Source: a virus
Strand: one strand, 5' to 3'
DNA length: 64,000 nt
IMG/VR virus record: IMGVR_UViG_3300008448_000040
Span: 1-64,000 of that record
Each line of letters begins with the position of its first letter. Within the stretch, counting starts at the first letter, position 1. The notes below the pieces were generated by a model, which worked only from the letters and a program-made list of their open reading frames with translations, had not been told where the DNA came from and searched no databases. This document shows, piece by piece, positions 1 through 64,000 of the stretch. Made by a program: the position numbers and the translations under genes.

Positions 1-405
1 AGGACCTTTGAATCTACGCCTTGTATCTTGAATCAGATCATATGTTATAAATCCTTTATCATAATCAGAAAACACGATCGCATCATAATCATATCTGTGT
101 AGGTATGTTAATGGTTTACTAATTACATCGTTATCTATTCTTGCTATTTGGTGCTTTGATTTAATATCAACTAATCGTATCTTTGTCGATGAATGTCCGT
201 AAATATGATCAACCTTGACTCCCAGAGCTATTAAATTATTTGTAACATTACCTGCCATTCCCGCATAGCTTTGTTCTTTGTAAGGTGTGAGTACAGGGAC
301 AGGGGCTTCTGGGCTAATCTTTTTAACTGTGTAATACTGATAGACATCGGTACACAAATCACCTACTACTAATACGTTGAATTGTTTTTGTTGTAGAGTA
401 TCCAT
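1..405 (-). CDS. RfaE/HldE kinase domain (HldA-like heptose-7-phosphate kinase, PfkB family), runs off window
   Basis: Not in ORF track. Manual translation MDTLQQKQFNVLVVGDLCTDVYQY...ISPEAPVPV...GMAGNV...FSDYDKG carries the ISPEAPVPV, GxAxNV and SDYxKG motifs of RfaE domain I. Confidence 0.85.
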   Translation of the reverse strand, partial: MDTLQQKQFNVLVVGDLCTDVYQYYTVKKISPEAPVPVLTPYKEQSYAGMAGNVTNNLIALGVKVDHIYGHSSTKIRLVDIKSKHQIARIDNDVISKPLTYLHRYDYDAIVFSDYDKGFITYDLIQDTRRRFKGP

Positions 406-754
406 TTATTCTATCAAAAAAATGTAACTGCTTTGCCCATCTTGATCCAATAACCTCTTTATCTTTATAATCACTACCAACGACCATGTGCTTTGGTCGT
501 ATCTTCATTACAAGAGAATCTAGATCTTCATCCGTTTCAAATATAATTACTTCATCTACCCATCTAATAGCTTCCAACATTGTTCTTCTGTAACCCATAT
601 TGTTAATAGGTCTATTACTACCTTTTAGTAATCTAACTCTATCATCACTATCAATAGCAACAAATAATCTTGTTCCCAGTGATGCAGCATAGTTCAAAAG
701 AGCTATATGTCCTGGGTGTAAAATATCAAAAGTTCCATTGACAAATACATTCAT
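359..754 (-). CDS. RfaE domain II / HldC-like nucleotidyltransferase (heptose-1-phosphate adenylyltransferase family)
   Basis: GTFDILHPGH (HIGH-like), KGxxRPIN, GSDY and YSTT motifs; adjacent to the RfaE kinase domain. Confidence 0.85.
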   Translation of the reverse strand: MNVFVNGTFDILHPGHIALLNYAASLGTRLFVAIDSDDRVRLLKGSNRPINNMGYRRTMLEAIRWVDEVIIFETDEDLDSLVMKIRPKHMVVGSDYKDKEVIGSRWAKQLHFFDRINGYSTTKTIQRISSR

Positions 755-1746
755 TATTTTCCCTTACTCATTATTTTATTCCACGATGTGGCGTAGTCAG
801 ATGGTTTAGTTTTAGTAATATCAATGTTGAGATCTTTGGCGATAATGTCAAACATTTCATCTAACTGTGTATCAGAAAAATCCATGATACCCTGATTCAT
901 TCTGTCAGCAAAATCACAATCAATTCCTGCAATTCTTATAGGTGAGTATACTGGCTGTTGATCTTTACGATAAAATTTAAAGTAGTCTGGGTAGGATACA
1001 TTCTTTTCAAAAGTTGATCCCATTACAACTAAACCTGGAGTATCAAGAGCTCTTGCCATATGTTGGCCTACCGAATCACAACCGATGAAATAATCCGCTT
1101 CGTTAATCAACGCTAAGTACATTCTTAGATCCGGTTGCATATTGGAAACATTAAGCATCACAGAGTCTCTTGGATGAACCAATTCCTTTGGTCCAAAGAA
1201 AACCACAATCATGTGCTTGGAAAGCTTCTGTGCTAGGTAAAGTGCCTGATCCGGATCCATACTTCTATTTGAAGGATCGTTTGGTACACCATGATTAAGA
1301 TTCATAGCACTACCATATGGTTGAAATACAACTACTTTATCAATACCTTTTTCTTTCTTCGCTGTGACCAGAAGATTCTTGATAGAAAGGGTCTCTTCTT
1401 TTTGAAGATATAGTTTGGGTGAAGTTAGATCGCTATGATCTCTTGTGTTATTGATCTCTTGATCAAACGCTTCTATCATCGATATATTTTGATTATAGTA
1501 ATCAAAATTTGAATATGGCTCAGGAACAACTAATTTACTGTTTTTAATGTAATCTTCGAACAATCGCTTATGACCCATTCCAAAAGTTCTTTGTTGAAGC
1601 ATTGGATGGTTCCAGTAAAGATTCTCCCACCCTGAAACAACTACCCTGAAGTCATCATTAGGATTTAGCCTAGCGTACTTTTCTAATGCAGGGATAGCAC
1701 AAATTACTCTTCCTGCTCCACCATTGATAGCAAAGATTGTATTCAT
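754..1746 (-). CDS. GT9-like (heptosyltransferase-family) glycosyltransferase
   Basis: N-terminal GGAGRVICAIPAL; C-terminal ADYFIGCDSVGQHMARALDTP resembles the GT9 DSGxxHxAxAxxxP motif. Confidence 0.7.
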   Translation of the reverse strand: MNTIFAINGGAGRVICAIPALEKYARLNPNDDFRVVVSGWENLYWNHPMLQQRTFGMGHKRLFEDYIKNSKLVVPEPYSNFDYYNQNISMIEAFDQEINNTRDHSDLTSPKLYLQKEETLSIKNLLVTAKKEKGIDKVVVFQPYGSAMNLNHGVPNDPSNRSMDPDQALYLAQKLSKHMIVVFFGPKELVHPRDSVMLNVSNMQPDLRMYLALINEADYFIGCDSVGQHMARALDTPGLVVMGSTFEKNVSYPDYFKFYRKDQQPVYSPIRIAGIDCDFADRMNQGIMDFSDTQLDEMFDIIAKDLNIDITKTKPSDYATSWNKIMSKGK

Positions 1747-3086
1747 TTTTTATAAATCTCCAATAATTTTTTCAATTCAGAAATAGGCTCTTTCCATGTT
1801 CTTGGTTTTACTTGTCTAAGTATTTCAACATGATCTCCATACCATGGACTATATTTGGATGAATGACACCATGTATAATAATGAGAAATAGGTGTAAAGA
1901 TATAAGTCTTCTTTCCCATAGCAGCTGCAGCATGTGCAATTGATGTGCATGACGTAATAACAAAATCTAAATCATCTATTACTTTTAGAGTAACCTCAAA
2001 GTTTTTAAGATCCTTTGATATATCTATCAGTCCAGGAAAATCATTGAATTGATCAAACCCATCCTCTTTTTGAAGGCAATAAAAATCAGCATCAATGTGT
2101 TTTACAGCTTGATAAATTTCTCTGACAGGTAATGTTCTATGAAGATCTTGATCATAGAGAGGATTACCTTGCCATCTGATACCAATCTTTAATCTATCAC
2201 TTTTTTTGACTGGACTAACAACATTCTTATCAGCTGAGATGTACGGACCATACCATAAGTCTTTATACTCCATGTTAAGATAAACTGGAATATCCATTGT
2301 GTGAGTCCACAATACCTCACTTTCATCATACCTAATGTAATCCATGTTGTTGATTACATCGAATCCTAATCTTTTGAATATCTGTGTTGTTTGCTTGTTT
2401 GTAGAGAACCAGATAGGTTTCATACCAAGATCTCTGATTGTTTTCATGAACCTGAAATTGACGAACTCGTCCCCAAGTCCTGCTTCAGCTAATAAGATTA
2501 TCTTTTTGTTCTTGACAATCTCGCCTTCCCATCTATCAAATCTAAGCTGAGGTTTTTTCCAGATGTCCATCTTTCTACCCTCAAACAAAAACTTTTTGAG
2601 ACCTGGTAGAAATTGATCCTTCATCATTTCATATGTGCCGAGATTGAAAGTCACAGCTGTTCTCTGCTCCTCAGTCAAATCTTTACGATCTAATAAAGAT
2701 CTCAGTATATCCTCAGCCACATCTTTCTCATTATTAAGAAAGTGCGCAAATGACTTACTCATTAGAAGATCAATATTTGATGGATAGATTGATTCGATCA
2801 TTCTATATGTCTTGATTGCCTTTTCAGGTAAATTAGCACTAGCATAAGCTCCAACAAGATTAAATCTTGCCATACTAACGAGTTCTTGATTCTGAGTGCA
2901 TGCTAATGCTTTCTCAGCAAAATCAACAGATTTCTGATACTGTTTAAGTACGTTGTAACATTCTGCTACCTGCATGAATTCTTCAAAAGTAACTGCATGT
3001 TTTGAAAGAACATCGATTAATTTAATTCCAACGTCAAATTCATTGAATCCCTTCAACGTCTCGCATAATGATCTAAGTGTAAGCAT
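1743..3086 (-). CDS. TPR-repeat protein with C-terminal GT9-like glycosyltransferase domain
   Basis: Helical TPR-like N-half; EAGLGDEF, KIGIRWQGNP and LDFVITSCTSIAHAAAAMGK motifs typical of TPR-GT9 fusions. Confidence 0.75.
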   Translation of the reverse strand: MLTLRSLCETLKGFNEFDVGIKLIDVLSKHAVTFEEFMQVAECYNVLKQYQKSVDFAEKALACTQNQELVSMARFNLVGAYASANLPEKAIKTYRMIESIYPSNIDLLMSKSFAHFLNNEKDVAEDILRSLLDRKDLTEEQRTAVTFNLGTYEMMKDQFLPGLKKFLFEGRKMDIWKKPQLRFDRWEGEIVKNKKIILLAEAGLGDEFVNFRFMKTIRDLGMKPIWFSTNKQTTQIFKRLGFDVINNMDYIRYDESEVLWTHTMDIPVYLNMEYKDLWYGPYISADKNVVSPVKKSDRLKIGIRWQGNPLYDQDLHRTLPVREIYQAVKHIDADFYCLQKEDGFDQFNDFPGLIDISKDLKNFEVTLKVIDDLDFVITSCTSIAHAAAAMGKKTYIFTPISHYYTWCHSSKYSPWYGDHVEILRQVKPRTWKEPISELKKLLEIYKK

Positions 3087-3087
3087 A

Positions 3088-3888
3088 TTAATCTATATTA
3101 ATAGAGTTCCAAAGTGGTTTCCAATCCTTGTAGGGGTCTTTTTCTGCATCGTATTGCATATGAAAGGTTATACTTTCTACGGGGACAACCATTAGTTCCC
3201 CCCTTGTTGTAAACATTTTATTAAGAGTTTCCGGCTCGAGTTTTTCATATAATGGATCTAGATTGAGAAACCGTTCAATAAGGTCCCAATTTCTAATGTA
3301 ATTTTCTATTGATGTAAGGAACGAACAAGATGTATTGAACGATTGTCGCCAGTATCTTTTTCTACCAAGAATCATGCATATTGGTTCTACTTTATATCTA
3401 TCTCTAGGTTGTTCTTGATAATACCAGTGAGGAGGATGATAGCCAGATACAAACGGTAGAGTGTCTGTATCACTGAATATTTGATAAAAGACGTCCACCA
3501 TTTCGAAAACAGCTTCCTTTTCGAATAGGTAATCATCTTGAACTTGCATTCCTATATTCGACCCGTCATTAACTAAATGACTATAACATGCTCGAATGGA
3601 ATTCATTAATCCAGGATTTTCCAAGGTCCTGAATTCTGGTTTAATGAATTCAGACGAATACTTAGTACATAGCTTATGTAAGTAGTCTACAGTTTCTTTG
3701 TCAGATTGATCATCAATGATAGTAACGTGATGAACAGATTCATGAATAGATACACAATGTTCTATGGACTCAAATAAAGAAGTAACACATTTCTTGGTAA
3801 TTTCGGATTTTGAGTCTGAACAAAATCTCTTCTTACCTTGATTGGATTTTGTTGTGCACGTCTGGACAGCATAGTGAACAGGAATCAT
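3088..3888 (-). CDS. GT-A fold (GT2-like) glycosyltransferase
   Basis: IIDDQS and VQDDYLF (DxD-like) motifs; cluster context. Confidence 0.6.
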   Translation of the reverse strand: MIPVHYAVQTCTTKSNQGKKRFCSDSKSEITKKCVTSLFESIEHCVSIHESVHHVTIIDDQSDKETVDYLHKLCTKYSSEFIKPEFRTLENPGLMNSIRACYSHLVNDGSNIGMQVQDDYLFEKEAVFEMVDVFYQIFSDTDTLPFVSGYHPPHWYYQEQPRDRYKVEPICMILGRKRYWRQSFNTSCSFLTSIENYIRNWDLIERFLNLDPLYEKLEPETLNKMFTTRGELMVVPVESITFHMQYDAEKDPYKDWKPLWNSINID

Positions 3889-4427
3889 TTATTGACCATC
3901 ATCAAAACTTTAATTTCTTTCACAGCGTTGTTTGTAGACCTAATCATCCACTCAATGTCTTCGTGAGGGGTGTTCTTGTTTCGTTTTATGAATTCTTCGT
4001 CAAAATCATATTCAAATCTTACGATTTCGAAATCAACATCAAGAATGTTTGCATGACCCGACCAATTAGAAAACTTATCCTTCTCGTAATCACTAATCGT
4101 TTTAGATAGTTGTCTTAAAGACTGAACAGTGATGGGACGCACGTGAGTTAGATCACCATAAAATACATCATGAAAGGGATGTGGAACTACTATGTCGATC
4201 AAAGCACCATCTTTACAAACCCTGTAAAGTTCTTTAATCAAGTGAAAAAATCCAGGACCGATATGCTCAAGGATATTGTGAGCTCTGACTTCTTCGATGG
4301 TGTTATCATCAAAAGGTAGCAAGTCTGTTTCCAGATTGACAATATAATCAGGGTTACAAAGTGAATCACTGTCTACATTCAAAAACCCCTCTATTCTTGC
4401 AATGCCACTACCAATATTAATTTTCAT
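3885..4427 (-). CDS. SAM-dependent methyltransferase (type 11-like)
   Basis: INIGSG, LPFDDNT, HNILEH, ELYRVCKDGA, DLTH motifs. Confidence 0.8.
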   Translation of the reverse strand: MKINIGSGIARIEGFLNVDSDSLCNPDYIVNLETDLLPFDDNTIEEVRAHNILEHIGPGFFHLIKELYRVCKDGALIDIVVPHPFHDVFYGDLTHVRPITVQSLRQLSKTISDYEKDKFSNWSGHANILDVDFEIVRFEYDFDEEFIKRNKNTPHEDIEWMIRSTNNAVKEIKVLMMVNK

Positions 4428-4521
4428 TATTTTTCACCTTAACAATAAGAATAATTTCCTGCTCTGAACCCTTATATAGTAGATGTCAAATATTACATGA
4501 TAGTTCTAAGCATGCAATAAG

Positions 4522-4550
4522 ATTATATGATACATCTGAAGTGATGTCAA
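4522..4550 (-). promoter_or_regulatory. Consensus sigma70 promoter for the glycosylation cluster
   Basis: Minus strand TTGACA-17 nt-TATAAT, about 95 nt upstream of the methyltransferase start. Confidence 0.85.
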
Positions 4551-4574
4551 CAACTAATTGTAAAGTATTATTGT

Positions 4575-5885
4575 CTACATTAGCTCACGATAGGTATTGT
4601 ACCAATCATATGCGTCGCAAGTAAGAGTGGTTGTTTCGCCTCTAAGCATGTATGTTGGACCATCAGCATAAGGTGAAGTTATACTCACGGCTATCCAGTT
4701 ATTTGCACCAGCTATCTGAACAGGGGTTGAATAACAAACGATTCCTGTACCTCCAAGACCAAGTGCTCCCGTACAACAATCATATCCCCATGCCCACGCT
4801 GACCCATCCTTTTTGATAGCGACTACTCCACCAGATCCAGTGACAGTATTTGTAGAACCTGCGTTTGTGTGGATTGCTAAAGTTTTCCATCCAGTTTCAC
4901 CGCAACAAGGTACAACAGGGGTAGATACAAAAGTTCCATCTGAACAATTGATTCCTAGCAATCCATGACAATTGCGTCCCCACGTGTAAAGTTTACCACT
5001 CCTTGTGATAGCTATACCAAAAACTGCTCCTGTTGCTACTTCACAAAAAGTTTCACTTGTTATAACTTGAACAGGCGAGCTTCTGCAGGTGGTAGTACTA
5101 TCTCCTAGCTGTTGAGAAGTGCCATTCAAACCCCAAGACCATAAAGTACCATCACATTTAATAGCAAAAGATCTTTCACCAGTACCCATGTTTTTGGGTA
5201 GTTTGTACCAATCCCTACAAAAACCGATTTGAATTGGAGTTGATTTACTTACAGTTGTACCGTCTCCAAGTTGGCCCACTCTATTTTTACCCCACGCCCA
5301 CAAGGTACCATCAGTCTTTATTCCTAATGTATGCTCGTAACCCATTGCAACTTCTTTCCAGCAGTTACCACCTGTAGTAGGTAACACTTGTACTGGACTA
5401 TTTGCATTACTGACATTACCATTTCCTAAACGACCACAATCATTTCTACCCCATGCCCACAAAGTACCATCACAACGTATTGCAGCAGCTCCACCAGGAA
5501 AAATACAATTACCTTGACCATACACACACTTCCACTTGAATGGAGTGGTGCCAGCAATCAAAGCTGGAGTAGATCTTGCAGTCGCAATTGTACTACAAGT
5601 TCCAAGTAAGCAGTCTGAATTTGTTCCCCAGGCATAAAGTAGTCCTTCGCAATCAATTGCATAATTATTTGTTGGGCTACCTCCAGATATTTGCTTCCAT
5701 CTTATATAATTACCAGAAACTGTTACAGGAGAAAAAGTTGATGAACATGAAGTTACAGTAATATCATTGAATCTAGCACCGGCAGCATACAAACCACCTT
5801 CAACAACAAAATCTTTTCTAATGAATACATCATCAAGATCAGTTGCAAAATCTCCAAACGCGCATGTATAGAATCTACCTGACAT
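4575..5885 (-). CDS. RCC1-repeat beta-propeller protein, Cys-rich (likely virion/tail associated)
   Basis: Repeated DGTLWAWGxNxxGxLG...STPxQI units. Confidence 0.85.
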   Translation of the reverse strand: MSGRFYTCAFGDFATDLDDVFIRKDFVVEGGLYAAGARFNDITVTSCSSTFSPVTVSGNYIRWKQISGGSPTNNYAIDCEGLLYAWGTNSDCLLGTCSTIATARSTPALIAGTTPFKWKCVYGQGNCIFPGGAAAIRCDGTLWAWGRNDCGRLGNGNVSNANSPVQVLPTTGGNCWKEVAMGYEHTLGIKTDGTLWAWGKNRVGQLGDGTTVSKSTPIQIGFCRDWYKLPKNMGTGERSFAIKCDGTLWSWGLNGTSQQLGDSTTTCRSSPVQVITSETFCEVATGAVFGIAITRSGKLYTWGRNCHGLLGINCSDGTFVSTPVVPCCGETGWKTLAIHTNAGSTNTVTGSGGVVAIKKDGSAWAWGYDCCTGALGLGGTGIVCYSTPVQIAGANNWIAVSITSPYADGPTYMLRGETTTLTCDAYDWYNTYRELM

Positions 5886-7123
5886 TAGAGATATCCTCCT
5901 CTACCTTCTTTCAAAGCTGCAACGGGATTACTACCTGTTGCCACTGATATCCATCCCTTATCGGTTCCAACTCTGACCGGACAACAATATCTATCCAGTA
6001 GCACGGAATTGTTTGTACCAGACATTTTTGCAATACCCCATGCCCACAATGAGCCATCCATAGCAATACCAAACATAGTGTTATTTACACCTTTGCTGAG
6101 AGCTACCCATCTGAAATTATCTGCTAAAGTTGGAACGCTTATACATCTGGTAGTGTCAGAGTCTCCTATACCCCCAATCATATTACAATTACGACCCCAC
6201 ACAAATCTTCTTCCATATTGATCCAGTGCTTGCATTCCTGATCCTTGACCGGAAGGAATAATACATTTGAACTTTGTTCCAGCAGCTATCTGTATTGGCG
6301 TAGATACTTGTCCGGTTGTAGTTCCATCTCCGCGAATACCACAACATGCTAGACCCCATGACCACAAATCGCCTTGATTATCAATTACAAAGGCGGCGCT
6401 ACTTGCAACAGCTATATCTTTAATTCCTCTGTTTGTGAAGCCACATACTTGTACTGGAGATGATGTAGGATTTGTGTTACCATTTCCCACTAACGCTCCA
6501 AATCCCCACGACCACAGAGTACCATCACATCTCACAGCAAGCGCTGAGACAGTACCCATGGCAACTTTATTCCAAAAACCAGACAAACAAGTTGGAAGAG
6601 CCGTATCATTCGTGGTACCTCTACCTAACTGGCCATTACCACCAATTCCCCATGTCCACAAGGAATTATCAGTTCCAAGCGCAGCTACACTATTAAAATA
6701 CCCATCAACACAAAGCCATCCGGCTGGGGAAGCAGCAGTTATTTGAACTGGAGTACAATACATTGTTGCTGTAGCATTATTACCTAACCAGTAACCATCA
6801 CCCCACCCCCAAAGTGTGTTATCTTTTCTGACAGCCCACACGTTGAAAGCACGAGCGTTGAGGTTTCTCCAATTGCTTGATCCATCAAGATTGAAAAAAC
6901 AATAACATGATCTATTAGTCTCTAGGTTTCCCAATGTCATCTGAGGTATACCAGCATCATAGTCACATCCAGTTACCCAAAGCTCGGAAGTAGAAGCTCC
7001 CAAATCTAGGGAAGGATGTAGCCAATTCACATCTTCTTTTTTGACATATATGTCGTCGGGAGTGCAATAATTATAGGCTTCTCCTGGCCAAATAGAATAA
7101 AACCCTGATTTCTTATCGGTCAT
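5885..7123 (-). CDS. RCC1-repeat beta-propeller protein, Cys-rich
   Basis: Repeated DxxLWxWG...GxG...SxPxQ units. Confidence 0.85.
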   Translation of the reverse strand: MTDKKSGFYSIWPGEAYNYCTPDDIYVKKEDVNWLHPSLDLGASTSELWVTGCDYDAGIPQMTLGNLETNRSCYCFFNLDGSSNWRNLNARAFNVWAVRKDNTLWGWGDGYWLGNNATATMYCTPVQITAASPAGWLCVDGYFNSVAALGTDNSLWTWGIGGNGQLGRGTTNDTALPTCLSGFWNKVAMGTVSALAVRCDGTLWSWGFGALVGNGNTNPTSSPVQVCGFTNRGIKDIAVASSAAFVIDNQGDLWSWGLACCGIRGDGTTTGQVSTPIQIAAGTKFKCIIPSGQGSGMQALDQYGRRFVWGRNCNMIGGIGDSDTTRCISVPTLADNFRWVALSKGVNNTMFGIAMDGSLWAWGIAKMSGTNNSVLLDRYCCPVRVGTDKGWISVATGSNPVAALKEGRGGYL

Positions 7124-7135
7124 TAATAATCTCTA

Positions 7136-7774
7136 TTAATTATTTTTTAGACTTTGATAAATCTCAACTAGACCATCAAAATCATTACACTCATCTATTT
7201 GATTTGATAGAGATTGTTCCCAATCAAACAGTTCTTGTACACGATCATCAATTTTAGTTATGATATATTTCAAATGTCCTTTATTGAAATCAAGCCACTT
7301 ACCATTAATTTTGAATGGTATCGTAGATTCATCATCTGCCAAAAGATATTTTTGAAAGTAAATAGACCTACTTTCTCTATTGATTGATATTGATATATCT
7401 TCTTCTCCCACCTTCAAATTTAAACTATCATTTTCTCTATTCCATCTCATAGATGATATTGTTGATTTCAATTCAGATTTTATTGAGGTAATACTTTTTG
7501 GCGTACTGGAATAGGTTGCTGTACCCATAGCTTCAGTAAAAGTCCATGTAGGGCCTGTTCTATCATAAAACAAAGGATTTTGATTATGTTCAACAACCTC
7601 TGCAAATCTAATTTTATAACCTTCAACTGGTTCGTAAGGTACCCTTCTGAAGTCTGAGGGATTGAATTGTAGGTCTTCCCCCACTTCAGATTCAAGCGTG
7701 CTCAAGATAAGTCCAGGACTCCATTCTATTGGTCCCAGTAAAACTACATCATCTTTGTCTGTTAAAACGTACAC
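7136..7774 (-). CDS. DUF4376-like tail fibre assembly-type protein
   Basis: C-terminal KxxLKxxIxxxRWxRE...VQxxFDWE helical pattern; lies among fibre genes. Confidence 0.5.
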   Translation of the reverse strand: MYVLTDKDDVVLLGPIEWSPGLILSTLESEVGEDLQFNPSDFRRVPYEPVEGYKIRFAEVVEHNQNPLFYDRTGPTWTFTEAMGTATYSSTPKSITSIKSELKSTISSMRWNRENDSLNLKVGEEDISISINRESRSIYFQKYLLADDESTIPFKINGKWLDFNKGHLKYIITKIDDRVQELFDWEQSLSNQIDECNDFDGLVEIYQSLKNN

Positions 7775-7786
7775 TTTGATCTCCGT

Positions 7787-9049
7787 TTATAAAATTCCGA
7801 TGGCGGACCAGCCAATGTGGCCGCCTATGTTTTTCCATCCTTTGAATCCACCATTAGTAACTTGGACGGGGGTAGAAACACAAGGGACTGTACTACCAAT
7901 ACCAAGTTGACCACAGTCGTTACGTCCCCAAGCCCACAACGAACCATCTTTTTTAGTAGCTACCATAAAAAAAGAACCTACACCAGGGGTAATCAATGAG
8001 CCGAAACCACCTACGTGGACATCTACCCAATCACAACTACCACTCGTAACACTTGTACAATAACTACTAACTGTTGTACCGTCTCCAAGGTGACCGTAGC
8101 AATTGCATCCCCATGTATAAAGTTCACCATTTCTTGTTATTCCAGCTCCACTTATGAAACCAAGAGATATTTTTCTCCAGCAATTACCCATTTCAGGTAT
8201 TTGAACTGGAATATTATACTCACAACAATACACTCCTTGGTCACTTTGTAAAGGTATATTCCATCCACACTGATTTCTACCCCAAAAGTAAAGATGGCAA
8301 TCAAGACCAATAGCTAATACAGATGTAGAATTCCTGTGGGTCGACAATTCTCTAAATCTTGTATATCTATCTACGTATGAACAATCTTCGACTATCAAAG
8401 CGCTTGAATTTAAAACTGAGCGAGATATACATCCAGCCGGAGGATTATCGTATGGGACACCAGCTGCTAGTAAACCAAAACAATTTCTTCCAAGAGAATA
8501 CCACTCGTAACTCTCGCTCATTAAATAGCATGCATCACAGTTGGAAATAATGCATTTCCAACCAGTACCATACGTTGTAGCTACAGGAGTTGAAAGAGAG
8601 CCACCAACTCCATTTGAACCCCAGCACCAAACTGATCCATCATTTTTGATACCGTACATATTTAATATACCGTCGGGGTAAACATATCTCCAATCACATC
8701 CGACAACCTGAACTGGAGTTGATTTATCTGCTGTACCTGCAAGAGAATTACCTAGTTGGCCACACTGATTACTACCCCATGTAAAAAGTCTTCCATTACA
8801 GGTTATAGCAGCTGTGTTGTAAAACGATCTACAAACAAACTTCCAGTCCATTCCTCGTGAACAAGTTGGAATAGGAACTGTTCCCGTGTAAGTTGTATTA
8901 TTATTACCTAATTGACCAATATTATCGCAAGTTCGAAATGGAGGGGTACCAACGACCATACCCCCACCATATCTTAGCATGAAATCTTTTTTTTGAATAT
9001 ACTGAAAGCCAATTGGATATAATTGATCAGAACCACAATAGAAATTCAT
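7787..9049 (-). CDS. RCC1-repeat beta-propeller protein, Cys-rich
   Basis: GRLFTWGSNQCGQLG, DGSLWAWGRNDCGQLG repeats. Confidence 0.85.
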   Translation of the reverse strand: MNFYCGSDQLYPIGFQYIQKKDFMLRYGGGMVVGTPPFRTCDNIGQLGNNNTTYTGTVPIPTCSRGMDWKFVCRSFYNTAAITCNGRLFTWGSNQCGQLGNSLAGTADKSTPVQVVGCDWRYVYPDGILNMYGIKNDGSVWCWGSNGVGGSLSTPVATTYGTGWKCIISNCDACYLMSESYEWYSLGRNCFGLLAAGVPYDNPPAGCISRSVLNSSALIVEDCSYVDRYTRFRELSTHRNSTSVLAIGLDCHLYFWGRNQCGWNIPLQSDQGVYCCEYNIPVQIPEMGNCWRKISLGFISGAGITRNGELYTWGCNCYGHLGDGTTVSSYCTSVTSGSCDWVDVHVGGFGSLITPGVGSFFMVATKKDGSLWAWGRNDCGQLGIGSTVPCVSTPVQVTNGGFKGWKNIGGHIGWSAIGIL

Positions 9050-11853
9050 TTATTTTCTAGTTTTTTAATTCGTTGATCTTGTTTTTTGACCACCTCAACT
9101 AACATTGCAATCATCTGAATATAATTAATAGCCTTAAACTCTCCACTATTACTAACCATTTCAGGAATAATCTCCTCAACATCTTGAGCAACAAAACCAT
9201 ATTGAACAGAATCGCTTCCTTTGAAGTTATACTGTTTAGCTGAGAGGTTTAGTATTTTTTCTGGAATATCAATATTATTTATATTCTCCTTCAAAACTGC
9301 ATCAGATGTAGCATAGAAGTTTACTGCGTAAATATCACCAATACCATCACGACTTACTATGGTGCCAGGGGTTGCTGCAGTTGTTCCACTTGGTGGTGCA
9401 GCCCAGTAAGCATTGGCACCTGATCCAGCAGTATATAAAATATGTCCTGAAGTACCAGCAGCATTGTTTGCTAGCAACACTCCAGCAAGTCTACTATGAG
9501 TAGTATTTGCTATTAAGTAAGTTGAGGTAGTGTTGATAACATTTAATACTGGAGATGTAACAGCACTAGATGCTAATTCAGTATTTGAAGTTCCTGCACC
9601 AACTGAAATAGAACCAGATCTGACCACCACTCCGTTACCTGAAGTATGAAGTCCTGAATTATTTGCAACAAATGATGTACCAAAAGATACAGTTGTTGAG
9701 TTTGCTGAGAATCCAAACGGCATTCTAATGAATGAGGTGTTGGCGAAGAAATTCACACCCGAATCATTATTATCAAAACTTATTTCTCTGAATTTAGCTG
9801 TACCAGTGTGTTGAAGATCAGTAGAGTTTGCTATGAAATTGGACCCAATAGTAATCAATGCTGAATTGACACTGGTTGACATATTGGCAACAGTACCAGA
9901 CACTGTACCTGTAAAGTCAGCGGAATTTGCTGATATAACAAACCTTCCAGTGTTATTACCTAAAAGAATAGTATTAGATGTTGGAATGATTGCTGATGTA
10001 TTTGCAACAAACCCTGACGTTGAGAAGCTAGTAGCATTAATACTGCTGGTAAGAGTGATACTCGTTGCATTAATGTCTCCAGATACTTGAAGTGCTACTA
10101 AAGGAGCAGTGTTATTAATACCAATTCTATTATTAGTTGCATCTACGAAAAGTGTTCCAGAATCAAAATTAGTATTGCCTAAGATAGAATTCAAAACACC
10201 ATTTGTAGTCAAATTACCTGAAGCGCGTATACCAGCTGACGATATGATTCCAGAAGTATTTGAAACGAACTTAACTAACTTTGCAAATGTAACACCAGAT
10301 AAATTTGGACCTGTTGTGGACAAGGTTAAACTGGTGTCATTAGTTATGGACTGTACTGTAAAAATAGATGTACATCCTGTGAATACAATCTCGTCACCGG
10401 TAACCAATACTTGAGTGAAATTTGTACCACTACCTGTAACAGATGTTGTACCTGGTACTGTAGCTGTTCCAGATAATGTTATAGTATTATTAGTGGTGAG
10501 ATTTCTCGAGCTAATTGCATTATTAACAATAGCAGAATCAAGTATGTTCAAATTGGCTGTTACGTTAGCAAATGATCTTATTAATAAATTTGCAGAAACA
10601 TCAACGTCACCAGTTACTCTTAATGCTGAATCAGGTGCAGTATTATTGATACCTACTTTGTTACTGATTGAATCTACATACAAAACTCCGGAATCAATAT
10701 TGACATTTCCAGAAATAGTTTGTAAAGATCCACTTAGGGTTGCGTTTCCTTGAATATTTAAAGTACCATTACTCGTTATACCAGTCTTTGTGATAACTGT
10801 ATTTGTTTGACTGTTTCCTACCGTTACTCTCTCACTAGCTAAATTGAAAATAATATTAGCACCAAAGGCTACATTTCCTGTAGCAGAAAGTTCTCCAGTA
10901 ATAGTAGTATTTCCTAAAGCAGTTGCGTTAGAAACATTTAATGTATTTCCAAACAACTCAAATCTTTTAGACACACTTCCAATAACGGTACCATCTTGAG
11001 TAGTGTATATACCTGAAGCATTTGCAATCAAGTAATCAGAGCTTGTACCAATAGCTTGTACTGTGAATGATGACCCAATAAATCCACCATCGTCAGCATT
11101 GATTGTACCATTTGCATTGATACCATTAGTAATGTTAATAGTGTTGGCCCAAATTGACCATGTTGCAGTTGAGTTGCCTAGTCCACCTGTAGCACCTGTT
11201 GTATTTGATGTTGGCCTCAATCCTGTTGAGCTTGCTCCTCCACCAATTAGAACACCAGTATTAGAAATGTGAACATTAGAACCACTATTTCCAACATGTA
11301 CGTCATTAGCGCCTACAGTACCTATAACTCTTAACGATATATCAGGTGCAGTGTTATTTACTCCAACTCTATTATTGATAGCATCTACAAACAAAACTCC
11401 AGAATCAATACTTACATTTGCTGCACCAACAGTCAACGTATTAGCATTAGTTCCTGAATTTGTGTTAACAGTCAAAAGCGAATTAGTTAATGATGTGTTA
11501 CCATTTGCTGTCAGTGTACCTGATACATTTGAAAACCCTGTAATAGATGAGTTTCCAGATGAAAAAGCCTTTGCTACAGATAATGTATCATCAAGTGTAG
11601 CAACACCACCTACCTTCAAAGTATTAGCTACGTTTGCATCATATGCAAACAAGTCCCATCTTTTTAAAGTATTACCTAAATCATTTTTGTCGGCATTTGG
11701 AATTATGTCTGTTAAAGATGTCTGTGTATAAGTCAGTACTCCAGATGTGGAAAGGTTACCTTCAACGACCAGGTCACCTTTGATTCTGGTTTCATTTTCA
11801 CCACCGACCAGTGCTCCAAAAGGAATTTGAAAAGTTGTGTTTGCGTTAGCCAT
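9046..11853 (-). CDS. Tail fibre with C-terminal intramolecular chaperone (peptidase S74-like)
   Basis: N/T/S/G-rich beta repeats; C-terminal TSDAVLKENI...GFVAQDVEEIIPEMV...INY plus coiled coil. Confidence 0.85.
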   Translation of the reverse strand: MANANTTFQIPFGALVGGENETRIKGDLVVEGNLSTSGVLTYTQTSLTDIIPNADKNDLGNTLKRWDLFAYDANVANTLKVGGVATLDDTLSVAKAFSSGNSSITGFSNVSGTLTANGNTSLTNSLLTVNTNSGTNANTLTVGAANVSIDSGVLFVDAINNRVGVNNTAPDISLRVIGTVGANDVHVGNSGSNVHISNTGVLIGGGASSTGLRPTSNTTGATGGLGNSTATWSIWANTINITNGINANGTINADDGGFIGSSFTVQAIGTSSDYLIANASGIYTTQDGTVIGSVSKRFELFGNTLNVSNATALGNTTITGELSATGNVAFGANIIFNLASERVTVGNSQTNTVITKTGITSNGTLNIQGNATLSGSLQTISGNVNIDSGVLYVDSISNKVGINNTAPDSALRVTGDVDVSANLLIRSFANVTANLNILDSAIVNNAISSRNLTTNNTITLSGTATVPGTTSVTGSGTNFTQVLVTGDEIVFTGCTSIFTVQSITNDTSLTLSTTGPNLSGVTFAKLVKFVSNTSGIISSAGIRASGNLTTNGVLNSILGNTNFDSGTLFVDATNNRIGINNTAPLVALQVSGDINATSITLTSSINATSFSTSGFVANTSAIIPTSNTILLGNNTGRFVISANSADFTGTVSGTVANMSTSVNSALITIGSNFIANSTDLQHTGTAKFREISFDNNDSGVNFFANTSFIRMPFGFSANSTTVSFGTSFVANNSGLHTSGNGVVVRSGSISVGAGTSNTELASSAVTSPVLNVINTTSTYLIANTTHSRLAGVLLANNAAGTSGHILYTAGSGANAYWAAPPSGTTAATPGTIVSRDGIGDIYAVNFYATSDAVLKENINNIDIPEKILNLSAKQYNFKGSDSVQYGFVAQDVEEIIPEMVSNSGEFKAINYIQMIAMLVEVVKKQDQRIKKLENK

Positions 11854-11863
11854 TTAAAACCTA

Positions 11864-12994
11864 TTAGATTAATGTTGCCGACAATTTGACACCTGTGTTT
11901 ATGTTAGCTTGCTTTATGAAAATCTCGACATTAGCATTGTTAATAGAAGCAGTGGCTTGAAAAACATTTGCTGATCCAGCTGGAACTACAACAGTACCAT
12001 ATACAGATGTAACTGTATCTGTTCCATCATTTACGACAGTCATTTCTGATAACTGAGCTTTTGTTGAGGTGTTTGCAGAAATAAGTATTTTTGCTCCCCT
12101 GAACGTCTTAGGAAATCTCATCACTAAAAGATTAGAAGATGTATCAGATCCTAGATCTGTATTAGATGTAACAAAGGTTGTAACTGTGTTTATGACAAGG
12201 TTACCATTTAACAGAGAAAGATCTGCTCTATTAGAAACAGTTCCCAAATCAACATTTGCTCTCAAAGCCGTATTGGTTGTGACAGTTGTTCCTGAAGCGT
12301 TGATTGTGAATGTATTTGACACAAAGAATACATTACCAGTTACAAGCAGCTCTTTTTGCAAAACAGTGTTACCAGTTACAGTCAATGTATTCTGAGTTGC
12401 TACTGCACCAACCACTCCTAAGGTACCACCAACGTTGGCATTATTCTGTACATTTGCTGTTGAAGAGATGTCGACAGCACCTGTGACTCTTAAAGCAACA
12501 CCAGGAGCTGTATTATTGATACCAACTCTGTTATTAGTAGCATCTACAAATAATGTGCCTGAGTCGAAGTCAGTATTTCCGGAAATAGCGTGAACTGTTC
12601 CACTTATTGTCGTATTACCTGATACACTCAATGCTCCATTAGTATATAATCCAGAAAGGTTTGCTGTAGTTTGAAAGGAGCTGTTTGATAATTTAAGATC
12701 ACCTAAAGTTAGTACAACGGTATTCACTGTACTATTTCCTATTGATACATTACTAGTTATATTAAGTGGACCTGAACCAGCTACTGTGCCACCCCTCAAG
12801 GAGTTGACTGCAATAAGAGTGTTAGCTGAAAAGAAGCCGTTAACAAAAGTGTTGCCAGTGGTGACACCACCAGTTGAGTTGGCAGCTGATGTAACAATTA
12901 CAGTCGAATAAGCATCAAGAAGAATATTGGTTTTATCAACCCAATTTTGAAATGTGTCAGATGTTGTAGTAACATTAGCTGTAAAATTAGCCAT
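11864..12994 (-). CDS. Virion structural / fibre-like protein
   Basis: N-terminal DTFQNWVDKTN anchor-type motif; shares the DSGTLFVDATNNRVGINNTAP module with the neighbouring fibre. Confidence 0.65.
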   Translation of the reverse strand: MANFTANVTTTSDTFQNWVDKTNILLDAYSTVIVTSAANSTGGVTTGNTFVNGFFSANTLIAVNSLRGGTVAGSGPLNITSNVSIGNSTVNTVVLTLGDLKLSNSSFQTTANLSGLYTNGALSVSGNTTISGTVHAISGNTDFDSGTLFVDATNNRVGINNTAPGVALRVTGAVDISSTANVQNNANVGGTLGVVGAVATQNTLTVTGNTVLQKELLVTGNVFFVSNTFTINASGTTVTTNTALRANVDLGTVSNRADLSLLNGNLVINTVTTFVTSNTDLGSDTSSNLLVMRFPKTFRGAKILISANTSTKAQLSEMTVVNDGTDTVTSVYGTVVVPAGSANVFQATASINNANVEIFIKQANINTGVKLSATLI

Positions 12995-13220
12995 TATTAT
13001 CTCTTTGAATTAAAAGTTTTAATAGATCTTTGATCTCAGTCATCTCGTTTCGGAGGTCTGTGACCTGCTGCTCCAAATGCTTTTGTTTAAGTGACGCATC
13101 CCTTTTCATTTTATAATTTTCATAAGCAGCTGCGTCAGTATTTAGTACGGCATTTGTTCTCACATCCCTCTTGAAATTTTCAAGATTAGTTTTCTCTAGT
13201 ATAGGTTCCATATTATACAC
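12987..13220 (-). CDS. Small coiled-coil protein typical downstream of VrlC-like genes in T4-like phages
   Basis: RDxxTNAVLNTD...EIKDLLKLL pattern; synteny. Confidence 0.55.
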   Translation of the reverse strand: MYNMEPILEKTNLENFKRDVRTNAVLNTDAAAYENYKMKRDASLKQKHLEQQVTDLRNEMTEIKDLLKLLIQRDNNG

Positions 13221-16200
13221 TCAATGCTAAAGCTCTCACATCTTCCAAGACTGGAACTTTCAACTCATCACTAGACAATAAAACAATCTTGATAGCAAAT
13301 TGTTTATATGTCTTAAAGTATGCTCCGTTAGTGGAATTGTATCTAACGATACCATTATCAAGAGCATACTTGTAAGCAGCTTTAGGTACTGTTACCTTTT
13401 CTAATCCTAAGCCAGCGGAATTGAATACCGTTGACTGAGTAGTTGTAAAGTTTAGTCCATTAGATGCAACAGTTGAAACCGTAGCTATCTCATAATCTGT
13501 TAGAGTACTAGATTTAACAATCTTGACTAGATCGCCAGGAGCTAACTCATCTTCACCAGAAATAGAGTGACCAGTTTCACCTGAACCTGCTGACGTCAAG
13601 TTGATGGCAGATCCACCAATTTTATCAGTCAACTTAATATGAGTTGAATTGGCAAACTGAATGAAGTACGTTGAATTTGCAGTTAAACCAGTTACAGCTG
13701 TATTTCCTGATTGAACAAGATATGTTACTTTCTCTCCAACAGAAAACTTAGTATTTGCTGATGATATCGCAATTGTCTCATTAGTATTACTTACACCAGT
13801 ATCAGAATTGAAATTGTAAGTAAGAACAGCACCTGTTCCAGTAACTGTAGTGTTACCCGATGCAGTAATCGCAGTATCAATCACTTGAGACGGTGGTGTC
13901 TGACTAAAAGTATACTTGTATTCATACATATCATTCTCAGTGAGTGCAGTTGAAGTATAATCATCATTTATGACTACCATTTCAGACCAAGCACCATCTT
14001 CAAATTGATCAGGGTCAGCTGGATTTTTGATTCTTGTATAAACCTTTATTGATGATCCTGCAGGCTTATAAGCAGTCAAGAAAACTTGCATATCTTCTGA
14101 ATCCTGACCATCAGCCAAATCAATTCTCTTGGAAATATACTTAACTTCTGCATTTCCAAAGTTACCTTCCTCACCTGTTGCATCGTTGTTAATTAAGTTC
14201 TCTCCAATAAGGAACATCGATCTCATATCAAGTCTTGGACTGACTTTTGGTACTGGTGATGTTGATGAAAATGGAAATGAAGCTACCACTGATTTTGTAA
14301 TGGTACTTCCAGAAATTTCATTACTCTTACTCTTGATAACTCCCTCATAAGTCATTATATTGACAGATCTCATCAAGTAAGAAGTATTCGCAGCTGTTGC
14401 AGTAGTAGCAGCAATATTTGCACTTAACGAAATATTTGTTCTTGTTGGAGTCAAATATTGAATTTGTGGTGTCAAGTAATGAACTTTTCTATCAAGAACT
14501 TCAGCAATATCTCCTATAGAAAGAGACTCATCTCCAATAATAGTATTACCAGTTACAAATTTAAACGTATCATTTGCAGCGTTTGAAAAATCTACAATAA
14601 TACTGTCAGCTGGAATTGAAGGTTGACCGCTGATTACTCCGGAAACAACCTTCTGCATATTAGCAAATGTTGTCGAGCTAGTTTGCCTTGAAGGTTTCTT
14701 ATCAATTTCCAAAGATGTTGCACTAGCTCTTGATTTGACTTTTGCCACATCATAATCAACCGTCATCTCTCTCAATTCCTGTCCAGTAACTGTGCTGGAA
14801 ATAATACTGTCAAGAGTGAGCTGAGTATTGTTAGCTATACTGTCAACTCTTCTTATGTGAGTGTTTGCAATAACGACCCACTGACCTTCTGTAAGTTCTG
14901 TTGAGAATAATGTTCCGGAGCCTGTTACGGTAGCCGAACCAGAAGAAACAGAAACTGTACCAGTTGTTGTAGTTGTTGTGTGGGCATATACAATGAACGC
15001 ATAATCATCTGGATTAATACCAGAAGTAAAGTTTGTGCCAACACCAGTGATTGTGAAGCAATTATTTGTATTAAGTGTTGTTGATGTTGTAATAGTTCCA
15101 GCTAGATATGTGTTTGATATCTGAGCGATTCTTTCTCCAACATTAAAATCACCCTGCTGGTTAGTAATTTTCAAGAACTCTAAATCACCATTATTGAATC
15201 TTGCTGTTCCACCAGATGCAGTAAATGTAGCAACAAATACTTTCATGGTTAAGTCTTCGTTTTGAATTGGTGTCCAAGCAGTACCGTTTGTTGAATAGAA
15301 CAATGAACCACTACCCCAGTCATTAATTACAACTTGTCTGTATGGTTCACCAGATACTTGTGGTCTCAGATTTTCCTGGCCAGCAACTGCTGTCCAAACC
15401 AAATACTCAGGTGAGAACCCTTCAGGATGAAGCACGATAGCATATTCAAATCCTGTTGCAAGATATACCGGTTCTTTGAATTCAATCTCAGTAAATTCAA
15501 ACTGGCCATCTTCATCAGCTATATTAACTTGTGATGGTCTTAAGTTAGTAGTAGCTAGAACTGTTCTTCCAGGTACTCCATTCTCAGTTTCTCTGATTTG
15601 TACGTTGACACCAAATCTATTATCTTTACGTTTGAAGTATACGTGTACCTTAGTCAGGAATACACCCGATGTTGCCTGATCTTCACTTAGGTCAACTCTA
15701 AAGGTCTGTGCAACTGGAACACATCCTCTAGCAGTATTGAACTGGTGATATGTTGATCTTGTAAACTGACCTCTGTTCTCTGTAAGACCTTCAAATTGGT
15801 ATCTATCATTTTTCATGGTTATCAGAGACTTAGAACCTTCAAAGCTGTAAGCTCTGAACTTAGCAGTAGCCTCTGATGTAGTTGCATCAGCACTGTTAAT
15901 ATTATCAACATCAACAATTCTTATTTGAATTTCACCACAGAAAAATTGATTACCAGAATCTGTTCCTATTTCAATTTCACCAATCAAGACTCCATTTGTA
16001 TCATCTTCTACATTTTGTGAAGAGATGGCCACTGGAACCAATGGGTCACCTTTCACACCAATAGCAGTTAGGTTAGTGGCTTCGCCACTACTATCCAAGA
16101 TAACTCTATCACCTTGAGATGTATCATTGATCTTCATTGGTCTAGTGTAACTAGTCATGTCCTTCTCGTCAATGAAGACGAAGTGTCTAGCACCAGGACG

Positions 16201-19200
16201 AAGACCAACTGCTTGAAAATAAATTTTCTGTGGTCTTATGAAAGGTCTTAATGTCAGGTCATTAAGTACATTACCAAGAATTTGAGTATCAGTAGTTCTC
16301 GTTCCTTTTATTTGAGGGTAAGTAGAGGTAACATTGAGATCAGTTTGTACTTGCCATGTATTTGTTCTGCGTGATTGAGCAATAAGAACTGGAGCATGAA
16401 CTTTAGCAACCGATTCTGACACACTAAAATCACCAACTTTCAATCCAGCTGTAACATTAAACAATCTGTTCTTACCGTCTGCACTGCTACCTTGGAAACC
16501 AGCAACAAGTAGTTTGTTGTAGCTCCTTGCGATCGCATCAATAGCCTTACCATCACCCACATCAAACTGAACAAAGTTCTGTTCAATGTCGTAATAATTG
16601 TCAAATTCAGGTGTAAGATACAACTGCCCTCTGTAATGATACGTATCTTGAGCAAGGTTAACAAACTTTGTTGCCTGTGGTTGCTCGATGAATACAGGGT
16701 CAGAGTGAGTGTATCCTAGAATGATACTATCCCCCTTCTGAGTAACATTTGTTGAAGTATCGCTATTAAATTTCAGAGGAATTCTAGTTTCTAAAACATA
16801 TGGTCTGGCTTTGGAAGCTGTGAAATCAATGAGAATATTCAATTCAGGATCCAATGGATCACATAAATTATAATCATCAAATCCATCTGCAAAGAAACCA
16901 TTTTTGAATCGGTTTAGGTTTGGATCTAAATCACTCTTAACTAAAACTTCAGATGATTTCTTTTCCAACAAGTTCAAAATTGAAATGTATTCCAGTCTTT
17001 CTATTCTTCTTTCAATATCTTTGATATCCTGCATTGTATATCTTCTAGTCTGAAAGTCTTCGACAAGAGTAGCATACTGACCAGCTGCTGTATCGTATGC
17101 TTCTTTTGCAGGTAGTGAAGGAAATTCAGCTACATGGATATTAAATAATCTAGTTGAAGTATCAGGAACTAAGGGTGGTGATGGGTTGTTAGAAGGCTCA
17201 CCTTCAACAACCTCAAAGACTCCTAGAGCATCAACACAGATAGCATCAATTCTTTTCAAGTAAGATTCAATATCAGCTTCGAATAATGTATTAGGAACAG
17301 GAAAGAATTTATTACCAGAGAATACTTCTGTTTTGCTTATTTCTGAAACTGTATTAGCATTTCCAATAGATGTAGCCAGGACTGCGGTATTTGCAGCATA
17401 AGGTCTGAAATCAATGCTATCTCTGAGACTCATATATCTACCGTCTTTTCTCTTGAAAACTTTGATATTTTGAGTTCTTATTTTGTTACTAGGGAGAGAT
17501 GGCGTAGTATCATCAATCGGATACGATTCTGTGGTAACATACTTTCCTGGAGTTGATATTGTAAGTACATCAGCTACAACTGTAAGATTATCAGTTCCAG
17601 TGAGAGTGATAGGATTTTGAGGGTTGATGCTCAAATATCCAAGTCCATAATACGCATCACGTTGTCCATCATCAAGTTGGAAATTTGTTGATATATTTGT
17701 ACCTGTGGTGTTGTACGATGTGCCTGTTCCTCTGTACACCGCTTTAATTTTTTGAATGTCAGGAATACCTAGGCACCATGGTCCTTTTGGATTTGCTGAT
17801 ATTGCTGCACCATCAACTTTAATTAATACATTAGCGGTCAGAGATTTTGCAGTGAGAGTTGGCGCAGTAGTTTTTATATTACAAATAACATTAGCAGCTA
17901 CAGATGTATTCAAACCAACACCCAGACTAACATTAGCCTGATATTGATTTGTTGCGTCTATTTCAATGTTAGCACCCGTTCTATTTTGAAGAGTGAATGG
18001 AACATTTTTGGGGAATGCCAGGGCAATATTAGCATCAATAATTGCAGGGCTATTTGTTCCACTTAGATAAAGTACGGAATCAGAGTCGATTCTTGTAATT
18101 CTTCTGAACTCTGCATTTGCTTGAATAGTGTTAGAAAAACGAATATAATCACCAACATATAAACTGGATAAGAACGACGTACCTGTTCCTGTAACAACAT
18201 TACCACTGTACGAAGAAACTGAACCAGCTATATTTGCTGATGAGTATGAGTTTGCAGCTGGAATGACTATTAAATCAGTCTCTTGAAGACTATTAAGCAC
18301 TGTCCCTACACCATAAGGGAATGTATGCCCTGCACCATATTGAGTAACAGCATCAATTGCTCCTACACCACTCACTGAGAATGTAGTTGGTATGGTTCCT
18401 CTGAATTGATAAGAAGCACTTGATACATTTGAAACCGCATAGGTTCCTGATGAATAGATCAGTGCATCAAATGCTGGGTCCTTGAGCACAGCTTCTTTTG
18501 GACCCTTTGATGCTGATAGAAAGTGTCCTGTCTCACTTACTCCAGCAGTTAGGTTAACTGGAGTTGATCCTGTTGGAGAGGTTCTTAGAGAGATCGAGGT
18601 ACTATTTACAGAGTTAATATAATATCCAGTGCCGTTTTCCAAAGCACTCACCGCTGTGTTTCCAGCAGCTACTGTATACACAACATAGTCACCTTCTGTG
18701 AAATATGCCTTTGCATCTGAAATTGAAATTGTCTCACTCGTATCGTTTACATCACTTGAAGCATTGAAATTGACTGTGAATGATGTTATTCCTCTTGCCG
18801 GCTCTAAAACCAAATCAGCTGAACCAGTCCCTGATTTAAATATTGATCTTACTTGAGAGAAAGAAAATCCTGCCTGCATTTTAACATCAAACAGGTATGC
18901 TCTGTATTGACATTCTGGCGTTCCAATTGCACCACCATCATAAACAATAGATCTAAGTCTTGCGGTTCCAATCAAGGACCCAGTATTGTTAGGTGTTTGA
19001 CCATATCTGGCAGTAATACCATCAGAAGCTTTATTATACAAGTCAACGGTTACCGCTTCTTCGAAATTAAAATTACCAAGATACTCATTTACAATTACAT
19101 ACGATCCAAAATTAATAGACACATCTTGATCAATATCAATTTTTGTTTCTGTTGATTTTCTAATTGGTAATCTGATTGTATCTGTAACTTCAACTCTATG

Positions 19201-20505
19201 TCCTCTGATATAACCAAGGCCTGATGTTACAGCAGCAGTGATATGAGATGTAGAATTTACAGAGTTAGTTCCAACACCAATAAAATCATCAGTATAGACT
19301 CTGAAAGGAATGACGGAGAAGTTACCCATCATATCATCAGTTCTTCTAGCCATTTCTGTCTCAACAGAATTGAATTCTGTACGAGTTCTCTGTCTAGTCA
19401 CTCTTCCGTTTTCAAATTCTACCAGAGAGAAGAATCCTTCTTCAGATTTAGCATCAGCAATAGTTTTTACTACAAGATTAGCTGTTAGCTTAAGTCTATG
19501 CGCACCAGGAGCTGTATAATTACTATATCCTTGAGCTCCATCTAGTAGAGAAGGATCTACGTTATTATTGACAATAGATTCGTTTGTTGTAAATCCAAGA
19601 GCAAGACCATTTGGTAGAGGGGAATATTTTTCCACAATAATTTCTTGTGGATCAACTCTGACAAAATGTCCTTTTTGGAAAATAACACCTTCTGTGACTT
19701 TAGCAGCATATCCCCTACCAATATTAGTAGCCCCACCTGTTTCAAACTGGCTGTTAGCTACAGTTAATTTAGCATAATAGTTTTTAGCAATAAATGCTGC
19801 GCCTGAACCAATGCCAGAAGTACCACCAGAGGTGTTTGTGATTGCAACTGTAGGAGCAGTTACGTAACCTGATCCTTGTGAGGTTAGTACAATAGATCTA
19901 ATCGTACCATTCGAATATGTGACTACGTTTGCAACAGCACCAGTACCATCTCCACCAGTAATACTTACTAGATGTGAGTTATCATAACCAGTACCTCCTG
20001 ATGTAACCGCAATAGATACCAACTTGTAATTTATATCGTATGACGTTAGAACATCATTCAATGCAAATGTTTTCTTTTCGGACCCACTTGAATCACCAGT
20101 GTTCAAATACTTAACGTAAAGTGTGTTAAGATCTGGGGACTGTGATTGTAAGCCAGTGACGGAATTGACGCAGATCGACTGCAGTCCAGAGGCATCGTGA
20201 ACAATGTATGTATTAACATAAGCAGCAACATCTGCAGGGCTACCAACAGGATCTGCTAAAAGATCTAGAACTTTTACATAAAAATATTTGTCGTCATATG
20301 TGAAAGAGCACCCTCTGATAACACTACCTTCTCTAAAAATATTCTGTCCAAATCTTTCTACTTGATTTTGAAGAATATCCTGAAGCTGAGTTAACTCTCT
20401 TGCCTGTACAGGAACAGCAGGTCTGAATAATACCCTATGAAAATTCTTATCTTCATTGTAATCATCGTAATAAGGATCGATGTTTAAATCTGTCTCAAGA
20501 GCCAT
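13213..20505 (-). CDS. Large virion structural protein (VrlC/DUF4815-like)
   Basis: N-terminal LNIDPYYDDY...FHRVLFRPAVPVQARELTQLQ, NYTAPGAHR and RFKNGFFADGF motifs; 2430 aa. Confidence 0.85.
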   Translation of the reverse strand: MALETDLNIDPYYDDYNEDKNFHRVLFRPAVPVQARELTQLQDILQNQVERFGQNIFREGSVIRGCSFTYDDKYFYVKVLDLLADPVGSPADVAAYVNTYIVHDASGLQSICVNSVTGLQSQSPDLNTLYVKYLNTGDSSGSEKKTFALNDVLTSYDINYKLVSIAVTSGGTGYDNSHLVSITGGDGTGAVANVVTYSNGTIRSIVLTSQGSGYVTAPTVAITNTSGGTSGIGSGAAFIAKNYYAKLTVANSQFETGGATNIGRGYAAKVTEGVIFQKGHFVRVDPQEIIVEKYSPLPNGLALGFTTNESIVNNNVDPSLLDGAQGYSNYTAPGAHRLKLTANLVVKTIADAKSEEGFFSLVEFENGRVTRQRTRTEFNSVETEMARRTDDMMGNFSVIPFRVYTDDFIGVGTNSVNSTSHITAAVTSGLGYIRGHRVEVTDTIRLPIRKSTETKIDIDQDVSINFGSYVIVNEYLGNFNFEEAVTVDLYNKASDGITARYGQTPNNTGSLIGTARLRSIVYDGGAIGTPECQYRAYLFDVKMQAGFSFSQVRSIFKSGTGSADLVLEPARGITSFTVNFNASSDVNDTSETISISDAKAYFTEGDYVVYTVAAGNTAVSALENGTGYYINSVNSTSISLRTSPTGSTPVNLTAGVSETGHFLSASKGPKEAVLKDPAFDALIYSSGTYAVSNVSSASYQFRGTIPTTFSVSGVGAIDAVTQYGAGHTFPYGVGTVLNSLQETDLIVIPAANSYSSANIAGSVSSYSGNVVTGTGTSFLSSLYVGDYIRFSNTIQANAEFRRITRIDSDSVLYLSGTNSPAIIDANIALAFPKNVPFTLQNRTGANIEIDATNQYQANVSLGVGLNTSVAANVICNIKTTAPTLTAKSLTANVLIKVDGAAISANPKGPWCLGIPDIQKIKAVYRGTGTSYNTTGTNISTNFQLDDGQRDAYYGLGYLSINPQNPITLTGTDNLTVVADVLTISTPGKYVTTESYPIDDTTPSLPSNKIRTQNIKVFKRKDGRYMSLRDSIDFRPYAANTAVLATSIGNANTVSEISKTEVFSGNKFFPVPNTLFEADIESYLKRIDAICVDALGVFEVVEGEPSNNPSPPLVPDTSTRLFNIHVAEFPSLPAKEAYDTAAGQYATLVEDFQTRRYTMQDIKDIERRIERLEYISILNLLEKKSSEVLVKSDLDPNLNRFKNGFFADGFDDYNLCDPLDPELNILIDFTASKARPYVLETRIPLKFNSDTSTNVTQKGDSIILGYTHSDPVFIEQPQATKFVNLAQDTYHYRGQLYLTPEFDNYYDIEQNFVQFDVGDGKAIDAIARSYNKLLVAGFQGSSADGKNRLFNVTAGLKVGDFSVSESVAKVHAPVLIAQSRRTNTWQVQTDLNVTSTYPQIKGTRTTDTQILGNVLNDLTLRPFIRPQKIYFQAVGLRPGARHFVFIDEKDMTSYTRPMKINDTSQGDRVILDSSGEATNLTAIGVKGDPLVPVAISSQNVEDDTNGVLIGEIEIGTDSGNQFFCGEIQIRIVDVDNINSADATTSEATAKFRAYSFEGSKSLITMKNDRYQFEGLTENRGQFTRSTYHQFNTARGCVPVAQTFRVDLSEDQATSGVFLTKVHVYFKRKDNRFGVNVQIRETENGVPGRTVLATTNLRPSQVNIADEDGQFEFTEIEFKEPVYLATGFEYAIVLHPEGFSPEYLVWTAVAGQENLRPQVSGEPYRQVVINDWGSGSLFYSTNGTAWTPIQNEDLTMKVFVATFTASGGTARFNNGDLEFLKITNQQGDFNVGERIAQISNTYLAGTITTSTTLNTNNCFTITGVGTNFTSGINPDDYAFIVYAHTTTTTTGTVSVSSGSATVTGSGTLFSTELTEGQWVVIANTHIRRVDSIANNTQLTLDSIISSTVTGQELREMTVDYDVAKVKSRASATSLEIDKKPSRQTSSTTFANMQKVVSGVISGQPSIPADSIIVDFSNAANDTFKFVTGNTIIGDESLSIGDIAEVLDRKVHYLTPQIQYLTPTRTNISLSANIAATTATAANTSYLMRSVNIMTYEGVIKSKSNEISGSTITKSVVASFPFSSTSPVPKVSPRLDMRSMFLIGENLINNDATGEEGNFGNAEVKYISKRIDLADGQDSEDMQVFLTAYKPAGSSIKVYTRIKNPADPDQFEDGAWSEMVVINDDYTSTALTENDMYEYKYTFSQTPPSQVIDTAITASGNTTVTGTGAVLTYNFNSDTGVSNTNETIAISSANTKFSVGEKVTYLVQSGNTAVTGLTANSTYFIQFANSTHIKLTDKIGGSAINLTSAGSGETGHSISGEDELAPGDLVKIVKSSTLTDYEIATVSTVASNGLNFTTTQSTVFNSAGLGLEKVTVPKAAYKYALDNGIVRYNSTNGAYFKTYKQFAIKIVLLSSDELKVPVLEDVRALALSV

Positions 20506-20517
20506 TTGTTCCTCTAA

Positions 20518-22794
20518 TTAAAAATCTAAAATAAGTTTGAAAGTTTCTTTCTGGCCAACTGTCTTTGATATTGGTGTAAAATTTTCCACATATATCACGT
20601 CCCCGGTTCCCTTCACAAGATCACCTTCTATTGTTCCTGTGATCTCTGCCTGTACTCCAGATGTTATACCATCAACATAATATGTAGTTCCCCCAACCTC
20701 GCTTTTATTAAACACACCCTTCTTATTCACAATTCTCATAGTTGAAGAGTTTGCAGAATAAACATAACCGTTTGCATTTGTAGATTGCACGACCAACTCA
20801 TCTTCCTGAAATGGTGGTGATGGTTGAGTTGCAACAATCTTGAAGGTTTGATCAAAGTAAGATGATGGCTGGGTTACATTCGAAACAGGAGATGTTGCTC
20901 CAGATGACTGGCCAATAATCAGACTTCCAGTTGTAAAAAATCCGTAAGCGTTTGTAAGCCTGATGTAATTTGTATCTACTACTGTTATCACTCCACATGC
21001 AGTTACGATACTATCTAAATCTAGCACTGCAGTTGCTGTTGCTGTTTGACCAGTCAAAGTATGACCTGTTTCACTGACAGCACCTGGTGAAAGATTAATT
21101 GGTGATCCTTCTCTTGTAGTGGCTAATTTGACACCGCTAGAGTTTGATGAAACAACCCAGTACGACGTATTGTTTGCAAGGTTTGTCAGGGATGTATTTC
21201 CAGAAGCTACTAGGTACTTAACATAATCATTATCTTGAAATTTGTGTCCGGATATTGTAATGAAATCTGAAGACCCATCAACAGCTGATTGAGCATTGAA
21301 GCTGAGTGCCAGAGGTGCAGCAATAGTAACTGAAGGAACTGATTCATAGCCAGATCCATTGTTGGCAATATTTATAGAAGATATTTTTCCTAATGAATTG
21401 CTTGACGCATTAGCCGAAACTGGAGTGATGTTCGTACCCGTCACTGTAACTGTTGTGTTAGAAGTATATCCAGACCCAGGACTTGTAATAACAATTCCTG
21501 CTACCTCAAAACCAGATGTTTGAGTAACTACTTCTCCATCAGCAAAAGTTCCGCTTCTATCACCTACTGCTGACCCAATCTGAACATTTGAAAATACTGG
21601 GTCTTTAATGATTCCAATTGATCTGAAATCGTTTTCATCAACTACTTTGTTACCAGATACAGTACTGTCAAACTCAACACTAATACCTACATTATGACTT
21701 CCAAGCTCGGCAGCTGCATTACTACCATGTCCACCCTTTGGACTTATGATAACCTTTGCTGTAGCAGTGTTTTCTGGAGTTGGTGAAGCAGTTCCAGTGT
21801 TACCAGACACAATAACATCCGCATAAGAATAGTTTGCACCCCTATTGACAACTTCAATTCTATAGATTGTATTACTGACAGAATTTACAATTGCCCTCGC
21901 TGATGCATCTGTGCCGTCACCATTGATTGTAACGAATGGAGTTATTTCATATGAAGAAGCTGTTGTTGGAGGCGGATCAAATTCTAAATCAACAGTTATA
22001 GTTCTTGTAGCGCCAACTACGTTGTATGATGTAATTTTACGAAGTTGACCACTACCAACACCACTAGTGATCTTGATAGCACATCCCGTGTAGAAATTAG
22101 CGTTACTAGAAGCTGTTGAAGGATCAATCTTGAAAGTTATCTCACTACCACCAACTTGTACTTCCTGAAATGATCCACTTGTATATGATGCATAACCAAC
22201 TCCCCCAAAGGTGATCTGAATATTATCAATGGAACCACCAACGGAATTACTTACTACGTTCTGATTAACGAACACAGGAATATAATCTGATGTTCCAAAT
22301 TTTGACAACTGAGATGGAGTTATCGAATACATATACTTCCACTGATATCCATCACTGGTAAAGTAAAAATCATCATCAGCAGAGGTTTCAGTTAGTAAAG
22401 GAGCATCTGTAGAATTTGCGCCACCATTATTATCAAGGCATTTGAAAATTGAATAGCTTGTTGTCTCATCTACCATAACAAAAAAATCTTCATTGAAGAG
22501 GTTGTTGTTATCGTGAGTGTATTTTTGATAGGCGGTGCCGTTAGTCCAATCGACTCTTCTAACAAGCTTCACCACATCATTGGCTGATATTCTTTTACCA
22601 TAAATCATATTTTCATATGCTTTTATGACAGTAGTATCAATATTATCGTACAGCTGTGGTGGAGTATTGTCGTTTGTGAAAGGCAATGGATTACCAACAA
22701 ACATATAGTAGATGTTGAATCCAGGTTCCGTAAAGGATTCAACAAAGTTATCGCTTGAAAATAATCTTAAATTATTAGTGATTAATGTACTCAT
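20518..22794 (-). CDS. gp8: Baseplate wedge protein gp8-like (with inserted domains)
   Basis: RRVDWTNG, FKCLDNNGG, DGYQWKYMY, PKGGHG motifs; C-terminal GDVIYVEN...E. Confidence 0.8.
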   Translation of the reverse strand: MSTLITNNLRLFSSDNFVESFTEPGFNIYYMFVGNPLPFTNDNTPPQLYDNIDTTVIKAYENMIYGKRISANDVVKLVRRVDWTNGTAYQKYTHDNNNLFNEDFFVMVDETTSYSIFKCLDNNGGANSTDAPLLTETSADDDFYFTSDGYQWKYMYSITPSQLSKFGTSDYIPVFVNQNVVSNSVGGSIDNIQITFGGVGYASYTSGSFQEVQVGGSEITFKIDPSTASSNANFYTGCAIKITSGVGSGQLRKITSYNVVGATRTITVDLEFDPPPTTASSYEITPFVTINGDGTDASARAIVNSVSNTIYRIEVVNRGANYSYADVIVSGNTGTASPTPENTATAKVIISPKGGHGSNAAAELGSHNVGISVEFDSTVSGNKVVDENDFRSIGIIKDPVFSNVQIGSAVGDRSGTFADGEVVTQTSGFEVAGIVITSPGSGYTSNTTVTVTGTNITPVSANASSNSLGKISSINIANNGSGYESVPSVTIAAPLALSFNAQSAVDGSSDFITISGHKFQDNDYVKYLVASGNTSLTNLANNTSYWVVSSNSSGVKLATTREGSPINLSPGAVSETGHTLTGQTATATAVLDLDSIVTACGVITVVDTNYIRLTNAYGFFTTGSLIIGQSSGATSPVSNVTQPSSYFDQTFKIVATQPSPPFQEDELVVQSTNANGYVYSANSSTMRIVNKKGVFNKSEVGGTTYYVDGITSGVQAEITGTIEGDLVKGTGDVIYVENFTPISKTVGQKETFKLILDF

Positions 22795-25700
22795 TAGCTT
22801 AAAGTTGTAATAACCCCATCAGTTGTAATTTGAGTGTTTGCTATAGATACTCTGACAACTCTTCCGAATAGTTTTGTTCCAGCAACATGTAGGAGTTTTT
22901 TGAGTGTATCCGAATAAACTTCTAATCCTAGAGAAGACTGTACCTCGTAAGAAAATGCCTGATAGTAATCACCATCATGAATATATTTATCACTGTTTAG
23001 AAAACCTCTTGTTGATAAAAATCTTCCTTCACCAGTTCCTTCTTGTAGTAATTTTGATAGACCTGTTGCAACATACTGATTACCTTCAGTAGAGAGAGTG
23101 ATTATTTCATCTTCTTCGTATGCATAACCTGAATTGAACACTGAAACAGATTCAATAGATCCATTAACAGTTCCTGCTAGAGATGTAACATTAGCATTAT
23201 AACCCATGCGGGATGAGTCAGCAATTTGAGTGACAGATATCACATTTGCAGTAGCACCAGAGGTTGTTCCTGTTATTGTAACATTAGGAGTAAATGATTG
23301 ATTGAATGATCTTCTCTTAACATTAACGAATCCTGCACTTGCACTTGAAGATAAAACTCTTCCTCTTGACAGTGAAAGTATTGTATCTGTAGTGGCCACA
23401 TTAACAAAGAATATCTTGCCAGATGTCATACCAACAGCTAATTCTGTTACTCTTTGTAATGTGTTTCCTGCACCAATACTCGCACAGTTTGTTGTAAGAG
23501 TTAAGATAGTATTGTTTGTTACAGTATCAACTTGGAAAATTAAATTATTTCCACTAAATTTGATGTAATCACCTTGAGTAAACTCGGATGTAAATAAAGT
23601 GCCCGTACCATTCACCTGTGCACTGTTTATATTTCCTTCAACAGTTCCAGTAGCTACAGTCTGTAACGTAGAATTAACAAATGTATTTGTTGTTGATAAT
23701 TTTACGTTTGTAAGATTAGCAGTTACAACTGATCCGTATGAGTTACTAGCTCCGATATCCTGAGTAACTGTTTCTGTTAGAGTAAATGCATTATTCGATC
23801 CACTTATTGACATTGAAACAGAAGGAGCACTGAAATTCTGTACTATTTCTTCTCCATTAACAAATACGCCAGACTGATTCGAAACAATTAAGTGGAGATC
23901 TCTCTTGTTGAATGCTGCGATACCACCATCTCTCACTCTCAAGAAAGGAGATACGTTATAATCAGAACCAGGATTGATGTTTGTTAGTGAGGCGATTGTA
24001 CCTATCTGGAACACATCTAAATCTAAAGTTAAATTTAGTATAGATGAAAGATTGGCCTGAGGTAATTTTGGAAATCCATATCTGAATGAATCTAAGAAAA
24101 TACTCGTGTATGTACCATTACTACGACTCAATACATTAGCTGAAGAAGCAGGACCATTAGTAGTTAAAAATAATACAGTGTTATTTGTTACATTATTAAC
24201 TTGGAAGATGGTATTATTACCAGAGAACTTTACATAATCACCTCTATAAATTTCCGTAGTAAATGAAGTACTTGTTCCATTAACTTGAGCGCTTGTTATA
24301 TTTGAGGAAACCGTACCTGAGAGTGCTGTAAGAATTATTGAGTTGTTTGATCCAATTAAGTCTGTGTTGAGGTAGACAGCTTCTTCATCTGTAAGACTAC
24401 CAACTTCAAATCCAGCAGAGGCACCTGTACCAATAATATCAACATTAGCGTATACGTTTGATACTGCTCCGTAAATGTAATTATAATTATTTGGTGTAAA
24501 AGTATTAACTACATCTATCAATCCAATAGCAGTACTATTCACTCCCATGACAGTACCGTATGCAGTTGAATTAGCAGTTCCTGTAATTAATGCTGTAGTA
24601 TTCTTGATTCTATCAGCGTCTGTAAATGAACCAGTTATTGGTACCATTCTTAATGTTCCATTAGCAGGAACAACAGTGTTTGCTGTTACATCAGGACCAT
24701 TTGTAGTTAAGAAGAGATGTGTTGCATTAGTTATACCATTGGAAGCTCTCACCTGGAAAATGGTATTATTTGATTGAAACCTGATATAGTCACCACTTTG
24801 AAGTGCTGTAGTGAAATTAGTGTTTATTCCGATCACAACATTTGATGTGGAAGTAGCAGTAACTGTACCGGTAATAGCTATTTGGGATTTACCGACAACT
24901 CTACCAGTACTTACATCTGCCATAGAATTAGATCCTGTAACTAAATCTCCAACGTTGAATACTGTGTTAGATGTAGTGAATGCAATATTAATTAAAGGTT
25001 GATAAACTATTTCATCTTCAATGAAATTAGGTACATAAGAATTAGATGATACAATATTTTCAAGTAACAACATTCTTGAAGCTACTTCAGGAACCGTTGT
25101 AAGTCTGTATCCAGATCCACCGTCAACTAAGTTAAACGTCACCTTTCCTGTAGATCTTCCAACTTCATCAACCCTTGCTTTTCCTAATTTTCCTCGTCTA
25201 TTAGACACAACATCAACAACATCACCTACTTGAAATTCTCTTCCTGAGTCTATGATAGTTATGGATGTGAGAGAACCAACTACCTTTGGGCAACCATCAA
25301 GAAATCCATCTTGAGTAATGATTTCACCAAAATCAAAAGATCCACTGATATTAGAAAGATAAAGTACATCAATATATTTTCCATTGATAACTTTTCTACT
25401 TACTCCCTCAACGAAAGCTGTTGCTCCTGAAGCAGATCCTGTAATTAATCTTCCTAGGAATGTTGATGTTTTTTCTGCAATATCGACTTCTAAGTATTTT
25501 GGAATATACCACTGACCATCAGATGCTCTAAGAACATCCTTGCCAGGAAAGTATACCTCTGCTGATGGATCACCAAATACTCTATTGAAAAATAGTTTTG
25601 TTCCCTGCTCTGATCCTTTAGCTCGGTAGATATCAATGATGTGTTTAATATCAAATCTAGATCTTTGAAAACTTACTGGAGCACCCTTCAAATACTTTTC

Positions 25701-25907
25701 TTCAAAATGATAAAGAAAGTCGTCGACGGTTTTATCAATGTCTCTATAATCTAATAATTTTCTTGAATGATACAGGTGATTGTTAGTCTGCAGCGCCCAA
25801 TTATAATACTCTTTTACAAAAGCAATGAAGTTGTCACCACTTTCTTTATAGAATTCTGGAAAGTGGTTTTGAATCAATAAACTAATGTTATCTTCTATTT
25901 CTTTCAT
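22794..25907 (-). CDS. gp7: Baseplate wedge protein gp7-like
   Basis: FIAFVKEYYNW, YRAKGSE, LRASDGQW, C-terminal DGDYYQAFSY...LLHVAGTKLFG; lies between gp6 and gp8. Confidence 0.75.
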   Translation of the reverse strand: MKEIEDNISLLIQNHFPEFYKESGDNFIAFVKEYYNWALQTNNHLYHSRKLLDYRDIDKTVDDFLYHFEEKYLKGAPVSFQRSRFDIKHIIDIYRAKGSEQGTKLFFNRVFGDPSAEVYFPGKDVLRASDGQWYIPKYLEVDIAEKTSTFLGRLITGSASGATAFVEGVSRKVINGKYIDVLYLSNISGSFDFGEIITQDGFLDGCPKVVGSLTSITIIDSGREFQVGDVVDVVSNRRGKLGKARVDEVGRSTGKVTFNLVDGGSGYRLTTVPEVASRMLLLENIVSSNSYVPNFIEDEIVYQPLINIAFTTSNTVFNVGDLVTGSNSMADVSTGRVVGKSQIAITGTVTATSTSNVVIGINTNFTTALQSGDYIRFQSNNTIFQVRASNGITNATHLFLTTNGPDVTANTVVPANGTLRMVPITGSFTDADRIKNTTALITGTANSTAYGTVMGVNSTAIGLIDVVNTFTPNNYNYIYGAVSNVYANVDIIGTGASAGFEVGSLTDEEAVYLNTDLIGSNNSIILTALSGTVSSNITSAQVNGTSTSFTTEIYRGDYVKFSGNNTIFQVNNVTNNTVLFLTTNGPASSANVLSRSNGTYTSIFLDSFRYGFPKLPQANLSSILNLTLDLDVFQIGTIASLTNINPGSDYNVSPFLRVRDGGIAAFNKRDLHLIVSNQSGVFVNGEEIVQNFSAPSVSMSISGSNNAFTLTETVTQDIGASNSYGSVVTANLTNVKLSTTNTFVNSTLQTVATGTVEGNINSAQVNGTGTLFTSEFTQGDYIKFSGNNLIFQVDTVTNNTILTLTTNCASIGAGNTLQRVTELAVGMTSGKIFFVNVATTDTILSLSRGRVLSSSASAGFVNVKRRSFNQSFTPNVTITGTTSGATANVISVTQIADSSRMGYNANVTSLAGTVNGSIESVSVFNSGYAYEEDEIITLSTEGNQYVATGLSKLLQEGTGEGRFLSTRGFLNSDKYIHDGDYYQAFSYEVQSSLGLEVYSDTLKKLLHVAGTKLFGRVVRVSIANTQITTDGVITTLS

Positions 25908-27694
25908 GACCTGATCGGAACCATTGTTACGTTGATATCTGAAGGATTAATTGTAAGTATGTTTCTGAGAGAAACTGTATAATCAAAACTCACAGGCTTC
26001 ACATATAGTTTAATTCCAGATCCTGCATAAGAAGAAACATTTAAACCAGTAATAATAATTTTTCCTGAATTATAGTCTACTGTACCTACGTTGGTAATTT
26101 TTGTATGAGTTCCATCAGTATTAATTTTCATGATTCGTATGTTACCAATACCATCGTCTTCCAACTGGCAAGTGAACCCTTGATAAACAAAGTTAGTTGA
26201 ATATACTCCTCGCTCAGCTGATGCTGGGTGTGTGTCAGTTGTTGGTGTTGTAATAAGAATCTCAGTATTAAAGTTGAGCGAGAAGCTTGATGGAGTAAAT
26301 GTTATAGGTGTCAGTCTTATAAATGGGGTAACTATTGTATCATTGTTAAGTATGGAATTATCTGATTCATCTATAGCTGCAACAAATTTACTATATCTAA
26401 ATGTCGTATTGAAGTCGTTTAGATTGTTAATGTTGAAAGAACTGATTGCATTCAATACTCTAGTTTTTATTTGATTATCCGATAACGTAGTTATATTATA
26501 ATTGTATTTGACAATTGAATCAACATCAAGGAAAACAAACGAAGGTGATACTATTTCTGTAGTGAATCCTAATGGAACTTTATCCTCCAAGTATGCATTG
26601 TACACTTGTTTTTTACTATCTGAGATTCCATCAGCTCCTTCAATATCAATTGCGAGATATACCTTACCGTACTGAGGTGGATCCTCCTTCTCACCTCCGT
26701 ACACAGATATAGCTTGTATTTCCGGGAACTCTCTTTGTAGAAGAAACTTATAATCGTTTTCTGTGATTGCTCTTTCCTGTGTTTGGAAACTCCTTGGAGC
26801 ATTGAATTTGATTGAGTCAATAGATTCTGAAATTGAACCACTTGTTGCTGCAGAGTTCAAGATAACAGCGACATTTGAGTGACCATCAATAGAAGAGTTG
26901 TTTACAAAAGTATCTGCACCGTTAGGTAGCTCTCCGTTGCACACCCTGTAAGTTACTTCAATTATAGCTGAACTTTTTGGAGGTCTTCCAGTGAAACCAT
27001 CTCCGAACATTACCTCATAAGTGTCGTCCTGAGCTCCCTGAACAAAAAACACGTAAGAATTCGTTGAAAGGCCGTACAATGAAAATGCTTGAGTATATAC
27101 TAAGTTTGAAGAACCACTGTCCTCAGAAACCAATATTTCTATGCTTGTAGTGTCTATGTTTGGGTTTGTAAGAACAAATCTCTGGTTAGAATCAACCCCA
27201 TTCTTCACAAACGTATCAGTAACATATGAACCTTCATATAAATCTACATTGGTTGCTGTATATGTACCATTGTTAGAAGCAGTCAATGCAATAGCTTCTG
27301 ACGTAACAAAATTATAGTTATTTGCACCTAACCTTGATGTGAACGAAGTCTTAGCAGGAATCACCACGGAGGTTACTGACGTTGATGGGGTGATAGAAAT
27401 GTTTACGTTGGCAACTGCAGATCTAAATGATCTTGGAAGATAGTTGAGCTCTTTAGCATGTGATACAACACTGTCACGTAACTGAGCACTATCTAAAAAC
27501 ATTTCGCTTGAGATCATGTTAAGATAGAAAGAGTTCAAGTATGAGTTGTAAGCAAGCACGTCCAAAAGAACGCTCATATTTGATCCCTCAAAATCATAAT
27601 CTTGAAATCTTGATTGTGATCTTAGATGGCTTTTTAATGATGCTTTGATAGAGTCAAAATCAAGATTGACTAGATTTACAGATGAGTTTGCCAT
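25904..27694 (-). CDS. gp6: Baseplate wedge protein gp6
   Basis: LDFDSIKASL, DYDFEGSNMSVLLDVLAYN, FLDSAQLRDSVVSHAKELNYLPRS, QERAITENDY. Confidence 0.95.
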   Translation of the reverse strand: MANSSVNLVNLDFDSIKASLKSHLRSQSRFQDYDFEGSNMSVLLDVLAYNSYLNSFYLNMISSEMFLDSAQLRDSVVSHAKELNYLPRSFRSAVANVNISITPSTSVTSVVIPAKTSFTSRLGANNYNFVTSEAIALTASNNGTYTATNVDLYEGSYVTDTFVKNGVDSNQRFVLTNPNIDTTSIEILVSEDSGSSNLVYTQAFSLYGLSTNSYVFFVQGAQDDTYEVMFGDGFTGRPPKSSAIIEVTYRVCNGELPNGADTFVNNSSIDGHSNVAVILNSAATSGSISESIDSIKFNAPRSFQTQERAITENDYKFLLQREFPEIQAISVYGGEKEDPPQYGKVYLAIDIEGADGISDSKKQVYNAYLEDKVPLGFTTEIVSPSFVFLDVDSIVKYNYNITTLSDNQIKTRVLNAISSFNINNLNDFNTTFRYSKFVAAIDESDNSILNNDTIVTPFIRLTPITFTPSSFSLNFNTEILITTPTTDTHPASAERGVYSTNFVYQGFTCQLEDDGIGNIRIMKINTDGTHTKITNVGTVDYNSGKIIITGLNVSSYAGSGIKLYVKPVSFDYTVSLRNILTINPSDINVTMVPIRS

Positions 27695-28114
27695 TTATCT
27701 TATTCTTCTTAGGAGAAAGTTTACTGACGCAGTTTCAGTATTATTTATTGTGGTGAAATACAGATATAATCTGAATCCATTATTATTAGAATCATCTCTA
27801 ACCGTTACATTGAGTGTTGTGATTCTTGGTTCAAAATTCTGTATTGCAGTCTGAATTTCAGATTTAATTGTATCAGCCAAAAACTGACTAAAGTTTTCAA
27901 ATAGTAGCCCTCTGATGTTACATCCAAATTCAGGAAAAAATGGGCGCTCGCCCTTGTTAGTGAATATAATATTCTTGAGAGAATTTACAATTGAGTCCTC
28001 ATTGGTTTTTCTAGCAAGATCACCAGATCCAAAATTTTTATCGAAGTTGTTATAGAAGTCACTATATCTTTCTGTTTTAAGAGATGTGACTGTAAATTTA
28101 TCTGCGTATGCCAT
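27695..28114 (-). CDS. gp25: Baseplate wedge protein gp25
   Basis: SLKNIIFTNKGERPFFPEFGC and FEPRI motifs. Confidence 0.95.
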   Translation of the reverse strand: MAYADKFTVTSLKTERYSDFYNNFDKNFGSGDLARKTNEDSIVNSLKNIIFTNKGERPFFPEFGCNIRGLLFENFSQFLADTIKSEIQTAIQNFEPRITTLNVTVRDDSNNNGFRLYLYFTTINNTETASVNFLLRRIR

Positions 28115-28115
28115 T

Positions 28116-28865
28116 TTATGTTGAAGAGTAGATTTCCGTTAATCTTACAAAGCTGACTGTATTTTCGAAATTGAGTGCGCCAATATTACCAAAAGCTCTG
28201 TTTAATTTAAATGTGTATTGACTAGCATTGATGGAATTTACAAATACAGGCTGATAGCTAATTTCAGATGTAGTATTTGGTTTATCATAATAAAATAATC
28301 TTATATGATTAAGAGTAGAATTACTATCTGCATCATATGGACCTGCAGCAAGACCAGAGAACTGTACGTTACCTGCTGTGTTGTTATAAGATTCATATCC
28401 TGCGGTGGTATTTTTTGAGTTGTTTTTATAAACTCTCCAAACACTCTGAGCACCACCAGCATCATTGGCCTCTCCATGTATCCAAAATTCACAAGTTATG
28501 ATACTCGTTGCGAACTTGGGAGTAATATTAGCTGATAAGTCAGTAATAATTGCTTGGTGAAAGCCATCAACTGTACCTGTGAGATAATCGGTTCTCGCAT
28601 CTGTTCTTTTTAGGATCGTTTGAACCACCATACCGTCAAAAAAAGGAAAGCCAGTAACTACACCAATATTCAAATCTGTGTTGATTGTAGCAGTGTTACA
28701 ATTGAATCCATTGGCAAAGATAGTATTAGAGGTTTGAGAATCGTATGAAAAATTACCAGCAACAATTACACTATTTGAAAAGGTAACTGACCCATTGGTG
28801 TGAAGGGTCATATTATTAGGTGTCGCATCTGCATTTTTGATAGCATTTAATTTTAATAAACTCAT
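28116..28865 (-). CDS. Putative virion structural protein
   Basis: Located in baseplate operon; C-terminal beta-sandwich-like VVQT...ITPKFATS...LTEI pattern. Confidence 0.45.
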   Translation of the reverse strand: MSLLKLNAIKNADATPNNMTLHTNGSVTFSNSVIVAGNFSYDSQTSNTIFANGFNCNTATINTDLNIGVVTGFPFFDGMVVQTILKRTDARTDYLTGTVDGFHQAIITDLSANITPKFATSIITCEFWIHGEANDAGGAQSVWRVYKNNSKNTTAGYESYNNTAGNVQFSGLAAGPYDADSNSTLNHIRLFYYDKPNTTSEISYQPVFVNSINASQYTFKLNRAFGNIGALNFENTVSFVRLTEIYSST

Positions 28866-28872
28866 TTATTCC

Positions 28873-29256
28873 TCATGTGATGGTTAAGGTTGCACCGTTC
28901 TCGATTGTCATAACGAACCCTTGGTCAATGGTAATGGGTCCTCCAGCAGTAGAGTTTCTACCAGAACTAAATGTTGTATTCTGAGATACGTTTGAAGAGT
29001 ACTCAACAAAGACGGTTCGAACGATACCGGAATTGATAGCTGCTACAGTCAAACTTGGACTTTGATTTATAACTGTTATATTATTGGCAATAATGTTAGC
29101 AGCTACAATATCCTTTACTGTAATGTTATTATCTGTCACGTTACCATTTTCAGTAACCCTGTCCAGTGTCGTGTCAAATCTTAGATCTCTGAAATTTTCA
29201 TCCATCTCTTCATATGTAAGAGACGATCCTTTAATTATTCTTCTTGTTATTGTCAT
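28873..29256 (-). CDS. Putative small fibre/structural protein
   Basis: N-terminal RxxKGSxLTxxEMDxNF motif common to phage fibre anchors. Confidence 0.5.
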   Translation of the reverse strand: MTITRRIIKGSSLTYEEMDENFRDLRFDTTLDRVTENGNVTDNNITVKDIVAANIIANNITVINQSPSLTVAAINSGIVRTVFVEYSSNVSQNTTFSSGRNSTAGGPITIDQGFVMTIENGATLTIT

Positions 29257-29510
29257 GGTTGCGTTGTACTATAATAAACACCAACATAAGATCTCAATTT
29301 TGTTTTACCGTCTGCAGGATATGGATTCTCATCGGGTATTTTTTGCACTGGAGTTTCAAGATAACCAGTAGCAACATACTCGAATAAATCTATTTCTTCT
29401 GCAGTTAGTGGTTCAGTAAACTTGAGCTCATTTTTGATGGCTGCTTTATCTTCAGGTGTTGTTGCCTGACCATACCTCTGTAATATATCTCTGTAATCTG
29501 GTTTAGCCAT
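29253..29510 (-). CDS. Hypothetical protein
   Basis: ORF overlapping neighbours in operon. Confidence 0.5.
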   Translation of the reverse strand: MAKPDYRDILQRYGQATTPEDKAAIKNELKFTEPLTAEEIDLFEYVATGYLETPVQKIPDENPYPADGKTKLRSYVGVYYSTTQP

Positions 29511-29799
29511 TTACAAACACATTCATTGAACCAGTAGCAGCTGCATTTGGTAACCAAGAAGCATGTCCACCAGTAGCATCACCTTGTCTGTGTACGCCTC
29601 TCCCATTTACAAAAACATTGAAAGAAGCACCCACAGCAGGATCCCCGCATCCTGTTTTATCATTCAGTCTGACAACTGGCATGCCATTTACAAAAACATC
29701 ATCTGAACCCTCCACGTAAGGAGTCTTGTGGAAGGGGTTCGGAGTCAGTGACGCATGGCCTATATGACTGTCTAAAAAAGCTCTTACAACTCCTGGCAT
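29503..29799 (-). CDS. PAAR-like baseplate spike tip protein (gp5.4-like)
   Basis: GSxxVFVNG repeats, PVVR, His/Cys metal ligands; immediately after gp5. Confidence 0.9.
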   Translation of the reverse strand: MPGVVRAFLDSHIGHASLTPNPFHKTPYVEGSDDVFVNGMPVVRLNDKTGCGDPAVGASFNVFVNGRGVHRQGDATGGHASWLPNAAATGSMNVFVNG

Positions 29800-29808
29800 T
29801 GTTTTTCC

Positions 29809-30636
29809 TTAAGTGGGGTTAATATCTACTCTTGGAGCTTTGAATATCATATTACCCAGCGACTCAAGAATATATGTTCCATTTACTTTAGTTAACACGT
29901 TACCATCTACATACATCGTTACATTACCGTCAATTTTTACATTAGCATTACCACCAATGTATACATTGTTATCCTCTACGGTGATATCAAATCTATCTTT
30001 CATAGATTTTATGACGGTTGTACCCTCTCTGTCAATTTCAACATAAGATCCGTTCTTGTGCATCACATGAATGCGCTCTTCACCAGGAGTATCATCAAGT
30101 TCAACAAGATGACCTGATTCTGTTCTTAAACTCTTGTTATAAGGATATTTAGCATTATATGGAGAATCTGGTTCACCAGGAAACGGCATTGAAATGTTAG
30201 TTTTTAAATTATTTTTAAAGTTTCCTACACTATTTTGCTCATAAGAAGTTTTTGGTAATTCATTTTCCTCTTCATCACCAACCAACCCAGCAATAGTACC
30301 AAAGATCAACGGTATCTGACATTCATTACCATCTGCAAAGAATCCAAATACAGTCGATCCAACCAATAGACCTGTTGTACTTAATCCTATACCATCTTTT
30401 TTGAAGTCACCACCAAAGTTTTTGATGATTCCCGCACTCAGTATAGAATTGATAGGCATAGCCCATGGAAGATGATCCTTAGGGACCTTTACCGTATCGG
30501 GCTCACCACTAGATGTGAAAGGGTGAACATTGTATATTCTTACCCTGACTCTTCCCAATTGTTTGGGATCATCTCTATCTTCAACTTTACCTATAAACCA
30601 CCTGAAACCCTCTTCACCAATAGCTGCTGTCGTCAT
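29809..30636 (-). CDS. gp5: Baseplate hub/spike gp5 (OB-fold plus short beta-helix, no lysozyme domain)
   Basis: WFIGKVEDRDDPKQLGRVRVR, LPWA, YPYN...TESGH..ELDDTPGEERI, VxGN repeats. Confidence 0.92.
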   Translation of the reverse strand: MTTAAIGEEGFRWFIGKVEDRDDPKQLGRVRVRIYNVHPFTSSGEPDTVKVPKDHLPWAMPINSILSAGIIKNFGGDFKKDGIGLSTTGLLVGSTVFGFFADGNECQIPLIFGTIAGLVGDEEENELPKTSYEQNSVGNFKNNLKTNISMPFPGEPDSPYNAKYPYNKSLRTESGHLVELDDTPGEERIHVMHKNGSYVEIDREGTTVIKSMKDRFDITVEDNNVYIGGNANVKIDGNVTMYVDGNVLTKVNGTYILESLGNMIFKAPRVDINPT

Positions 30637-40948: not shown

Positions 40949-41460
40949 TAGTGCCTCGAGTAGAATACATGCATACCAATTCTAACCTTGCGCTTGAGAT
41001 TCCAGTTAGGTTGAACATATGTTGCATGGAAAAACAGTGAACCTTTAGATGGGTCTTTGTCCCTGATGTTCTTGTGATTCTCAGCAATAATCCTTGCCAT
41101 ATTTTTTATTTGACGATACCTTTGTGGATCGCTGATATGTGGATTCTTACCGAGAATACAGACCCATGAAAACTGGCATACTTCACCTAGTTTTTGATGG
41201 ACTACTCCACAAATGGTGGATGGGAAAGTACCATCAGCAACTCTATTCATTGTTACAAAACCAACTGCACTGACGCCTTTATCAGATTCTGATTTGGCTT
41301 CAAAATACATATTTCTTGCAAGGCACTCAATCTGTTTCTCGGAGTACTTTGTTATGAATGGCTGTTCTTGGACTATGTCGTGATCTGCTTCTGAGAACTC
41401 ATTAGCTGCAAATACTAGTGAACATAGACCAAGCAGTGTTATAAGCACTAGCTTTTTCAT
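40948..41460 (-). CDS. Cell wall hydrolase, SleB/Hydrolase_2 family, with signal peptide
   Basis: CLARNMYFEA, VxxVTMNRV, FPxTICGVVHQ, CQFSW, FFHATYVxPxW, IGxHVFY. Confidence 0.9.
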   Translation of the reverse strand: MKKLVLITLLGLCSLVFAANEFSEADHDIVQEQPFITKYSEKQIECLARNMYFEAKSESDKGVSAVGFVTMNRVADGTFPSTICGVVHQKLGEVCQFSWVCILGKNPHISDPQRYRQIKNMARIIAENHKNIRDKDPSKGSLFFHATYVQPNWNLKRKVRIGMHVFYSRH

Positions 41461-41592
41461 GTTAACTTCCTCTTTGATTAATGAAATGAAGGATAGAGGT
41501 GAAACTTTCAGTTATCCGAATTAAGAGTCAAAACGCAATAATTATCAATAAAACATAATATTTCGAGCCGTGGGCTCTATTGTAGATAGAGT

Positions 41593-41600
41593 TATTTATA
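41593..41600 (-). promoter_or_regulatory. T4-type late promoter TATAAATA
   Basis: Exact TATAAATA on the minus strand in the intergenic region upstream of the SleB hydrolase. Confidence 0.65.
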
Positions 41601-41610
41601 AAAAATATTT

Positions 41611-42276
41611 TTAAGAATCATAAACATACTTTTTTCTTTGCTCCAAAACTTCTTTTCCTACTGTTTCGTGTAACTCTCTTAGTTTCTTATCGGAAGGAAT
41701 GTCAGGCTTGATTGCTAGTTGATCTCTGCAGTCATACTTGAATTCTTTGAATGGTCCATCAGCATCGACATAATGTAAGAATATTTGAGTCATTTCGTTT
41801 CCGAGATAATTACCAGGTCTCCAATGAGGAACTTCACATCCTTTGTAAATAGCTAAATCACCTGGTTCTAACAATACCCTTTCTTCTGATCCATCATCTT
41901 GATCGAAACACATCTCCCAGGGAATAGGATCATAGTAAGTATTGAGAGTGACTGAATATTCACAGCTAGGCCTATCAATATGTTTAGGTAAGATAGAGTC
42001 TTTATAGTAAATCCTAAAATAGCTGTAAGTGGGATATAGTTTTTTACCAGAAACCTCTTCTACCATTGGCTTCAAGTACTCTAATAATGTTTCAGTACAA
42101 CTCCAGCCATATGCTTTAAAGCATTGCTTAGTCATTTTATCTGAAAAATAAGTCAAATCGGATTTGTCTACTCCGAGATTGTAGTAGTAAGTGTCTCTGA
42201 AGATCTTAACTTGCTGATTTATGAATGAAGTCAGCTCTGGAGAGATAGCATTTCTAATAATGTGATATTTATTCAT
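41611..42276 (-). CDS. 2OG-Fe(II) oxygenase-like protein (start probably MNKYH at 42276)
   Basis: LYPTYSYFRIY, HIDRPSCEYSVTL, PGD..IYKGC...HWR, QIFLHYV. The longer track ORF runs into the tmRNA 3' hairpin. Confidence 0.8.
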   Translation of the reverse strand: MNKYHIIRNAISPELTSFINQQVKIFRDTYYYNLGVDKSDLTYFSDKMTKQCFKAYGWSCTETLLEYLKPMVEEVSGKKLYPTYSYFRIYYKDSILPKHIDRPSCEYSVTLNTYYDPIPWEMCFDQDDGSEERVLLEPGDLAIYKGCEVPHWRPGNYLGNEMTQIFLHYVDADGPFKEFKYDCRDQLAIKPDIPSDKKLRELHETVGKEVLEQRKKYVYDS

Positions 42277-42289
42277 AGAGTCAAAAATT

Positions 42290-42610
42290 AATGCCGGCTG
42301 ATTGGGTAATAAGGACAGCCGGCTAAACCCCATCTAGCAATTTAAGCTGCTAGAGCGTAACGCTCGTCATTTGCGTTTACTATTTTGCTTCATTTACGTC
42401 GATCGCCTGACGTGTTGTCCACTCTCCTACTCCTTGCCCTGTCGAAACCATGTCTGGCCCATCAGAAGTGTCCTGCTGTTCACAGGTCGGGAATTCCAAT
42501 CCTCAGAGCTTTGTTAAACCCTTACATATCACCCTAAACAACACTTCTGGTGGACCAGGCGGGAGTCGAACCCGCGTCCAGAACACCTTTTGGTTTGCTT
42601 CATACAACAA
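42290..42610 (-). ncRNA. ssrA: Circularly permuted (two-piece) tmRNA, tag peptide ANDERYALAA
   Basis: Minus strand order: T-arm GCGGGTTCGACTCCCGC plus CTGGTCC-A-CCA (3' end 42548); 87 nt spacer; 5' piece GGGCCAG-ACATGGTTTCGAC (G1 at 42460) forming a 7 bp acceptor stem with G3.U70; tag ORF 42374-42342; terminal hairpin GCCGGCTG...CAGCCGGC. Outer ends are approximate. Confidence 0.93.
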
Positions 42611-42621
42611 TATCTAACACA

Positions 42622-42834
42622 CTATGTAGGATCCACCCCTACGTAACCGACCAGCGGTATCTTAGTCTTGTCGTCGCCTTTGCCACTTCTAGATGAATAG
42701 TGTGTTCTTTTTTGCTGTTCACAATATTCTACACAGTGTCCACAGCAAATGTCAACATCTTTGAGTCTGTTCAACAGTTCATCTGATGTATCGTAGTCTG
42801 ATTCTTTGATGTTTCTGCAAACACAAACAATCAT
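42622..42834 (-). CDS. Bfd-like [2Fe-2S] ferredoxin
   Basis: MIVCVCRNI...CCGHC (CxC...CxxC) motif. Confidence 0.75.
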   Translation of the reverse strand: MIVCVCRNIKESDYDTSDELLNRLKDVDICCGHCVEYCEQQKRTHYSSRSGKGDDKTKIPLVGYVGVDPT

Positions 42835-42846
42835 GAAAACTCCTAG

Positions 42847-42987
42847 TTATCTTATGTAATTTCCTGTCACGACCACATAGATGAACAAGACCCAGCCAAA
42901 CCTAAGAGCAATATCAAACCAACGCTCAAAGTGATCTAACCAAGTCTTGTTCGTTCCAGAGTTTTTAGATTCTGGTGAGAGACTCAT
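42847..42987 (-). CDS. Small single-pass membrane protein (46 aa)
   Basis: Not in track. [46 protein letters not shown]; start overlaps the rubrerythrin stop. Confidence 0.55.
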   Translation of the reverse strand: MSLSPESKNSGTNKTWLDHFERWFDIALRFGWVLFIYVVVTGNYIR

Positions 42988-43418
42988 TGTACTCCTGCGT
43001 TGTAAGCGTCGAGAGTTTTCTTGAACTTACCAGCGTGGCTACGCTCTGCCTTAGCAAGAGTTTCAAACCAGTCAGCAATTTCATCAAACCCTTCATCACG
43101 AGCAGTCTTAGCCATACCAGGGTACATATCAGTATATTCGTGTGTTTCACCCTCGATAGCTGACTCTAGTGCCTGTGCAACATTCTTAACTTCCATACCG
43201 GTTGCAGGATCACCAGCAGCACCGTTCAAAAGGTATTCCATGTGACCATGAGCATGGCCAGTCTCACCTTCAGCTGTATGACGGAACACAGCAGCAACTT
43301 CAGGAGATCCTTCAATGTCAGCCATGTTTGCGAAATATAGATAACGACGGTTTGCTTGTGATTCACCAGCAAAAGCCTCTTTGAGGTTCAACTCAGTTTT
43401 TGTGCCTTTTAAATTCAT
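42984..43418 (-). CDS. Rubrerythrin (short di-iron form without rubredoxin domain)
   Basis: [70 protein letters not shown]. Confidence 0.95.
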
Positions 43419-43427
43419 AATATCTCC

Positions 43428-43454
43428 AAAAAAATGAGCCCCGTGAGGGGCTCA
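43428..43454 (-). terminator. Intrinsic terminator downstream of pqqA
   Basis: TGAGCCCC-TCAC-GGGGCTCA followed by T7 on the minus strand. Confidence 0.85.
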
Positions 43455-43480
43455 ACTATCTAGTGTTGATTGATAGTTGA

Positions 43481-43555
43481 TTAACGATTTGCGATATACA
43501 TTGTGATTTCAAAACCAAAACGCATGTCATTTGCAGTTGGTGTAGTCCACTCCAT
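43481..43555 (-). CDS. pqqA: Pyrroloquinoline quinone precursor peptide PqqA (24 aa)
   Basis: Not in track. MEWTTPTANDMRFGFEITMYIANR with WxxP, RxGFE and the ExxxY core; SD AGGAG upstream. Confidence 0.93.
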   Translation of the reverse strand: MEWTTPTANDMRFGFEITMYIANR

Positions 43556-43635
43556 TTTTATCTCCTATTGTAAAAGCCACAATTGGCTAGACAGTATCTA
43601 GTAAGTTATGACTAAAATACAACTGGGTAAAAACA

Positions 43636-43758
43636 TTATTTATTGCTAATCCATTCACCTGCTTTTGACAGATCTTTACCTGCACCAGATACAGCACCAC
43701 CAAGGGTGCCGCATCCAGTCATCAAAAGCATCAGAACTACTGATGCTAATTTCTTCAT
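43636..43758 (-). CDS. Entericidin EcnA/B-like small lipoprotein (40 aa)
   Basis: Not in track. MKKLASVVLMLLMTGC-GTLGGAVSGAGKDLSKAGEWISNK: lipobox plus GxGKD...GExI amphipathic tail. Confidence 0.7.
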   Translation of the reverse strand: MKKLASVVLMLLMTGCGTLGGAVSGAGKDLSKAGEWISNK

Positions 43759-44714
43759 GCTACCTCCGCCATCTCGACAGCGGTCTCAAGTGCCTTCACC
43801 TTCAAAGCCTTGTTAGGACCATACCAAGCCGATGTCAGACGACCTTCTTGTGTACGACCAACAATGTGGTCAGTCAAGAACGTGACAGCATTGAATGCTT
43901 GCCACCAAGATCCCTCAGCAAACTTGGCACCTGGTTGCTCATAGAGAGCTTCCAAAGCCAGCTCTGCAGACTTGGATAGTTCTTTCTTAACTTTGGTCTC
44001 TTCATTCTTAGAACGACCATAGGCATTGACAGGGAAGATACGGCTGAAGTATTCCTTCACAGTCTCTTCCTTGTACTTCTTGCTGCCCAAGAACTTAGCC
44101 ATCTCTTTGTACTTAGCGAGCTTGTCAGAAGCGATACCCAACGTCTGCTTCACTTGGTCACCATCAAATACACGGCGATGGGATACTTTCACCATATTAT
44201 CTGATTTAGTATTGAGTGACAGCGTAAGAGTATTGTTGCAGACCACGCGTATCGGAGTGAAACGAACGTCAATAGACTGACCAAACTTGTGAGGTAGAGT
44301 GAAAAGTAGATATGACTCCACAGTGTCACCATTGAATACATCAAAGCTCTCCTTGATCTTAGCCAGTGCCCACACGATCTGACCATTTTTCAATGAACCA
44401 GCTGTGTGCATTTCCATGTCACCAGAGCATACGAAGTCGTTAAAGAACTCAAATGCTTCGTGATTCTGCATAGGATTCCAATCTTGCGACACAACATCAA
44501 GGATTTTACCATCAGTTGAGCGTACTAGAGCGTCCTTGCCAGTGTAAACTTGCTTGTCAAACACTTTAGCAAACGTAGGAATCTTCTGAACTTGCCAGTC
44601 AAGACCAGCTGCCTCGAGCATTTGATGTGGTGAAAGGTCAGAAGGAACAGGCTTACCAAGACCATGCCATGGAGTTGCGCCTGCGTATGCCATTGTTTCG
44701 ACTAGATGAGCCAT
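43755..44714 (-). CDS. DUF932 / phage-plasmid LGT family protein
   Basis: METMAYAG.TPWHGLG, AGLDWQV, PMQNHEAFEFF, TAGSLKNG, FTPIRVVCNNTL. Confidence 0.85.
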   Translation of the reverse strand: MAHLVETMAYAGATPWHGLGKPVPSDLSPHQMLEAAGLDWQVQKIPTFAKVFDKQVYTGKDALVRSTDGKILDVVSQDWNPMQNHEAFEFFNDFVCSGDMEMHTAGSLKNGQIVWALAKIKESFDVFNGDTVESYLLFTLPHKFGQSIDVRFTPIRVVCNNTLTLSLNTKSDNMVKVSHRRVFDGDQVKQTLGIASDKLAKYKEMAKFLGSKKYKEETVKEYFSRIFPVNAYGRSKNEETKVKKELSKSAELALEALYEQPGAKFAEGSWWQAFNAVTFLTDHIVGRTQEGRLTSAWYGPNKALKVKALETAVEMAEVA

Positions 44715-44758
44715 TTGTTTCTCCTTAAAAGTGTTTAAAGTTGATTACTACAATGGTG

Positions 44759-44787
44759 ATTCTCAACATTAAATGATTTTAAGTCAA
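44759..44787 (-). promoter_or_regulatory. sigma70-type early promoter
   Basis: TTGACT-17 nt-GAGAAT upstream of the DUF932 gene. Confidence 0.6.
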
Positions 44788-45300
44788 CAGTCTTGGAGAA
44801 GAATCATCGATTGCTGAAAGAATATTGCGAATTGTGTGGTCAAAATCACCGGTATGGTGAACAGCTACCCCTTTTTTGGCGACCCATTGTTCAACATTTT
44901 CCGGTTTATCGTCAATTAGGATGTCGCCTGGCTTGCACCAATTCTGTTTATCACGTGAAAATGGGCCAAAATTGATTGGAAGACCAGGAAAGTACTTGTT
45001 CAACCACCTAGTTTTGTCGTCTCTTGACGTTGGCATCGTTTGTTCACGTGGAATGGCGGTCAAAAAACTGACGTTAAAGCGAGTTGAGAATGATTTGCAA
45101 AGGGCAACAAGTGTAGTTGACTCGGGAATCAATTCTAGTTGGTAGTAAAAATTATCAATTTCTGATATTTTCTGCCATTCTTCAGCTGTAAGGTCGTAAA
45201 CTCCCCATCCAATCTTGCGGCCAAGTAGGTTTGACACGAATTTATCGAAGTCTGCTACGACTCCGTCCATATCAATGTAGATTGATCTTTCGCTATTCAT
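44779..45300 (-). CDS. 5'(3')-deoxyribonucleotidase (HAD, NT5C-like)
   Basis: IYIDMDGVVADF, FLTA, K..W, ILIDD. Confidence 0.85.
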   Translation of the reverse strand: MNSERSIYIDMDGVVADFDKFVSNLLGRKIGWGVYDLTAEEWQKISEIDNFYYQLELIPESTTLVALCKSFSTRFNVSFLTAIPREQTMPTSRDDKTRWLNKYFPGLPINFGPFSRDKQNWCKPGDILIDDKPENVEQWVAKKGVAVHHTGDFDHTIRNILSAIDDSSPRLLT

Positions 45301-45307
45301 AGTATCC

Positions 45308-45700
45308 TCAAAAGTTATCGTCGTATGGTCGTAGGCTTGCTTGATACTCGTTATATTTCTGTTGGATTAATTTAATTAGTTTTGGATCTCTATACTCGTA
45401 GATGTCTTCGATATGAAGAGTTATGATTGGTTTATTGAATGCAAATTCAATCATCTTTTGTCTCACGACAATTTCATGCTCAGATTCCATACAGATAATT
45501 TCATCTGCCCATTGAATTAGATCTTCGGTTAGAGGAATGAGCGCATAGGGAGCCGTCCCAACATTTCTAGTATTGAAATCGTATGGATATTGGCAAAGGA
45601 CGTGAGCAGCAGTTGCAGAACGTAGTATGCCGGCAGAGCAAACACAAAGAACACGTTTATAATCTCCCTGGTAGCTATTAGAACGAACCCCATATGTCAT
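45308..45700 (-). CDS. Low-molecular-weight protein-tyrosine phosphatase-like protein
   Basis: VLCVCSAGILRSATA (CX5R) P-loop, WADEIICME, IED. Confidence 0.8.
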   Translation of the reverse strand: MTYGVRSNSYQGDYKRVLCVCSAGILRSATAAHVLCQYPYDFNTRNVGTAPYALIPLTEDLIQWADEIICMESEHEIVVRQKMIEFAFNKPIITLHIEDIYEYRDPKLIKLIQQKYNEYQASLRPYDDNF

Positions 45701-45867
45701 AGTATACTTCCAATCAATAGTCCTAATAGAAAAGTAATAAAAGGGCTAGTCATCATCATAACAAACCAGTGCTTACCATGGCGTTTACGATATTCCAGGT
45801 AGGCTCTTTCTTCGCAGTCTTTTCCTCCGTGGCATATTCCACCGCAGCACTGTCTTATTAGTCTCAT
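45697..45867 (-). CDS. Small Cys-motif membrane protein (56 aa)
   Basis: Not in track. MRLIRQCCGGICHGGKDC...C-terminal hydrophobic helix. Confidence 0.45.
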   Translation of the reverse strand: MRLIRQCCGGICHGGKDCEERAYLEYRKRHGKHWFVMMMTSPFITFLLGLLIGSIL

Positions 45868-45897
45868 TTTACCTTCCCGGAAAAAATTTAAAAAATT

Positions 45898-46197
45898 TTA
45901 GTCTATAGTACCATCGCCATAATCATAATCATCAGAGATACTATTATGGAGAGCCATGAAGCCGCAGTTCATACCTCTTGCGTACATATCAGGCTGAAAC
46001 CCAAAGACTTCGTAGAGGGCGTACCTATATGATCCTTTATCTATCAATTCTGCTTTCACGATTCTGGATACGACAGCGTGGAAAGCGTTACATTTATCCT
46101 CATAGGAGAGATTCTGCCAGAACTTCGCAGCATCGTCGTTATCAGCTATTCTTTGTTTCTCGAATAGTTCTGAGATCTTATTCAGCTCGTCATCCAT
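45898..46197 (-). CDS. Hypothetical protein
   Basis: ORF in the co-oriented early gene string. Confidence 0.6.
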   Translation of the reverse strand: MDDELNKISELFEKQRIADNDDAAKFWQNLSYEDKCNAFHAVVSRIVKAELIDKGSYRYALYEVFGFQPDMYARGMNCGFMALHNSISDDYDYGDGTID

Positions 46198-46198
46198 T

Positions 46199-46474
46199 TT
46201 ACTGTATCCTATTCGTATTCAGTTCACGATTGTATTGTGATTCGATACTATTGCTAGGATCTGGTCCTCTGTACTTGATATTCGATTCTTCTGGTATGCC
46301 AAATGCATTTCGAATGTTTTTGCGATCTGCTTGGCTCATACAAATAGATGCACAGTGGTTTGCAATCATCTGAGCAAATTTTTCTAGAGTTGATTCCCAT
46401 TTCTCTCGATCCGTACCAAGTCCGTACACGTCGATATGGGATGTTCTTTCGAACTCTCTGATAAGGTTGTTCAT
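46199..46474 (-). CDS. Hypothetical protein, KFAxLIxxxC paralogue family
   Basis: EKFAQMIANHCASIC motif shared with three other ORFs in the window. Confidence 0.6.
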   Translation of the reverse strand: MNNLIREFERTSHIDVYGLGTDREKWESTLEKFAQMIANHCASICMSQADRKNIRNAFGIPEESNIKYRGPDPSNSIESQYNRELNTNRIQ

Positions 46475-46683
46475 TCTTCAACTCCGAAATGTTTCATTAT
46501 TGTCTTATCAATTCTACGCTGGTATTGTTCATCTGTGAACGTCAATGGAAACAATGAGGCACATTCTTGTACGATTAACTTTGCAAATTTTTTTGAATCG
46601 AAATGTAGCTGTCCGTCTACCAGGGTACCATCAACTCGATGACTCCAGCATTGCTTTTCTATCTCTTGGATTATGTCGTTCAT
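46471..46683 (-). CDS. Hypothetical protein, KFAxLIxxxC paralogue family
   Basis: KKFAKLIVQECASL...HFGVEE. Confidence 0.6.
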   Translation of the reverse strand: MNDIIQEIEKQCWSHRVDGTLVDGQLHFDSKKFAKLIVQECASLFPLTFTDEQYQRRIDKTIMKHFGVEE

Positions 46684-46934
46684 TCTATCAGAGTCCTATT
46701 TTGAATGTCCCAATATCTTTCGACTGCCTTCTTGGCATACTCTTGTTCAAGATAGTGGCCAAGAGGCTTCTCGTCATCCAATTTGAAAGCATACTCAAAG
46801 TTACCAGTATTGACAACAGCTGCCCAGATATCTTGTAGGGCCACCTTAAATGATGACCCTACAATCATTCCGGTTTCAGTATCAAAGTAATGCCACTTTG
46901 AGTTTCTTTCACGCCATTCGAATTTCCTGGCCAT
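46680..46934 (-). CDS. Hypothetical protein
   Basis: Overlapping start/stop with neighbours. Confidence 0.55.
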   Translation of the reverse strand: MARKFEWRERNSKWHYFDTETGMIVGSSFKVALQDIWAAVVNTGNFEYAFKLDDEKPLGHYLEQEYAKKAVERYWDIQNRTLIE

Positions 46935-47104
46935 TATAGATTCTTCGTTTCATAACATAGGAATACACCTAAGCCAAGTACTCCCAACCCTACGATCAAA
47001 TCACCACTAAGTAGAGTCAATACTCCATTAAGAATATTCAACAATCCCAGCGTAAGCATAATAGCAACACGCTTGTTCCAGAAAAATTCACTAATTCTTT
47101 TCAT
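46934..47104 (-). CDS. Small two-helix membrane protein
   Basis: MKRISEFFWNKR followed by two hydrophobic segments; start probably internal to the track ORF. Confidence 0.5.
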   Translation of the reverse strand: MKRISEFFWNKRVAIMLTLGLLNILNGVLTLLSGDLIVGLGVLGLGVFLCYETKNL

Positions 47105-47212
47105 CTCTATTTCCTTTCGAAAGTTTATGTAATACCAACCCAATCACAATACCAATACCCAAATACAATAGATCCATCAGCATATAACCCCTATCTCAAA
47201 TACAGCAAAGCG

Positions 47213-47241
47213 ATTATACCAGAATTGTAGTAAGAGCACAA
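47213..47241 (-). promoter_or_regulatory. sigma70-type promoter
   Basis: TTGTGC-17 nt-TATAAT, with TGG just upstream of the -10 (extended -10 like). Confidence 0.6.
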
Positions 47242-47332
47242 CGGTTAATAAAATAGTAACTGCCCATATTTATTGTTTTTTGGCGTGGAAAAATTTTCAT
47301 ACCAGCCAGTTTTTGAAACTCCAGTCTATTTT

Positions 47333-47494
47333 TGCCCCCGCCAGATGGGTACCAGAGGGGATTCGAATACCGGCCCGTAGTTGACTAGAGCACTACCGCT
47401 GCGGAATCTGCCCCCGCCGCGCAGGGTTCCGCGGCAGCGGTTCCCCTGCCGGCAGCTGCGCTACGCCAGCTGCGGTGTGCTGCAGCCAGCAGCC
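47333..47494. other. GC-rich non-coding island of hairpins and direct repeats
   Basis: About 75% GC over 47401-47494 (hand count 71/94); ACCGCTGC...GCAGCGGT and GCAGCTG...CAGCTGC stems; TGCCCCCGCC occurs twice. Confidence 0.6.
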
Positions 47495-47689
47495 TTCTTT
47501 AGGTAAAAAGCAATGTAGCGAAGAAGAAGCCCGCAGCGAACATGCATGCCCACACTACGTAGTCATCGATGTCCATGCTAGTCCCCGCAGAGGCGAGTTG
47601 CAACTAAGTCATACAGCTGCTCCTCGAGTCGTTGTTCAGCCAGCACAGCGGTATCCGTCATCAGCTGCAGTATAGTCCATTCGATTACC

Positions 47690-47962
47690 TTATTCATTCC
47701 AGCCCTCTCCTTTGAAATATGATACCTGAACCTCGGTGCGTGGCCCGCCGGCATTGTAGTTTCGGTTTACTTTGTAGCCCCGTGCAGCCAGGAACCCATC
47801 GATGTTCTTGCGCTCGTCTGCCGCGCCGCAGTTGACATAGATGCAGGACTTCCTGCCGTACGTCTCGTTAGAGATGCCCTTTGCCTTCAGCCCCTTCTCA
47901 GCGAACTCATTGGTACCGAAGTAGAGCGAGAGGTCGTTGAATAATTGCTTCTTCGATTTCAT
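47690..47962 (-). CDS. Hypothetical early protein
   Basis: Co-oriented with overlapping stop/start. Confidence 0.6.
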   Translation of the reverse strand: MKSKKQLFNDLSLYFGTNEFAEKGLKAKGISNETYGRKSCIYVNCGAADERKNIDGFLAARGYKVNRNYNAGGPRTEVQVSYFKGEGWNE

Positions 47963-48219
47963 AGGGTCACCTTGTAGGAGTCGATTACTACATCGTCGGA
48001 GTTGACTAGATCATACTCTACTTCTACAGGGGCAAACATCTTCGCGCCCTGCCGCATAAACTCCTTCAGCTCGCGACGTACCTCACTCGGAAACTCTTCC
48101 TCATACTCGTTGATGAACATGATGGCTTCCAGGATACCGTAGTTACGTGCTGCGCGAATATAATCAACTTCTGCCATTAGATTTGCAAACATCATTCCAC
48201 CTCCATCGGAACAACACAC
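47959..48219 (-). CDS. Hypothetical early protein
   Basis: Acidic small ORF; true start probably the MMFANL Met. Confidence 0.5.
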   Translation of the reverse strand: MCCSDGGGMMFANLMAEVDYIRAARNYGILEAIMFINEYEEEFPSEVRRELKEFMRQGAKMFAPVEVEYDLVNSDDVVIDSYKVTL

Positions 48220-48349
48220 ACATCGTTCTCGCCGCGCGACTCACCCAGCACCTCATCCATATAGATCAGTGCAGGGGCTTCCTTCGCGAAGATCTTACGG
48301 ATCTCATCGAATCCGTCCACGTTCTCAATCACCACAAAAACCTTCTTCA

Positions 48350-48550
48350 TTACGCTGCCTCCTTGAAGATTGCTGCGTAGACACGCTCGCGAACCTCTGT
48401 GTCCCCTGCTTCGGCCAGATCAGGCACCTCTGAGATCTGCCGTAGGACACCACACACCTCAGCTGCCGTCCAGCCAATCTGCTTCGCAGCGATCACAACA
48501 CCATCCACGACCCTGTTGCCGTACTCTGAAAACATTCCGTAGTTCATCAT
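48350..48550 (-). CDS. Hypothetical early protein
   Basis: YGMFS..GN..V motif; ends in KEAA, whose codons double as a downstream RBS. Confidence 0.6.
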   Translation of the reverse strand: MMNYGMFSEYGNRVVDGVVIAAKQIGWTAAEVCGVLRQISEVPDLAEAGDTEVRERVYAAIFKEAA

Positions 48551-48936
48551 ACTGCCTCCTTACCGTAGCCTGCTGGGATATCCTTGAGTGAATCCACCTT
48601 CGCGCGGTACCGTGCTTGCACATCTTCCTCTGCCTCACGGCGATCCATCATCTCGAACACGATGAACTTCGCGATGTTCAACTGCTTGCGGACACTCTCT
48701 GCTGCACGTGCACTCACGATCTTACTGCCGCCTTCGATACCCGAGCCCATCGCTAGCAGCTCCTGGCAGTCACTCAAGATTCCTGCTACGACCATCTCCA
48801 AGCCAGACAACCGTGCGGTCAGTGACTCGAGGTACTCCTCGCGGATGTCTTCCGCGCTCATGCCGTACATGCGCTTTTCTGCTTCATTCATTTTTGTCTC
48901 CTTTCGTTTGTTCATGTAGCCCACTATCAACTTCAA
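48547..48936 (-). CDS. Hypothetical early protein
   Basis: First gene after the promoter at 48923-48951, so the true start is downstream of the track start. Confidence 0.55.
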   Translation of the reverse strand: MKLIVGYMNKRKETKMNEAEKRMYGMSAEDIREEYLESLTARLSGLEMVVAGILSDCQELLAMGSGIEGGSKIVSARAAESVRKQLNIAKFIVFEMMDRREAEEDVQARYRAKVDSLKDIPAGYGKEAV

Positions 48937-48951
48937 ACGAAATTAGATCAA
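48923..48951 (-). promoter_or_regulatory. Early promoter, TAATTTC family
   Basis: TTGATC-TAATTTC...(17 nt)-GATAGT. Confidence 0.65.
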
Positions 48952-48997
48952 CATGCAAAACACCGCAGAAAACCAGGCTGGTTGCAATTATTTTCTG

Positions 48998-49354
48998 TTA
49001 CAAGTATAGTAACTGGTTTCTCGCTAACTCGAGGTGCCGGCAGTCGCTGCGGAACTGAAACCCCTGGCAGGTACACGTAGCAGAGTCGTCCTGCAGGATA
49101 ACAGTATACTCAGCTCCCCTGCTACCCTCTACCTGCACGGAGACAATGTGCTTTACATTCTCCTTAGTCTCCCCTGCATAGTGCGAGACAAACTGGAATG
49201 TTCTGCCGCGTGTAGAGAAGCGTATAGGCTGCTTGAACATCTGCAGCGGCTCTTCTCCGAGTATAGAGTATCCATGCATATATTGCTTCGATTCATCCAG
49301 CAAATACACATGGTTCGGAGTAGTCCAATCAGTTGTCTCTCTATAAAGATTCAT
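48998..49354 (-). CDS. SWIM zinc-finger protein
   Basis: VEGSRG..YTV...CTCQGFQFRSDCRHL (CxC-Xn-CxH). Confidence 0.75.
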   Translation of the reverse strand: MNLYRETTDWTTPNHVYLLDESKQYMHGYSILGEEPLQMFKQPIRFSTRGRTFQFVSHYAGETKENVKHIVSVQVEGSRGAEYTVILQDDSATCTCQGFQFRSDCRHLELARNQLLYL

Positions 49355-49425
49355 GTTTTCCCGCTGTATCTAATAGGTGCGATTCTACGAAATATTATAT
49401 CGTGTGATACTAGTTTAAGGATATA

Positions 49426-50500
49426 TTATAGCGTGATAGAGTATTTCTCTGACTCTAATTCCAGCTCTTCTATTGCTTGGTCTAGAGTCTCAAATCCTGT
49501 CACTGTATACCGCTCACCAAACTCCGGAGTCATTTTAAAATAATACTCTCCGTCTCCGTAGGCAGGATCTGTATCTCTACCTGCTTCTCCGTAAGCATTG
49601 TAGTATAAACAAATTTCCATTAATTTGTATTCTCCAATCGTGCTTGCTCGACAAGGGTCAGAATATCGGCTATCTGTACTTCTGTTATGTGATTAGAGTA
49701 TGAATCTAGCTGCCCTCTGATCTCACACAAGTAGATAAACTTGTTCATTAGCTTGTCAATGTACTCTTGATTGTTATTCATTCTCTAGCTCCTCTTCTTT
49801 GGACAGTAGGAAGTCGTTGTATAGTACATCGAAGAATATTGGATCTACTTCGCGCAGGACTCTTCCCGCAGCGAATTCAACTCCTAGTATTTTGTAGGGA
49901 GGATACGTCTCATCCATCATATCTTGGAAGTCATCTTTGGTGAACATTACTCTGCTCCTAGTAGGATTAATTCGATCTTTTTCATCTGATCAGCATTGAT
50001 ACGAAGGAAGTTGGTCTTCTTGCCCAGCGTTAGAATTTGAATGTCAAATCCGTACGGAAAGTTCTCATCTGTCAGCGGAATCGGAGCAACCTGAAATAAT
50101 TGCTGCTCAATGTAATTCTGTTCAGCTAGCGTCATAGTATCCTCTTAGTAAGCAATAGTGTGAACTGGCTCGAGCTTGCTGATATAGAAGATCTTGCCGT
50201 TTGAAAGCATGCGTGCAGTACGCGATGAGTTCTTCATGTAATCATTGCCGTTTAGATGAAACAAGCGGCCGATTCGAATGTACGAGAATTCTACTGCTGG
50301 ATTCATACACGCTCCATGTCAATCACAAAATCAACCAGCTCGGCGAACAAATCATATGCCTCGCCAAACGAAAGACCCTCATCAACCATCCTATCAAGAA
50401 TGATTTCCATGTACTCAAACCCCATGTCCTTGGGCATCGACAAGTACGTGCGAACTGGCTCGTAGTAAGTGCTTATTACCATTTTTGTATCTCCATTCAT
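49426..50500 (-). other. String of about six very small hypothetical early ORFs (50-65 aa)
   Basis: Track ORFs 49426-49620, 49947-50135 and 50303-50500, plus sub-60 aa ORFs between them, all minus strand with abutting stops/starts. Confidence 0.5.
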
Positions 50501-50515
50501 CGTTTCAGTACCCCC

Positions 50516-50544
50516 ACTATCGCGAAACGATGAAATTAGGTCAA
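50516..50544 (-). promoter_or_regulatory. Early promoter, TAATTTC family
   Basis: TTGACC-TAATTTC...(17 nt)-GATAGT. Confidence 0.7.
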
Positions 50545-50628
50545 CAACGAAAAGCCCGCAGAAATGCAGGCTGTTGAATTAATTAATTTGAAATAGTAAA
50601 ATGCTAACTTTTTTACTGCTGCGGGACG

Positions 50629-50916
50629 TTAATGCAGCTGCAAATCATCAGTTGCTTGAAAGATAGGAATTGAGTCTCTCGTCTTGTGAATATGATCAGT
50701 GATTTTGATGAAATCTTCATCTGGCAAGACTGTCTTGTAAATCATCATTCCAAGCTGAATAGCACTTGCTGCCACAATAAGAGGATCTTTAGTCTCCTCT
50801 ACCAACTCAGTAGATAGATTGGTAAACCTAGTAAATGTTTTTAGCATTGCTTCATCAGCTTTAGACATTTGTTTCATCCTTGTAATTAACGAGCGTAGCA
50901 AAACACTCAAAGTCAC
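50629..50916 (-). CDS. Hypothetical protein
   Basis: Helical ORF ending in LH. Confidence 0.5.
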   Translation of the reverse strand: MTLSVLLRSLITRMKQMSKADEAMLKTFTRFTNLSTELVEETKDPLIVAASAIQLGMMIYKTVLPDEDFIKITDHIHKTRDSIPIFQATDDLQLH

Positions 50917-51097
50917 CCCACGTCATAGAGAACGATTGCCTAGTACCATTCTTCTCAATAATGCAATCAAACCCCTCAGTGTTAGACCATTCCGTCACTT
51001 CCATAAAACAATCTTCACCAGAGAAAAAACAATATGGCTTGATCCGCTGAGACTTGGCCAACCTTCTATACTTTTCAATCACAACTCTCTCCTTCAC
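50861..51097 (-). CDS. Hypothetical protein
   Basis: FMEVTEWSNxEGFD motif. Confidence 0.55.
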   Translation of the reverse strand: MKERVVIEKYRRLAKSQRIKPYCFFSGEDCFMEVTEWSNTEGFDCIIEKNGTRQSFSMTWGDFECFATLVNYKDETNV

Positions 51098-51305
51098 TTG
51101 GATTCAATACATCTGGAGGCACACTAATGTTAAAATGCCTAAAGATCGCTGCCTTGTCATGCTTCGATCTACAAAAAGAAGCACACTCTAAACAAACAAG
51201 ATATAAGAACTTCTCGTTGTACACTTCTATCCACTTGTCAGTCGATACCCCATGCGGCACTAACCTCTTCGCCTCAAGCGATATCCTCTTTGCTATCGTT
51301 TCCAT
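51075..51305 (-). CDS. Hypothetical protein, KFAxLIxxxC paralogue family
   Basis: EKFLYLVCLECASFC...HFNI. Confidence 0.55.
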   Translation of the reverse strand: METIAKRISLEAKRLVPHGVSTDKWIEVYNEKFLYLVCLECASFCRSKHDKAAIFRHFNISVPPDVLNPSEGESCD

Positions 51306-51555
51306 GTATAAAGTACCCCTCTATCCTCCTAGCAGCTCCAGCACTAGTCATCTGCGTATTGGTTCCCTCATTACATATCTGCACACACTTCGCAATAATC
51401 AACCACGCAAATAGTTCCAACTCATAATCATAATTACACGACCAATCAACACCACCCCCAGAAGGTCCCCAAGGCTCATCCATCCACAAATTGAACCCAG
51501 CCTCCTCCACAAAAGATAATATCCGCTCGTTCATCGTGCAATCGCAATCAAACAA
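51274..51555 (-). CDS. Hypothetical protein, KFAxLIxxxC paralogue family
   Basis: MNERI..FVEEAG...ELFAWLIIAKCVQIC...YF. Confidence 0.55.
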   Translation of the reverse strand: MFDCDCTMNERILSFVEEAGFNLWMDEPWGPSGGGVDWSCNYDYELELFAWLIIAKCVQICNEGTNTQMTSAGAARRIEGYFIHGNDSKEDIA

Positions 51556-51621
51556 AATACAAAGAACCCAACATACAAACAGAACTTACTCAAGAACGGA
51601 AAGAACTTGACTGGCGGATGA

Positions 51622-52589
51622 TTAACGATCTTCGTTTCCATATCTGACTCCTGTATATTTGTAAAATTTACGCAATGCCTTACCATACTCAAGGTCTAAT
51701 TCTAAGACAACATCCCCGACAAAACTCTCACCACTTTCGAGTACATTGATCTCATAAATTGAATACTTCCTCGTTCTACAATCATATCCGAGCGTTGGTG
51801 ATAACCACATATCTGCCTCTTCCTCCATAATGACATCAGAACTCACCTAACTTTCCTGCTAGCATCTTGACAGCACGACTAGCAGATTCGTTTGCACTAG
51901 CATGAGCATAATCATTCGACAGCGAATTAAACCCATCAAAAAATACCCACTCACCAGATTCATTCTTCGTCTCAACAACGATATCATACTGCTTGTCAAA
52001 AGGACTCCCATCATGAACAATCCTCACATTACCAAAATCTTGAGCAACATACATTATTTGATCCTCCTACGCGATGGCATTGCGAACATACTATCCTCTG
52101 GAATACCACGCTTAGCAATCGCACCAAGCAACGCATACGATCCACCAAACGCTTGATAAGGATTACGCTTCACCTTCTTCTCTGGATATACTGTAACAGT
52201 AATACCCTCTGCATTGACATAAGAACCAATCGGCTTCATACGTACCCCATCTTCTTTAGATAACCAAACGGAAGACCATTAACGAACTCGAAACTCTCGA
52301 TTTCATTTTCAAAATTTTCTGCTCGCAAGAACCAACCTACAATAGCCTTACGATTAGAACAATCATGCATCAGATTGTCAATGCGATCTTCAAATTCTTC
52401 TGCAGCCATCTTGAAACCTTCTTCTTCATCCTCAATAGCACGATTAAGATCAGCTAGCATGCTATCCCACAACGCTTGCTTCTGCTCAGGATTGAATGCT
52501 GCAAATGTAGCCCAGAAACCACTGTCCGGACGAAACCCATACGCGTCCTTGTGCAAATCGCTAATGACGTTCTCATCGAATGTGTACAT
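51622..52589 (-). other. Four small hypothetical early ORFs (51622-51846, 51836-52054, 52054-52239, 52236-52589)
   Basis: Co-oriented, overlapping stop/start, downstream of the promoter at 52618-52646. Confidence 0.55.
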
Positions 52590-52617
52590 ATCAACTCCTC
52601 ATCAATTCAGTAAGGCA

Positions 52618-52646
52618 AGTATGAGGGTATTTCGAAATTAGGTCAA
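52618..52646 (-). promoter_or_regulatory. Early promoter, TAATTTC family
   Basis: TTGACC-TAATTTC...(17 nt)-CATACT. Confidence 0.7.
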
Positions 52647-52650
52647 CATG

Positions 52651-53043
52651 CTAAACATCGCATTCTACGCGGTATTCCAGTTCTTTTTCAAATAATTCTG
52701 CTAACCAATCAGTAAGATCTTGTGTTTCTAAAATAGCAAATATATGATCGGTCGTGAGCTCACAGAGCGGAACCCACGTAAGTGGCTTCTTACCATCCTT
52801 GCCTCGGGTGCCCCACGCAAATCCTTGCCGTATATCTTCGAAGGGATCATCTACAGTGAGCGAGAACTCAGTGTACGGAGCATCATCATGAATTATACGT
52901 CTTGTATAGTCGAGACCACCATCAACCATGTACTCTCTACCATTCTTATCAGTGTATACTTTATAGTCATGTCTATGATAAGATTGCAGAACAGTACCAT
53001 CTGGAGTGATGATTCTGTTACAAACGAGTTGTGGATTAGCCAT
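52651..53043 (-). CDS. Conserved phage hypothetical protein
   Basis: TPDGT.LQS.HRHDY, MVDGGLDYxRR, WGTRGKDG motifs. Confidence 0.65.
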   Translation of the reverse strand: MANPQLVCNRIITPDGTVLQSYHRHDYKVYTDKNGREYMVDGGLDYTRRIIHDDAPYTEFSLTVDDPFEDIRQGFAWGTRGKDGKKPLTWVPLCELTTDHIFAILETQDLTDWLAELFEKELEYRVECDV

Positions 53044-53218
53044 AGTATTTTACTCTCACATTGGTTATATCTTCACAAGTTAGATAGTAGGCAACAGTCT
53101 GTTCTGTTGTCTTTTTATCCAAAGTTCTAAGATAGTCTTCGTATTTTACTTTACCGCCATACAACAAACGAGTAAAGTAAATACAAAACTTATACCCTCC
53201 GTTCTTCATACAAACTCC

Positions 53219-54097
53219 TTAGTTGACCAACATATACTTAGCAAGTTGCTCCCAGTCCTTATCACCAGCCTGACGAATCTTAGCTACATTGATAAGAGTA
53301 CGCAGGTTGATCTCACGAGCCTCGTTACGATTAGTCTTCAGAAACTCAAACGCCTCGAACTTCATTACAGAAGGAACATTAGGCAAGAAGTTATCACGAT
53401 TGACAATAAACTCCATACGATCGATCTTCTGATCAACAGTCATCGATAAGTCTACACACATCGAACGACTACGAATAGCCTGATTGATCTTATCCTGAGT
53501 CAAGTTAGATACAAAGATCACACCACCAGTAAACTGGAACATAGACGGAATGTTATCGTCCGAGAAGCTAGTGTTCCAAGTAATATAACGCTTGTCGTAC
53601 GAGTCAAGAGCACCCTTCAGAAGGTTCAACGCATCTGGATCCTTCAGAATAGAATCACAATCGTCAAACACAACAGTAGCATTCCTGTGCTCATACAACA
53701 ACTTGAACAAACCCTTAGGTGTAGAGTATCCCTTGATCACAACGAACATAGTCTCGTCAGTCTCAACAGAACCGATATCTACATCCGCAATAAGATCCGT
53801 CACATTACGAAGACCAGCGCGCTCCAAAGAATCAATAACAGTGTGAGTCTTACCTAGACCACCTTCACCAGTAATCACAACCGATGGAGTAATACGCTTA
53901 GCGATCATGTCGACGATCTTACCGACGAACTCAAAACGTTGATTGATAGGAAACTCAACAGCCTTGTTGTCAACCGCAGGCTCGTCAACATATCCATCGA
54001 TCTTCTGCTTCAAGTAATACTTAGACTTGGAACGAGCAACCTCGATACCAGCAGAGTTATAAGCAACAAATACACCACCTAAGTTCTTGATTTCCAT
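53219..54097 (-). CDS. P-loop (AAA+-like) ATPase
   Basis: Walker A GEGGLGKT, Walker B VVFDDCD, AIRSRS arginine finger; start probably MEIKN. Confidence 0.8.
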   Translation of the reverse strand: MEIKNLGGVFVAYNSAGIEVARSKSKYYLKQKIDGYVDEPAVDNKAVEFPINQRFEFVGKIVDMIAKRITPSVVITGEGGLGKTHTVIDSLERAGLRNVTDLIADVDIGSVETDETMFVVIKGYSTPKGLFKLLYEHRNATVVFDDCDSILKDPDALNLLKGALDSYDKRYITWNTSFSDDNIPSMFQFTGGVIFVSNLTQDKINQAIRSRSMCVDLSMTVDQKIDRMEFIVNRDNFLPNVPSVMKFEAFEFLKTNRNEAREINLRTLINVAKIRQAGDKDWEQLAKYMLVN

Positions 54098-54098
54098 G

Positions 54099-54263
54099 TT
54101 ATTGCATCCCATAGTAAGTAGCATCCATATCGTACGAGTAAGATGCATATCGCATCATCTCTTCGTTAGCACACAATGCATCAACATACTCATTATACAC
54201 AATCTCAGCCTGCTCGTCAATAGCAAGCTGAGCTAGGTCTCTTAACAAAGTATTAACATCCAT
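54099..54263 (-). CDS. Small acidic hypothetical protein (54 aa)
   Basis: Not in track. MDVNTLLRDLAQLAIDEQAE...YYGMQ, SD GGAGG, right after the promoter at 54287-54315. Confidence 0.55.
   Translation of the reverse strand: MDVNTLLRDLAQLAIDEQAEIVYNEYVDALCANEEMMRYASYSYDMDATYYGMQ
54192..54220 (-). promoter_or_regulatory. Possible internal sigma70 promoter for the ATPase
   Basis: TTGACG-17 nt-TATAAT; the -35 is flanked by the inverted repeat CTCAGC...GCTGAG. Confidence 0.5.
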
Positions 54264-54286
54264 GATTCCTCCCAAACAATAAGGAG

Positions 54287-54315
54287 ATTATATTGGAGCG
54301 TGGAAATTAGGTCAA
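54287..54315 (-). promoter_or_regulatory. Early promoter, TAATTTC family
   Basis: TTGACC-TAATTTC...(17 nt)-TATAAT. Confidence 0.8.
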
Positions 54316-54344
54316 CAAAAAAGTTCTTCTGTAAAATCAAGGAG

Positions 54345-54695
54345 TTAGTCGCAATCGAACCAAATATCTCTGCCTGATCTCTTAGATCTCAGGTCTTCCT
54401 CATAGTAATCTGGAGCGATTGGTTCACCCATATCTTCCTCTGTGGGCATTTCGATTGTGGAGTCGTTCTTGATTAGCCTAGCGGCATTGGCGATGTGGGA
54501 TAGTTTCCACTTGTGAGTCTCTGCTGCTTCAGTCTTGTAGTACGCAGCAACAGAGATTGATTTGTTTATCTTGTCAAGATCAGAGTGCTCTCTGACGTTC
54601 GCACAGCTCCTACTACAAAACAATCCTGGTTTTGTATGCTGTGCATTGCAGCGAGGACACTGCTTGCTAGAAATAATCTTCTTCGGGCGGCCCAT
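54345..54695 (-). CDS. Zinc-binding hypothetical protein
   Basis: CPRC...FCSRSCAN motif. Confidence 0.6.
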   Translation of the reverse strand: MGRPKKIISSKQCPRCNAQHTKPGLFCSRSCANVREHSDLDKINKSISVAAYYKTEAAETHKWKLSHIANAARLIKNDSTIEMPTEEDMGEPIAPDYYEEDLRSKRSGRDIWFDCD

Positions 54696-54900
54696 TGAAA
54701 TACTTCTTAGCTTTATCTACAGCTTCTTCTAGAGTAACGGCAAGAACTTTAACATAAGCTACTCCATTGTTGATGTACATATCAAAAGGAACTTCACCCT
54801 GAAACGAGAATCCTTCTGGAACCTTCACAACAACTTCCCACTCTTTAAGATTCTTTATTCTGGTTATAACTTTGTCGATGTCTTGCCTATTCATGATCAC
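54667..54900 (-). CDS. Hypothetical protein
   Basis: Operonic ORF. Confidence 0.55.
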   Translation of the reverse strand: MIMNRQDIDKVITRIKNLKEWEVVVKVPEGFSFQGEVPFDMYINNGVAYVKVLAVTLEEAVDKAKKYFNGPPEEDYF

Positions 54901-55454
54901 TCCATTTGGTCAAAGTTTCTTGTAAACCACATTGCGAGAGTAAATCTTGTACCACTCATGATCTCCTTGACACCATGCTTCATGTCCGAAGGAAATACTG
55001 CGAGAGATCCTACCTCTGGTTTTACTTCATAACCAGACTCAAAAAAAGTCTCTCCACCAAAGTAATTGGTATTAAGATAAAGTACGCAGCTGAAGTGTCT
55101 GTTTTTTAAGTAACTATCTCTGGGATCATTTTTACCCATACCATTATCAACATGGAGATCCATCCTCCTACCTTCAACCCACATCACAAGATCTGTGTAG
55201 TGGGGATAGACTGGCTCATTAGCATATAAACAAACCCTTTGACCTATTGCATATCTGACTTTGTCTAACTGCTTTTTGATGTGAGCATCGACGTCTTGAT
55301 ATCCAACCGAATCATTTTCATGCCAAGGAAAATTGTTTAAGTTTCTGTCCTTAGGTGTAGAAACTTTGTCTAAAATGTAGTTCATTAACGAATCACATTG
55401 TATGTCGTCAAGTACATTATGGTAAGTTTTCATTTCGTTATAGTTCCTATACAT
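54897..55454 (-). CDS. 2OG-Fe(II) oxygenase (prolyl-hydroxylase-like)
   Basis: HVD, SCVLYLN..Y.GGET.F, HGVKEI.SGTRFTL. Confidence 0.88.
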   Translation of the reverse strand: MYRNYNEMKTYHNVLDDIQCDSLMNYILDKVSTPKDRNLNNFPWHENDSVGYQDVDAHIKKQLDKVRYAIGQRVCLYANEPVYPHYTDLVMWVEGRRMDLHVDNGMGKNDPRDSYLKNRHFSCVLYLNTNYFGGETFFESGYEVKPEVGSLAVFPSDMKHGVKEIMSGTRFTLAMWFTRNFDQME

Positions 55455-55456
55455 AA

Positions 55457-56113
55457 TTAAAGTTCATCAGCCTGCATTCTTTTCATAACAGCATGAGCTG
55501 ATTTTCTAATAATATCAAGCTCAGTTTTATCTTCAGTATGAAAATGAAACCAGCTAGTAACAATAGTTTTGTATTGTGTGTTGGAAATGTTTCCTCTATG
55601 AGTGAACATCCATTCAGCAGGAGCAATCAGAGTCAATCCTCTTTCTGGCTTAATTTTTATTTTTTGATACATGAACTCTGTTTCACCACAGTCATCAATA
55701 TCATTCAAATAGGTTATCCAAAAAAAAGCTCTTAGCAAATTAGGTAATGTGATAGTAGAACGCTCACAGTGCCAAGCAGGATAACCTCCTCCAGGAGGGT
55801 ACCGCTGAATGTTAACACTTTCCATGTGAGCTATACCACAAATATTCTCTAAACACCTTGTCTCTTTTATGTAAGTATCCATACATGGAGTTACAATATT
55901 CTGCATGTAGTTGTTGAATACATCTGGATCAAGTAACGGTAAATCAAAGCTGTGTTTTACATCTTTATTGACAATAAAATGAGAAGTTTTTCCTTCCTCT
56001 GCCATATGAGTGTGTTCGTTATAATAAAGAGTAATATCTTCAATTATATCTAATCTCTCAGTGTAATATGCTTTAATAAAATCTTGCGATTCATTTATTT
56101 CATGTGGCCTCAT
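55457..56113 (-). CDS. 2OG-Fe(II) oxygenase
   Basis: NIQRY.PGGGY..WHCER, ITYLND..D.GETEF, HRGN...K.IVTSW. Confidence 0.88.
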   Translation of the reverse strand: MRPHEINESQDFIKAYYTERLDIIEDITLYYNEHTHMAEEGKTSHFIVNKDVKHSFDLPLLDPDVFNNYMQNIVTPCMDTYIKETRCLENICGIAHMESVNIQRYPPGGGYPAWHCERSTITLPNLLRAFFWITYLNDIDDCGETEFMYQKIKIKPERGLTLIAPAEWMFTHRGNISNTQYKTIVTSWFHFHTEDKTELDIIRKSAHAVMKRMQADEL

Positions 56114-56125
56114 GTTTCTCCCAAT

Positions 56126-56158
56126 AAAAAAACCCTGCCACTGTATTTAGTGGCAGGG
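56126..56158 (-). terminator. Intrinsic terminator
   Basis: CCCTGCCACT-loop-AGTGGCAGGG followed by T7 on the minus strand. Confidence 0.85.
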
Positions 56159-56173
56159 AACAAGCTCTATGTG

Positions 56174-56698
56174 TTAGCGCTTGAAGACTCGTGAAACATA
56201 GTAATATGCATTTGCATATGTAATGTTAAGATCAGAAGCAATCATCTGAGCGATCTCTCCATTGGTCTTGTCCTTGTTTGCATCAAAGATAGCCTTAGCA
56301 CGATCCTTTTTGTCATTAGACTTAGTAGACTTGATAGCCTTAACTCTGGTCGTGGATGTAGATGATGCTACCTCATCTGGATTGAACACATAAGGCATAG
56401 TCTTCTTGATCTTCTCGAGCTTAGAGTCAGCGACTGCAATAGCTTCAGGACGATCGTAATCAGGTTGAATTATTGCTTGCTCAACAAGCGCTTTGGCAAT
56501 AATACGAGCAGAAGCGAGATCATACTGATCACTACCGCCAAGATCAGAGATGATAGAGTTAGCATAAGATAACGGATCTGAGGATAGTCCAATATCTTCA
56601 CCAACTTGTTGAATAGCTTTGACAACTGAATCAGTCTTGATACCATATTGTTTGAGTACTTGCTTACCATTGATCACAGCAGACATATATTTCTCCAT
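56174..56698 (-). CDS. Hypothetical protein with possible C-terminal HTH
   Basis: NGEIAQMIASDLNITYANAYYYV; has its own promoter and terminator. Confidence 0.6.
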   Translation of the reverse strand: MEKYMSAVINGKQVLKQYGIKTDSVVKAIQQVGEDIGLSSDPLSYANSIISDLGGSDQYDLASARIIAKALVEQAIIQPDYDRPEAIAVADSKLEKIKKTMPYVFNPDEVASSTSTTRVKAIKSTKSNDKKDRAKAIFDANKDKTNGEIAQMIASDLNITYANAYYYVSRVFKR

Positions 56699-56728
56699 AA
56701 TAAAATATTAACTAAGTACAACAATGTT

Positions 56729-56757
56729 ATAGTAAGTTATTTGGAAAAATAAGTCAA
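56729..56757 (-). promoter_or_regulatory. sigma70-type promoter
   Basis: TTGACT-17 nt-TACTAT. Confidence 0.65.
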
Positions 56758-56774
56758 CACCCTGGTTTCATGCG

Positions 56775-57161
56775 CTATTTGATGAACATCATCATCAGTC
56801 CTGGAACAACTTTGCCAAAGTTTTCTGATGTTTTTTTGAAGAAATCACGATCTGCATCATAATTATCATTGGAACGTACTGCATCAAAACGAGGAATACC
56901 ACCTTGCACGGACTGACTCATGTGAACAGAGTTATCGACTTTCGCGCCAGGAGAATTGACAATCATTGTACCAATCGTAATGTTATCACCACTGACGATT
57001 GGACCACCTCGAGGTCTAGGAGTATTTGATGTTGATCTAACTATCTTATGCTCAACAATAACATCTTCCATGTAAACAGAACCTTGTTCTTGTTTAGTGG
57101 ATGCACAACCAACAACACTAGTTATTGTCAAAAATGTTAATGCAGCTCTCAATGTATTCAC
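56775..57161 (-). CDS. Putative lipoprotein
   Basis: Signal peptide ending VVGC. Confidence 0.55.
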   Translation of the reverse strand: MNTLRAALTFLTITSVVGCASTKQEQGSVYMEDVIVEHKIVRSTSNTPRPRGGPIVSGDNITIGTMIVNSPGAKVDNSVHMSQSVQGGIPRFDAVRSNDNYDADRDFFKKTSENFGKVVPGLMMMFIK

Positions 57162-57774
57162 TTGGATCTTTCACATACACCTGAGGACTATCGTTGTCCA
57201 CGGCGATCATAATAACAATCTGTTCAACATCTAGATCATATCTCTCTTTCACCATCAAAGCATAGGCAGTAGATTGTATGAAATAGTTCTGGATCCATTC
57301 TTCTCTTTTAGGTTTGTTTGCAGTCTTGTAATCTAGAACTGTAACTTTACCATTGTACTTACAGATAAGATCGGAAGTACCTGCTGCACGTAGTCTATCT
57401 GAGTAGAGTGGATATTCGATACCATACACCTCATCAACATATTTGTCAACAAAAGGTTGAAGATCTAGAAACAAAGAGGTTGTTGTTGGCATTTTGTTCA
57501 ACGCAAAGTCTTCTGAGTTACCAATGTAGTCTTCCATCATTGTATGTAACTTAGTTCCTCTGTTCGATGCTTTGCTAGCAATTCGATTGGCTTCTTGTTC
57601 ACCGACCTTACTTCTCCACTTTGCTATGCCATCTGCAGATAGTTTTGAAAGTATGGTAGTGACAGAACGATATCTGTCACCATTTGGAGTTACATAGTAT
57701 CTTTTACCATCAACCTCTACTCTCGGTATTTCAAGTCTAGGAAGTAATTTATGCTCGAAGTATTTTGTTCTCAC
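57118..57774 (-). CDS. PD-(D/E)XK exonuclease (T4-like myophage exonuclease)
   Basis: RYYVTPNG..SVTT, RGTKLH, AGTSDLI, VLDYKT, YFIQSTAYA. Confidence 0.88.
   Translation of the reverse strand: MRTKYFEHKLLPRLEIPRVEVDGKRYYVTPNGDRYRSVTTILSKLSADGIAKWRSKVGEQEANRIASKASNRGTKLHTMMEDYIGNSEDFALNKMPTTTSLFLDLQPFVDKYVDEVYGIEYPLYSDRLRAAGTSDLICKYNGKVTVLDYKTANKPKREEWIQNYFIQSTAYALMVKERYDLDVEQIVIMIAVDNDSPQVYVKDPSEYIESCINIFDNN

Positions 57775-64000: not shown

What the first reader, a model, noticed from the sequence alone, without database searches (positions are those of the whole stretch)
42290..42610. Circularly permuted two-piece tmRNA carried by a T4-like phage
Seen: the T-arm/ACCA half comes before the 5' half. 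The acceptor stem GGGCCAG/CTGGTCC has the G3.U70 alanine determinant, helix 2 can pair as CAGGGCA/TGTTCTG, and the tag ORF encodes ANDERYALAA*. A terminal hairpin follows, with little room for pseudoknots 2-4. Established: two-piece tmRNAs are known from Alphaproteobacteria, some marine cyanobacteria and a subset of Betaproteobacteria; ANDE..ALAA tags are proteobacterial ClpXP degrons. Inference: the phage maintains ribosome rescue, perhaps against host tRNA/mRNA-cleaving defences. The permuted form may be an independent phage lineage rather than a copy of the host ssrA.
Basis: partly seen in the sequence, partly recalled or inferred. Interest (0 to 1): 0.8.

Follow-up and report, generated by a model that had tools for sequence, protein, structure and literature searches.

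The report
Two-piece tmRNA gene in freshwater phage
A freshwater T4-like phage carries a real, intact gene for a two-piece ribosome-rescue RNA (tmRNA) of the betaproteobacterial type, but such genes are already published for aquatic T4-like phages and are very common in viral metagenome contigs, so this is an ordinary new example.

Summary
ARAGORN calls a permuted tmRNA on the minus strand with the tag ANDERYALAA. Rfam gives beta_tmRNA 140 bits (cut-off 84) and tmRNA_permuted 144.9 bits (cut-off 47). The alpha, cyano and standard tmRNA models all fall below their cut-offs. The contig is a divergent T4-like myovirus (gp6, gp32, gp59 and gp33 present) and occurs in freshwater metagenomes from 10 studies.

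The kind is already known. Buchholz et al. 2022 (PMC9004378) described a two-piece tmRNA in the T4-like phage Melnitz and listed 53 phage genomes with permuted tmRNA. This scan has also noted permuted phage tmRNAs on other DNA many times: 2461 notes in at least 1542 genomes.

One 14-base pattern retrieved 120 IMG/VR loci, and 82 of them carry permuted tmRNAs. At least 29 have the gene in the same slot as here: tmRNA, then cell-wall hydrolase, gp33, gp59 and gp32. Across 73 viral copies, the four core helices are 96% paired with 228 compensatory cells, which indicates selection for function.

The nearest relatives of this copy are viral rather than bacterial, but the branch separating viral from bacterial copies is weakly supported. 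Neither this contig (about 45% complete) nor three complete related phage genomes encode SmpB, and no RNA data were available.

Verdict: a new member of a known kind, of low interest.

The parts
42548..42609 (-). Acceptor piece of the tmRNA. It holds the 5' strands of helix 2 (GTTGT 42608-42604; TGTTCTG 42585-42579), the T-arm (42575-42559), the acceptor 3' strand (42558-42552), discriminator A (42551) and an encoded CCA (42550-42548).
   Evidence: Rfam alignments, ARAGORN, sequence. Covariation across 73 viral homologues: T-arm 100% paired, P2a 98.6%, P2c 95.3%.
42461..42547 (-). Intervening segment of 87 nt, expected to be removed on maturation. It is closed by the stem GAAGTGT/ACACTTC and ends in TGAT just before G1. 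This copy has no credible ORF, only an ATG-TAA start-stop.
   Evidence: Sequence; folds; comparison of intervening segments in 88 homologues.
42283..42460 (-). Coding piece of the tmRNA. In order it holds: acceptor 5' strand GGGCCAG (G3 at 42458 opposite U70 at 42554); the D-loop analogue; the 3' strands of helix 2; hairpin ACGTC/GACGT (42413-42396); the tag frame; hairpin CTAGCA/TGCTAG (42353-42334) with the stop codon in its loop; and a terminal hairpin. The 3' end is approximate.
42342..42374 (-). Tag reading frame: resume codon GCA, peptide ANDERYALAA, stop TAA.
   Evidence: ARAGORN and sequence. Among 82 viral permuted tmRNAs, 73 resume at GCA and 68 tags end in LAA. Bacterial beta-type tags are ANDE[QRNHS][FY]A[ILM]AA.
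42283..42331 (-). 3' element. Hairpin GCCGGCTG/CAGCCGGC (42323-42293) has the conserved loop TCCTTATTACCCAAT and is followed by a T run (42287-42283), so it resembles a terminator. A pseudoknot between GGGG (42331-42328) and CCTT (42314-42311) in the loop is possible.
   Evidence: Sequence. The same loop with a compensated stem occurs in L008. GGGG/CCTT pairs better than the alternative register (10/10 for three of its four pairs in bacteria; 54-57 of 72 for the same three in viral copies). The simple terminator scan did not flag it because the loop exceeds 8 nt.
42726..42755 (-). Sigma-70-like promoter candidate TTGACA-18-TAGAAT (11 of 12 matches), about 110 nt upstream of the acceptor piece and inside the 70-codon Bfd-like ORF. 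A weaker alternative -10 is CATAGT at 42626-42621, which aligns to the TATAAT of the RF01850 model.
   Evidence: Not tested; either or neither may be used.
40712..41460 (-). Downstream genes that define the conserved phage slot: Hydrolase_2 cell-wall hydrolase (41460-40948) and gp33 late-transcription coactivator (40948-40712). gp59 (40715-40125) and gp32 (40068-39139) follow.
   Evidence: PHROG and Pfam hits. The same order and strand downstream of the tmRNA occur in at least 29 of 81 viral loci.

Best explanation
This is a functional, phage-encoded two-piece tmRNA (ssrA) gene of the betaproteobacterial structural type. It sits in a conserved slot just upstream of the hydrolase-gp33-gp59-gp32 block of a freshwater T4-like myovirus.

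Likely mechanism; every step after the gene anatomy is inferred from established tmRNA biology:
1. One precursor is transcribed.
2. Host RNase P cuts before G1 (42460), and host 3' processing trims to the encoded CCA (42548). The 87-nt spacer is discarded.
3. This leaves an acceptor piece of about 62 nt and a coding piece of about 170 nt, held together by the acceptor stem and helix 2.
4. Host alanyl-tRNA synthetase charges the RNA through G3.U70.
5. Host SmpB and EF-Tu deliver it to stalled ribosomes.
6. Translation resumes at GCA and adds ANDERYALAA, which marks the product for ClpXP-type proteolysis and frees the ribosome.

The phage probably gains by keeping ribosomes available while host and phage mRNAs are being cut during infection.
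For: **Shown**
- Two covariance models score far above their cut-offs, and ARAGORN makes the same call.
- Only the beta model passes among the typed models.
- All the sequence and fold features tested are intact: 7-bp acceptor stem with G3.U70, A73, encoded CCA, canonical T-loop, helix 2, Ala resume codon, ALAA-ending tag and stop codon in a hairpin loop.
- In 73 viral homologues, the 24 core pairs are 96.1% paired with 228 compensatory cells. Slid controls gave 9-38 and 500 shuffles gave at most 79.
- Tags are conserved: 68 of 82 end in LAA and 73 of 82 resume at GCA.
- The same gene order occurs in at least 29 independent viral contigs. The closest phage, L028, shares DUF932 at 80%, gp33 at 74% and gp59 at 66% identity.
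- Identical pieces of the gene appear in metagenome contigs from three separate freshwater studies.
- SmpB was not found on this contig, in two complete related viral genomes, or in phage BUCT-ZZ01, so the RNA must use host SmpB if it works at all.

**Published precedent:** Melnitz and 53 phage genomes with permuted tmRNA (PMC9004378).
Against: - There is no RNA evidence at all; no RNA run holds this sequence.
- The promoter is uncertain.
- The second stem of pseudoknot 1 was not established, and the hairpin there is only 75% paired in the alignment.
- The fold z-score of the precursor is modest at -1.8.
- The host is unknown, so compatibility with host SmpB, AlaRS and RNase P cannot be checked.
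- The contig is only about 45% complete, so a phage SmpB elsewhere in the genome is not excluded.
Confidence: 0.85

Rival explanations
1. The RNA is a working tmRNA, but the phage uses it to direct tagging rather than to rescue ribosomes. [quoted passage not shown]
For: Buchholz et al. offer amino-acid recycling as an alternative reading for Melnitz. Many viral relatives carry long, unusual tags of 21-31 residues, which suggests that tag content is under phage-specific selection.
Against: The tag here is a standard 10-residue proteobacterial one, nearly identical to bacterial beta-type tags. Nothing in the sequence separates this reading from plain rescue.
Confidence: 0.08
2. The gene is a recent passenger copy of the host's ssrA, picked up by illegitimate recombination and not maintained for any phage function.
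For: The type matches one bacterial lineage (beta), and the tag is bacterial-like. tmRNA distances do not track gp59 or gp32 distances among phages (Spearman r = 0.03 and 0.12, not significant), so exchange is possible.
Against: - The best hit in a sample of about 400 Burkholderiales genomes is 80% identity over 109 nt. The best viral hit is 76% over 258 nt.
- Bacterial copies score 155-329 bits on RF01850, while this copy and its viral kin score 94-157.
- The slot is conserved in at least 29 phage contigs.
- Viral copies almost always encode CCA (70 of 74), bacterial ones only half the time (7 of 14).
- Compensatory changes are abundant within the viral set.
Confidence: 0.05
3. The gene is an assembly artefact or bacterial contamination, with a bacterial ssrA region stitched into a viral contig.
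For: The conserved tmRNA core attracts many other contigs and breaks assemblies at this point (depth spikes and loose ends).
Against: Phage genes flank it on both sides. The same arrangement is seen in dozens of independent contigs, including complete genomes with terminal repeats. Contigs in other studies bridge the tmRNA into both flanks without differences (records 1, 9, 16, 25).
Confidence: 0.01
4. It is an integration-site mimic: a tmRNA-derived sequence kept as an attP core for integration into the host ssrA.
For: tmRNA genes are frequent integration sites for temperate elements (PMC4383910, listed).
Against: The whole gene is present with all functional features, not only a 3' fragment. 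The backbone is a T4-like virulent type, and no integrase lies among the genes annotated within about 3 kb on either side of the gene.
Confidence: 0.01

Closest known systems
ssrA of Methylophilales (OM43) phage Melnitz and related pelagimyophages (Buchholz et al. 2022, PMC9004378)
   Same: A permuted two-piece tmRNA gene in an aquatic T4-like myovirus, located just upstream of the gp33 late-transcription coactivator. No SmpB was found here; whether Melnitz encodes one was not checked.
   Different: Melnitz's gene groups with alphaproteobacterial (SAR11) tmRNAs and carries a glutamine riboswitch at its 3' end. This one is beta-type (RF01850 140 bits, alpha model below cut-off) and has no riboswitch match at E up to 1. 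This phage is from freshwater, not marine water, and is only distantly related (gp6 is 35% identical to the related pelagiphage HTVC008M).
Betaproteobacterial two-piece tmRNA, Rfam RF01850 (Sharkady and Williams 2004, as cited; e.g. Azonexus, Dechloromonas, Accumulibacter)
   Same: The same gene order, helix 2 layout, hairpin before the tag, tag family ANDExxAxAA, and a single 3' hairpin with the conserved CCUUxUUACC loop in place of pseudoknots 2-4.
   Different: Bacterial copies score 155-329 bits against 140 here. Their spacer is short (4-51 nt against 87). Only half encode CCA. Their last model hairpin (the terminator) is not matched here.
Unannotated permuted tmRNA of Synechococcus phage BUCT-ZZ01 (ON615601, about 116861-117279)
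   Same: It gave the only extended DNA match among 50,697 phage records (two stretches, 42% of the query, 77.5% identical; the other 21 records matched 16-18%). It is beta-type by Rfam (94.5 bits), comes from freshwater, and lies in a T4-like phage of the Kyanoviridae.
   Different: Its tag is ANDETFSMALAA. It sits among tRNA genes rather than next to gp33. Its stated host, S. elongatus, gave no permuted-type match above cut-off in the control searches.
Caulobacter crescentus two-piece tmRNA (Keiler, Shapiro and Williams 2000, as cited)
   Same: It is the experimentally shown model: one precursor from a permuted gene is cut into an acceptor piece and a coding piece that work together.
   Different: It is alpha-type, with a reduced T-arm and a different D-loop analogue. 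The alpha model scores only 46 bits here, while bacterial alpha copies score about 300.
One-piece phage tmRNAs (mycobacteriophage Bxz1 group, Bacillus phage G; PMC4131195)
   Same: A phage-borne ssrA.
   Different: They have standard gene order, different hosts and different phage families.

Membership tests
Permuted (two-piece) tmRNA, Rfam RF04321 / beta type RF01850 | Covariance-model score above the curated gathering cut-off | tested here: met
   RF01850 scores 140 bits (cut-off 84) and RF04321 scores 144.9 bits (cut-off 47).
Permuted (two-piece) tmRNA, Rfam RF04321 / beta type RF01850 | Permuted gene order: T-arm, acceptor 3' strand and CCA lie upstream of the acceptor 5' strand, with a spacer between them | tested here: met
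   ARAGORN makes a 'tmRNA*' call. CCA lies at 42550-42548, G1 at 42460, and the spacer is 87 nt.
Permuted (two-piece) tmRNA, Rfam RF04321 / beta type RF01850 | Alanine identity: 7-bp acceptor stem with G3.U70 and discriminator A73 | tested here: met
   GGGCCAG pairs with CTGGTCC, with G3 opposite U70 and A at 42551. G3.U70 is present in 83 of 88 homologues; the five exceptions are register slips of my extraction.
Permuted (two-piece) tmRNA, Rfam RF04321 / beta type RF01850 | Helix 2 joins the two pieces and is supported by covariation | tested here: met
   P2a is 98.6% paired with 71 compensatory cells, and P2c is 95.3% paired with 51.
Permuted (two-piece) tmRNA, Rfam RF04321 / beta type RF01850 | Pseudoknot 1 upstream of the resume codon | tested here: inconclusive
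   The hairpin ACGTC/GACGT is present and modelled by Rfam. It is 75% paired in the MAFFT alignment. The second stem was not identified.
Permuted (two-piece) tmRNA, Rfam RF04321 / beta type RF01850 | Tag reading frame with an Ala resume codon and a C-terminal hydrophobic-Ala-Ala degron | tested here: met
   GCA at 42374 opens ANDERYALAA, followed by TAA.
Permuted (two-piece) tmRNA, Rfam RF04321 / beta type RF01850 | Processing into two RNAs, charging with alanine, SmpB binding and trans-translation | not testable with these tools
   No RNA run holds the sequence, and no SmpB gene lies on the contig.
Alphaproteobacterial two-piece tmRNA (RF01849) | Score above the gathering cut-off | tested here: not met
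   46.2 bits against a cut-off of 50. Bacterial alpha copies score about 300 bits.
Cyanobacterial two-piece tmRNA (RF01851) | Score above the gathering cut-off | tested here: not met
   38.9 bits against a cut-off of 70.
Melnitz-type riboswitch-controlled phage ssrA | Glutamine (glnA) riboswitch in the 3' domain | tested here: not met
   No such Rfam match at E up to 1 in 41400-43800.
T4-like myoviruses | Core replication, late-transcription and baseplate genes | tested here: met
   gp32 (E=5e-116), gp59, gp33, gp6 baseplate wedge (E=6e-158), tail and baseplate proteins. The best isolate match for gp6 is only 39.6% identical (Caulobacter phage Cr30).

The most novel reading that the evidence does not exclude
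The beta-type permuted tmRNAs of aquatic T4-like phages may form one old, phage-resident lineage. It would be kept in a fixed slot next to gp33-gp59-gp32 whatever kind of tmRNA the host has; phage BUCT-ZZ01, for example, infects a cyanobacterium that gave no permuted-type tmRNA match in the control searches. If so, the tmRNA type says nothing about the host, and phages could have carried permuted ssrA genes between bacterial groups.
Probability: 0.2. Interest if true: 0.5.

Novelty: new member of a known kind. Interest (0 to 1): 0.2.

Why it matters
This gene adds little on its own. It is one more phage ssrA of a published kind. Its modest value lies in three points:

1. The beta-type two-piece tmRNA is widespread in freshwater T4-like phages.
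2. It sits at a fixed genomic position there.
3. It is easily missed or mis-annotated. BUCT-ZZ01's copy lies under a 'hypothetical protein', and an ORF finder runs a false 240-codon frame into the 3' end of this one.

If the viral copies prove to be a single phage lineage, using the tmRNA type as a host clue, as was done for Melnitz, would need caution.

Tried and rejected
- **RNA evidence.** No RNA holder is listed for this sequence. The one read-laying run used DNA contigs only and says nothing about expression or processing. The 'skips 75-82' joints there are other tmRNAs with different spacers, not deletions.
- **Co-divergence test.** tmRNA distance against gp59 or gp32 distance gave Spearman r = 0.03 and 0.12, not significant. 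Vertical co-inheritance is therefore not shown.
- **Deep phylogeny.** The quick tree put one bacterial group inside the viral side. The careful tree put all 15 bacterial copies plus one viral copy on one side, but with bootstrap 10 and SH-aLRT 90. The AU test does not reject a viral clade (p = 0.275). The question is unresolved.
- **Bacterial pattern scan.** Scanning bacterial genomes with the 14-mer returned mostly chance or one-piece tmRNA hits, so it was of little use.
- **Alpha-type outgroups.** Rhizobial alpha-type tmRNAs were fetched as outgroups and then dropped, because their tRNA-like domain is too different to align reliably.
- **Negative searches.** No glutamine riboswitch and no SmpB.
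- **Paper not held.** Sharkady and Williams 2004 (PMC516066) is not held. Statements about it rest on its citation in PMC9004378 and on my own knowledge.
- **Unpublished genomes.** G209, G298 and G383 were flagged as unpublished. Their sequences went into no alignment or tree. They were among the roughly 400 genomes whose best hit (G134) is quoted, and their own hits were weak (E 4e-7 or worse).

Full report
**What is there.** ARAGORN finds one permuted tmRNA in the 64-kb window, on the minus strand at 42251-42640, with the tag ANDERYALAA. Rfam's gathering-threshold scan gives two matches at the same place. RF01850 (beta_tmRNA) scores 140 bits, E=1e-42, spanning 42661-42269. RF04321 (tmRNA_permuted) scores 144.9 bits, E=1.5e-28, spanning 42609-42342. 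The other tmRNA models all fall below their cut-offs on the same stretch: alpha 46.2 bits (cut-off 50), cyano 38.9 (cut-off 70) and standard one-piece 37.2 (cut-off 47). It is therefore a two-piece tmRNA of the betaproteobacterial structural type.

**Anatomy (minus strand).**
- The acceptor piece starts near 42609 with GTTGT, which pairs with ACAAC at 42418-42414.
- It continues to TGTTCTG (42585-42579), which pairs with CAGGGCA at 42441-42435.
- Next come the T-arm GCGGG/CCCGC with loop TTCGACT, the acceptor 3' strand CTGGTCC, A73 and an encoded CCA ending at 42548.
- An 87-nt spacer follows, closed by GAAGTGT/ACACTTC.
- The coding piece starts at G1 = 42460 (GGGCCAG, with G3 opposite U70).
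- It holds a hairpin at 42413-42396 and the tag frame from GCA at 42374 to TAA at 42342.
- A hairpin (42353-42334) carries the stop codon in its loop.
- A final hairpin (42323-42293) is followed by a T run.

Only about 55 nt follow the stop codon, so pseudoknots 2-4 are replaced by one hairpin or pseudoknot, as in the Rfam beta model. The minimum-free-energy fold of the whole precursor reproduces this layout (z = -1.8).

**Genome context.** The window is the first 64 kb of a 78.7-kb IMG/VR viral contig that CheckV rates as about 45% complete. It encodes gp32, gp59, gp33, a gp6 baseplate wedge, tail and baseplate proteins and a carbamoyltransferase, so it is T4-like. It is distant from all isolates: gp6 is at best 39.6% identical (Caulobacter phage Cr30), followed by Stenotrophomonas, Sinorhizobium, cyanophage and pelagiphage relatives.

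Gene order on the minus strand around the tmRNA is: NT5C, DUF932, rubrerythrin, a 70-codon Bfd-like ORF, the tmRNA, a phrog_2954 protein, a Hydrolase_2 cell-wall hydrolase, gp33, gp59 and gp32. The contig's DNA occurs in 20 sequencing runs from 10 studies; 19 are labelled freshwater or lake metagenomes and one is an aquaculture metagenome. Pieces of the tmRNA gene identical to the window occur in three of those studies. The host is unknown. The contig holds no SmpB gene and, apart from the tmRNA, only one tRNA gene (tRNA-Met).

ARAGORN calls a permuted tmRNA in 82 viral loci, counting BUCT-ZZ01. In an alignment of 73 viral copies, the 24 base pairs of the T-arm, acceptor stem and the two parts of helix 2 are 96.1% paired, with 228 cells showing changes on both sides. 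With the 3' partner slid by 1-3 columns, pairing drops to 46-54% with 9-38 such cells. In 500 shuffles, pairing is at most 83.5% with at most 79 such cells (per-pair counts). Tags are conserved at both ends: 46 of 82 start AND, 68 of 82 end LAA, and 73 of 82 resume at GCA. These are working genes under purifying selection, and the window's copy has none of the tested features broken.

**Conserved phage slot.** In at least 29 of 81 viral loci, the tmRNA is followed on the same strand, within 0.25-5.6 kb, by two or more of Hydrolase_2, gp33, gp59 and gp32 in that order, often with NT5C as well. The closest phage found, L028, has the same order on both sides of the tmRNA, with DUF932 80%, gp33 74% and gp59 66% identical. 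Melnitz's ssrA is also described as lying directly upstream of the gp33 coactivator. Three complete related genomes lack SmpB: two viral contigs of 174 and 166 kb rated 100% complete (one has terminal repeats), and phage BUCT-ZZ01. These RNAs must therefore work with host SmpB.

**Phage lineage or host copy?** The window's tmRNA is most similar to viral copies: L027 at 76% over 258 nt, then L106, L023, L088 and L061. The best hit in about 400 sampled genomes of the order Burkholderiales is 80% over only 109 nt. Bacterial beta-type copies score 155-329 bits on RF01850, whereas viral ones score 94-157. Viral copies nearly always encode CCA (70 of 74), and bacterial ones do so half the time (7 of 14).

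In the careful maximum-likelihood tree, 69 viral-contig copies and the window's copy lie on one side of a branch. All 15 bacterial copies plus one viral-contig copy lie on the other. That branch has bootstrap 10 and SH-aLRT 90, and the quick tree had placed one bacterial group on the viral side. tmRNA distances do not follow gp59 or gp32 distances. A separate phage lineage is therefore the simplest reading but is not demonstrated. The sample is biased by the search pattern, and the tree is unrooted and rests on 277 columns.

**Known or new?** It is known. Buchholz et al. 2022 (PMC9004378) describe a two-piece tmRNA in the T4-like OM43 phage Melnitz. They report that 53 of the 133 unique tmRNA genes they found in 402 phage genomes are two-piece by ARAGORN, 50 of them from aquatic phages, and that 17 of 47 Melnitz-like contigs carry one. 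Their Table S1 lists S-CAM1, S-CAM3, S-SSM7, S-CRM01, S-CBWM1, HTVC008M, Mosig, the phiCbK group and others. The 2025 tmRNA database paper counts 79 phage tmRNA sequences and introduces RF04321.

This scan itself holds 2461 notes on permuted phage tmRNAs in at least 1542 genomes. Some of those follow-ups reported small genes inside the spacer. I checked that lead. Several relatives do carry a 24-codon hydrophobic ORF, or ORFs of 59-73 codons, in the spacer. There a Shine-Dalgarno sequence sits directly after CCA and the stop codon lies in the TGAT before G1. The window's own 87-nt spacer has no such ORF.

**Differences from Melnitz.** This copy is beta-type rather than alpha-like, comes from freshwater rather than marine water, and has no glutamine riboswitch.

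**Verdict.** The gene is a new member of a known kind and of low interest. The open points are expression and processing (no RNA data), the promoter, the host, and whether the viral copies are one lineage.

Noticed in passing
L088, L119, L107, L097, L099, L043 (24-codon ORFs); L104, L044, L120, L022 (59-73 codons); all in the spacer of their tmRNA genes: In relatives, the spacer between CCA and G1 carries a small ORF. A Shine-Dalgarno sequence (TAAGGAG) sits directly after CCA, and the stop codon lies inside the conserved TGAT before G1. The 24-residue products are hydrophobic (for example MNDD...VVLVVFAIVLL). The window's own spacer has no such ORF. Earlier follow-ups of this scan already reported this on other DNA.
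   Followed up: partly
L126 3974-4392 = ON615601.1 about 116861-117279 (minus strand): Synechococcus phage BUCT-ZZ01 has an unannotated beta-type permuted tmRNA (tag ANDETFSMALAA, RF01850 94.5 bits). It lies partly under a 'hypothetical protein' CDS and among tRNA genes. Its stated host, S. elongatus, gave no permuted-type tmRNA match above cut-off in the control searches.
   Followed up: partly
window 42622-42834 (-): This 70-codon ORF has a Bfd-like cysteine pattern (MIVCVCRN...CCGHCVEYC) but no Pfam or PHROG hit. A near-consensus sigma-70 promoter (TTGACA-18-TAGAAT, 42755-42726) lies inside it. Homologues sit about 500 nt upstream of the tmRNA in L031 and L074.
   Followed up: partly
window 42984-43418 (-); also L012, L034, L042, L105: A rubrerythrin gene (Pfam PF02915, E=3e-27) lies close to the tmRNA here and in four other T4-like viral loci.
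   Followed up: no
L084, L100 (also L030, L053): These tmRNAs share tags of one family (DNNYMSFATSYALAA, or DNSYMSYANYSYALAA in L053). Rfam types L030 weakly as alpha (60 bits). In L084 and L100 the gene occupies the same slot upstream of Hydrolase_2-gp33-gp59-gp32 as the beta-type copies. Their tRNA-like domain resembles the beta type far more than rhizobial alpha tmRNAs.
   Followed up: partly
window 42418-42491 and 42529-42602: In four freshwater metagenomes, contig depth rises 10-40 fold over the conserved tmRNA core, with many loose ends at its edges. Many co-occurring phages or bacteria appear to share these 60-70 nt, and assemblies break there.
   Followed up: no
window 41611-42333 (-): The mechanical ORF list gives a 240-codon frame that runs into the 3' hairpin of the tmRNA. 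The real start is probably the ATG at 42276, just after the terminator-like T run. The product hits phrog_2954 ('ferrochelatase', E=5e-50) but no Pfam family.
   Followed up: partly
L015, L022, L044, L126: ARAGORN calls tRNAs with anticodon CTA ('tRNA-Pyl', amber suppressor-like) near the tmRNA in several viral loci.
   Followed up: no

What the first reader, a model, noticed from the sequence alone, without database searches (positions are those of the whole stretch)
43481..43555. Phage-encoded PqqA, the ribosomal precursor peptide of the redox cofactor PQQ, as a stand-alone gene
Seen: a 24-codon ORF below the track cut-off, MEWTTPTANDMRFGFEITMYIANR, with an AGGAG SD and its own downstream terminator. 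Established: PqqA peptides have the pattern WxxP..D/E.RxGFExxxY, and the Glu and Tyr of ExxxY are cross-linked by PqqE/PqqD to build PQQ. PqqA is consumed stoichiometrically, unlike the catalytic PqqB-E. No pqqB-E is visible in this window. Inference: the phage supplies only the consumable substrate to the host pathway, sustaining PQQ-dependent methanol/alcohol/glucose dehydrogenases during infection. That would be a minimal RiPP-type auxiliary metabolic gene that standard gene callers miss. It could instead act as a decoy.
Basis: partly seen in the sequence, partly recalled or inferred. Interest (0 to 1): 0.9.

Follow-up and report, generated by a model that had tools for sequence, protein, structure and literature searches.

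The report
Phage-borne PQQ precursor gene pqqA
A freshwater T4-like phage carries an intact 24-codon copy of pqqA, the small peptide that bacteria use up to make the redox cofactor PQQ, and none of the enzymes that process it; the gene is real and under selection, but phage-borne pqqA was already reported in 2020.

Summary
Observation confirmed. Window 43481-43555 (minus strand) encodes MEWTTPTANDMRFGFEITMYIANR, with an AGGAG ribosome-binding site 6 nt upstream and a strong hairpin/T-run terminator downstream. It scores above the curated cut-offs of both PqqA models (PF08042 37.9 bits, cut-off 21.1; TIGR02107 39.3 bits, cut-off 20).

The context is a T4-like myophage (gp32, gp59, baseplate genes). 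The gene sits in a variable cargo island with rubrerythrin, a small lipoprotein and a beta-type tmRNA.

It is not an assembly chimera. A near-identical cassette occurs in another metagenome, and 10 of 80 relatives found through the neighbouring DUF932 gene carry an intact pqqA in the same island (pN/pS 0.18).

No pqqB, C, D or E, and no PQQ dehydrogenase, is in the 78.7-kb record. None occurs in 120 other viral pqqA loci, in 40 longer viral records or in 5 cultured methylophage genomes.

At least 146 IMG/VR contigs and all nine cultured Methylophilaceae phage records returned carry an orphan pqqA, with no CDS annotated for it in the records inspected.

The function is inferred, not shown: extra consumable precursor for the host PqqB-E pathway.

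Viral PqqA was published in 2020 (Lake Baikal viromes). This scan has also noted it on other DNA (224 notes, at least 133 genomes). It is a new member of a known kind. Its peptide is of non-Methylophilaceae Burkholderiales type.

The parts
43481..43555 (-). pqqA coding sequence: 24 codons plus TAA, peptide MEWTTPTANDMRFGFEITMYIANR. The Glu16 and Tyr20 of the E-x3-Y cross-link motif are present.
   Evidence: Translation. PF08042 37.9 bits and TIGR02107 39.3 bits, full-length model matches. Purifying selection in relatives, pN/pS 0.14-0.18.
43562..43566 (-). Shine-Dalgarno AGGAG, 6 nt before the ATG.
   Evidence: Read from the sequence. A GGAG or AGGA-type site is kept at the same distance in 9 of 9 unique relatives found through DUF932.
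43428..43478 (-). Two hairpins after the stop codon. The second (43454-43435) is GC-rich and followed by a run of seven T: an intrinsic-terminator-like site between pqqA and rubrerythrin.
   Evidence: Terminator scan. RNA fold -20.3 kcal/mol, z -4.25.
42984..43418 (-). Rubrerythrin gene directly downstream. It is co-oriented cargo of the same island, not part of PQQ synthesis.
   Evidence: PF02915 96 bits. Also found next to pqqA in L051, L122, L279 and L321.
43636..43758 (-). A 40-aa entericidin-like small lipoprotein gene directly upstream.
   Evidence: PF08085 24.4 bits, cut-off 23.3. Conserved upstream of pqqA in L281, L284, L285 and L321.
41461..43754 (-). Variable cargo island between the conserved DUF932 gene (43755-44714) and the conserved block of cell-wall hydrolase, orf78, gp59 and gp32 (39139-41460). 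pqqA is one of its interchangeable cargo genes.
   Evidence: Synteny over 80 related viral loci. The flanks are conserved, the island content varies, and pqqA is present in 10.

Best explanation
This is a genuine, translated pqqA gene carried as stand-alone cargo by a freshwater T4-like myophage.

Proposed mechanism: during infection the phage message yields a 24-residue PqqA peptide. The host's own PqqD chaperone and PqqE radical-SAM enzyme would bind it and cross-link Glu16 to Tyr20. The host protease, PqqB and PqqC would then finish PQQ. Each PQQ molecule consumes one PqqA, whereas the enzymes turn over. The phage therefore adds only the consumable part. This would raise or maintain PQQ supply for periplasmic PQQ-dependent dehydrogenases and so the energy supply for phage production.

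Shown here: family membership, the intact motif, the translation signals, the phage context, the absence of pqqB-E, recurrence in several phage groups that differ in taxonomy and genome size, and purifying selection at the protein level.

Inferred: expression during infection, processing by host enzymes, and a fitness benefit. The host is not identified. The beta-type tmRNA and the peptide type point to a freshwater betaproteobacterium (Burkholderiales) that may not be a Methylophilaceae.
For: Identity:
- Both curated PqqA models match above cut-off over their full length.
- It is the only match in the record.

Gene signals:
- AGGAG at a 6-nt spacing and a terminator.

Phage context:
- gp32, gp59, endolysin-like hydrolase and baseplate or tail PHROGs.

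Not a chimera:
- L321, from another metagenome, has the same cassette at 99-100% protein identity.
- Ten of 80 relatives fetched through DUF932 have an intact pqqA in the same island.
- Runs from 11 studies hold part or all of a 1.9-kb stretch spanning pqqA.

Selection:
- pN/pS is 0.18 for the 9 unique sequences ascertained without reference to pqqA, and 0.14 for 20 of this peptide type.
- One peptide is encoded by 25 different DNA versions in 31 contigs.
- 120 of 120 hits to a pattern that did not demand Glu or Tyr keep E-x3-Y and stop 3-4 residues later.

Stand-alone status:
- No PqqB, C, D or E in the own record.
- 0 of 120 viral loci (1.0 Mb), against 53-72 of the roughly 125 bacterial loci, by the same tblastn.
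- PqqC in 0 of 40 longer viral records, 9 of them at least 90% complete, with a 5 of 5 positive control.
- PqqE in 0 of 45 records over the cut-off, including 5 cultured phages. PqqC in 0 of 5 cultured phages.

Dosage logic:
- 81 of 81 Methylophilaceae genomes have 1-12 scattered matches to the PqqA model.
- This agrees with 3-12 pqqA copies against a single pqqBCDEFG set in Beck et al. 2014 (PMC4109929).

Host-like peptides:
- 82 of 120 viral peptides carry the Methylophilaceae-type C-terminal half, and many are identical to host peptides.
- Phage loci L284 and L285 carry a peptide identical to an orphan pqqA of an Oxalobacteraceae genome.

Prior report of the same reading: Coutinho et al. 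2020.
Against: - No direct evidence of transcription or translation. The only metatranscriptome contig laid covers 43608-43789, upstream of pqqA, and DNA carry-over cannot be excluded.
- The host is unknown, so the presence of pqqBCDE and of PQQ enzymes in the real host is not shown.
- The record is only 45% complete, so pqqB-E elsewhere in this genome cannot be strictly excluded. The closest complete relative (172 kb, L122) has no PqqC or PqqE.
- pqqA is present in only about half of the closest relatives and in none of the roughly 59 more distant ones, so it is dispensable.
- Whether precursor supply limits PQQ synthesis within one infection cycle is not known.
Confidence: 0.75

Rival explanations
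1. Decoy or inhibitor. The phage peptide binds host PqqD/PqqE but is not turned into PQQ. It would shut down or divert cofactor synthesis, for example to save SAM and reducing power or to block a competing process.
For: The window's peptide differs from every bacterial peptide retrieved by at least 4 of 24 residues, all in the leader. No experiment excludes unproductive binding.
Against: Many viral peptides are identical to host peptides, so they cannot act other than as substrate (L284/L285 against L187). The cross-linked Glu and Tyr and their spacing are kept in 120 of 120 sequences found by a pattern that did not demand them. A decoy would be free to lose them. All differences lie at leader positions that also vary among bacteria.
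Confidence: 0.06
2. Passenger gene. pqqA was picked up from dispersed host copies into a hyper-variable island and is carried without real benefit to the phage.
For: It lies in an island whose content changes between close relatives. It is present in only 10 of about 21 relatives with at least 79% DUF932 identity. Hosts offer many scattered copies as donors.
Against: pN/pS is 0.14-0.18, with conserved ribosome-binding sites. No decayed or half copies occur in the 70 relatives that lack it. It recurs in phage groups that differ in taxonomy and genome size: Kyanoviridae-type myophages, Zobellviridae, 35-39 kb phages and a 356-kb phage. This fits repeated capture and retention.
Confidence: 0.13
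3. Not a phage gene: a host fragment joined to a phage contig by mis-assembly, or a bacterial contig mislabelled as viral.
For: Such mislabelling exists. The 'Acinetobacter phage MD-2021a' hits are bacterial contigs with ppk and pqqBCDE.
Against: Phage genes flank the gene on both sides within 200 nt to 3 kb. The same arrangement occurs in independent contigs from other samples. A 937-nt unitig from an unrelated study bridges pqqA to DUF932.
Confidence: 0.01
4. The conserved element is an RNA (a terminator or regulatory hairpin region, or part of the tmRNA precursor), and the small ORF is incidental.
For: Strong hairpins follow the ORF. In relatives L279, L280 and L284 pqqA is followed by a conserved non-coding stretch that I took, without testing, to be the start of a tmRNA-like sequence.
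Against: No Rfam family matches the ORF; only the tmRNA at 42269-42661 matches. Variation is concentrated at synonymous sites. The downstream sequence differs between relatives while the ORF is kept.
Confidence: 0.02

Closest known systems
Virus-encoded PqqA of Lake Baikal methylotroph phages (Coutinho et al. 2020, Microbiome 8:163, PMC7678222)
   Same: A PqqA precursor peptide gene on an uncultured freshwater viral genome, read as an auxiliary metabolic gene that boosts PQQ for host dehydrogenases.
   Different: The Baikal representative also encoded a methanol dehydrogenase. Here no PQQ dehydrogenase is found in the record or in the closest large relatives. The peptide here is of a type not found in 301 Methylophilaceae genomes searched.
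Orphan pqqA ORFs of cultured Methylophilaceae phages (Melnitz, Venkman, P19250A, MEP301, MEP401/402)
   Same: An intact stand-alone 23-24 codon pqqA without pqqB-E. In the five records inspected, no CDS is annotated for it: none at the site in four, and in Melnitz only a call on the opposite strand.
   Different: These phages have a marine or LD28 Methylophilaceae host and carry the host-type peptide ending ...EVTMYVMNK or similar. The window's peptide ends ...EITMYIANR and shares only 64-68% identity with them.
Dispersed orphan pqqA copies of bacterial chromosomes (Methylophilaceae 3-12 copies, Beck et al. 2014, PMC4109929; also Oxalobacteraceae locus L187)
   Same: The same family, the same length, stand-alone and away from pqqBCDE.
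   Different: Those copies are chromosomal and share a genome with one pqqBCDE set. Here the copy is on a lytic-type T4-like phage genome.
Canonical pqqA of the pqqABCDE operon (PF08042 / TIGR02107), e.g. Methylophilaceae MAG locus L130, Limnobacter L230
   Same: The W-x-x-P ... R-x-G-x-E-x3-Y pattern, full-length HMM match and small size.
   Different: No pqqB follows. A terminator and a rubrerythrin gene follow instead.

Membership tests
PqqA (Pfam PF08042; NCBIfam TIGR02107 equivalog) | Score above the curated cut-off of the family models | tested here: met
   PF08042 37.9 bits against 21.1. TIGR02107 39.3 bits against 20. Model positions 1-19/19 and 1-21/21 are matched.
PqqA (Pfam PF08042; NCBIfam TIGR02107 equivalog) | Conserved Glu and Tyr separated by three residues (the atoms of PQQ), near the C-terminus of a peptide of about 20-40 residues | tested here: met
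   E16-I-T-M-Y20 in a 24-residue peptide. Retained in all viral homologues, including 120 found without demanding it.
PqqA (Pfam PF08042; NCBIfam TIGR02107 equivalog) | Leader with W-x-x-P and R-x-G before the core | tested here: met
   W3-T-T-P6 and R12-F-G14. Same pattern in the roughly 120 bacterial peptides retrieved.
PqqA (Pfam PF08042; NCBIfam TIGR02107 equivalog) | Genomic association with pqqBCDE | tested here: not met
   None in the record. This is not a strict requirement: orphan copies are the rule in Methylophilaceae and occur in other Burkholderiales.
PqqA (Pfam PF08042; NCBIfam TIGR02107 equivalog) | Conversion to PQQ by PqqD/E, a protease, PqqB and PqqC | not testable with these tools
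   Needs biochemistry or complementation. The complex predictor asks for chains of 30 residues or more, so it was not run.
Phage auxiliary metabolic gene (AMG) | Encoded inside a bona fide phage genome, not a host flank | tested here: met
   T4-like genes on both sides. Conserved position in independent viral contigs.
Phage auxiliary metabolic gene (AMG) | The host has the rest of the pathway | tested here: inconclusive
   The host is not identified. Bacteria with the same peptide type (Limnobacter, Derxia, Burkholderia, Polaromonas and others) have pqqBCDE next to pqqA, and 5 of 5 test genomes have PqqC.
Phage auxiliary metabolic gene (AMG) | Expressed during infection | tested here: inconclusive
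   One metatranscriptome contig covers 43608-43789 only, not pqqA.

The most novel reading that the evidence does not exclude
Phage-borne pqqA is not confined to phages of Methylophilaceae methylotrophs. This freshwater T4-like lineage carries a peptide type (…GFEITMYIANR) found in 0 of 301 Methylophilaceae genomes but in 10 of 401 Burkholderiales genomes searched. A sister phage carries a peptide identical to an Oxalobacteraceae orphan copy. If so, supplying the consumable PQQ precursor is a general phage strategy against any host that relies on PQQ dehydrogenases. The peptide type could then serve as a host marker for uncultured phages.
Probability: 0.35. Interest if true: 0.5.

Novelty: new member of a known kind. 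Interest (0 to 1): 0.33.

Why it matters
It is a clean example of a phage carrying only the stoichiometrically consumed part of a cofactor pathway, a gene so small that gene callers skip it. It is unannotated in the cultured methylophage records inspected (five checked directly), so surveys of viral auxiliary metabolism will under-count it. Because cultured phage-host pairs carry the homologue, the idea that precursor supply limits PQQ during infection can be tested directly. For this window itself the finding is ordinary: the kind was published in 2020 and has been met many times in this scan.

Tried and rejected
I used degenerate DNA patterns instead.
- Read laying: Logan unitigs are short. 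None of those listed bridges pqqA to rubrerythrin. The single RNA contig lies upstream of pqqA, so there is no evidence on transcription either way.
- Host assignment by BLAST of the phage tmRNA against 101 Methylophilaceae genomes gave only 32-70 nt matches to conserved tmRNA cores, which is uninformative.
- gp32 has no close cultured relative; the best are cyanomyophages at 51-54% identity. The host cannot be read from isolates.
- The 'Acinetobacter phage MD-2021a' hits were rejected as bacterial contigs.
I looked for half-motifs in the 70 DUF932 relatives without an intact pqqA and found none.
- Complex prediction was not run, because the peptide is shorter than the 30 residues the tool asks for.

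Full report
**Observation**

The minus strand of window 43481-43555 holds a 24-codon ORF that translates to MEWTTPTANDMRFGFEITMYIANR. AGGAG lies at 43566-43562, six bases before the ATG.

Two hairpins follow the TAA stop. The second is a GC-rich stem at 43454-43435 followed by a run of seven T, and the terminator scan finds it. The 66-nt stretch folds at -20.3 kcal/mol, z = -4.25, and no shuffle of 200 folds as well.

The peptide matches the full length of both curated PqqA models above their cut-offs: PF08042 37.9 bits against 21.1, E 1.7e-9, and TIGR02107 39.3 bits against 20, E 3.9e-10. A six-frame scan of the whole record finds this one match only. Rfam finds no RNA family on the ORF.

**Context**

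The window is the first 64 kb of a 78.7-kb IMG/VR virus record, estimated 45% complete. It is a T4-like myophage:
- gp32 at 39139-40068, the gp59 helicase loader at 40125-40715 and an endolysin-type cell-wall hydrolase at 40948-41460;
- baseplate wedge, tail and tube-cap proteins further left.

The best cultured matches of gp32 are cyanomyophages at only 51-54% identity, so there is no close isolate.

pqqA sits in a co-oriented run of small cargo genes, in this order on the minus strand:
- DUF932 (43755-44714);
- a 40-aa entericidin-like lipoprotein (43636-43758);
- pqqA;
- rubrerythrin (42984-43418);
- two small ORFs;
- a permuted tmRNA (42269-42661; RF01850 beta_tmRNA 140 bits, tag ANDERYALAA);
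- a 240-aa PHROG-2954 protein.

**Not a chimera**

I fetched 80 viral relatives through the DUF932 protein, that is, without reference to pqqA. Their backbone is conserved: DUF932, then cell-wall hydrolase, orf78, gp59 and gp32. The stretch between DUF932 and the hydrolase varies in length and content.

Ten of the 80 have an intact pqqA in that island. All ten have at least 80% DUF932 identity. L321, from a different metagenome, has the same cassette at 99-100% protein identity and the identical peptide. A 1.9-kb stretch spanning pqqA is held wholly or in part by freshwater, lake and aquaculture metagenome runs of 11 studies. A 937-nt unitig from an unrelated study joins pqqA to DUF932.

**Stand-alone status**

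The record has no PqqB, PqqC, PqqD or PqqE and no PQQ-dependent alcohol dehydrogenase.

I labelled a reference pqqABCDE operon from a Methylophilaceae MAG with NCBIfam and used its four proteins in tblastn:
- 0 of 120 viral pqqA loci (1.0 Mb) have any of them;
- 53-72 of the roughly 125 bacterial pqqA loci do.

On whole records:
- PqqC is in 0 of 40 longer viral records, nine of them at least 90% complete. The positive control was 5 of 5 bacterial genomes.
- PqqE is in 0 of 45 records over the cut-off. Three weak generic radical-SAM hits of 22-28 bits appear, as in all control genomes.
- PqqC is in 0 of 5 cultured phage genomes.
- The closest large relatives, including the complete 172-kb genome behind L122, and Melnitz have no PQQ dehydrogenase.

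**How common it is**

tblastn of the peptide against GenBank phages returns nine records of cultured Methylophilaceae phages: four Melnitz strains, Venkman, P19250A, MEP301, MEP401 and MEP402. It also returns one spring-water virus.

I read the ORF itself in three records, and each is intact with an ATG and a stop. I inspected the annotation in five records. No CDS is annotated at the site in four of them, and in Melnitz the only annotated CDS there lies on the opposite strand. The two 'Acinetobacter phage MD-2021a' hits are bacterial contigs with ppk and pqqBCDE and were discarded.

Together they give at least 146 contigs, and all encode intact 22-25 residue PqqA peptides. The carriers range from 35-44 kb genomes to T4-like genomes of 136-172 kb and a 356-kb genome.

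**Selection**

The second pattern covered only the leader half and did not demand Glu or Tyr. All 120 hits nevertheless keep GFE-x-x-x-Y and stop three or four residues later.

Among the nine unique coding sequences ascertained through DUF932, pS is 0.46 and pN is 0.08, a ratio of 0.18. For 20 unique sequences of the same peptide type the ratio is 0.14. The commonest viral peptide is written in 25 different DNA versions across 31 contigs. A ribosome-binding site is kept at the same distance.

The 70 DUF932 relatives without pqqA show no half motifs or decayed copies. The gene is therefore either intact or cleanly absent. This fits a selected but dispensable cargo gene.

**Host and peptide type**

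Methylophilaceae peptides retrieved from genomes read MWT[TK]PAATEMRFGFEVTMYVMNK or close variants. 82 of 120 viral peptides carry the Methylophilaceae-type C-terminal half (…EVTMYVMNK or …EVTMYVCNK), and many are identical to host peptides.

The window's peptide belongs to another type, …DMRFGFEITMYIANR:
- Its nearest relatives (21 of 24 residues) are in other large T4-like viral contigs.
- Among bacteria this C-terminal half occurs in Limnobacter, Oxalobacteraceae, Derxia, Burkholderia, Polaromonas and similar genera.
- The pattern for it was found in 0 of 301 Methylophilaceae genomes and in 10 of 401 Burkholderiales genomes searched.
- Two sister phages (L284, L285) carry a peptide identical to an orphan pqqA in a genuine chromosomal region of an Oxalobacteraceae genome.

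With the beta-type tmRNA, this points to a freshwater betaproteobacterial host that may not be a Methylophilaceae. It is a hint, not an assignment. BLAST of the tmRNA against Methylophilaceae was uninformative.

**Mechanism**

From established knowledge of the pathway, PqqD presents PqqA to the radical-SAM enzyme PqqE, which joins the Glu and Tyr side chains. Proteolysis, PqqB and PqqC then complete PQQ, so one peptide is consumed per cofactor (Barr et al. 2016, as cited in PMC7678222 and PMC9851590).

Bacteria that depend heavily on PQQ multiply only pqqA. In my sample, 81 of 81 Methylophilaceae genomes have 1-12 scattered matches to the PqqA model. Beck et al. 2014 report 3-12 copies of pqqA against one pqqBCDEFG set (PMC4109929).

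A phage that adds one more strongly translated copy follows the same logic. The best-supported reading is therefore substrate supply to the host pathway. This step is inferred. I could not show transcription: the one metatranscriptome contig covers 43608-43789 only.

The rivals fare as follows:
- A decoy role is unlikely, because many viral peptides equal host peptides and the reactive residues are never lost.
- A neutral passenger is hard to square with the selection figures and with recurrence in phage groups that differ in taxonomy and genome size. It is not excluded, because close relatives do without the gene.

**Comparison with the known**

Coutinho et al. 2020 described a PqqA gene in a Lake Baikal viral population predicted to infect methylotrophs and proposed exactly this role (PMC7678222). 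In the library no other paper discusses viral pqqA. The Melnitz paper mentions PQQ only as a medium supplement.

This scan has met phage pqqA often: 224 notes in at least 133 genomes, with follow-ups reaching the same verdict.

The window adds three things:
- a member in a freshwater T4-like lineage without a viral methanol dehydrogenase;
- a non-Methylophilaceae peptide type;
- a clear view of pqqA as one interchangeable item in a cargo island.

**Verdict**

The function is inferred. The finding is a new member of a known kind, of modest interest.

Noticed in passing
window 42269-42661 (-): Phage-encoded permuted two-piece tmRNA of the betaproteobacterial type (RF01850 140 bits, cut-off 84; RF04321 144.9 bits), tag peptide ANDERYALAA. 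Depth in other metagenomes peaks here, so the core is shared with many organisms.
   Followed up: partly
window 41461-43754: A hyper-variable cargo island between DUF932 and the hydrolase-orf78-gp59-gp32 block. Relatives carry different mixes of pqqA, rubrerythrin, an entericidin-like peptide, tmRNA and a PHROG-2954 protein, and the island is about 0.5 to 3.5 kb long.
   Followed up: partly
window 41601-42285: One contig of an aquaculture metagenome joins 41601 to 42285 with 4 other letters between. This is a variant that lacks the 240-aa PHROG-2954 gene (41611-42333).
   Followed up: no
window 42984-43418 (-): Rubrerythrin gene (PF02915, 96 bits) with 71% nucleotide identity to the 'putative rubrerythrin' of Pelagibacter phage Mosig. 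Mosig gave no PqqA hit.
   Followed up: partly
window 43608-43789: A 182-nt contig of a metatranscriptome matches at 100% over the entericidin-like gene and the end of DUF932. This is possible expression of the gene upstream of pqqA, but DNA carry-over is not excluded.
   Followed up: no
L002 (MZ577097.1, Melnitz) 2967-3072: The annotated hypothetical CDS MelnitzEXVC044M_152 lies on the strand opposite to an intact pqqA ORF (3001-3072, +), directly before a tRNA-Leu. The annotated CDS is probably a mis-call.
   Followed up: partly
L276 (CAKLQF020000010.1): The record named 'Acinetobacter phage MD-2021a' holds ppk, pqqBCDE and a 5'-nucleotidase. It looks like bacterial chromosome filed as phage.
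   Followed up: partly
L184 (CAYUDI010000075.1): A contig binned as 'uncultured Bifidobacterium sp.' is 80-89% identical in DNA to an Oxalobacteraceae region with an orphan pqqA. It is probably mis-binned.
   Followed up: no
window 4575-9049 (-) and 58036-59571 (-): Three adjacent 412-436 aa proteins match RCC1-like ('regulator of chromosome condensation') PHROGs. A 511-aa Nol-like carbamoyltransferase (phrog_1601, 501 bits) is also present.
   Followed up: no
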